Part shown: positions 1-64,000 of the stretch, piece after piece
Layout of the letters: every line of letters starts with the position of its first letter
Numbering within the stretch: position 1 is the first letter of the stretch
Notes under the pieces: model-generated
Databases searched by the model: none
Seen by the model: the letters and a program-made list of their open reading frames with translations, nothing else
Told to the model about the DNA's origin: nothing
Made by a program: the position numbers and the translations under genes
Source: Auanema rhodensis
Taxonomy: Eukaryota; Animalia; Nematoda
Assembly: GCA_964057225.1 (NCBI GenBank)
Contig: OZ059900.1
Span: forward strand, 3,968,001-4,032,000
Reading direction: 5' to 3'
DNA: 64,000 bases

Positions 1-3000
1 GTGTAGTAATGCTATTAGAGTGAAATTCAGTGATTTAAACATTATTAGTGTTTTCTTAATGACTTTTGTTGTCATAGACAATAAAACTATGCTTTTGATC
101 ATATATATGAGCGATTTAGCCAAATTGGACTCAAAACTCGGAAAATTCAAAAATTCTTTCTATTTTCGACCTTTTTTGATCAAAATGAATAAATATCAGT
201 GCAAACTCATAAAAATAGACTGATTTTGTGTATTGTGTGTTTGATTCTCAAATCGTAACAAATATGATCAAAATTTACGAGTATTACAGATTTTGTACCA
301 AAAATCGGTGAGTATATGGTGTTAGAGGCATAAAAACGACCATACTTAGTGTAGTAATGCTATTAGAGTGAAATTCAGTGATTTAAACATTATTAGTGTT
401 TTCTTAATGACTTTTGTTGTCATAGACAATAAAACTATGCTTTTGATCATATATATGAGCGATTTAGCCAAATTGGACTCAAAACTCGGAAAATTCAAAA
501 ATTCTGTCTATTTTCGACCTTTTTTGATCAAAATGAATAAATATTACTGCAAACTCATAAAAATAGACTGATTTTGTATATTGTGTGTTTGATTCTCAAA
601 TCGTAACAAATTTGATCAAAATTTACGAGTATCACAGAATTTGTTCCAAAAATCGGTGAGTATATGGTGTTAGAGGCATAAAAACGACCATACTTAGTGT
701 AGTAATGCTATTAGAGTGAAATTCAGTGATTTAAACATCATTAATGTTTAATTAATGACTTTTGTTGTCATAGACAATAAAACTATGCTTTTGATCATAT
801 ATATGAGCGATTTAGCCAAATTGGACTCAAAACTCGGAAATTTCAAAAATGCTTTCTATTTTCGACCTTTTTTGATCAAAACGAATAAATATCAGTGCAG
901 ACTCATGAAAATAGACTGATTTTGTGTATTGTGTGTTTGATTCTCAAATCGTAACAAATATGATCAAAATTTACGAGTATCACAGAATTTGTACCAAAAA
1001 TCGGTGAGTATATGGTGTTAAAGGCGAAAAACGACCATACTTAGTGTAGTAATGCTATTTGAGCGAAATTCAGTGATTTAAACATTATTAGTGTTTAATT
1101 AATGACTTTTGTTGTTATAGACAATAAAACTATGCTTTTGATCATATATATGAGCGATTTATACAAATTGGACTCAAAACTCGGAAAATTCAAAAATTCT
1201 GTCTATTATCGACCTTTTTTGATCAAAATGAATAAATATTAGTGCAAACTCATAAAAATAGACTGATTTTGTGTATTGTATGTTTGATTCTCGAATCTTA
1301 ACAAATATGATCAAAATTTACGAGTATCACAGAATTTGTACCAAAAATCGGTGAGTATATGGTGTTAAAGGCATAAAAATGACCATACTTAGTGTAGGAA
1401 TGCATTTTGAGCGAAATTCAGTGATTTAAACATCATTAGTGTTTATTTAATGACTTTTGTTGTTATAGACAATAAAACTATGCTTTTGATCATATATATG
1501 AGCGATTTAGCCAAATTGGACTCAAAACTCGGAAAATTCAAAAATTCTGTCTATTTTCGACCTTTTTTGATCAAAATGAATAAATATTAGTGCAAACTCA
1601 TAAAATTAGACTGATTTTGTGTATTGTGTGTTTGATTCTCAAATCGTAACAAATATGATCAAAATTTACGAGTATCACAGAATTTGTACCAAAAATCGGT
1701 GAGTATATGGTGTTAAAGGTAAAAAACGACCATACTTAGTGTAGTAATGCTATTTGAGCGAAATTCAGTGATTTAAACATCATTAGTGTTTAATCAGTGA
1801 CTTTTGTTGTCATAGAAAATAAAACTATGCTTTTGATCATAGATATGAGCGATTTAGCCAAATTGGACTCAAAACTCGGAAAATTCAAAAATTCTTTCTA
1901 TTTTCGACCTTTTTTGATCAAAATGAATAAATATCAGTGCAAACTTGTAAAAATAGACTTATTTCGTGTATTATGTGTTTGATTCTCAAATCTTAGCAAA
2001 TATGATCAAAATTTACAAGTATTACAGATTTTGTACCAAAAATCGGTGAGTATATGGTGTTAGAGGCATAAAAACGACCATACTTAGTGTAGTAATGCTA
2101 TTAGAGTGAAATTCAGTGATTTAAACATTATTAGTGTTCAATTAATGACTTTTGTTGTCATAGACAATAAAACTATGCTTTTGATCATATATATGAGCGA
2201 TTTAGCCAAATTGGACTCAAAACTCGAAAAATTCAAAAATTCTTTCTATTTTCGACCTTTTTTGATCAAAATGAATAAATATCAGTGCAAACTCATAAAA
2301 ATAGACTGATTTTGTGTATTGTATGTTTGATTCTCAAATCGTAACAAATTTGATCAAAATTTACGAGTATCACAGAATTTGTTCCAAAAATCGGTGAGTA
2401 TATGGTGTTAGAGGCATAAAAACGACCATACTTAGTGTAGTAATGCTATTAGAGTGAAATTCAGTGATTTAAACATTATTAGTGTATATTTGGAGACTTT
2501 CGTTATCACAGACAATAAAACTATGCTTTTGATCATAGATATGAGCGATTTAGCCAAATTAGACTCAAAACTCGGAAATTTCAAAAATTCTTTCTATTTT
2601 CGACCTTTTTTGATCAAAATGAATAAATATCAGTGCAAACTCGTAAAAATATACTGATTTTGTGTATTATGTGTTTGATTCTCGAATCTTAGCAAATATG
2701 ATCAAAATTTACAAGTATTACAGATTGTGTACCAAAAATCGGTGAGTATATGGTGTTAGAGGCATAAAAACGACCATACTTAGTGTAGTAATGCTATTAG
2801 AGTGAAATTCAGTGATTTAAACATTATTAGTGTTTAATTAATGACTTTTGTTGTTATAGACAATAAAACTATGCTTTTGATCATATATATGAGCGATTTA
2901 TACAAATTGGACTCAAAACTCGGAAAATTCAAAAATTCTGTCTATTTTCGACCTTTTTTGATCAAAATGAATAAATATTACTGCAAACTCATAAAAATAG

Positions 3001-6000
3001 ACTGATTTTGTATATTGTGTGTTTGATTCTCAAATCGTAACAAATTTGATCAAAATTTACGAGTATCACAGAATTTGTTCCAAAAATCGGTGAGTATATG
3101 GTGTTAGAGGCATAAAAACGACCATACTTAGTGTAGTAATGCTATTAGAGTGAAATTCAGTGATTTAAACATTATTAGTGTATATTTGGAGACTTTCGTT
3201 ATCACAGACAATAAAACTATGCTTTTGATCATAGATATGAGCGATTTAGCCAAATTGGACTCAAAACTCGGAAAATTCAAAAATTCTTTCTATTTTCGAC
3301 CTTTTTTGATCAAAATGAATAAATATCAGTGCAGACTCATGAAAATAGACTGATTTTGTGTATTGTGTGTTTGATTCTCAAATCGTAACAAATATGATCA
3401 AAATTTACGAGTATCACAGAATTTGTACCAAAAATCGGTGAGTATATGGTGTTAAAGGCAAAAAACGACCATACTTAGTGTAGTAATGCTATTAGAGTGA
3501 AATTCAGTGATTTAAACATTATTAGTGTTTTCTTAATGACTTTTGTTGTCATAGACAATAAAACTATGCTTTTGATCATATATATGAGCGATTTAGCCAA
3601 ATTGGACTCAAAACTCGGAAAATTCAAAAATTCTGTCTATTTTCGACCTTTTTTGATCAAAATGAATAAATATCAGTGCAAACTTGTAAAAATAGACTTA
3701 TTTCGTGTATTATGTGTTTGATTCTCGAATCTTAGCAAATATGATCAAAATTTACAAGTATTACAGATTTTGTACCAAAAATCGGTGAGTATATGGTGTT
3801 AGAGGCATAAAAACGACCATACTTAGTGTAGTTTTGCTATTAGAGTGAAATTCAGTGATTTAAACATTATTAGTGTTCAATTAATGACTTTTGTTGTCAT
3901 AGACAATAAAACTATGCTTTTGATCATATATATGAGCGATTTAGCCAAATTGGACTCAAAACTCGAAAAATTCAAAAATTCTTTCTATTTTCGACCTTTT
4001 TTGATCAAAATGAATAAATATCAGTGCAGACTCATGAAAATAAACTGATTTTGTGTATTGTGTGTTTGATTCTCAAATCGTAACAAATATGATCAAAATT
4101 TACGAGTATCACAGAATTTGTACCAAAAATCGGTGAGTATATGGTGTTAAAGGCAAAAAACGACCATACTTAGTGTAGTAATGCTATTAGAGTGAAATTC
4201 AGTGATTTAAACATTATTAGTGTTTTCTTAATGACTTTTGTTGTCATAGACAATAAAACTATGCTTTTGATCATATATATGAGCGATTTAGCCAAATTGG
4301 ACTCAAAACTCGGAAAATTCAAAAATTCTTTCTATTTTCGACCTTTTTTGATCAAAATGAATAAATATCAGTGCAAACTCATAAAAATAGACTGATTTTG
4401 TGTATTGTGTGTTTGATTCTCAAATCGTAACAAATATGATCAAAATTTACGAGTATTACAGATTTTGTACCAAAAATCGGTGAGTATATGGTGTTAGAGG
4501 CATAAAAACGACCATACTTAGTGTAGTAATGCTATTAGAGTGAAATTCAGTGATTTAAACATTATTAGTGTTTTCTTAATGACTTTTGTTGTCATAGACA
4601 ATAAAACTATGCTTTTGATCATATATATGAGCGATTTAGCCAAATTGGACTCAAAACTCGGAAAATTCAAAAATTCTGTCTATTTTCGACCTTTTTTGAT
4701 CAAAATGAATAAATATTACTGCAAACTCATAAAAATAGACTGATTTTGTATATTGTGTGTTTGATTCTCAAATCGTAACAAATTTGATCAAAATTTACGA
4801 GTATCACAGAATTTGTACCAAAAATCGGTGAGTATATGGTGTTAAAGGCAAAAAACGACCATACTTAGTGTAGTAATGCTATTAGAGTGAAATTCAGTGA
4901 TTTAAACATTATTAGTGTTTTCTTAATGACTTTTGTTGTCATAGACAATAAAACTATGCTTTTGATCATATATATGAGCGATTTAGCCAAATTGGACTCA
5001 AAACTCGGAAAATTCAAAAATTCTTTCTATTTTCGACCTTTTTTGATCAAAATGAATAAATATCAGTGCAAACTCATAAAAATAGACTGATTTTGTGTAT
5101 TGTGTGTTTGATTCTCAAATCGTAACAAATATGATCAAAATTTACGAGTATTACAGATTTTGTACCAAAAATCGGTGAGTATATGGTGTTAGAGGCATAA
5201 AAACGACCATACTTAGTGTAGTAATGCTATTAGAGTGAAATTCAGTGATTTAAACATTATTAGTGTTTTCTTAATGACTTTTGTTGTCATAGACAATAAA
5301 ACTATGCTTTTGATCATATATATGAGCGATTTAGCCAAATTGGACTCAAAACTCGGAAAATTCAAAAATTCTGTCTATTATCGACCTTTTTTGATCAAAA
5401 TGAATAAATATCAGTGCAAACTCATAAAAATAGACTGATTTTGTGTATTGTATGTTTGATTCTCAAATCGTAACAAATTTGATCAAAATTTACGAGTATC
5501 ACAGAATTTGTTCCAAAAATCGGTGAGTATATGGTGTTAGAGGCATAAAAACGACCATACTTAGTGTAGTAATGCTATTAGAGTGAAATTCAGTGATTTA
5601 AACATTATTAGTGTATATTTGGAGACTTTCGTTATCACAGACAATAAAACTATGCTTTTGATCATAGATATGAGCGATTTAGCCAAATTGGACTCAAAAC
5701 TCGGAAAATTCAAAAATTCTTTCTATTTTCGACCTTTTTTGATCAAAATGAATAAATATCAGTGCATACTTGTAAAAATAGACTTATTTCGTGTATTATG
5801 TGTTTGATTCTCGAATCTTAGCAAATATGATCAAAATTTACAAGTATTACAGATTTTGTACCAAAAATCGGTGAGTATATGGTGTTAGAGGCATAAAAAC
5901 GACCATACTTAGTGTAGTAATGCTATTAGAGTGAAATTCAGTGATTTAAACATTATTAGTGTTCAATTAATGACTTTTGTTGTCATAGACAATAAAACTA

Positions 6001-9000
6001 TGCTTTTGATCATATATATGAGCGATTTAGCCAAATTGGACTCAAAACTCGAAAAATTCAAAAATTCTTTCTATTTTCGACCTTTTTTGATCAAAATGAA
6101 TAAATATCAGTGCAAACTCATAAAAATAGACTGATTTTGTGTATTGTGTGTTTGATTCTCAAATCGTAACAAATATGATCAAAATTTACGAGTATTACAG
6201 ATTTTGTACCAAAAATCGGTGAGTATATGGTGTTAGAGGCATAAAAACGACCATACTTAGTGTAGTAATGCTATTAGAGTGAAATTCAGTGATTTAAACA
6301 TTATTAGTGTTTTCTTAATGACTTTTGTTGTCATAGACAATAAAACTATGCTTTTGATCATATATATGAGCGATTTAGCCAAATTGGACTCAAAACTCGG
6401 AAAATTCAAAAATTCTGTCTATTTTCGACCTTTTTTGATCAAAATGAATAAATATTACTGCAAACTCATAAAAATAGACTGATTTTGTATATTGTGTGTT
6501 TGATTCTCAAATCGTAACAAATTTGATCAAAATTTACGAGTATCACAGAATTTGTACCAAAAATCGGTGAGTATATGGTGTTAAAGGCAAAAAACGACCA
6601 TACTTAGTGTAGTAATGCTATTAGAGTGAAATTCAGTGATTTAAACATTATTAGTGTTTTCTTAATGACTTTTGTTGTCATAGACAATAAAACTATGCTT
6701 TTGATCATATATATGAGCGATTTAGCCAAATTGGACTCAAAACTCGGAAAATTCAAAAATTCTTTCTATTTTCGACCTTTTTTGATCAAAATGAATAAAT
6801 ATCAGTGCAAACTCATAAAAATAGACTGATTTTGTGTATTGTGTGTTTGATTCTCAAATCGTAACAAATATGATCAAAATTTACGAGTATTACAGATTTT
6901 GTACCAAAAATCGGTGAGTATATGGTGTTAGAGGCATAAAAACGACCATACTTAGTGTAGTAATGCTATTAGAGTGAAATTCAGTGATTTAAACATTATT
7001 AGTGTTTTCTTAATGACTTTTGTTGTCATAGACAATAAAACTATGCTTTTGATCATATATATGAGCGATTTAGCCAAATTGGACTCAAAACTCGGAAAAT
7101 TCAAAAATTCTGTCTATTTTCGACCTTTTTTGATCAAAATGAATAAATATTACTGCAAACTCATAAAAATAGACTGATTTTGTATATTGTGTGTTTGATT
7201 CTCAAATCGTAACAAATTTGATCAAAATTTACGAGTATCACAGAATTTGTTCCAAAAATCGGTGAGTATATGGTGTTAGAGGCATAAAAACGACCATACT
7301 TAGTGTAGTAATGCTATTAGAGTGAAATTCAGTGATTTAAACATCATTAATGTTTAATTAATGACTTTTGTTGTCATAGACAATAAAACTATGCTTTTGA
7401 TCATATATATGAGCGATTTAGCCAAATTGGACTCAAAACTCGGAAATTTCAAAAATGCTTTCTATTTTCGACCTTTTTTGATCAAAACGAATAAATATCA
7501 GTGCAGACTCATGAAAATAGACTGATTTTGTGTATTGTGTGTTTGATTCTCAAATCGTAACAAATATGATCAAAATTTACGAGTATCACAGAATTTGTAC
7601 CAAAAATCGGTGAGTATATGGTGTTAAAGGCGAAAAACGACCATACTTAGTGTAGTAATGCTATTTGAGCGAAATTCAGTGATTTAAACATTATTAGTGT
7701 TTAATTAATGACTTTTGTTGTTATAGACAATAAAACTATGCTTTTGATCATATATATGAGCGATTTATACAAATTGGACTCAAAACTCGGAAAATTCAAA
7801 AATTCTGTCTATTATCGACCTTTTTTGATCAAAATGAATAAATATTAGTGCAAACTCATAAAAATAGACTGATTTTGTGTATTGTATGTTTGATTCTCGA
7901 ATCTTAACAAATATGATCAAAATTTACGAGTATCACGGAATTTGTACCAAAAATCGGTGAGTATATGGTGTTAAAGGCATAAAAATGACCATACTTAGTG
8001 TAGGAATGCATTTTGAGCGAAATTCAGTGATTTAAACATCATTAGTGTTTATTTAATGACTTTTGTTGTTATAGACAATAAAACTATGCTTTTGATCATA
8101 TATATGAGCGATTTAGCCAAATTGGACTCAAAACTCGGAAAATTCAAAAATTCTGTCTATTTTCGACCTTTTTTGATCAAAATGAATAAATATTAGTGCA
8201 AACTCATAAAATTAGACTGATTTTGTGTATTGTGTGTTTGATTCTCAAATCGTAACAAATATGATCAAAATTTACGAGTATCACAGAATTTGTACCAAAA
8301 ATCGGTGAGTATATGGTGTTAAAGGTAAAAAACGACCATACTTAGTGTAGTAATGCTATTTGAGCGAAATTCAGTGATTTAAACATCATTAGTGTTTAAT
8401 CAGTGACTTTTGTTGTCATAGAAAATAAAACTATGCTTTTGATCATAGATATGAGCGATTTAGCCAAATTGGACTCAAAACTCGGAAAATTCAAAAATTC
8501 TTTCTATTTTCGACCTTTTTTGATCAAAATGAATAAATATCAGTGCAAACTTGTAAAAATAGACTTATTTCGTGTATTATGTGTTTGATTCTCGAATCTT
8601 AGCAAATATGATCAAAATTTACAAGTATTACAGATTTTGTACCAAAAATCGGTGAGTATATGGTGTTAGAGGCATAAAAACGACCATACTTAGTGTAGTA
8701 ATGCTATTAGAGTGAAATTCAGTGATTTAAACATTATTAGTGTTCAATTAATGACTTTTGTTGTCATAGACAATAAAACTATGCTTTTGATCATATATAT
8801 GAGCGATTTAGCCAAATTGGACTCAAAACTCGAAAAATTCAAAAATTCTTTCTATTTTCGACCTTTTTTGATCAAAATGAATAAATATCAGTGCAGACTC
8901 ATGAAAATAGACTGATATTGTGTATTGTGTGTTTGATTCTCAAATCGTAACAAATATGATCAAAATTTACGAGTATCACAGAATTTGTACCAAAAATCGG

Positions 9001-12000
9001 TGAGTATATGGTGTTAAAGGCAAAAAACGACCATACTTAGTGTAGTAATGCTATTAGAGTGAAATTCAGTGATTTAAACATTATTAGTGTTTTCTTAATG
9101 ACTTTTGTTGTCATAGACAATAAAACTATGCTTTTGATCAAATATATGAGCGATTTAGCCAAATTGGACTCAAAACTCGGAAAATTCAAAAATTCTTTCT
9201 ATTTTCGACCTTTTTTGATCAAAATGAATAAATATCAGTGCAAACTCATAAAAATAGACTGATTTTGTGTATTGTGTGTTTGATTCTCAAATCGTAACAA
9301 ATATGATCAAAATTTACGAGTATTACAGATTTTGTACCAAAAATCGGTGAGTATATGGTGTTAGAGGCATAAAAACGACCATACTTAGTGTAGTAATGCT
9401 ATTAGAGTGAAATTCAGTGATTGAAACATTATTAGTGTTTTCTTAATGACTTTTGTTGTCATAGACAATAAAACTATGCTTTTGATCATATATATGAGCG
9501 ATTTAGCCAAATTGGACTCAAAACTCGAAAAATTCAAAAATTCTTTCTATTTTCGACCTTTTTTGATCAAAATGAATAAATATCAGTGCAAACTCATAAA
9601 AATAGACTGATTTTGTGTATTGTATGTTTGATTCTCGAATCTTAACAAATATGATCAAAATTTACGAGTATCACAGATTTTGTACCAAAAATCGGTGAAT
9701 CTATGGTGTTAAAGGTATAAAAACGACCATACTTAGTGTAGTAATGCTATTTAAGCGAAATTCAGTGATTTAAACATCATTAATGTTTAATTAATGACTT
9801 TTGTTGTCATAGACAATAAAACTATGCTTTTGATCATATATATGAGCGATTTAGCCAAATTGGACTCAAAACTCGGAAATTTCAAAAATTCTTTCTATTT
9901 TCGACCTTTTTTGATCAAAATGAATAAATATCAGTGCAGACTCATGAAAATAGACTGATTTTGTGTATTGTGTGTTTGATTCTCAAATCGTAACAAATAT
10001 GATCAAAATTTACGAGTATCACAGAATTTGTACCAAAAATCGGTGAGTATATGGTGTTAAAGGCAAAAAACGACCATACTTAGTGTAGTAATGCTATTAG
10101 AGTGAAATTCAGTGATTTAAACATTATTAGTGTTTTCTTAATGACTTTTGTTGTCATAGACAATAAAACTATGCTTTTGATCATATATATGAGCGATTTA
10201 GCCAAATTGGACTCAAAACTCGGAAAATTCAAAAATTCTTTCTATTTTCGACCTTTTTTGATCAAAATGAATAAATATCAGTGCAAACTCATAAAAATAG
10301 ACTGATTTTGTGTATTGTGTGTTTGATTCTCAAATCGTAACAAATATGATCAAAATTTACGAGTATTACAGATTTTGTACCAAAAATCGGTGAATCTATG
10401 GTGTTAAAGGTATAAAAACGACCATACTTAGTGTAGTAATGCTATTAGAGTGAAATTCAGTGATTTAAACATTATTAGTGTTTTCTTAATGACTTTGTTG
10501 TCATAGACAATAAAACTATGCTTTTGATCATATATATGAGCGATTTAGCCAAATTGGACTCAAAACTCGAAAAATTCAAAAATTCTTTCTATTTTCGACC
10601 TTTTTTGATCAAAATGAATAAATATCAGTGCAAACTCATAAAAATAGACTGATTTTGTGTATTGTATGTTTGATTCTCGAATCTTAACAAATATGATCAA
10701 AATTTACGAGTATCACAGATTTTGTACCAAAAATCGGTGAATCTATGATGTTAAAGGTATAAAAACGACCATACTTAGTGTAGTAATGCTATTTAAGCGA
10801 AATTCAGTGATTTAAACATCATTAATGTTTAATTAATGACTTTTGTTGTCATAGACAATAAAACTATGCTTTTGATCATATATATGAGCGATTTAGCCAA
10901 ATTGGACTCAAAACTCGGAAATTTCAAAAATTCTTTCTATTTTCGACCTTTTTTGATCAAAATGAATAAATATCAGTGCAGACTCATGAAAATAGACTGA
11001 TTTTGTGTATTGTGTGTTTGATTCTCAAATCGTAACAAATATGATCAAAATTTACGAGTATCACAGAATTTGTACCAAAAATCGGTGAGTATATGGTGTT
11101 AAAGGCGAAAAACGACCATACTTAGTGTAGTAATGCTATTTGAGCGAAATTCAGTGATTTAAACATTATTAGTGTTTAATTAATGACTTTTGTTGTTATA
11201 GACAATAAAACTATGCTTTTGATCATATATATGAGCGATTTATACAAATTGGACTCAAAACTCGGAAAATTCAAAAATTCTGTCTATTATCGACCTTTTT
11301 TGATCAAAATGAATAAATATTAGTGCAAACTCATAAAAATAGACTGATTTTGTGTATTGTATGTTTGATTCTCGAATCTTAACAAATATGATCAAAATTT
11401 ACGAGTATCACAGAATTTGTACCAAAAATCGGTGAGTATATGGTGTTAAAGGCATAAAAATGACCATACTTAGTGTAGGAATGCATTTTGAGCGAAATTC
11501 AGTGATTTAAACATCATTAGTGTTTAATTAATGACTTTTGTTGTTATAGACAATAAAACTATGCTTTTGATCATATATATGAGCGATTTAGCCAAATTGG
11601 ACTCAAAACTCGGAAATTTCAAAAATTCTTTCTATTTTCGACCTTTTTTGATCAAAATGAATAAATATCAGTGCAGACTCATGAAAATAGACTGATTTTG
11701 TGTATTGTGTGTTTGATTCTCAAATCGTAACAAATATGATCAAAATTTACGAGTATCACAGAATTTGTACCAAAAATCGGTGAGTATATGGTGTTAAAGG
11801 CAAAAAACGACCATACTTAGTGTAGTAATGCTATTTGAGCGAAATTCAGTTATTTAAACATCATTAGTGTTTAATTAATGACTTTTAATGTTATAGACAA
11901 TAAAACTATGCTTTTGATCGTATATATGAGCGATTTATACAAATTGGACTCAAAACTCGGAAAATTCAAAAATTCTGTCTATTTTCGACCTTTTTTGATC

Positions 12001-15000
12001 AAAATGAATAAATATTAGTGCAAACTCATAAAAATAGACTGATTTTGTGTATTGTGTGTTTGATTCTCAAATCGTAACAAATATGATCAAAATTTACGAG
12101 TATCACAGAATTTGTACCAAAAATCGGTGAGTATATGGTGTTAAAGGCAAAAAACGACCATACTTAGTGTAGTAATGCTATTTGAGCGAAATTCAGTGAT
12201 TTAAACATCATTTGTGTTTAATTAATGACTTTTGTTGTCATAGACAATGAAACTATGCTTTTGATCATATATATGAGCGATTTAGCCAAATTGGACTCAA
12301 AACTCGGAAATTTAAAAAATTCTTTCTATTTTCGACCTTTTTTGATCAAAATGAATAAATATTAGTGCAAACTCGTAAAAATAGACTGATTTTGTGTATT
12401 GTGTGTTTGATTCTCGAATCTTAACAAATATGATCACATTTTACGAGTATTACAGATTTTGTACCAAAAATCGGTGAGTATATGGTGTTAAAGGCAAAAA
12501 ACGACCATACTTAGTGTAGTAATGCTATTTGAGCGAAATTCAGTGATTTAAACATCATTTGTGTTTAATCAGTGACTTTTGTTGTCATAGAAAATAAAAC
12601 TATGCTTTTGATCATATATATGAGCGATTTAGCCAAATTGGACTCAAAACTCGGAAAATTCAAAAATTCTTTCTATTTTCGACCTTTTTTGATCAAAATG
12701 AATAAATATCAGTGCAAACTCGTAAAAATAGACTGATTTTGTGTATTGTGTGTTTGATTCTCGAATCTTAACAAATATGATCACATTTTACGAGTATTAC
12801 AGATTTTGTACCAAAAATCGGTGAGTATATGGTGTTAATGGCATAAAAACGACCATACTTAGTGTAGGAATGCATTTTGAGCGAAATTCAGTGATTTAAA
12901 CATCATTTGTGTTTAATTAATGACTTTTGTTGTCATAGACAATGAAACTATGCTTTTGATCATATATATGAGCGATTTAGCCAAATTGGACTCAAAACTC
13001 GGAAATTTAAAAAATTCTTTCTATTTTCGACCTTTTTTGATCAAAATGAATAAATATTAGTGCAAACTCATAAAAATAGACTGATTTTGTGTATTGTATG
13101 TTTGATTCTCGAATCTTAACAAATATGATCAAAATTTACGAGTATCACAGAATTTGTACCAAAAATCGGTGAGTATATGGTGTTAAAGGCATAAAAATGA
13201 CCATACTTAGTGTAGGAATGCATTTTGAGCGAAATTCAGTGATTTAAACATCATTAGTGTTTAATCAGTGACTTTTGTTGTCATAGAAAATAAAACTATG
13301 CTTTTGATCATATATATGAGCGATTTAGCCAAATTGGACTCAAAACTCGGAAAATTCAAAAATTCTTTCTATTTTCGACCTTTTTTGATCAAAATGAATA
13401 AATATCAGTGCAAACTCGTAAAAATAGACTGATTTTGTGTATTGTGTGTTTGATTCTCAAATCGTAACAAATATGATCAAAATTTACGAGTATCACAGAA
13501 TTTGTACCAAAAATCGGTGAGTATATGGTGTTAAAGGCATAAAAATGACCATACTTAGTGTAGGAATGCATTTTGAGCGAAATTCAGTGATTTAAACATC
13601 ATTTGTGTTTAATTAATGACTTTTGTTGTCATAGACAATGAAACTATGCTTTTGATCATATATATGAGCGATTTAGCCAAATTGGACTCAAAACTCGGAA
13701 AATTCAAAAATTCTGTCTATTTTCGACCTTTTTTGATCAAAATGAATAAATATTAGTGCAAACTCATAAAAATAGACTGATTTTGTGTATTGTGTGTTTG
13801 ATTCTCAAATCGTAACAAATATGATCAAAATTTACGAGTATCACAGAATTTGTACCAAAAATCGGTGAGTATATGGTGTTAAAGGTAAAAAACGACCATA
13901 CTTAGTGTAGTAATGCTATTTGAGCGAAATTCAGTGATTTAAACATCATTAGTGTTTAATCAGTGATTTTTGTTGTCATAGAAAATAAAACTATGATTTT
14001 GATCATAGATATGAGCGATTTAGCCAAATTGGACTCAAAACTCGGAAAATTCAAAAATTCTTTCTATTTTCGACCTTTTTTGATCAAAATGAATAAATAT
14101 CAGTGCAAACTTGTAAAAATAGACTTATTTCGTGTATTATGTGTTTGATTCTCGAATCTTAGCAAATATGATCAAAATTTACAAGTATTACAGATTTTGT
14201 ACCAAAAATCGGTGAGTATATGGTGTTAGAGGCATAAAAACGACCATACTTAGTGTAGTAATGCTATTAGAGTGAAATTCAGTGATTTAAACATCATTTG
14301 TGTTTAATTAATGACTTTTGTTGTCATAGACAATGAAACTATGCTTTTGATCATATATATGAGCGATTTAGCCAAATTGGACTCAAAACTCGGAAATTTA
14401 AAAAATTCTTTCTATTTTCGACCTTTTTTGATCAAAATGAATAAATATTAGTGCAAACTCATAAAAATAGACTGATTTTGTGTATTGTATGTTTGATTCT
14501 CGAATCTTAACAAATATGATCAAAATTTACGAGTATCACAGAATTTGTACCAAAAATCGGTGAGTATATGGTGTTAAAGGCATAAAAATGACCATACTTA
14601 GTGTAGGAATGCAATTTGAGCGAAATTCAGTGATTTAAACATCATTAGTGTTTAAGTAATGACTTTTGTTGTTATAGACGATGAAACTATGATTTTGATC
14701 ATATATATGAGCGATTTAGCCAAATTGGACTCAAAACTCGGAAAATTCAAAAATTCTGTCTATTTTCGACCTTTTTTGATCAAAATGAATAAATATTAGT
14801 GCAAACTCATAAAAATAGACTGATTTTGTGTATTGTGTGTTTGATTCTCAAATCGTAACAAATATGATCAAAATTTACGAGTATCACAGAATTTGTACCA
14901 AAAATCGGTGAGTATATGGTGTTAAAGGTAAAAAACGACCATACTTAGTGTAGTAATGCTATTTGAGCGAAATTCAGTGATTTAAACATCATTAGTGTTT

Positions 15001-18000
15001 AATCAGTGATTTTTGTTGTCATAGAAAATAAAACTATGATTTTGATCATAGATATGAGCGATTTAGCCAAATTGGACTCAAAACTCGGAAAATTCAAAAA
15101 TTCTTTCTATTTTCGACCTTTTTTGATCAAAATGAATAAATATCAGTGCAAACTTGTAAAAATAGACTTATTTCGTGTATTATGTGTTTGATTCTCGAAT
15201 CTCAGCAAATATGATCAAAATTTACAAGTATTACAGATTTTGTACCAAAAATCGGTGAGTATATGGTGTTAGAGGCATAAAAACGACCATACTTAGTGTA
15301 GTAATGCTATTAGAGTGAAATTCAGTGATTTAAACATTATTAGTGTTCAATTAATGACTTTTGTTGTCATAGACAATAAAACTATGCTTTTGATCATATA
15401 TATGAGCGATTTAGCCAAATTGGACTCAAAACTCGAAAAATTCAAAAATTCTTTCTATTTTCGACCTTTTTTGATCAAAATGAATAAATATCAGTGCAAA
15501 CTCATAAAAAAAGACTGATTTTGTGTATTGTGTGTTTGATTCTCAAATCGTAACAAATTTGATCAAAATTTACGAGTATCACAGAATTTGTTCCAAAAAT
15601 CGGTGAGTATATGGTGTTAGAGGCATAAAAACGACCATACTTAGTGTAGTAATGCTATTAGAGTGAATTTCAGTGATTTAAACATTATTAGTGTATATTT
15701 GGAGACTTTCGTTATCACAGACAATAAAACTATGCTTTTGATCATAGATATGAGCGATTTAGCCAAATTGGACTCAAAACTCGGAAAATTCAAAAATTCT
15801 TTCTATTTTCGACCTTTTTTGATCAAAATGAATAAATATCAGTGCAAACTTGTAAAAATAGACTTATTTCGTGTATTATGTGTTTGATTCTCGAATCTTA
15901 GCAAATATGATCAAAATTTACAAGTATTACAGATTTTGTACCAAAAATCGGTGAGTATATGGTGTTAGAGGCATAAAAACGACCATACTTAGTATAGGAA
16001 TGCATTTTGAGCGAAATTCAGTGATTTAAACATCATTAGTGTTTAATTAATGACTTTTGTTGTCATAGACAATGAAACTATGCTTTTGATCATATATATG
16101 AGCGATTTAGCCAAATTGGACTCAAAACTCGGAAATTTAAAAAATTCTTTCTATTTTCGACCTTTTTTGATCAAAATGAATAAATATCAGTGCAAACTCA
16201 TAAAAATAGACTGATTTTGTGTATTGTGTGTTTGATTCTCAAATCTTAACAAATATGATCAAAATTTACGAGTATCACAGATTTTGTACCAAAAATCGGT
16301 GAGTATATGGTGTTAAAGGCAAAAAACGACCATACTTAGTGTAGTAATGCTATTTGAGCGAAATTCAGTTATTTAAACATCATTAGTGTTTAATTAATGA
16401 CTTTTGTTGTTATAGACAATAAAACTATGCTTTTGATCGTATATATGAGCGATTTATACAAATTGGACTCAAAACTCGGAAAATTCAAAAATTCTGTCTA
16501 TTTTCGACCTTTTTTGATCAAAATGAATAAATATTAGTGCAAACTCATAAAAATAGACTGATTTTGTGTATTGTGTGTTTGATTCTCAAATCGTAACAAA
16601 TATGATCAAAATTTACGAGTATCACAGAATTTGTACCAAAAATCGGTGAGTATATGGTGTTAAAGGCAAAAAACGACCATACTTAGTGTAGTAATGCTAT
16701 TTGAGCGAAATTCAGTGATTTAAACATCATTAGTGTTTAATCAGTGACTTTTGTTGTCATAGAAAATAAAACTATGCTTTTGATCATATATATGAGCGAT
16801 TTATACAAATTGGACTCAAAACTCGAAAAATTCAAAAATTCTTTCTATTTTCGACCTTTTTTGATCAAAATGAATAAATATCAGTGCAGACTCATGAAAA
16901 TAGACTGATTTTGTGTATTGTGTGTTTGATTCTCAAATCGTAACAAATATGATCAAAATTTACGAGTATCACAGAATTTGTACCAAAAATCGGTGAGTAT
17001 ATGGTGTTAAAGGCAAAAAACGACCATACTTAGTGTAGTAATGCTATTAGAGTGAAATTCAGTGATTTAAACATTATTAGTGTTTTCTTAATGACTTTTG
17101 TTGTCATAGACAATAAAACTATGCTTTTGATCATATATATGAGCGATTTAGCCAAATTGGACTCAAAACTCGGAAAATTCAAAAATTCTTTCTATTTTCG
17201 ACCTTTTTTGATCAAAATGAATAAATATCAGTGCAAACTCATAAAAATAGACTGATTTTGTGTATTGTGTGTTTGATTCTCAAATCGTAACAAATATGAT
17301 CAAAATTTACGAGTATTACAGATTTTGTACCAAAAATCGGTGAATCTATGGTGTTAAAGGTATAAAAACGACCATACTTAGTGTAGTAATGCTATTAGAG
17401 TGAAATTCAGTGATTTAAACATTATTAGTGTTTTCTTAATGACTTTTGTTGTCATAGACAATAAAACTATGCTTTTGATCATATATATGAGCGATTTAGC
17501 CAAATTGGACTCAAAACTCGAAAAATTCAAAAATTCTTTCTATTTTCGACCTTTTTTGATCAAAATGAATAAATATCAGTGCAAACTCATAAAAATAGAC
17601 TGATTTTGTGTATTGTATGTTTGATTCTCGAATCTTAACAAATATGATCAAAATTTACAAGTATCACAGATTTTGTACCAAAAATCGGTGAATCTATGAT
17701 GTTAAAGGTATAAAAACGACCATACTTAGTGTAGTAATGCTATTTAAGCGAAATTCAGTGATTTAAACATCATTAATGTTTAATTAATGACTTTTGTTGT
17801 CATAGACAATAAAACTATGCTTTTGATCATATATATGAGCGATTTAGCCAAATTGGACTCAAAACTCGGAAATTTCAAAAATTCTTTCTATTTTCGACCT
17901 TTTTTGATCAAAATGAATAAATATCAGTGCAGACTCATGAAAATAGACTGATTTTGTGTATTGTGTGTTTGATTCTCAAATCGTAACAAATATGATCAAA

Positions 18001-21000
18001 ATTTACGAGTATCACAGAATTTGTACCAAAAATCGGTGAGTATATGGTGTTAAAGGCAAAAAACGACCATACTTAGTAATGCTATTTGAGCGAAATTCAG
18101 TTATTTAAACATCATTAGTGTTTAATTAATGACTTTTGTTGTTATAGACAATAAAACTATGCTTTTGATCGTATATATGAGCGATTTATACAAATTGGAC
18201 TCAAAACTCGGAAAATTCAAAAATTCTGTCTATTTTCGACCTTTTTTGATCAAAATGAATAAATATTAGTGCAAACTCATAAAAATAGACTGATTTTGTG
18301 TATTGTGTGTTTGATTCTCAAATCGTAACAAATATGATCAAAATTTACGAGTATCACAGAATTTGTACCAAAAATCGGTGAGTATATGGTGTTAAAGGCA
18401 AAAAACGACCATACTTAGTGTAGTAATGCTATTTGAGCGAAATTCAGTGATTTAAACATCATTAGTGTTTAATCAGTGACTTTTGTTGTCATAGAAAATA
18501 AAACTATGCTTTTGATCATATATATGAGCGATTTAGCCAAATTGGACTCAAAACTCGGAAAATTCAAAAATTCTTTCTATTTTCGACCTTTTTTGATCAA
18601 AATGAATAAATATCAGTGCAAACTCGTAAAAATAGACTGATTTTGTGTATTGTGTGTTTGATTCTTGAACCTTAACAAATATGATCACATTTTACGAGTA
18701 TTACAGATTTTGTACCAAAAATCGGTGAGTATATGGTGTTAATGGCATAAAAACGACCATACTTAGTGTAGGAATGCATTTTGAGCGAAATTCAGTGATT
18801 TAAACATCATTTGTGTTTAATTAATGACTTTTGTTGTCATAGACAATGAAACTATGCTTTTGATCATATATATGAGCGATTTAGCCAAATTGGACTCAAA
18901 ACTCGGAAATTTAAAAAATTCTTTCTATTTTCGACCTTTTTTGATCAAAATGAACAAATATTAGTGCAAACTCATAAAAATAGACTGATTTTGTGTATTG
19001 TATGTTTGATTCTCGAATCTTAACAAATATGATCAAAATTTACGAGTATCACAGAATTTGTACCAAAAATCGGTGAGTATATGGTGTTAAAGGCATAAAA
19101 ATGACCATACTTAGTGTAGGAATGCATTTTGAGCGAAATTCAGTGATTTAAACATCATTTGTGTTTAATTAATGACTTTTGTTGTCATAGACAATGAAAC
19201 TATGCTTTTGATCATATATATGAGCGATTTAGCCAAATTGGACTCAAAACTCGGAAATTTCAAAAATTCTTTCTATTTTCGACCTTTTTTGATCAAAATG
19301 AATAAATATCAGTGCAGACTCATGAAAATAGACTGATTTTGTGTATTGTGTGTTTGATTCTCAAATCGTAACAAATATGATCAAAATTTACGAGTATCAC
19401 AGAATTTGTACCAAAAATCGGTGAGTATATGGTGTTAAAGGCAAAAAACGACCATACTTAGTGTAGTAATGCTATTTGAGCGAAATTCAGTTATTTAAAC
19501 ATCATTAGTGTTTAATTAATGACTTTTGTTGTTATAGACAATAAAACTATGCTTTTGATCGTATATATGAGCGATTTATACAAATTGGACTCAAAACTCG
19601 GAAAATTCAAAAATTCTGTCTATTTTCGACCTTTTTTGATCAAAATGAATAAATATTAGTGCAAACTCATAAAAATAGACTGATTTTGTGTATTGTGTGT
19701 TTGATTCTCAAATCGTAACAAATATGATCAAAATTTACGAGTATCACAGAATTTGTACCAAAAATCGGTGAGTATATGGTGTTAAAGGCAAAAAACGACC
19801 ATACTTAGTGTAGTAATGCTATTTGAGCGAAATTCAGTGATTTAAACATCATTAGTGTTTAATCAGTGACTTTTGTTGTCATAGAAAATAAAACTATGCT
19901 TTTGATCATATATATGAGCGATTTAGCCAAATTGGACTCAAAACTCGGAAAATTCAAAAATTCTTTCTATTTTCGACCTTTTTTGATCAAAATGAATAAA
20001 TATCAGTGCAAACTCGTAAAAATAGACTGATTTTGTGTATTGTATGTTTGATTCTCGAATCTTAACAAATATGATCACATTTTACGAGTATTACAGATTT
20101 TGTACCAAAAATCGGTGAGTATATGGTGTTAATGGCATAAAAACGACCATACTTAGTGTAGGAATGCATTTTGAGCGAAATTCAGTGATTTAAACATCAT
20201 TTGTGTTTAATTAATGACTTTTGTTGTCATAGACAATGAAACTATGCTTTTGATCATATATATGAGCGATTTAGCCAAATTGGACTCAAAACTCGGAAAT
20301 TTAAAAAATTCTTTCTATTTTCGACCTTTTTTGATCAAAATGAATAAATATTAGTGCAAACTCATAAAAATAGACTGATTTTGTGTATTGTATGTTTGAT
20401 TCTCGAATCTTAACAAATATGATCAAAATTTACGAGTATCACAGAATTTGTACCAAAAATCGGTGAGTATATGGTGTTAAAGGCATAAAAATGACCATAC
20501 TTAGTGTAGGAATGCAATTTGAGCGAAATTCAGTGATTTAAACATCATTAGTGTTTAAGTAATGACTTTTGTTGTTATAGACGATGAAACTATGATTTTG
20601 ATCATATATATGAGCGATTTAGCCAAATTGGACTCAAAACTCGGAAAATTCAAAAATTCTGTCTATTTTCGACCTTTTTTGATCAAAATGAATAAATATT
20701 AGTGCAAACTCATAAAAATAGACTGATTTTGTGTATTTTGTGTTTGATTCTCGAATCGTAACAAATATGATCAAAATTTACGAGTATCACAGAATTTGTA
20801 CCAAAAATCGGTGAGTATATGGTGTTAAAGGTAAAAAACGACCATACTTAGTGTAGTAATGCTATTTGAGCGAAATTCAGTGATTTAAACATCATTAGTG
20901 TTTAATCAGTGACTTTTGTTGTCATAGAAAATAAAACTATGATTTTGATCATAGATATGAGCGATTTAGCCAAATTGGACTCAAAACTCGGAAAATTCAA

Positions 21001-24000
21001 AAATTCTTTCTATTTTCGACCTTTTTTGATCAAAATGAATAAATATCAGTGCAAACTTGTAAAAATAGACTTATTTCGTGTATTATGTGTTTGATTCTCG
21101 AATCTTAGCAAATATGATCAAAATTTACAAGTATTACAGATTTTGTACCAAAAATCGGTGAGTATATGGTGTTAGAGGCATAAAAACGACCATACTTAGT
21201 GTAGTAATGCTATTAGAGTGAAATTCAGTGATTTAAACATTATTAGTGTTCAATTAATGACTTTTGTTGTCATAGACAATAAAACTATGCTTTTGATCAT
21301 ATATATGAGCGATTTAGCCAAATTGGACTCAAAACTCGAAAAATTCAAAAATTCTTTCTATTTTCGACCTTTTTTGATCAAAATGAATAAATATCAGTGC
21401 AAACTCATAAAAAAAGACTGATTTTGTGTATTGTGTGTTTGATTCTCAAATCGTAACAAATTTGATCAAAATTTACGAGTATCACAGAATTTGTTCCAAA
21501 AATCGGTGAGTATATGGTGTTAAAGGTAAAAAACGACCATACTTAGTGTAGTAATGCTATTTGAGCGAAATTCAGTGATTTAAACATCATTAGTGTTTAA
21601 TCAGTGACTTTTGTTGTCATAGAAAATAAAACTATGATTTTGATCATAGATATGAGCGATTTAGCCAAATTGGACTCAAAACCCGGAAAATTCAAAAATT
21701 CTTTCTATTTTCGACCTTTTTTGATCAAAATGAATAAATATCAGTGCAAACTCATAAAAAAAGACTGATTTTGTGTATTGTGTGTTTGATTCTCAAATCG
21801 TAACAAATTTGATCAAAATTTACGAGTATCACAGAATTTGTTCCAAAAATCGGTGAGTATATGGTGTTAGAGGCATAAAAACGACCATACTTAGTGTAGT
21901 AATGCTATTAGAGTGAAATTCAGTGATTTAAACATTATTAGTGTATATTTGGAGACTTTCGTTATCACAGACAATAAAACTATGCTTTTGATCATAGATA
22001 TGAGCGATTTAGCCAAATTGGACTCAAAACTCGGAAAATTCAAAAATTCTTTCTATTTTCGACCTTTTTTGATCAAAATGAATAAATATCAGTGCAAACT
22101 TGTAAAAATAGACTTATTTCGTGTATTATGTGTTTGATTCTCGAATCTTAGCAAATATGATCAAAATTTACAAGTATTACAGATTTTGTACCAAAAATCG
22201 GTGAGTATATGGTGTTAGAGGCATAAAAACGACCATACTTAGTATAGGAATGCATTTTGAGCGAAATTCAGTGATTTAAACATCATTAGTGTTTAATTAA
22301 TGACTTTTGTTGTCATAGACAATGAAACTATGCTTTTGATCATATATATGAGCGATTTAGCCAAATTGGACTCAAAACTCGGAAATTTAAAAAATTCTTT
22401 CTATTTTCGACCTTTTTTGATCAAAATGAATAAATATCAGTGCAAACTCATAAAAATAGACTGATTTTGTGTATTGTGTGTTTGATTCTCAAATCTTAAC
22501 AAATATGATCAAAATTTACGAGTATCACAGATTTTGTACCAAAAATCGGTGAGTATATGGTGTTAAAGGCAAAAAACGACCATACTTAGTGTAGTAATGC
22601 TATTTGAGCGAAATTCAGTTATTTAAACATCATTAGTGTTTAATTAATGACTTTTGTTGCTATAGACAATAAAACTATGCTTTTGATCGTATATATGAGC
22701 GATTTATACAAATTGGACTCAAAACTCGGAAAATTCAAAAATTCTGTCTATTTTCGACCTTTTTTGATCAAAATGAATAAATATTAGTGCAAACTCATAA
22801 AAATAGACTGATTTTGTGTATTGTGTGTTTGATTCTCAAATCGTAACAAATATGATCAAAATTTACGAGTATCACAGAATTTGTACCAAAAATCGGTGAG
22901 TATATGGTGTTAAAGGCAAAAAACGACCATACTTAGTGTAGTAATGCTATTTGAGCGAAATTCAGTGATTTAAACATCATTAGTGTTTAATCAGTGACTT
23001 TTGTTGTCATAGAAAATAAAACTATGCTTTTGATCATATATATGAGCGATTTATACAAATTGGACTCAAAACTCGAAAAATTCAAAAATTCTTTCTATTT
23101 TCGACCTTTTTTGATCAAAATGAATAAATATCAGTGCAGACTCATGAAAATAGACTGATTTTGTGTATTGTGTGTTTGATTCTCAAATCGTAACAAATAT
23201 GATCAAAATTTACGAGTATCACAGAATTTGTACCAAAAATCGGTGAGTATATGGTGTTAAAGGCAAAAAACGACCATACTTAGTGTAGTAATGCTATTAG
23301 AGTGAAATTCAGTGATTTAAACATTATTAGTGTTTTCTTAATGACTTTTGTTGTCATAGACAATAAAACTATGCTTTTGATCATATATATGAGCGATTTA
23401 GCCAAATTGGACTCAAAACTCGGAAAATTCAAAAATTCTTTCTATTTTCGACCTTTTTTGATCAAAATGAATAAATATCAGTGCAAACTCATAAAAATAG
23501 ACTGATTTTGTGTATTGTGTGTTTGATTCTCAAATCGTAACAAATATGATCAAAATTTACGAGTATTACAGATTTTGTACCAAAAATCGGTGAATCTATG
23601 GTGTTAAAGGTATAAAAACGACCATACTTAGTGTAGTAATGCTATTAGAGTGAAATTCAGTGATTTAAACATTATTAGTGTTTTCTTAATGACTTTTGTT
23701 GTCATAGACAATAAAACTATGCTTTTGATCATATATATGAGCGATTTAGCCAAATTGGACTCAAAACTCGAAAAATTCAAAAATTCTTTCTATTTTCGAC
23801 CTTTTTTGATCAAAATGAATAAATATCAGTGCAAACTCATAAAAATAGACTGATTTTGTGTATTGTATGTTTGATTCTCGAATCTTAACAAATATGATCA
23901 AAATTTACGAGTATCACAGATTTTGTACCAAAAATCGGTGAATCTATGATGTTAAAGGTATAAAAACGACCATACTTAGTGTAGTAATGCTATTTAAGCG

Positions 24001-27000
24001 AAATTCAGTGATTTAAACATCATTAATGTTTAATTAATGACTTTTGTTGTCATAGACAATAAAACTATGCTTTTGATCATATATATGAGCGATTTAGCCA
24101 AATTGGACTCAAAACTCGGAAATTTCAAAAATTCTTTCTATTTTCGACCTTTTTTGATCAAAATGAATAAATATCAGTGCAGACTCATGAAAATAGACTG
24201 ATTTTGTGTATTGTGTGTTTGATTCTCAAATCGTAACAAATATGATCAAAATTTACGAGTATCACAGAATTTGTACCAAAAATCGGTGAGTATATGGTGT
24301 TAAAGGCGAAAAACGACCATACTTAGTGTAGTAATGCTATTTGAGCGAAATTCAGTGATTTAAACATTATTAGTGTTTAATTAATGACTTTTGTTGTTAT
24401 AGACAATAAAACTATGCTTTTGATCATATATATGAGCGATTTATACAAATTGGACTCAAAACTCGGAAAATTCAAAAATTCTGTCTATTATCGACCTTTT
24501 TTGATCAAAATGAATAAATATTAGTGCAAACTCATAAAAATAGACTGATTTTGTGTATTGTATGTTTGATTCTCGAATCTTAACAAATATGATCAAAATT
24601 TACGAGTATCACAGAATTTGTACCAAAAATCGGTGAGTATATGGTGTTAAAGGCATAAAAATGACCATACTTAGTGTAGGAATGCATTTTGAGCGAAATT
24701 CAGTGATTTAAACATCATTAGTGTTTAATTAATGACTTTTGTTGTTATAGACAATAAAACTATGCTTTTGATCATATATATGAGCGATTTAGCCAAATTG
24801 GACTCAAAACTCGGAAATTTCAAAAATTCTTTCTATTTTCGACCTTTTTTGATCAAAATGAATAAATATCAGTGCAGACTCATGAAAATAGACTGATTTT
24901 GTGTATTGTGTGTTTGATTCTCAAATCGTAACAAATATGATCAAAATTTACGAGTATCACAGAATTTGTACCAAAAATCGGTGAGTATATGGTGTTAAAG
25001 GCAAAAAACGACCATACTTAGTGTAGTAATGCTATTTGAGCGAAATTCAGTGATTTAAACATCATTAGTGTTTGAGTAATGACTTTTGTTGTTATAGACG
25101 ATGAAACTATGATTTTGATCATATATATGAGCGATTTAGCCAAATTGGACTCAAAACTCGGAAAATTCAAAAATTCTGTCTATTTTCGACCTTTTTTGAT
25201 CAAAATGAATAAATATTAGTGCAAACTCATAAAAATAGACTGATTTTGTGTATTGTGTGTTTGATTCTCAAATCGTAACGAATATGATCAAAATTTACGA
25301 GTATCACAGAATTTGTACCAAAAATCGGTGAGTATATGGTGTTAAAGGTAAAAAACGACCATACTTAGTGTAGTAATGCTATTTGAGCGAAATTCAGGGA
25401 TTTAAACATCATTAGTGTTTAATCAGTGACTTTTGTTGTCATAGAAAATAAAACTATGATTTTGATCATAGATATGAGCGATTTAGCCAAATTGGACTCA
25501 AAACTCGGAAAATTCAAAAATTCTTTCTATTTTCGACCTTTTTTGATCAAAATGAATAAATATCAGTGCAAACTTGTAAAAATAGACTTATTTCGTGTAT
25601 TATGTGTTTGATTCTCGAATCTTAGCAAATATGATCAAAATTTACAAGTATTACAGATTTTGTACCAAAAATCGGTGAGTATATGGTGTTAGAGGCATAA
25701 AAACGACCATACTTAGTGTAGTAATGCTATTAGAGTGAAATTCAGTGATTTAAACATTATTAGTGTTCAATTAATGACTTTTGTTGTCATAGACAATAAA
25801 ACTATGCTTTTGATCATATATATGAGCGATTTAGCCAAATTGGACTCAAAACTCGAAAAATTCAAAAATTCTTTCTATTTTCGACCTTTTTTGATCAAAA
25901 TGAATAAATATCAGTGCAAACTCATAAAAAAAGACTGATTTTGTGTATTGTGTGTTTGATTCTCAAATCGTAACAAATTTGATCAAAATTTACGAGTATC
26001 ACAGAATTTGTTCCAAAAATCGGTGAGTATATGGTGTTAGAGGCATAAAAACGACCATACTTAGTGTAGTAATGCTATTAGAGTGAAATTCAGTGATTTA
26101 AACATTATTAGTGTATATTTGGAGACTTTCGTTATCACAGACAATAAAACTATGCTTTTGATCATAGAAATGAGCGATTTAGCCAAATTGGACTCAAAAC
26201 CCGGAAAATTCAAAAATTCTTTCTATTTTCGACCTTTTTTGATCAAAATGAATAAATATCAGTGCAAACTTGTAAAAATAGACTTATTTCGTGTATTATG
26301 TGTTTGATTCTCGAATCTTAGCAAATATGATCAAAATTTACAAGTATTACAGATTTTGTACCAAAAATCGGTGAGTATATGGTGTTAAAGGCAAAAAACG
26401 ACCATACTTAGTGTAGTAATGCTATTAGAGTGAAATTCAGTGATTTAAACATTATTAGTGTTTTCTTAATGACTTTTGTTGTCATAGACAATAAAACTAT
26501 GCTTTTGATCATATATATGAGCGATTTAGCCAAATTGGACTCAAAACTCGGAAAATTCAAAAATTCTTTCTATTTTCGACCTTTTTTGATCAAAATGAAT
26601 AAATATCAGTGCAAACTCATAAAAATAGACTGATTTTGTGTATTGTGTGTTTGATTCTCAAATCGTAACAAATATGATCAAAATTTACGAGTATTACAGA
26701 TTTTGTACCAAAAATCGGTGAGTATATGGTGTTAGAGGCATAAAAACGACCATACTTAGTGTAGTAATGCTATTTGAGCGAAATTCAGTATTTAAACATC
26801 ACTAGCGTTTAATTGATGACTTTTGTTGTCAGAGACATTAAAACTATGCTTTTGATCATATAAATGAGCGATTTAGCCAAATTAGACTCAAAACTCGGAA
26901 ATTTCAAAAATTCTTTCTATTTTCGACCTTTTTTGATCAAAATGAATAAATATTAGTGCAAACTCATAAAAATAGACTGATTTTGTGTATTGTATGTTTG

Positions 27001-30000
27001 ATTCTCGAATCTTAACAAATATGATCAAAATTTACGAGTATCACAGAATTTGTACCAAAAATCGGTGAGTATATGGTGTTAAAGGCATAAAAATGACCAT
27101 ACTTAGTGTAGGAATGCAATTTGAGCGAAATTCAGTGATTTAAACATCATTAGTGTTTAAGTAATGACTTTTGTTGTTATAGACGATGAAACTATGATTT
27201 TGATCATATATATGAGCGATTTAGCCAAATTGGACTCAAAACTCGGAAAATTCAAAAATTCTGTCTATTTTCGACCTTTTTTGATCAAAATGAATAAATA
27301 TTAGTGCAAACTCATAAAAATAGACTGATTTTGTGTATTGTGTGTTTGATTCTCAAATCGTAACGAATATGATCAAAATTTACGAGTATCACAGAATTTG
27401 TACCAAAAATCGGTGAGTATATGGTGTTAAAGGTAAAAAACGACCATACTTAGTGTAGTAATGCTATTTGAGCGAAATTCAGGGATTTAAACATCATTAG
27501 TGTTTAATCAGTGACTTTTGTTGTCATAGAAAATAAAACTATGATTTTGATCATAGATATGAGCGATTTAGCCAAATTGGACTCAAAACTCGGAAAATTC
27601 AAAAATTCTTTCTATTTTCGACCTTTTTTGATCAAAATGAATAAATATCAGTGCAAACTTGTAAAAATAGACTTATTTCGTGTATTATGTGTTTGATTCT
27701 CGAATCTTAGCAAATATGATCAAAATTTACAAGTATTACAGATTTTGTACCAAAAATCGGTGAGTATATGGTGTTAGAGGCATAAAAACGACCATACTTA
27801 GTGTAGTAATGCTATTAGAGTGAAATTCAGTGATTTAAACATTATTAGTGTTCAATTAATGACTTTTGTTGTCATAGACAATAAAACTATGCTTTTGATC
27901 ATATATATGAGCGATTTAGCCAAATTGGACTCAAAACTCGAAAAATTCAAAAATTCTTTCTATTTTCGACCTTTTTTGATCAAAATGAATAAATATCAGT
28001 GCAAACTCATAAAAAAAGACTGATTTTGTGTATTGTGTGTTTGATTCTCAAATCGTAACAAATTTGATCAAAATTTACGAGTATCACAGAATTTGTTCCA
28101 AAAATCGGTGAGTATATGGTGTTAGAGGCATAAAAACGACCATACTTAGTGCAGTAATGCTATTAGAGTGAAATTCAGTGATTTAAACATTATTAGTGTA
28201 TATTTGGAGACTTTCGTTATCACAGACAATAAAACTATGCTTTTGATCATAGATATGAGCGATTTAGCCAAATTGGACTCAAAACCCGGAAAATTCAAAA
28301 ATTCTTTCTATTTTCGACCTTTTTTGATCAAAATGAATAAATATCAGTGCAAACTTGTAAAAATAGACTTATTTCGTGTATTATGTGTTTGATTCTCGAA
28401 TCTTAGCAAATATGATCAAAATTTACAAGTATTACAGATTTTGTACCAAAAATCGGTGAGTATATGGTGTTAAAGGCAAAAAACGACCATACTTAGTGTA
28501 GTAATGCTATTAGAGTGAAATTCAGTGATTTAAACATTATTAGTGTTTTCTTAATGACTTTTGTTGTCATAGACAATAAAACTATGCTTTTGATCATATA
28601 TATGAGCGATTTAGCCAAATTGGACTCAAAACTCGGAAAATTCAAAAATTCTTTCTATTTTCGACCTTTTTTGATCAAAATGAATAAATATCAGTGCAAA
28701 CTCATAAAAATAGACTGATTTTGTGTATTGTGTGTTTGATTCTCAAATCGTAACAAATATGATCAAAATTTACGAGTATTACAGATTTTGTACCAAAAAT
28801 CGGTGAGTATATGGTGTTAGAGGCATAAAAACGACCATACTTAGTGTAGTAATGCTATTTGAGCGAAATTCAGTGATTTAAACATCATTAGTGTTCAATT
28901 AATGACTTTTGTTGTCATAGACAATAAAACTATGCTTCTGATCATATATATGAGCGATTTATCCAAATTAGACTCAAAACTCGGAAATTTCAAAAATTCT
29001 TTCTATTTTCGACCTTTTTTGATCAAAATGAATAAATATCAGTGCAAACTCATAAAAATAGACTGATTTTGTGTATTGTATGTTTGATTCTCGAATCTTA
29101 ACAAATATGATCAAAATTTACGAGTATCACAGATTTTGTACCAAAAATCGGTGAATCTATGGTGTTAAAGGTATAAAAACGACCATACTTAGTGTAGTAA
29201 TGCTATTTAAGCGAAATTCAGTGATTTAAACATCATTAATGTTTAATTAATGACTTTTGTTGTCATAGACAATAAAACTATGCTTTTGATCATATATATG
29301 AGCGATTTAGCCAAATTGGACTCAAAACTCGGAAATTTCAAAAATTCTTTCTATTTTCGACCTTTTTTGATCAAAATGAATAAATATCAGTGCAGACTCA
29401 TGAAAATAGACTGATTTTGTGTATTGTGTGTTTGATTCTCAAATCGTAACAAATATGATCAAAATTTACGAGTATCACAGAATTTGTACCAAAAATCGGT
29501 GAGTATATGGTGTTAAAGGCGAAAAACGACCATACTTAGTGTAGTAATGCTATTTGAGCGAAATTCAGTGATTTAAACATTATTAGTGTTTAATTAATGA
29601 CTTTTGTTGTTATAGACAATAAAACTATGCTTTTGATCATATATATGAGCGATTTATACAAATTGGACTCAAAACTCGGAAAATTCAAAAATTCTGTCTA
29701 TTATCGACCTTTTTTGATCAAAATGAATAAATATTAGTGCAAACTCATAAAAATAGACTGATTTTGTGTATTGTATGTTTGATTCTCGAATCTTAACAAA
29801 TATGATCAAAATTTACGAGTATCACAGAATTTGTACCAAAAATCGGTGAGTATATGGTGTTAAAGGCATAAAAATGACCATACTTAGTGTAGGAATGCAT
29901 TTTGAGCGAAATTCAGTGATTTAAACATCATTAGTGTTTAATTAATGACTTTTGTTGTTATAGACAATAAAACTATGCTTTTGATCATATATATGAGCGA

Positions 30001-33000
30001 TTTAGCCAAATTGGACTCAAAACTCGGAAATTTCAAAAATTCTTTCTATTTTCGACCTTTTTTGATCAAAATGAATAAATATCAGTGCAGACTCATGAAA
30101 ATAGACTGATTTTGTGTATTGTGTGTTTGATTCTCAAATCGTAACAAATATGATCAAAATTTACGAGTATCACAGAATTTGTACCAAAAATCGGTGAGTA
30201 TATGGTGTTAAAGGCAAAAAACGACCATACTTAGTGTAGTAATGCTATTTGAGCGAAATTCAGTTATTTAAACATCATTAGTGTTTAATTAATGACTTTT
30301 GTTGTTATAGACAATAAAACTATGCTTTTGATCGTATATATGAGCGATTTATACAAATTGGACTCAAAACTCGGAAAATTCAAAAATTCTGTCTATTTTC
30401 GACCTTTTTTGATCAAAATGAATAAATATTAGTGCAAACTCATAAAAATAGACTGATTTTGTGTATTGTGTGTTTGATTCTCAAATCGTAACAAATATGA
30501 TCAAAATTTACGAGTATCACAGAATTTGTACCAAAAATCGGTGAGTATATGGTGTTAAAGGCAAAAAACGACCATACTTAGTGTAGTAATGCTATTTGAG
30601 CGAAATTCAGTGATTTAAACATCATTAGTGTTTAATCAGTGACTTTTGTTGTCATAGAAAATAAAACTATGCTTTTGATCATATATATGAGCGATTTAGC
30701 CAAATTGGACTCAAAACTCGGAAAATTCAAAAATTCTTTCTATTTTCGACCTTTTTTGATCAAAATGAATAAATATCAGTGCAAACTCGTAAAAATAGAC
30801 TGATTTTGTGTATTGTATGTTTGATTCTCGAATCTTAACAAATATGATCACATTTTACGAGTATTACAGGTTTTGTACCAAAAATCGGTGAGTATATGGT
30901 GTTAATGGCATAAAAACGACCATACTTAGTGTAGGAATGCATTTTGAGCGAAATTCAGTGATTTAAACATCATTTGTGTTTAATTAATGACTTTTGTTGT
31001 CATAGACAATGAAACTATGCTTTTGATCATATATATGAGCGATTTAGCCAAATTGGACTCAAAACTCGGAAATTTAAAAAATTCTTTCTATTTTCGACCT
31101 TTTTTGATCAAAATGAATAAATATTAGTGCAAACTCATAAAAATAGACTGATTTTGTGTATTGTATGTTTGATTCTCGAATCTTAACAAATATGATCAAA
31201 ATTTACGAGTATCACAGAATTTGTACCAAAAATCGGTGAGTATATGGTGTTAAAGGCATAAAAATGACCATACTTAGTGTAGGAATGCAATTTGAGCGAA
31301 ATTCAGTGATTTAAACATCATTAGTGTTTAAGTAATGACTTTTGTTGTTATAGACGATGAAACTATGATTTTGATCATATATATGAGCGATTTAGCCAAA
31401 TTGGACTCAAAACTCGGAAAATTCAAAAATTCTGTCTATTTTCGACCTTTTTTGATCAAAATGAATAAATATTAGTGCAAACTCATAAAAATAGACTGAT
31501 TTTGTGTATTGTGTGTTTGATTCTCAAATCGTAACAAATATGATCAAAATTTACGAGTATCACAGAATTTGTACCAAAAATCGGTGAGTATATGGTGTTA
31601 AAGGTAAAAAACGACCATACTTAGTGTAGTAATGCTATTTGAGCGAAATTCAGTGATTTAAACATCATTAGTGTTTAATCAGTGACTTTTGTTGTCATAG
31701 AAAATAAAACTATGCTTTTGATCATAGATATGAGCGATTTAGCCAAATTGGACTCAAAACTCGGAAAATTCAAAAATTCTTTCTATTTTCGACCTTTTTT
31801 GATCAAAATGAATAAATATCAGTGCAAACTTGTAAAAATAGACTTATTTCGTGTATTATGTGTTTGATTCTCGAATCTTAGCAAATATGATCAAAATTTA
31901 CAAGTATTACAGATTTTGTACCAAAAATCGGTGAGTATATGGTGTTAGAGGCATAAAAACGACCATACTTAGTGTAGTAATGCTATTAGAGTGAAATTCA
32001 GTGATTTAAACATTATTAGTGTTCAATTAATGACTTTTGTTGTCATAGACAATAAAACTATGCTTTTGATCATATATATGAGCGATTTAGCCAAATTGGA
32101 CTCAAAACTCGAAAAATTCAAAAATTCTTTCTATTTTCGACCTTTTTTGATCAAAATGAATAAATATCAGTGCAAACTCATAAAAAAAGACTGATTTTGT
32201 GTATTGTGTGTTTGATTCTCAAATCGTAACAAATTTGATCAAAATTTACGAGTATCACAGAATTTGTTCCAAAAATCGGTGAGTATATGGTGTTAGAGGC
32301 ATAAAAACGACCATACTTAGTGTAGTAATGCTATTAGAGTGAAATTCAGTGATTTAAACATTATTAGTGTATATTTGGAGACTTTCGTTATCACAGACAA
32401 TAAAACTATGCTTTTGATCATAGATATGAGCGATTTAGCCAAATTGGACTCAAAACTCGGAAAATTCAAAAATTCTTTCTATTTTCGACCTTTTTTGATC
32501 AAAATGAATAAATATCAGTGCAAACTTGTAAAAATAGACTTATTTCGTGTATTATGTGTTTGATTCTCGAATCTTAGCAAATATGATCAAAATTTACAAG
32601 TATTACAGATTTTGTACCAAAAATCGGTGAGTATATGGTGTTAGAGGCATAAAAACGACCATACTTAGTGTAGTAATGCTATTAGAGTGAAATTCAGTGA
32701 TTTAAACATTATTAGTGTTTTCTTAATGACTTTTGTTGTCATAGACAATGAAACTATGCTTTTGATCATATATATGAGCGATTTAGCCAAATTGGACTCA
32801 AAACTCGGAAAATTCAAAAATTCTTTCTATTTTCGACCTTTTTTGATCAAAATGAATAAATATTAGTGCAAACTCATAAAAATAGACTGATTTTGTGTAT
32901 TGTGTGTTTGATTCTCAAATCGTAACAAATATGATCAAAATTTAAGAGTATCACAGAATTTGTACCAAAAATCGGTGAGTATATGGTGTTAGAGGCATAA

Positions 33001-36000
33001 AAACGACCATACTTAGTGTAGTAATGCTATTTGAGCGAAATTCAGTGATTTAAACATCATTGTGTATTGTGTGTTTGATTCTCAAATCGTAACAAATATG
33101 ATCAAAATTTACGAGTATCACAGAATTTGTACCAAAAATCGGTGAGTATATGGTGTTAAAGGTAAAAAACGACCATACTTAGTGTAGTAATGCTATTTAA
33201 GCCAAATTCAGTGATTTAAACATCATTAATGTTTAATTAATGACTTTTGTTGTCATAGACAATAAAACTATGCTTTTGATCATATATATGAGCGATTTAG
33301 CCAAATTGGACTCAAAACTCGGAAATTTCAAAAATTCTTTCTATTTTCGACCTTTTTTGATCAAAATGAATAAATATTAGTGCAAACTCATAAAAATAGA
33401 CTGATTTTGTGTATTGTGTGTTTGATTCTCAAATCGTAACAAATATGATCAAAATTTACGAGTATCACAGAATTTGTACCAAAAATCGGTGAGTATATGG
33501 TGTTAAAGGTAAAAAACGACCATACTTAGTGTAGTAATGCTATTTGAGCGAAATTCAGTGATTTAAACATCATTAGTGTTTAATCAGTGACTTTTGTTGT
33601 CATAGAAAATAAAACTATGCTTTTGATCATAGATATGAGCGATTTAGCCAAATTGGACTCAAAACTCGGAAAATTCAAAAATTCTTTCTATTTTCGACCT
33701 TTTTTGATCAAAATGAATAAATATCAGTGCAAACTTGTAAAAATAGACTTATTTCGTGTATTATGTGTTTGATTCTCGAATCTTAGCAAATATGATCAAA
33801 ATTTACAAGTATTACAGATTTTGTACCAAAAATCGGTGAGTATATGGTGTTAGAGGCATAAAAACGACCATACTTAGTGTAGTAATGCTATTAGAGTGAA
33901 ATTCAGTGATTTAAACATTATTAGTGTTCAATTAATGACTTTTGTTGTCATAGACAATAAAACTATGCTTTTGATCATATATATGAGCGATTTAGCCAAA
34001 TTGGACTCAAAACTCGAAAAATTCAAAAATTCTTTCTATTTTCGACCTTTTTTGATCAAAATGAATAAATATCAGTGCAAACTCATAAAAAAAGACTGAT
34101 TTTGTGTATTGTGTGTTTGATTCTCAAATCGTAACAAATTTGATCAAAATTTACGAGTATCACAGAATTTGTTCCAAAAATCGGTGAGTATATGGTGTTA
34201 GAGGCATAAAAACGACCATACTTAGTGTAGTAATGCTATTAGAGTGAAATTCAGTGATTTAAACATTATTAGTGTATATTTGGAGACTTTCGTTATCACA
34301 GACAATAAAACTATGCTTTTGATCATAGATATGAGCGATTTAGCCAAATTGGACTCAAAACTCGGAAAATTCAAAAATTCTTTCTATTTTCGACCTTTTT
34401 TGATCAAAATGAATAAATATCAGTGCAAACTTGTAAAAATAGACTTATTTCGTGTATTATGTGTTTGATTCTCGAATCTTAGCAAATATGATCAAAATTT
34501 ACAAGTATTACAGATTTTGTACCAAAAATCGGTGAGTATATGGTGTTAGAGGCATAAAAACGACCATACTTAGTGTAGTAATGCTATTAGAGTGAAATTC
34601 AGTGATTTAAACATTATTAGTGTTCAATTAATGACTTTTGTTGTCATAGACAATAAAACTATGCTTTTGATCATATATATGAGCGATTTAGCCAAATTGG
34701 ACTCAAAACTCGGAAAATTCAAAAATTCTTTCTATTTTCGACCTTTTTTGATCAAAATGAATAAATATCAGTGCAAACTCATAAAAATAGACTGATTTTG
34801 TGTATTGTGTGTTTGATTCTCAAATCGTAACAAATATGATCAAAATTTACGAGTATTACAGATTTTGTACCAAAAATCGGTGAGTATATGGTGTTAGAGG
34901 CATAAAAACGACCATACTTAGTGTAGTAATGCTATTTGAGCGAAATTCAGTGATTTAAACATCATTAGTGTTCAATTAATGACTTTTGTTGTCATAGACA
35001 ATAAAACTATGCTTCTGATCATATATATGAGCGATTTATCCAAATTAGACTCAAAACTCGGAAATTTCAAAAATTCTTTCTATTTTCGACCTTTTTTGAT
35101 CAAAATGAATAAATATCAGTGCAAACTCATAAAAATAGACTGATTTTGTGTATTGTATGTTTGATTCTCGAATTTTAACAAATATGATCAAAATTTACGA
35201 GTATCACAGATTTTGTACCAAAAATCGGTGAATCTATGGTGTTAAAGGTATAAAAACGACCATACTTAGTGTAGTAATAATGCTATTTAAGCGAAATTCA
35301 GTGATTTAAACATCATTAATGTTTAATTAATGACTTTTGTTGTCATAGACAATAAAACTATGCTTTTGATCATATATATGAGCGATTTAGCCAAATTGGA
35401 CTCAAAACTCGGAAATTTCAAAAATTCTTTCTATTTTCGACCTTTTTTGATCAAAATGAATAAATATCAGTGCAGACTCATGAAAATAGACTGATTTTGT
35501 GTATTGTGTGTTTGATTCTCAAATCGTAACAAATATGATCAAAATTTACGAGTATCACAGAATTTGTACCAAAAATCGGTGAGTATATGGTGTTAAAGGC
35601 GAAAAACGACCATACTTAGTGTAGTAATGCTATTTGAGCGAAATTCAGTGATTTAAACATTATTAGTGTTTAATTAATGACTTTTGTTGTTATAGACAAT
35701 AAAACTATGCTTTTGATCATATATATGAGCGATTTATACAAATTGGACTCAAAACTCGGAAAATTCAAAAATTCTGTCTATTATCGACCTTTTTTGATCA
35801 AAATGAATAAATATTAGTGCAAACTCATGAAAATAGACTGATTTTGTGTATTGTATGTTTGATTCTCGAATCTTAACAAATATGATCAAAATTTACGAGT
35901 ATCACAGAATTTGTACCAAAAATCGGTGAGTATATGGTGTTAAAGGCATAAAAATGACCATACTTAGTGTAGGAATGCATTTTGAGCGAAATTCAGTGAT

Positions 36001-39000
36001 TTAAACATCATTAGTGTTTAATTAATGATTTTTGTTGTTATAGACAATAAAACTATGCTTTTGATCATATATATGAGCGATTTAGCCAAATTGGACTCAA
36101 AACTCGGAAAATTCAAAAATTCTGTCTATTTTCGACCTTTTTTGATCAAAATGAATAAATATTAGTGCAAACTCATAAAAATAGACTGATTTTGTGTATT
36201 GTGTGTTTGATTCTCAAATCGTAACAAATATGATCAAAATTTACGAGTATCACAGAATTTGTACCAAAAATCGGTGAGTATATGGTGTTAAAGGCGAAAA
36301 ACGACCATACTTAGTGTAGTAATGCTATTTGAGCGAAATTCAGTGATTTAAACATTATTAGTGTTTAATTAATGACTTTTGTTGTTATAGACAATAAAAC
36401 TATGCTTTTGATCATATATATGAGCGATTTATACAAATTGGACTCAAAACTCGGAAAATTCAAAAATTCTGTCTATTATCGACCTTTTTTGATCAAAATG
36501 AATAAATATTAGTGCAAACTCATGAAAATAGACTGATTTTGTGTATTGTATGTTTGATTCTCGAATCTTAACAAATATGATCAAAATTTACGAGTATCAC
36601 AGAATTTGTACCAAAAATCGGTGAGTATATGGTGTTAAAGGCATAAAAATGACCATACTTAGTGTAGGAATGCATTTTGAGCGAAATTCAGTGATTTAAA
36701 CATCATTAGTGTTTAATTAATGACTTTTGTTGTTATAGACAATAAAACTATGCTTTTGATCATATATATGAGCGATTTAGCCAAATTGGACTCAAAACTC
36801 GGAAAATTCAAAAATTCTGTCTATTTTCGACCTTTTTTGATCAAAATGAATAAATATTAGTGCAAACTCATAACAATAGACTGATTTTGTGTATTGTGTG
36901 TTTGATTCTCAAATCGTAACAAATATGATCAAAATTTACGAGTATCACAGAATTTGTACCAAAAATCGGTGAGTATATGGTGTTAAACGCAAAAAACGAC
37001 CATACTTAGTTTAGTAATGCTATTTGAGCGAAATTCAGTGATTTAAACATCATTAGTGTTTAATCAGTGACTTTTGTTGTCATAGAAAATAAAACTATGC
37101 TTTTGATCATATATATGAGCGATTTAGCCAAATTGGACTCAAAACTCGGAAAATTCAAAAATTCTTTCTATTTTCGACCTTTTTTGATCAAAATGAATAA
37201 ATATCAGTGCAAACTCGTAAAAATAGACTGATTTTGTGTATTGTATGTTTGATTCTCGAATCTTAACAAATATGATCAAATTTTACGAGTATTACAGAAT
37301 TTGTACCAAAAATCGGTGAGTATATGGTGTTAATGGCATAAAAACGACCATACTTAGTATAGGAATGCATTTTGAGCGAAATTCAGTGATTTAAACATCA
37401 TTAGTGTTTAATTAATGACTTTTGTTGTCATAGACAATGAAACTATGCTTTTGATCATATATATGAGCGATTTAGCCAAATTGGACTCAAAACTCGGAAA
37501 TTTAAAAAATTCTTTCTATTTTCGACCTTTTTTGATCAAAATGAATAAATATCAGTGCAAACTCATAAAAATAGACTGATTTTGTGTATTGTGTGTTTGA
37601 TTCTCAAATCTTAACAAATATGATCAAAATTTACGAGTATCACAGATTTTGTACCAAAAATCGGTGAGTATATGGTGTTAAAGGCAAAAAACGACCATAC
37701 TTAGTGTAGTAATGCTATTTGAGCGAAATTCAGTTATTTAAACATCATTAGTGTTTAATTAATGACTTTTGTTGTTATAGACAATAAAACTATGCTTTTG
37801 ATCGTATATATGAGCGATTTATACAAATTGGACTCAAAACTCGGAAAATTCAAAAATTCTGTCTATTTTCGACCTTTTTTGATCAAAATGAATAAATATT
37901 AGTGCAAACTCATGAAAATAGACTGATTTTGTGTATTGTATGTTTGATTCTCGAATCTTAACAAATATGATCAAAATTTACGAGTATCACAGAATTTGTA
38001 CCAAAAATCGGTGAGTATATGGTGTTAAAGGCATAAAAATGACCATACTTAGTGTAGGAATGCTATTTGAGCGAAATTCAGTGATTTAAACATTATTAGT
38101 GTTTAATTAATGACTTTTGTTGTTATAGACAATAAAACTATGCTTTTGATCATATATATGAGCGATTTATACAAATTGGACTCAAAACTCGGAAAATTCA
38201 AAAATTCTGTCTATTATCGACCTTTTTTGATCAAAATGAATAAATATTAGTGCAAACTCATGAAAATAGACTGATTTTGTGTATTGTATGTTTGATTCTC
38301 GAATCTTAACAAATATGATCAAAATTTACGAGTATCACAGAATTTGTACCAAAAATCGGTGAGTATATGGTGTTAAAGGCATAAAAATGACCATACTTAG
38401 TGTAGGAATGCATTTTGAGCGAAATTCAGTGATTTAAACATCATTAGTGTTTAATTAATGATTTTTGTTGTTATAGACAATAAAACTATGCTTTTGATCA
38501 TATATATGAGCGATTTAGCCAAATTGGACTCAAAACTCGGAAAATTCAAAAATTCTGTCTATTTTCGACCTTTTTTGATCAAAATGAATAAATATTAGTG
38601 CAAACTCATAAAAATAGACTGATTTTGTGTATTGTGTGTTTGATTCTCAAATCGTAACAAATATGATCAAAATTTACGAGTATCACAGAATTTGTACCAA
38701 AAATCGGTGAGTATATGGTGTTAAAGGCGAAAAACGACCATACTTAGTGTAGTAATGCTATTTGAGCGAAATTCAGTGATTTAAACATTATTAGTGTTTA
38801 ATTAATGACTTTTGTTGTTATAGACAATAAAACTATGCTTTTGATCATATATATGAGCGATTTATACAAATTGGACTCAAAACTCGGAAAATTCAAAAAT
38901 TCTGTCTATTATCGACCTTTTTTGATCAAAATGAATAAATATTAGTGCAAACTCATGAAAATAGACTGATTTTGTGTATTGTATGTTTGATTCTCGAATC

Positions 39001-42000
39001 TTAACAAATATGATCAAAATTTACGAGTATCACAGAATTTGTACCAAAAATCGGTGAGTATATGGTGTTAAAGGCATAAAAATGACCATACTTAGTGTAG
39101 GAATGCATTTTGAGCGAAATTCAGTGATTTAAACATCATTAGTGTTTAATTAATGACTTTTGTTGTTATAGACAATAAAACTATGCTTTTGATCATATAT
39201 ATGAGCGATTTAGCCAAATTGGACTCAAAACTCGGAAAATTCAAAAATTCTGTCTATTTTCGACCTTTTTTGATCAAAATGAATAAATATTAGTGCAAAC
39301 TCATAACAATAGACTGATTTTGTGTATTGTGTGTTTGATTCTCAAATCGTAACAAATATGATCAAAATTTACGAGTATCACAGAATTTGTACCAAAAATC
39401 GGTGAGTATATGGTGTTAAACGCAAAAAACGACCATACTTAGTTTAGTAATGCTATTTGAGCGAAATTCAGTGATTTAAACATCATTAGTGTTTAATCAG
39501 TGACTTTTGTTGTCATAGAAAATAAAACTATGCTTTTGATCATATATATGAGCGATTTAGCCAAATTGGACTCAAAACTCGGAAAATTCAAAAATTCTTT
39601 CTATTTTCGACCTTTTTTGATCAAAATGAATAAATATCAGTGCAAACTCGTAAAAATAGACTGATTTTGTGTATTGTATGTTTGATTCTCGAATCTTAAC
39701 AAATATGATCAAATTTTACGAGTATTACAGAATTTGTACCAAAAATCGGTGAGTATATGGTGTTAATGGCATAAAAACGACCATACTTAGTATAGGAATG
39801 CATTTTGAGCGAAATTCAGTGATTTAAACATCATTAGTGTTTAATTAATGACTTTTGTTGTCATAGACAATGAAACTATGCTTTTGATCATATATATGAG
39901 CGATTTAGCCAAATTGGACTCAAAACTCGGAAATTTAAAAAATTCTTTCTATTTTCGACCTTTTTTGATCAAAATGAATAAATATCAGTGCAAACTCATA
40001 AAAATAGACTGATTTTGTGTATTGTGTGTTTGATTCTCAAATCTTAACAAATATGATCAAAATTTACGAGTATCACAGATTTTGTACCAAAAATCGGTGA
40101 GTATATGGTGTTAAAGGCAAAAAACGACCATACTTAGTGTAGTAATGCTATTTGAGCGAAATTCAGTTATTTAAACATCATTAGTGTTTAATTAATGACT
40201 TTTGTTGTTATAGACAATAAAACTATGCTTTTGATCGTATATATGAGCGATTTATACAAATTGGACTCAAAACTCGGAAAATTCAAAAATTCTGTCTATT
40301 TTCGACCTTTTTTGATCAAAATGAATAAATATTAGTGCAAACTCATAAAAATAGACTGATTTTGTGTATTGTGTGTTTGATTCTCAAATCGTAACAAATA
40401 TGATCAAAATTTACGAGTATCACAGAATTTGTACCAAAAATCGGTGAGTATATGGTGTTAAAGGCAAAAAACGACCATACTTAGTGTAGTAATGCTATTT
40501 GAGCGAAATTCAGTGATTTAAACATCATTAGTGTTTAATCAGTGACTTTTGTTGTCATAGAAAATAAAACTATGCTTTTGATCATATATATGAGCGATTT
40601 ATACAAATTGGACTCAAAACTCGAAAAATTCAAAAATTCTTTCTATTTTCGACCTTTTTTGATCAAAATGAATAAATATCAGTGCAGACTCATGAAAATA
40701 GACTGATTTTGTGTATTGTGTGTTTGATTCTCAAATCGTAACAAATATGATCAAAATTTACGAGTATCACAGGATTGTACCAAAAATCGGTGAGTATATG
40801 GTGTTAAAGGCAAAAAACGACCATACTTAGTGTAGTAATGCTATTAGAGTGAAATTCAGTGATTTAAACATTATTAGTGTTTTCTTAATGACTTTTGTTG
40901 TCATAGACAATAAAACTATGCTTTTGATCATATATATGAGCGATTTAGCCAAATTGGACTCAAAACTCGGAAAATTCAAAAATTCTTTCTATTTTCGACC
41001 TTTTTTGATCAAAATGAATAAATATCAGTGCAAACTCATAAAAATAGACTGATTTTGTGTATTGTGTGTTTGATTCTCAAATCGTAACAAATATGATCAA
41101 AATTTACGAGTATTACAGATTTTGTACCAAAAATCGGTGAATCTATGGTGTTAAAGGTATAAAAACGACCATACTTAGTGTAGTAATGCTATTAGAGTGA
41201 AATTCAGTGATTTAAACATTATTAGTGTTTTCTTAATGACTTTTGTTGTCATAGACAATAAAACTATGCTTTTGATCATATATATGAGCGATTTAGCCAA
41301 ATTGGACTCAAAACTCGAAAAATTCAAAAATTCTTTCTATTTTCGACCTTTTTTGATCAAAATGAATAAATATCAGTGCAAACTCATAAAAATAGACTGA
41401 TTTTGTGTATTGTATGTTTGATTCTCGAATCTTAACAAATATGATCGAAATTTACGAGTATCACAGATTTTGTACCAAAAATCGGTGAATCTATGGTGTT
41501 AAAGGTATAAAAACGACCATACTTAGTGTAGTAATGCTATTTAAGCGAAATTCAGTGATTTAAACATCATTAATGTTTAATTAATGACTTTTGTTGTCAT
41601 AGACAATAAAACTATGCTTTTGATCATATATATGAGCGATTTAGCCAAATTGGACTCAAAACTCGGAAATTTCAAAAATTCTTTCTATTTTCGACCTTTT
41701 TTGATCAAAATGAATAAATATCAGTGCAGACTCATGAAAATAGACTGATTTTGTGTATTGTGTGTTTGATTCTCAAATCGTAACAAATATGATCAAAATT
41801 TACGAGTATCACAGAATTTGTACCAAAAATCGGTGAGTATATGGTGTTAAAGGCAAAAAACGAACATACTTAGTGTAGTAATGCTATTTGAGCGAAATTC
41901 AGTTATTTAAACATCATTAGTGTTTAATTAATGACTTTTGTTGTTATAGACAATAAAACTATGCTTTTGATCGTATATATGAGCGATTTATACAAATTGG

Positions 42001-45000
42001 ACTCAAAACTCGGAAATTTAAAAAATTCTTTCTATTTTCGACCTTTTTTGATCAAAATGAATAAATATCAGTGCAAACTCATAAAAATAGACTGATTTTG
42101 TGTATTGTGTGTTTGATTCTCAAATCTTAACAAATATGATCAAAATTTACGAGTATCACAGATTTTGTACCAAAAATCGGTGAGTATATGGTGTTAAAGG
42201 CAAAAAACGACCATACTTAGTGTAGTAATGCTATTTGAGCGAAATTCAGTTATTTAAACATCATTAGTGTTTAATTAATGACTTTTGTTGTTATAGACAA
42301 TAAAACTATGCTTTTGATCGTATATATGAGCGATTTATACAAATTGGACTCAAAACTCGGAAAATTCAAAAATTCTGTCTATTTTCGACCTTTTTTGATC
42401 AAAATGAATAAATATTAGTGCAAACTCATAAAAATAGACTGATTTTGTGTATTGTGTGTTTGATTCTCAAATCGTAACAAATATGATCAAAATTTACGAG
42501 TATCACAGAATTTGTACCAAAAATCGGTGAGTATATGGTGTTAAAGGCAAAAAACGACCATACTTAGTGTAGTAATGCTATTTGAGCGAAATTCAGTGAT
42601 TTAAACATCATTAGTGTTTAATCAGTGACTTTTGTTGTCATAGAAAATAAAACTATGCTTTTGATCATATATATGAGCGATTTATACAAATTGGACTCAA
42701 AACTCGAAAAATTCAAAAATTCTTTCTATTTTCGACCTTTTTTGATCAAAATGAATAAATATCAGTGCAGACTCATGAAAATAGACTGATTTTGTGTATT
42801 GTGTGTTTGATTCTCAAATCGTAACAAATATGATCAAAATTTACGAGTATCACAGGATTGTACCAAAAATCGGTGAGTATATGGTGTTAAAGGCAAAAAA
42901 CGACCATACTTAGTGTAGTAATGCTATTAGAGTGAAATTCAGTGATTTAAACATTATTAGTGTTTTCTTAATGACTTTTGTTGTCATAGACAATAAAACT
43001 ATGCTTTTGATCATATATATGAGCGATTTAGCCAAATTGGACTCAAAACTCGGAAAATTCAAAAATTCTTTCTATTTTCGACCTTTTTTGATCAAAATGA
43101 ATAAATATCAGTGCAAACTCATAAAAATAGACTGATTTTGTGTATTGTGTGTTTGATTCTCAAATCGTAACAAATATGATCAAAATTTACGAGTATTACA
43201 GATTTTGTACCAAAAATCGGTGAATCTATGGTGTTAAAGGTATAAAAACGACCATACTTAGTGTAGTAATGCTATTAGAGTGAAATTCAGTGATTTAAAC
43301 ATTATTAGTGTTTTCTTAATGACTTTTGTTGTCATAGACAATAAAACTATGCTTTTGATCATATATATGAGCGATTTAGCCAAATTGGACTCAAAACTCG
43401 AAAAATTCAAAAATTCTTTCTATTTTCGACCTTTTTTGATCAAAATGAATAAATATCAGTGCAAACTCATAAAAATAGACTGATTTTGTGTATTGTATGT
43501 TTGATTCTCGAATCTTAACAAATATGATCAAAATTTACGAGTATCACAGATTTTGTACCAAAAATCGGTGAATCTATGGTGTTAAAGGTATAAAAACGAC
43601 CATACTTAGTGTAGTAATGCTATTTAAGCGAAATTCAGTGATTTAAACATCATTAATGTTTAATTAATGACTTTTGTTGTCATAGACAATAAAACTATGC
43701 TTTTGATCATATATATGAGCGATTTAGCCAAATTGGACTCAAAACTCGGAAATTTCAAAAATTCTTTCTATTTTCGACCTTTTTTGATCAAAATGAATAA
43801 ATATCAGTGCAGACTCATGAAAATAGACTGATTTTGTGTATTGTGTGTTTGATTCTCAAATCGTAACAAATATGATCAAAATTTACGAGTATCACAGAAT
43901 TTGTACCAAAAATCGGTGAGTATATGGTGTTAAAGGCAAAAAACGAACATACTTAGTGTAGTAATGCTATTTGAGCGAAATTCAGTTATTTAAACATCAT
44001 TAGTGTTTAATTAATGACTTTTGTTGTTATAGACAATAAAACTATGCTTTTGATCGTATATATGAGCGATTTATACAAATTGGACTCAAAACTCGGAAAA
44101 TTCAAAAATTCTGTCTATTTTCGACCTTTTTTGATCAAAATGAATAAATATTAGTGCAAACTCATAAAAATAGACTGATTTTGTGTATTGTGTGTTTGAT
44201 TCTCAAATCGTAACAAATATGATCAAAATTTACGAGTATCACAGAATTTGTACCAAAAATCGGTGAGTATATGGTGTTAAAGGCAAAAAACGACCATACT
44301 TAGTGTAGTAATGCTATTTGAGCGAAATTCAGTGATTTAAACATCATTAGTGTTTAATCAGTGACTTTTGTTGTCATAGAAAATAAAACTATGCTTTTGA
44401 TCATATATATGAGCGATTTAGCCAAATTGGACTCAAAACTCGGAAAATTCAAAAATTCTTTCTATTTTCGACCTTTTTTGATCAAAATGAATAAATATCA
44501 GTGCAAACTCGTAAAAATAGACTGATTTTGTGTATTGTATGTTTGATTCTCGAATCTTAACAAATATGATCAAATTTTACGAGTATTACAGATTTTGTAC
44601 CAAAAATCGGTGAGTATATGGTGTTAATGGCATAAAAACGACCATACTTAGTGTAGGAATGCATTTTGAGCGAAATTCAGTGATTTAAACATCATTTGTG
44701 TTTAATTAATGACTTTTGTTGTCATAGACAATGAAACTATGCTTTTAATCATATATATGAGCGATTTAGCCAAATTGGACTCAAAACTCGGAAATTTAAA
44801 AAATTCTTTCTATTTTCGACCTTTTTTGATCAAAATGAATAAATATCAGTGCAAACTCATAAAAATAGACTGATTTTGTGTATTGTGTGTTTGATTCTCA
44901 AATCTTAACAAATATGATCAAAATTTACGAGTATCACAGATTTTGTACCAAAAATCGGTGAGTATATGGTGTTAATGGCATAAAAACGACCATACTTAGT

Positions 45001-46065
45001 GTAGTAATGCTATTTGAGCGAAATTCAGTGATTTAAACATCATTAGTGTTTAAGTAATGACTTTTGTTGTTATAGACGATGAAACTATGATTTTGATCAT
45101 ATATATGAGCGATTTAGCCAAATTGGACTCAAAACTCGGAAATTTCAAAAATTCTTTCTATTTTCGACCTTTTTTGATCAAAATGAATAAATATCAGTGC
45201 AGACTCATGAAAATAGACTGATTTTGTGTATTGTGTGTTTGATTCTCAAATCGTAACAAATATGATCAAATTTTACGAGTATTACAGATTTTGTACCAAA
45301 AATCGGTGAGTATATGGTGTTAATGGCATAAAAACGACCATACTTAGTGTAGGAATGCATTTTGAGCGAAATTCAGTGATTTAAACATCATTTGTGTTTA
45401 ATTAATGACTTTTGTTGTCATAGACAATGAAACTATGCTTTTGATCATATATATGAGCGATTTAGCCAAATTGGACTCAAAACTCGGAAATTTAAAAAAT
45501 TCTTTCTATTTTCGACCTTTTTTGATCAAAATGAATAAATATCAGTGCAAACTCATAAAAATAGACTGATTTTGTGTATTGTGTGTTTGATTCTCAAATC
45601 TTAACAAATATGATCAAAATTTACGAGTATCACAGATTTTGTACCAAAAATCGGTGAGTATATGGTGTTAATGGCATAAAAACGACCATACTTAGTGTAG
45701 TAATGCTATTTGAGCGAAATTCAGTGATTTAAACATCATTAGTGTTTAAGTAATGACTTTTGTTGTTATAGACGATGAAACTATGATTTTGATCATATAT
45801 ATGAGCGATTTAGCCAAATTGGACTCAAAACTCGGAAATTTCAAAAATTCTTTCTATTTTCGACCTTTTTTGATCAAAATGAATAAATATCAGTGCAGAC
45901 TCATGAAAATAGACTGATTTTGTGTATTGTGTGTTTGATTCTCAAATCGTAACAAATATGATCAAAATTTACGAGTATCACAGAATTTGTACCAAAAATC
46001 GGTGAGTATATGGTGTTAAAGGCAAAAAACGACCATACTTAGTGTAGTAATGCTATTTGAGCGAA
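1..46065. repeat. Tandem satellite DNA array, 347/348-bp AT-rich monomer, ~133 copies, head-to-tail, continuing beyond the window start
   Basis: GTGTAGTAATGCTAT...CGACCATACTTA recurs every 347-348 bp (ORF-track echoes at 20, 368, 2106, 2454...). Monomers differ by a limited shared set of variants. The array ends at ...TTTGAGCGAA (46065). Confidence 0.99.
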
Positions 46066-46069
46066 CAAC

Positions 46070-46908
46070 TGTTACCTAACCTCCTCGTGGTGTGTCTGTA
46101 AACCACAACATCTAGGTGTTGGGGGCTAATAGGTAAGAAACTTCTCTTTTGAAGGATTTAGGAATGAGAAATACTTCTCAAACATAATCATAGAGACCAT
46201 TCCGTTTCGACCCACTAGGACTATTCGTCCGAAAATGCTCTATATAAGAGAATTCTGCAAGAAGGACCTTGGAGCGAGATTTACATCTCAAACATAATCA
46301 TAGAGACCATTCCGTCTCGACCCACTAGGACTATTCGTCCGAAAATGCTCTATATAAGAGAATTCTGTAAGAAGGACTTTGGAGCGAGATTTACATCTCA
46401 AACATAAACATAGAGACCATTCCGTCTCGACCCACAGGACTATTTGTCCGAAAATGCTCTATATAAGAGAATTCTGTAAGAAGGACCTTGGAGCGAGATT
46501 CACATCTCAAACATGACTTTAAAGACCATAACGTCTTGACAACAAGTGTGTGTGAACACACATACACAATGGGACGAACAAAAGTACCATTCTGTAGGTA
46601 AATGCTCACACACACTCGAATAACCAATAAAGTATACTTACCTTAGTGAAAAAAAATATTTATTCACGAAATACATATGCTCAACAGCAAAATAGAAATC
46701 CAACAAGGGAAACAAGTGAAGAAAAGCTCAATCGTGGGATTTCCTCTTCCTATCCTTTTTGGCCTCCTTCGCCGATTCCTGCGCCTCCAGGCGCTTCTTA
46801 CAGGCATCCAACTCAGCCTGTAGCTGAGACACTTTGCTCTGCTTGCGGAGCATTTTCTCTTCATAAGTGATCAGGAGTTGCCGCAACCCGACAACATCTA
46901 TAGCAACA
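46070..46908. mobile_element. Possible solo-LTR-like segment joining the satellite to the rDNA
   Basis: Begins TGTT (46070) and ends AACA (46908, alternatively 46896). Contains 110-bp tandem repeats with TATATAA and an AATAAA at 46626. No matching TSD or clear PBS/PPT seen. Confidence 0.4.
46176..46530 (+). repeat. 110-bp tandem repeat, ~3.2 copies
   Basis: TCTCAAACAT starts at 46176, 46286, 46396 and 46505. Each full unit carries CTCTATATAAGAG. Confidence 0.95.
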
Positions 46909-46919
46909 CCGGAAGCTAA

Positions 46920-47254
46920 ATATAAAATTTAAAGAGTCGAATGACCCAGAGACTGACATGACATCGAGGTCACCTCGAAGAAAGCCTTAAGAGGCACAAA
47001 AAGCTTTTTCCGGCGCATACCCACAACCGTTACTTTGTCGCGATCAGAATTCATATCTGGAAATCTTGAAATAAATAAGACCAAATCAAATGGTCGACAT
47101 AAAGCATATATAAAGAAATCGAGAAAATAGTATCTGCTCAGCTGAGCTTCTGAGCCAAATCGAGAAAGAGCTATCAACCAGTCAGTCCTACTGGTATTTA
47201 AATGTTACCATTTTAAAAATATGTGTAGCTCAAGCTGGATTTGAAAAAATTCAG
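46920..47254 (-). other. Putative ITS1 (~335 bp)
   Basis: Follows the 18S 3' end directly. Ends in AT-rich TTTAAATTTTATATT then TAGCTTC, which resembles the rhabditid 5.8S start. No further 5.8S follows. Confidence 0.55.
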
Positions 47255-47403
47255 CGATGATCCACCTGCAGGTTCACCTACAGGTACCTTGTTACGACTT
47301 TTGCCCGGTTCAAGCCAATGCGATCAAAATGATTTCTACGGAAGTAAAGCCGAAGCCCAACAACCATTGTCCTCATGTTTCTCGAATAAGCTCAGTTCCG
47401 GAC

Positions 47404-47438
<35 letters not shown>

Positions 47439-47871
47439 ATCAGCGCGAGTTGATGACTCACACTTACTAGGAATTCCTCGTTCATGGGAAATAATTACAA
47501 TTCCCAATCCCGGTCACGGAAGAATTTCAACGGATTACCAAAACCTTTCAGCCATGGAAAACCAGTTGCATCCTCCAGTGTAGCGCGCGTGCAGCCCCGG
47601 ACATCTAAGGGCATCACAGACCTGTTATCGCTCAATCTCGTGCGGTTAAACACCGCTTATCCCTCTAAGAAGTTATATGAACCAAAAAATTCACTAACTA
47701 TTTAGTAGACTAGAGTCTCGCTCGTTATCGGAATAAACCAGACAAATCGCTCCACCAACTAAGAACGGCCATGCACCACCAACCACCAAATCGAGAAAGA
47801 GCTATCAACCTGTCAATCCTACTGGTGTCCGGGCCGGGTGAGTTTTCCCGTGTTGAGTCAAATTAAGCCGC

Positions 47872-47905
<34 letters not shown>

Positions 47906-49002
47906 TCTTTAAGTTTCAGCTTTGCAACCATACTACCCCCAGAACCGAAAAACTTTCGTTTCCGGGAAGCTCCCCGATGAAGCACGAATACTCCTCCGGA
48001 TCGCTAGATGGCATAGTTTACGGTCAGAACTAGGGCGGTATCTAATCGCCTTCGAACCTCTGACTTTCGTTCTTGATTAAAGAAGACATTCTTGGCAATT
48101 GCTTTCGCTTTTGAGCGTCCCCCTACGGTCCACGAATTTCACCTCTCGCGCAGGGATACGAATGCCCCCGAATTGTCCCTATTAATCATTAATTCGACTC
48201 TTAAACCAATAAATAGAACCGAAGTCCTCTTTTATTATTCCATGATAGCACATACAAGCAATCGCTTGCTTTGAGCGCTTTGATTTATTCAAAGTAAACT
48301 CGCCAGCCAGTATACACACCGAAGTACATACACAAAACCGACAAAATAGACACATCTATGATTACCGGCAAGCCGTATCACAGAAAATGCCTCAGATCCA
48401 ACTACGAGCTTTTTAACTACAGCAATAACGTTTTACACTAGTGGAGCTGGAATTACCGCGGCTGCTGGCACCAGACTTGCCCTCCACTGGGTCCTTGTAG
48501 AGCTATTTAAGCTCAGCTCATTGAAATAATCAATCTAAAAAGATTGATCTTTTTATTTTTAGTTACTATCTCACTGAAGTAGTGGATAAGTTACGCGCCT
48601 GCTGCCTTCCTTGGATGTGATAGCCGTTTCTAAGGCTCCCTCTCCGGAGTCGAACCCTAATTCTCCGTTACCCGTGATAACCATGGTAAAACTCTATATT
48701 ACCATCAGGTTGATAGGGCAAACATTAATCTCGAACATCGACAGTAAAACCGTCGATTAACTGGGTTATTCAGAGTCAACAAACATAAAATTGGTTTGTA
48801 CTAATAACTGCGTTGAACTTGGGAAGAAGAACAACTATTAAGCATGTATTAGCTCCAGAATTACCACAGTTATCCATAGAAATCGAGAAAAATCATATCT
48901 GCTCTAATGAGCCGTTCGCAGTTTCTCAAAAATGATGAACTTTATACATGCATGGCTTAATCTTTTACTTGAGCATACAGCGCTGACAGAATCAATCAGA
49001 TT
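47255..49002 (-). rRNA. 18S rRNA gene, full length (~1748 nt), rhabditid-nematode type; possibly an orphan/non-functional copy
   Basis: Reverse complement has 5' CTGATTGATTCTGTCAGC, GTGCCAGCAGCCGCGGTAATTCC, GTACACACCGCCCGTC, and 3' AAGTCGTAACAAGGTACCTGTAGGTGAACCTGCAGGTGGATCATCG in correct order and spacing. Confidence 0.97.
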
Positions 49003-49310
49003 CGCAATAGAGAATCCATTATTTCTTACTAAACAATATAAATATCGAGAAGTAGAATAATTTTTTTTTTCACAATTCACCAAAAAAAATTAGGAAAGTT
49101 GAAAAATCACACAGAAACGACACAATATAGAAAATATTCACATTTTGCAATGTGAACAAGTAAAATTGCAGATAACGAAAATTATTGTAAAAATTTTCTC
49201 CTGCTACCTTACGATTGTGATATCGTTTCGGTGAATAGTGTAACAATCTTCAGATATTATTTCATAATGTTTATATTCTGATGAAACATTCCAGTAAAAA
49301 TACTATGTAA
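49003..49310 (-). promoter_or_regulatory. 5' ETS and putative Pol I promoter region (candidate start near 49204-49210)
   Basis: Unique block upstream of three 18S copies (also 51570-51878 and 57457-57762). Its distal ~110 bp is separately duplicated in the spacer, as spacer promoters are. Confidence 0.6.
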
Positions 49311-49720
49311 ATTACTTTTCCTGCAAAAATACACGAAGAAACTACTTTTCCTGCAAAAATACACGAAGAAACTACTTTTCCTGCAAAAATACACAAAGAA
49401 AAAGTTTTCATGTATAAATACACGAAAAAAAATTTTTCTTGCAAAAATACACAAAGAAAAAGTTTTCATGTATAAATACACGAAAAAAAATTTTTCCTGC
49501 AAAAATACACGAAGAAACTACTTTTCCTGCAAAAATACACGAAAAAAACTTTTTCCTGCAAAAATACACGAAAAAAAATTTTTCCTGCAAAAATACACAA
49601 AAAAAAATTTTTCCCTGCAAAAATACACAAAAAAAAATTTTTCCCTGCAAAAATTCAAGAAAAATTTTTTCCCTTGTAAAAATTCACTAAAAAATTTTTC
49701 TCCCTGCAAAAATGCGAAAA
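49311..49720. repeat. IGS ~30-bp subrepeats (~14 copies)
   Basis: CCTGCAAAAATACACGAAGAAACTACTTTT and variants in tandem. Confidence 0.95.
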
Positions 49721-49784
49721 AAAAAATTATTTAGAAATACTTCCCCGAAGACATATGGTATCAAAATTTCGTTTCTCTCTTATT

Positions 49785-50401
49785 TACTTGATTGATTCTG
49801 TCAGCGCTGTATGCTCAAGTAAAAGATTAAGCCATGCATGTATAAAGTTCATCATTTTTGAGAAACTGCGATAGGCTCACAGCTCAGAGGCCAAAAAAAT
49901 TTCCAAGTCCAAAAAAAATTTTTTTTTCAACATGTTTTCACGATACTCTCAAAACATTTTTTACACATTTTTAAAGAGTTTTAACATTGGAATTGAGAAA
50001 CAAAATTTTTTTTTTACTTGATTGATTCTGTCAGCGCTGTAGCTTTCGTCAAGGAGTAAGCCATGCCAACCGCTCACCGACCACAAAAAAATTTTTTTCA
50101 CGTACTTGATTGATTCTGTCAGCGCTGTATGCTCAAGTAAAAGATTAAGCCATGCATGTAGAAAGTTGAACTTTTTAAGCCAAACCGCCAACCGACCAAA
50201 AATTTTTTCTAGTCAAAAATTATGGAAATTTTTGTAAAATATGCAAATTTTTTTTTTCAAAACTATTTTTCAGAGTAGTCTTATTCTATTTTCTGACTCT
50301 TTTTACATATTTTACACTATATACGAAATATGTTTTGGAAAATTTCCCGATATGGCTTAATCCTTGAGGAAAGCTACAGCGCTGACAGAATCAATCAACT
50401 A
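49785..50401. repeat. IGS cluster of four 18S 5'-end copies: + strand 49785-49879, 50015-50065, 50103-50171; - strand 50352-50401
   Basis: TGATTGATTCTGTCAGCGCTGTA...TAAGCCAT is read directly. Three copies are antisense and one is sense relative to the rRNA. Confidence 0.93.
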
Positions 50402-50498
50402 AAATTTGGAATTTTTATCAAAATTTTTGATTTTTTAAATTAAAATTCTCGGGTGACCATTTATATGCGCTTTTTTTTTGAAAAATGGTTCCAATATT

Positions 50499-50640
50499 CC
50501 AATAAAGTATACTTTTTCTTACAAATAAAGTATACCTTTTCTTACAAATAAAGTATACCTTTTTTTAAATAAGGTATCAATATTGCTATCGCTATATACA
50601 ATCAATAAAACGTTATTTGAAACAAGAATAAGGTATACTT
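50499..50640 (-). terminator. Repeated AATAA(A/G)GTATAC motif just downstream of the 28S end; candidate Pol I terminator elements
   Basis: Copies at 50501, 50524, 50547 (23-bp period), a variant at 50568, and 50627. Function is inferred from position only. Confidence 0.4.
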
Positions 50641-50654
50641 TCAGGTATAAAACA

Positions 50655-50723
50655 AAACATCCAATCAAAGGATAGTCTCAACAGATCGCAGTATATAAAG
50701 ACTGCTCTACTGGATACAACACC
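50655..50723 (-). pseudogene. 28S rRNA 3'-terminal fragment (~69 nt)
   Basis: Reverse complement GGTGTTGTATCCAGTAGAGCAGTCTTTATATACTGCGATCTGTTGAGACTATCCTTTGATTGG resembles the terminal helices of nematode LSU rRNA and is followed by IGS. Confidence 0.85.
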
Positions 50724-51569
50724 TACGAATGTCCCCGAATCGTCCCTATTAATGATTAATTCGACTCTTAAACCAATAAATAGAACCGAAGTCCTCTTTT
50801 ATTATTCCATGATAGCACATACAAGCAATCACTTGCTTTGAGCGCTTCGATTTATTCAAAGTAAACTCGCCAGCCAGTATACACACCGAAGTACATACAC
50901 AAAACCAACAAAATAGACACATCTATGATTACCGGCAAGCCTTATCACAGAAAATGCCTCAGATCCAACTACGAGCTTTTTAACTACAGCAATAACGTTT
51001 TACACTAGTGGAGCTGGAATTACCGCGGCTGCTGGCACCAGACTTGCCCTCCACTGGGTCCTTGTAGAGCTATTTAAGCTCAGCTCAGTGAAATAATCAA
51101 TCTAAAAAGATTGATCTTTTTATTTTTAGTTACTATCTCACTGAAGTAGTGGATAAGTTACGCGCCTGCTGCCTTCCTTGGATGTGGTAGCCGTTTCTAA
51201 GGCTCCCTCTCCGGAGTCGAACCCTAATTCTCCGTTACCCGTGATCACCATGGTAATACTCTATATTACCATCAGGTTGATAGGGCAAACATTAATCTCG
51301 AAAAAAGACAGTAAAACCGTCGATTAACTGGGTTATTCAGAGTCAACAAACATTAATTTGGTTTGTACTAATAACTGCCTTGAACTTGGGAAGAAGAACA
51401 ACTATTAAGCATGTATTAGCTCCAGAATTACCACAGTTATCCATAGAAATCGAGAAAAATCATATCTGCTCTAATGAGCCGTTCGCAGTTTCTCAAAAAT
51501 AATGAACTTTATACATACATGGCTTAATCTTTTACTTGAGCATACAGCGCTGACAGAATCAATCAGATT
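50724..51569 (-). pseudogene. Truncated 18S (nt 1-846) fused to the 28S 3' end
   Basis: Colinear with 48157-49002, with scattered substitutions. Junction TACAACACC|TACGAATG. Confidence 0.93.
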
Positions 51570-51878
51570 CGCAATAGAGAATCCATTATTTCTTACTAAA
51601 CAATATAAATATCGAGAAGTAGAATAATTTTTTTTTCCCAATTCACCAAAAAAAATTAAGAAAGTTGAAAAATCACACAGAAACGACACATTATAGAAAA
51701 TATTCACATTTTTCAATGTGAACAAGTAAAATTGCAGATAACGAAAATTATTGTAAAAATTTTCTCCTGCTACCTTACGATTGTGATATCGTTTCGGTGA
51801 ATAGTGTAACAATCTTCAGATATTATTTCATAATGTTTATATTCCGATGAAACATTCCAGTAAAAATTTTATGTAAAA
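51570..51878 (-). promoter_or_regulatory. 5' ETS / putative Pol I promoter, copy 2
   Basis: Near-identical to 49003-49310. Confidence 0.6.
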
Positions 51879-52311
51879 TACTTTTCCTGCAAAAATACAC
51901 CTACAAACTACTTTTCCTGCAAAAATACACGAAAAAAAATTTTTCCTGCAAAAATACACAAAGAAAAAGTTTTCATGTATAAATACACGAAAAAAAATTT
52001 TTCCTGCAAAAATACACAAAGAAAAAGTTTTCATGTATAAATACACGAAAAAAAATTTTTCATGTATAAATACACGAAGAAACTACTTTTCCTGCAAAAA
52101 TACACAAAGAAAAAGTTTTCATGTATAAATACACAAAGAAAAAGTTTTCATGTATAAATACACGAAAAAAAATTTTTCCTGCAAAAATACACGAAGAAAC
52201 TACTTTTCCCGCAAAAATACACGAAGAAACTACTTTTCCTGCAAAAATACACGAAAAAAATTTTTCCTGCAAAAATACACGAAAAAAAAAATTTTTCCTG
52301 CAAAAATACAC
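51879..52311. repeat. IGS 30-bp subrepeats, interrupted by the LTR
   Basis: Same unit as at 49311. The last copy ...CAAAAATACAC abuts TG at 52312. Confidence 0.93.
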
Positions 52312-52651
52312 TGCGATATGAATTGTCTAAAGTTCTAAGTTTCTTGAGTTGCTAAGTCCAAAAAGGTGGGTTTTCAAGAACGAATCTTTACTATACGAGA
52401 GATAATGATTAAAAAAACAAAGTATTAGAACTATATCGAATTAGCACCAAAACTAACAACGATATTAACACGAACTAAAATAATATCAAGAGTGTCAACG
52501 TACCAACTAAATTAACTAATTAATAACTAACTAGAGAACTCACTCCCTCCATTCTACCTAACTATATATATATTAGACGATAGTTGATCTTAGGAGATCA
52601 AACCTAACTCTACATGTATTGTAGTATGAGCGGTACGATAGATATGTGACA
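52312..52651 (-). repeat. Putative 3' LTR (340 bp)
   Basis: Minus strand reads TGTCAC...ATCGCA, and the CA end coincides exactly with the subrepeat junction. TATA-like run near 52563 and AGTAAA at 52387-52392. There is no second LTR to confirm the boundary. Confidence 0.65.
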
Positions 52652-55600
52652 TCTCGGGGGGTGAAAAAAATGCTCAAGCCCCATTTGAGCAGGCTTGACT
52701 ACGTGAGAGAAAGATATCAGTAGCTACTATCTCTGATAAGCCGTACAGTGTCCAAAAGAATCTAGACTAACCTGTTGACCTATGGGATAATACTCAAGTG
52801 CAGAACTTCACCTTGATGTGATAGCTACTTACTCTTGACAAAAACCTCTGTGCTCTTCAACCAAGAACCATATCACTCATACGAAAACATAAGAGACCAT
52901 ACAACAAAACTAATTCAAAAAAAATAATAATAAGAAAAGAAAAAAAATCTTCTTCTTCTACGACTTCGGTCGACCTCTATTCCTACGTCCCTGAGCTAAC
53001 TTCTGTGGAACGTTTACAAACTGTGTGTTTGAGGGAACCACAAGATCTGATTGTACCCAAGTAGGATTTTTGTTCAGATCTAAAAGAACTGAAGTTTTTG
53101 CTATATCCTTTACCGTAAATGGTCCACGAAACGGGAGTCCTAACTTCTTTTGAGCCCCTTGTTCGTTCAATATCTTAACGAACACTTCTTCTCCTTGCCT
53201 AAACCGATGGGAGGATGACACCTTATGTTTCGCGTCGTAAGCCGACTTCATAAGCTCAGCTTGTTTCTGTGAACGTTCAAGAGCAACTTTACGTGAACGA
53301 CCTAAAACTTCTTTCAGCTCTAATAAATAAGCATCCATATCTGTCAGCTGGAATTGTGACTCAGAGTAAAACTCTGAAAATAATCGTGGAGCTGTTCCAT
53401 ATAACAACTCATAAGGTGAGAATCCTGTTCTCTCATGTACAGCTGTATTATATCCAAATAGAACAAGTGGGAGCCTAGTGTCCCAATCTGAGCGAGCACA
53501 ATCGCTTTTTCTTAACATGCCTACAATTGTTTGGTGAGTTCTTTCCGCCAGCCCATTTTCTCTGGGATTATAAGCCTTTGACGGACACCATGTAATTTGT
53601 AGCGAATCGCAAAGAGCTTTGAAATATTTATTGTCAAACTCTAACCCGTTGTACGAAATTATGCGTGTGGGTAACCGTGCCCCATATCCTATCCACCCGG
53701 TTAAAAATGACTTGACGCATAACTCTGCTGACTTGTTGGGCAGTGGGTAAATTTCTGCCCATTTTGAAAAATAATCAACCACCACTAGACCATACCTATT
53801 ACCCTTTCTAGACATGCCCAACTCTACCATGTCCATTCCCACAGTCTCGAACGGTTTTGTAACTAAAATGGGATTTAACGGTGGAACATTAGTGGATTTG
53901 TAATTGTTTAAGTAACATGATAGACACTTTTTATGCCACTTAATTATATCTGGACCCATTCCCAACCAAAAAAAATTCTCTTTTAAACGCTTTAGCAGCT
54001 TATCTGGCCCTAGGTGCCCTGCCCATACTCCTCCATGCGTATCAGCTATTAGCTTTTCTCGCAACGAGACAGGTACTACCAACAGTTCCTTACCATCCGG
54101 CGTGAGATGGTACAATTTCTGGTTTCTCATAACGAATTCTTTCAACTGAAACCGCTTACCTCCTAAACGAACAACCGTTTCTCCGGATTCATCCAGTCTA
54201 TCGAGAAGTGTTGAAAATTCCGGATCTATTTTCAAGGCTGATATCCACTCATCCTGTTTTCCCTGTTCCAGCTCGATCCTACCGATCACTACTTCTTCAG
54301 TGAACTTGAACTCTTTTTCAGTGGTCTGCCCACCACAATCAACTGGTCCTCTGCTGAGACCGTCAGCTACCCTGTTCGCCGGCCCTTTAATGTATTCTAT
54401 CTGTAAATCATAAGTTCTCAACTTGATTGCCCATCGTAGAACTCGATTGGATGTTTGGCTATTTGCAAACAGACTGAGCAAAGGTAAGTGATCTGTTCTC
54501 ACAATTATCCTAACACCATAAATCAAACCATGAAATCTTTCACAAGCATGTACGATTGCTAGTGCCTCCAGATCTGTAATAGCATACTTCACTTCGTGCT
54601 TTGTCAATCCCCTTGACGTAAAAGCGATCGGATGATATAAATCATCTTGCTGTTTTTGGGTGAGAACGGCGCCCGTTCCTTTCAAACTTGCATCTGTGTA
54701 AAGGATCATTGGTCTTGTACCGTCCCTAGCTGCATCTATATCCGGTTGATGAAGTACAGGCGTGGAACTCATCTTCTGTTTCAGCTTGTTGAAAGACTGT
54801 AAGCACTCCTCATCGAAGTTCCATTCCTTCTTTGTAGAAGTGAGTGCATAGAGAGGTTTCGCAATAACCGCGAAATGTAGTATAAACCTACGATGATACG
54901 AGATCATTCCTAGAAATGTGCGGAGATCCGCTAAACACTGGGGTACTGGGTATTCCACGATGGCCCGTACCTTTTCAGGATCAGTCCGAAGACCTCCAGC
55001 TGATACAATATGACCTAAGAACCGTAACTCAGCTTGAAATAACTTACACTTACTTGGCTTCAACGTGACTCTGAAGCTCTTAAACAGTTGGAAGATCTCA
55101 TCCAAGACTTCCAAGTGTCGTGCTGTTGATGTTGTACTGATTATGACATCATCCACATACGTGTGGACCTCTTTACCCCATAACTTACTGTGACTCAATA
55201 TATAATCCATAGAACGTTGAAAAACAGAAGGGCTGTTACTGAGACCAAAAGGAAGTCGCTTGAACTGGTACAACCCTTTGTGCGTTACGAACGCTGACTT
55301 TTCCTTAGCTGCTTCCTCTAGCGGGATTTGGAAAAATCCTTGAAAGCAATCTATCGAACTGAAAACTGTATACCCTGCCAGTCTTTGTAGCGTTAGTTCA
55401 GCATTTGGTAGAGGATACTTATCCTTTTTCAGCACCTTATTCAGAGCTCTATAATCAACGCAGACTCGCAAAGATCCATCCTGCTTCCTCACTAATACCA
55501 ATGGCGAAGACCAACTAGAAGACGATCTTTCCGTTATTCCTGACGACTCCATCTCGTCCAAAATAGCACCAAGCTCCCTCTGTACTGCGAGTGGCACTGG

Positions 55601-56208
55601 TCGCACCCTTTGTGCAATAGGCGCAGCATCGCCCGTATCGATCGGAGCTGGGGGTACAAGCATAGTCTGCAAATTCTTTTCGTTTGTCGAGAACAGGGTT
55701 TCATGCTTCCTCAGAAGAGACATGACGTCTTTCTTGCGCACTATCTTGCTGTCAACCGCATCAACTATCTTTTGAAGCTGAGCCGACGTGTCTGTTAATT
55801 CATCTTCGTCTGTATATTCCACACGCTGACAGACAAGGTCTAAAGACGGTGTTTCCTGTAATAATGATCCCACCACTTGGGATTTTTTAAATACTAACGG
55901 ATGCAATCCTGAGTTATGCACCGGTATTTCTAACAACTCGCCAACAGGCGAACCTACCGTACTCGGTATTGACGGTTCTTCACTAAAAAACGAAACCGGC
56001 TGCTTGGTTCCTGACCCATCAATTGTTACAATCTTGGAGCAACCTGGTGGGATTACACATCTCGCCTGAATCTTTGCAAGATCACTCTCAAGACACAACT
56101 GAATACCTAAAGCAGCAAACGAATTAGAGCCCAGTATTACCTGTGGCGTGTTCATGAACGCTACTGACACCTTAGCGGTTCGTTTACTTCGAATAAGGTG
56201 GATATCCA
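52312..56208 (-). mobile_element. 5'-truncated Ty3/Gypsy LTR retrotransposon (3' LTR + 3' UTR + pol; no gag or 5' LTR)
   Basis: Pol domain order is RT-RNaseH-IN. A TG...CA-bounded segment lies at the 3' end. The 5' side is joined directly to 18S sequence at 56209. Confidence 0.92.

Positions 56209-64000: not shown

Follow-up and report, generated by a model that had tools for sequence, protein, structure and literature searches.

Beside a large block of satellite DNA in the nematode Auanema rhodense lies a short ribosomal DNA unit in which the 5' half of the 18S gene is joined directly to the very end of the 28S gene. Such a unit raises the question of whether it still serves its host, as a transcribed minigene or as a structural element, or whether it is a repeat that has outlived the function of its parent. 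The window analysed here is the whole stretch of 64,000 nucleotides containing the unit (assembly GCA_964057225.1, contig OZ059900.1, positions 3,968,001 to 4,032,000 of the forward strand, deposited as Auanema rhodensis), and all positions given below refer to it.

The mini-rDNA unit and its junction

Self-alignment shows that 48157-49732 corresponds to 50724-52296 at an offset of 2567 bp, and Rfam places the starts of 18S at 49002 and 51569. The offset and the two starts thus give a unit of 2567 bp at 49003-51569, counted from the nucleotide that follows one 18S start up to where the next 18S begins, and an 18S part of exactly nt 1-846; these are the limits proposed in an earlier note that was made from the sequence alone. 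The rRNA sense is the minus strand for all rDNA-derived pieces across 46066-64000. Read in this direction, the unit (mini1) begins with the truncated and decaying 18S nt 1-846 (50724-51569), which matches the Rfam SSU model at positions 1-658 with 481 bits and whose 5' part was matched at 50944-51569, also on the minus strand, in a further Rfam search. It is followed by the last ~72 nt of 28S (50652-50723) and then, at a distance of 85-150 nt from the end of 28S, by a 23-bp repeat present in 2.9 copies (50501-50567, minus strand, found by TRF), which was called terminator-like in the earlier note and has a putative role. Next comes a spacer cassette (49780-50404, without assigned strand, from self-BLAST) in which short stretches of the 18S 5' end recur in both sense and antisense orientation, and then 14 copies of a 29-bp spacer subrepeat (49289-49732, minus strand, TRF) situated upstream of an ETS. 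Upstream of the mini unit an ETS is likewise found together with 29-bp subrepeats (51570-52311, minus strand; TRF, self-BLAST and alignment). The homology to rDNA is given by Rfam for the 18S part and by alignment for the 28S tail, while the ETS and the spacer are common to the mini unit and the unit with a full 18S. In contigs from two DNA runs (X1 and X9) and one RNA-like run (X12) there is a spacer variant that lacks the 128 nt at 50519-50646 and has one 23-bp repeat directly after the 28S end; intact units may have this form.

The only rRNA detected by Rfam in the window is that of the small subunit, as a full 18S at 47255-49002 and partial matches at 50684-51566, 56508-57456 and 63486-64000. 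Neither 5.8S nor LSU was matched within 46000-64000, even at E<=0.01, and the window is thus without any complete rRNA gene unit. This agrees with the earlier reading that the unit lacks the 3' half of 18S, 5.8S and nearly all of 28S, and means that the mini units have lost the capacity to encode rRNAs; the complete 18S-5.8S-28S transcription unit that characterizes a functional Pol I repeat is not found by Rfam anywhere in the window. Both flanks of the transcription unit are nevertheless retained in every unit, and this could be due to selection rather than chance. A scan for promoters and terminators of bacterial type gave hits at chance level, the model being bacterial and irrelevant to Pol I.

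In the sense orientation the junction reads ...CATTCGTA|GGTGTTGTATCCAGTAGAGCAG..., and alignment shows it both in 50650-50830 and in 63456-63636. The intact 18S continues past the same point as ...CATTCGTA|TCCCTGCGCGAGAGGTGAAATTCG, and on the side of the 28S parent the loose ends of read-derived contigs run across the break as ...CTGGTCAA|GGTGTT.... The overlap between the two parents at 50723/50724 is a single A, and this overlap of 1 nt indicates end joining rather than homology-driven recombination. It had been suggested that the motif GGATAC lies next to the break. The motif is indeed present in both parents, spanning the break in the 18S parent (as GTATCC in the sense orientation, GGATAC on the plus strand) and lying 6 nt inside the 28S piece, but the parents are not joined there, since their overlap consists of one A only. 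A retro-copy origin by template jumping of a reverse transcriptase is unlikely, as the unit keeps presumably untranscribed spacer on both sides.

When the 101-nt tail was used alone, Rfam returned chance matches only, and the identity of the 28S piece was instead established with rDNA from metagenomes, where a 15-nt motif of the tail retrieved many rDNA contigs. In three of these the LSU ends defined by Rfam are at 6570 (L030), 7898 (L093) and 3680 (L008), and unit positions 846-919 align to L030 6495-6571, L093 7827-7901 and L008 3609-3682 with 90-92% identity. The alignments to LSU 3' ends identify the tail as the last ~72 nt of 28S, ending near 50652; the earlier assignment to the 28S terminus is therefore right, while the length of ~69 nt given for it is slightly too short. 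The exact 30-nt junction sequence was absent from the metagenome contigs searched. L030, which comes from a related nematode-like organism with an 18S that is 85% identical, carries in its spacer two 30-nt stretches copied from the 18S 5' end (7432-7461 and 7616-7645), and the 28S tail occurs there a second time, downstream of the gene (6707-6747). The spacer copies show that the cassette with 18S 5' ends is not peculiar to the A. rhodense genome.

The probable array edge and its neighbour

Two units within the window carry the 18S::28S junction. The second of them (mini2) contains 18S nt ~376-846 at 63530-64000 (minus strand; Rfam, self-BLAST and alignment), where it runs off the window, and its 28S tail is found at 63458-63529. 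The alignments bear out the earlier observation that the same junction recurs at 63529/63530 in a copy with different SNPs. Read in the rRNA sense from 64000 downwards, mini2 is followed by spacer, an expanded block of 29-bp subrepeats, a third truncated 18S with an ETS/18S fragment, a retrotransposon, mini1, the unit with a full 18S and a stub, and finally the satellite. Such an order of the pieces in 46066-64000 is to be expected where a tandem array ends and unequal exchange homogenizes its copies poorly. The surroundings of the unit comprise 46 kb of satellite, a retrotransposon fragment, a second illegitimate junction and scrambled pieces of rDNA, a context that speaks for satellite DNA rather than for a working system.

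The expanded 29-bp block (57766-62540, minus strand, TRF) is about ten times larger than the corresponding blocks elsewhere, 4.8 kb vs ~440 bp, and self-BLAST finds three extra copies of the 85-nt sequence 49204-49288 in it, at 59752, 60940 and 61835. This 85-nt sequence sits just upstream of the ETS, and its repetition recalls duplications of spacer promoters. The third truncated 18S, which has ETS in front of it, contains nt 1-862 (56597-57456, minus strand; alignment and Rfam). It has a junction different from that of the mini units, nt 862 being joined to ETS position -42 with an overlap of 1 nt, and the fragment entered in this way extends from ETS -42 to 18S nt 347 (56209-56597, minus strand) and is 99.5% identical to 48656-49044. 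Compared to mini2, the third copy is 99.8% identical over 471 nt and has 16 more nt of 18S. The two independent illegitimate breaks in 18S, at nt 862 and nt 846, are accordingly just 16 nt apart in a gene of 1748 nt, and each has an overlap of 1 nt. This spacing could reflect a break hot spot or a relation by lineage.

Between the third copy and mini1 lies a fragment of a Ty3-like LTR retrotransposon that lacks its 5' part (52312-56209, minus strand; ORF, Pfam and sequence reading). Its pol reading frame is open for 1083 amino acids (52958-56209) and contains the Pfam domains RVT_1, RNase H, an integrase zinc-binding domain and rve. At 52312 the 3' end of the element (...CA) meets the 29-bp repeats, while the other side is joined to 18S nt 347. 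A pair of LTRs was looked for around the fragment and not found.

On the other side of mini1 the ETS of 286 nt (49003-49288, minus strand) leads into the full-length 18S of the terminal unit (47255-49002, minus strand), an orphan copy that matches Rfam model positions 1-1831 with 1539.8 bits and is followed by neither 5.8S nor 28S according to Rfam. The rDNA-derived block ends in 46066-47254 (minus strand; sequence reading and TRF, without any Rfam match), where a short ITS1-like stub gives way to non-rDNA sequence containing a 110-bp repeat in three copies. Self-BLAST finds a 41-nt snippet of 18S at 47155-47195. The 110-bp repeat and a lysine-rich ORF of 52 amino acids, followed by AATAAA, are found between the stub and the satellite at 46172-46514 and 46728-46886. 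That the terminal unit keeps an undeleted 18S argues for an origin of the array in place, from ordinary rDNA.

The first 46065 nt of the window consist of a tandem satellite with a period of 348 bp (1-46065, without assigned strand), for which TRF reports 95 + 37 copies at 94-95% identity; its GC content is 28%. The published FISH probe for XT-1 matches the window 120 times at <=2 mismatches, once per monomer, where 0 matches are expected; the XT-2 probe has no match in the window, and no telomere repeats are found in the 64 kb. XT-1 is an "X-Terminal eliminated" repeat of A. rhodense, the repeat-rich X ends of which show coverage of the germline type (bioRxiv 10.64898/2026.08.27.747507). The phase of the satellite is broken at 32971-33138, where neighbouring probe sites lie 167 bp apart rather than ~348 bp and where TRF splits the array (33060-33065). 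Judging from this one probe match, the window very probably belongs to the germline-restricted block at the X end of A. rhodense, with the mini-rDNA array adjoining the satellite. Since XT-1 is lost from somatic cells and adjoins the array, its neighbourhood suggests that the mini-rDNA array is probably germline-restricted as well. Arrays of 5S, tRNA and U2 genes are among the tandem repeats eliminated in A. rhodense, and no array derived from 18S or 28S is given there (bioRxiv 10.64898/2026.08.27.747507); nor was a description of such an array in nematodes found in the literature searched.

Decay of the rRNA parts and the search for transcripts

The two mini units differ by 2.1% in the 18S part, by 1.4% in the 28S tail and by 1.1-1.2% in the spacer. 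The earlier proposal that one deletion derivative was propagated and has since diverged is supported. At columns without variation among four related rDNAs, the deviations number 8 of 491 in mini1, 6 of 491 in the third copy and 3 of 273 in mini2, vs 1 of 491 in the full copy. The same tendency is seen in the Rfam score over 18S nt 1-655, which is 495.6 bits for the full copy vs 481 for both mini1 and the third copy. Within 50724-50990 mini1 differs at five places from the contigs of all four sequencing runs used, the RNA-like one included, and these differences are private to mini1, as the full copy matches the runs at all five. With changes at invariant sites and an 18S that is no better conserved than the spacer, the rRNA parts behave as unconstrained, and judging from their substitutions the rRNA pieces are apparently not under selection. 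The full-length 18S has a T at nt 383 (48620), where all other copies in the window and the four related rDNAs have a C within the conserved GGCTACCACATCC motif. Given this change in a conserved motif, even the full 18S is unlikely to be a working gene.

The presence of the junction in reads was evaluated with Logan contigs aligned to 49740-50990, a stretch outside the conserved 18S core. In the DNA run X1 two contigs with a summed depth of 1236 are found at 50732, one of which is a unitig of 72 nt (50695-50766) with 29 and 43 nt on either side of the break. In X4, a run from a different study, one contig with a depth of 448 crosses the junction, both of its ends being 29 nt or more away from position 50732. 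The junction is thus present in unitigs from DNA runs of two studies. Eleven contigs in X1 go from the 28S tail into sequence absent from the window, and this off-window sequence beyond 50724 on the 28S side, in X1 as well as in X4, is read as intact 28S. The ratio of junction depth to spacer depth is ~0.14 in X1 and ~0.19 in X4, values that are suggestive only, as contig depth is not copy number. In X9, which has a different organism code, and in X12, the only contigs at the junction are those that begin at 50724 and proceed into intact 18S, with loose ends of the form ...CGCAGGGA. No contig crossing the junction was found in X9, where contigs show presence and not absence.

According to the earlier note, the unit would be a defective-interfering-like repeat that might produce a chimeric Pol I RNA of ~1.1 kb. 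Read as active Pol I minigenes, the units would sequester Pol I or processome factors through this RNA or their promoters, or would be a source of antisense ribosomal siRNAs. In laboratory Pol I minigenes a promoter and a 5' part are linked to the 3' end of 28S with a terminator, and the mini unit has the same layout, but is known from DNA alone. C. elegans has an antisense ribosomal siRNA (risiRNA) pathway for which an aberrant chimeric rRNA is a proposed kind of trigger. The retention of the ETS, the subrepeats, the 28S terminus and the repeats downstream of it speaks for this possibility, as do the spacer's antisense copies of 18S 5' sequence and the spacer contigs with a depth of ~4.7 in X12. 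However, the contigs of X12, a small run guessed to be RNA, contain none that crosses the junction, in spite of summed 18S depths of up to ~100,000. The spacer contigs of X12 carry the common spacer letters, and their source could be intact units, mini units or DNA contained in the run. In addition, the 18S part is decaying at conserved sites, and the edge units are disrupted with no sign of repair. Active minigenes of this kind are hence considered unlikely. What stands of the defective-interfering idea is a propagated deletion derivative that has kept both flanks, while the chimeric RNA has no counterpart among the contigs of the one RNA-like run. As contigs show presence and not absence, and as a single small run guessed to be RNA was covered, this negative is weak, and it leaves the idea of interference, a chimeric RNA or an siRNA source unsupported rather than refuted.

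The array might instead have a structural role in the germline without any RNA product, for instance in meiotic pairing of the X end, in segregation, in tethering to the nucleolus, or in marking the block for elimination. In Drosophila the spacer repeats of rDNA act as pairing sites between X and Y. The array adjoins XT-1 on the X end, and it has been speculated that repeat blocks enable the unusual meiotic program and drive of A. rhodense (bioRxiv 10.64898/2026.08.27.747507). However, a neutral satellite accounts for the same facts, and the assignment to a chromosome comes from one probe match; a structural role is regarded as quite improbable. Combining the two possibilities, the array could consist of germline-restricted, Pol I-competent minigenes with activity limited to the germline or to embryos before the 12-cell stage, their aberrant 18S::28S transcripts or their factor binding acting in X behaviour, nucleolar dosage or elimination marking. 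Expression confined to the germline or the early embryo could escape X12, for which tissue and library are of unstated kind, and there is a slim chance that the array is of this type. That the junction or the order of the pieces was created by misjoined repeats in the assembly is very improbable, for although the region is highly repetitive and was analysed with contigs rather than long reads, the junction is found twice in the window with different SNPs and also in unitigs of two studies. The support from contigs covers the 18S::28S junction, while the other joints (46065/46066, 52311/52312, 56209 and 56597) are known from the assembly alone.

A probable path from ribosomal genes to satellite DNA

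The explanation judged to be probable is that the feature is a satellite derived from rDNA, seen where its array ends. A single rDNA unit beside XT-1 would have lost the 3' half of 18S, ITS1, 5.8S, ITS2 and nearly all of 28S in one end-joining event with a 1-nt overlap. The shortened unit, which retained spacer, subrepeats and ETS, would then have been multiplied into an array, presumably by unequal exchange. At the array margin homogenization would be weak, so that older and damaged forms may persist there. The forms at the edge would accordingly be the terminal unit with a full 18S, the mini unit, a unit hit by a Ty3 element and by a second deletion, the ten-fold expansion and, beyond it, the first mini unit of regular form. 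Such an array is most likely transcriptionally silent.

A similar transition from rDNA to satellite DNA has been described in tomato, where truncated units occur together with a Ty3 element and with subrepeats expanded 10-17-fold (PMC2679016). Diverged, truncated rDNA units were multiplied by recombination in tomato (Jo et al. 2009, PMC2679016), as they presumably were here, and in the transitional tomato BAC clones, too, a Ty3-type LTR retrotransposon is located within the 18S region (PMC2679016). The subrepeat block of tomato has grown from 448 bp to 4.8-7.9 kb (PMC2679016), compared to from ~440 bp to 4.8 kb here, and the heterochromatic setting is another shared feature. The tomato units, however, retain parts of all the rRNA genes and end as a pure satellite of the 53-bp subrepeat (PMC2679016), while the A. 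rhodense unit has one clean deletion that joins 18S nt 846 to the 28S tail, a length of ~2.6-3 kb, and both flanks in place.

Repeats derived from rDNA and confined to eliminated germline DNA are known from lamprey, where Germ1 consists of truncated 28S and a part derived from R2, and from hagfish, where EEEb3 derives from 5S (PMC9734144). These are vertebrate repeats, whereas the present one is found in a nematode, and Germ1 arose from an R2 insertion (PMC9734144) and not from an internal deletion joining 18S to 28S. Elimination is established for Germ1 and EEEb3 (PMC9734144), while in A. rhodense it is suggested by the XT-1 neighbour only. Human rDNA pseudogenes and orphan fragments resemble the array in that degraded pieces occur outside working units and that terminal units are truncated (PMC5381670). 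Most of the human pseudogenes are, however, dispersed and highly degraded (PMC5381670), in contrast to what would here be a homogenized tandem array of one deletion form. The distinguishing feature of the present case is the unit itself, a natural "minigene" that one clean 18S::28S deletion has left with intact flanks, in a nematode.

The locus is a clean natural example of a working multigene family turning into satellite DNA. The whole 18S as the ancestral state, the founding deletion, later damage and the expansion of subrepeats can be seen next to one another at the array edge. Should the array truly lie inside the discarded block at the X end, it would join lamprey Germ1 as dead rDNA that is kept only in the germline, and it would offer a convenient way of testing if Pol I promoters are used in eliminated DNA.
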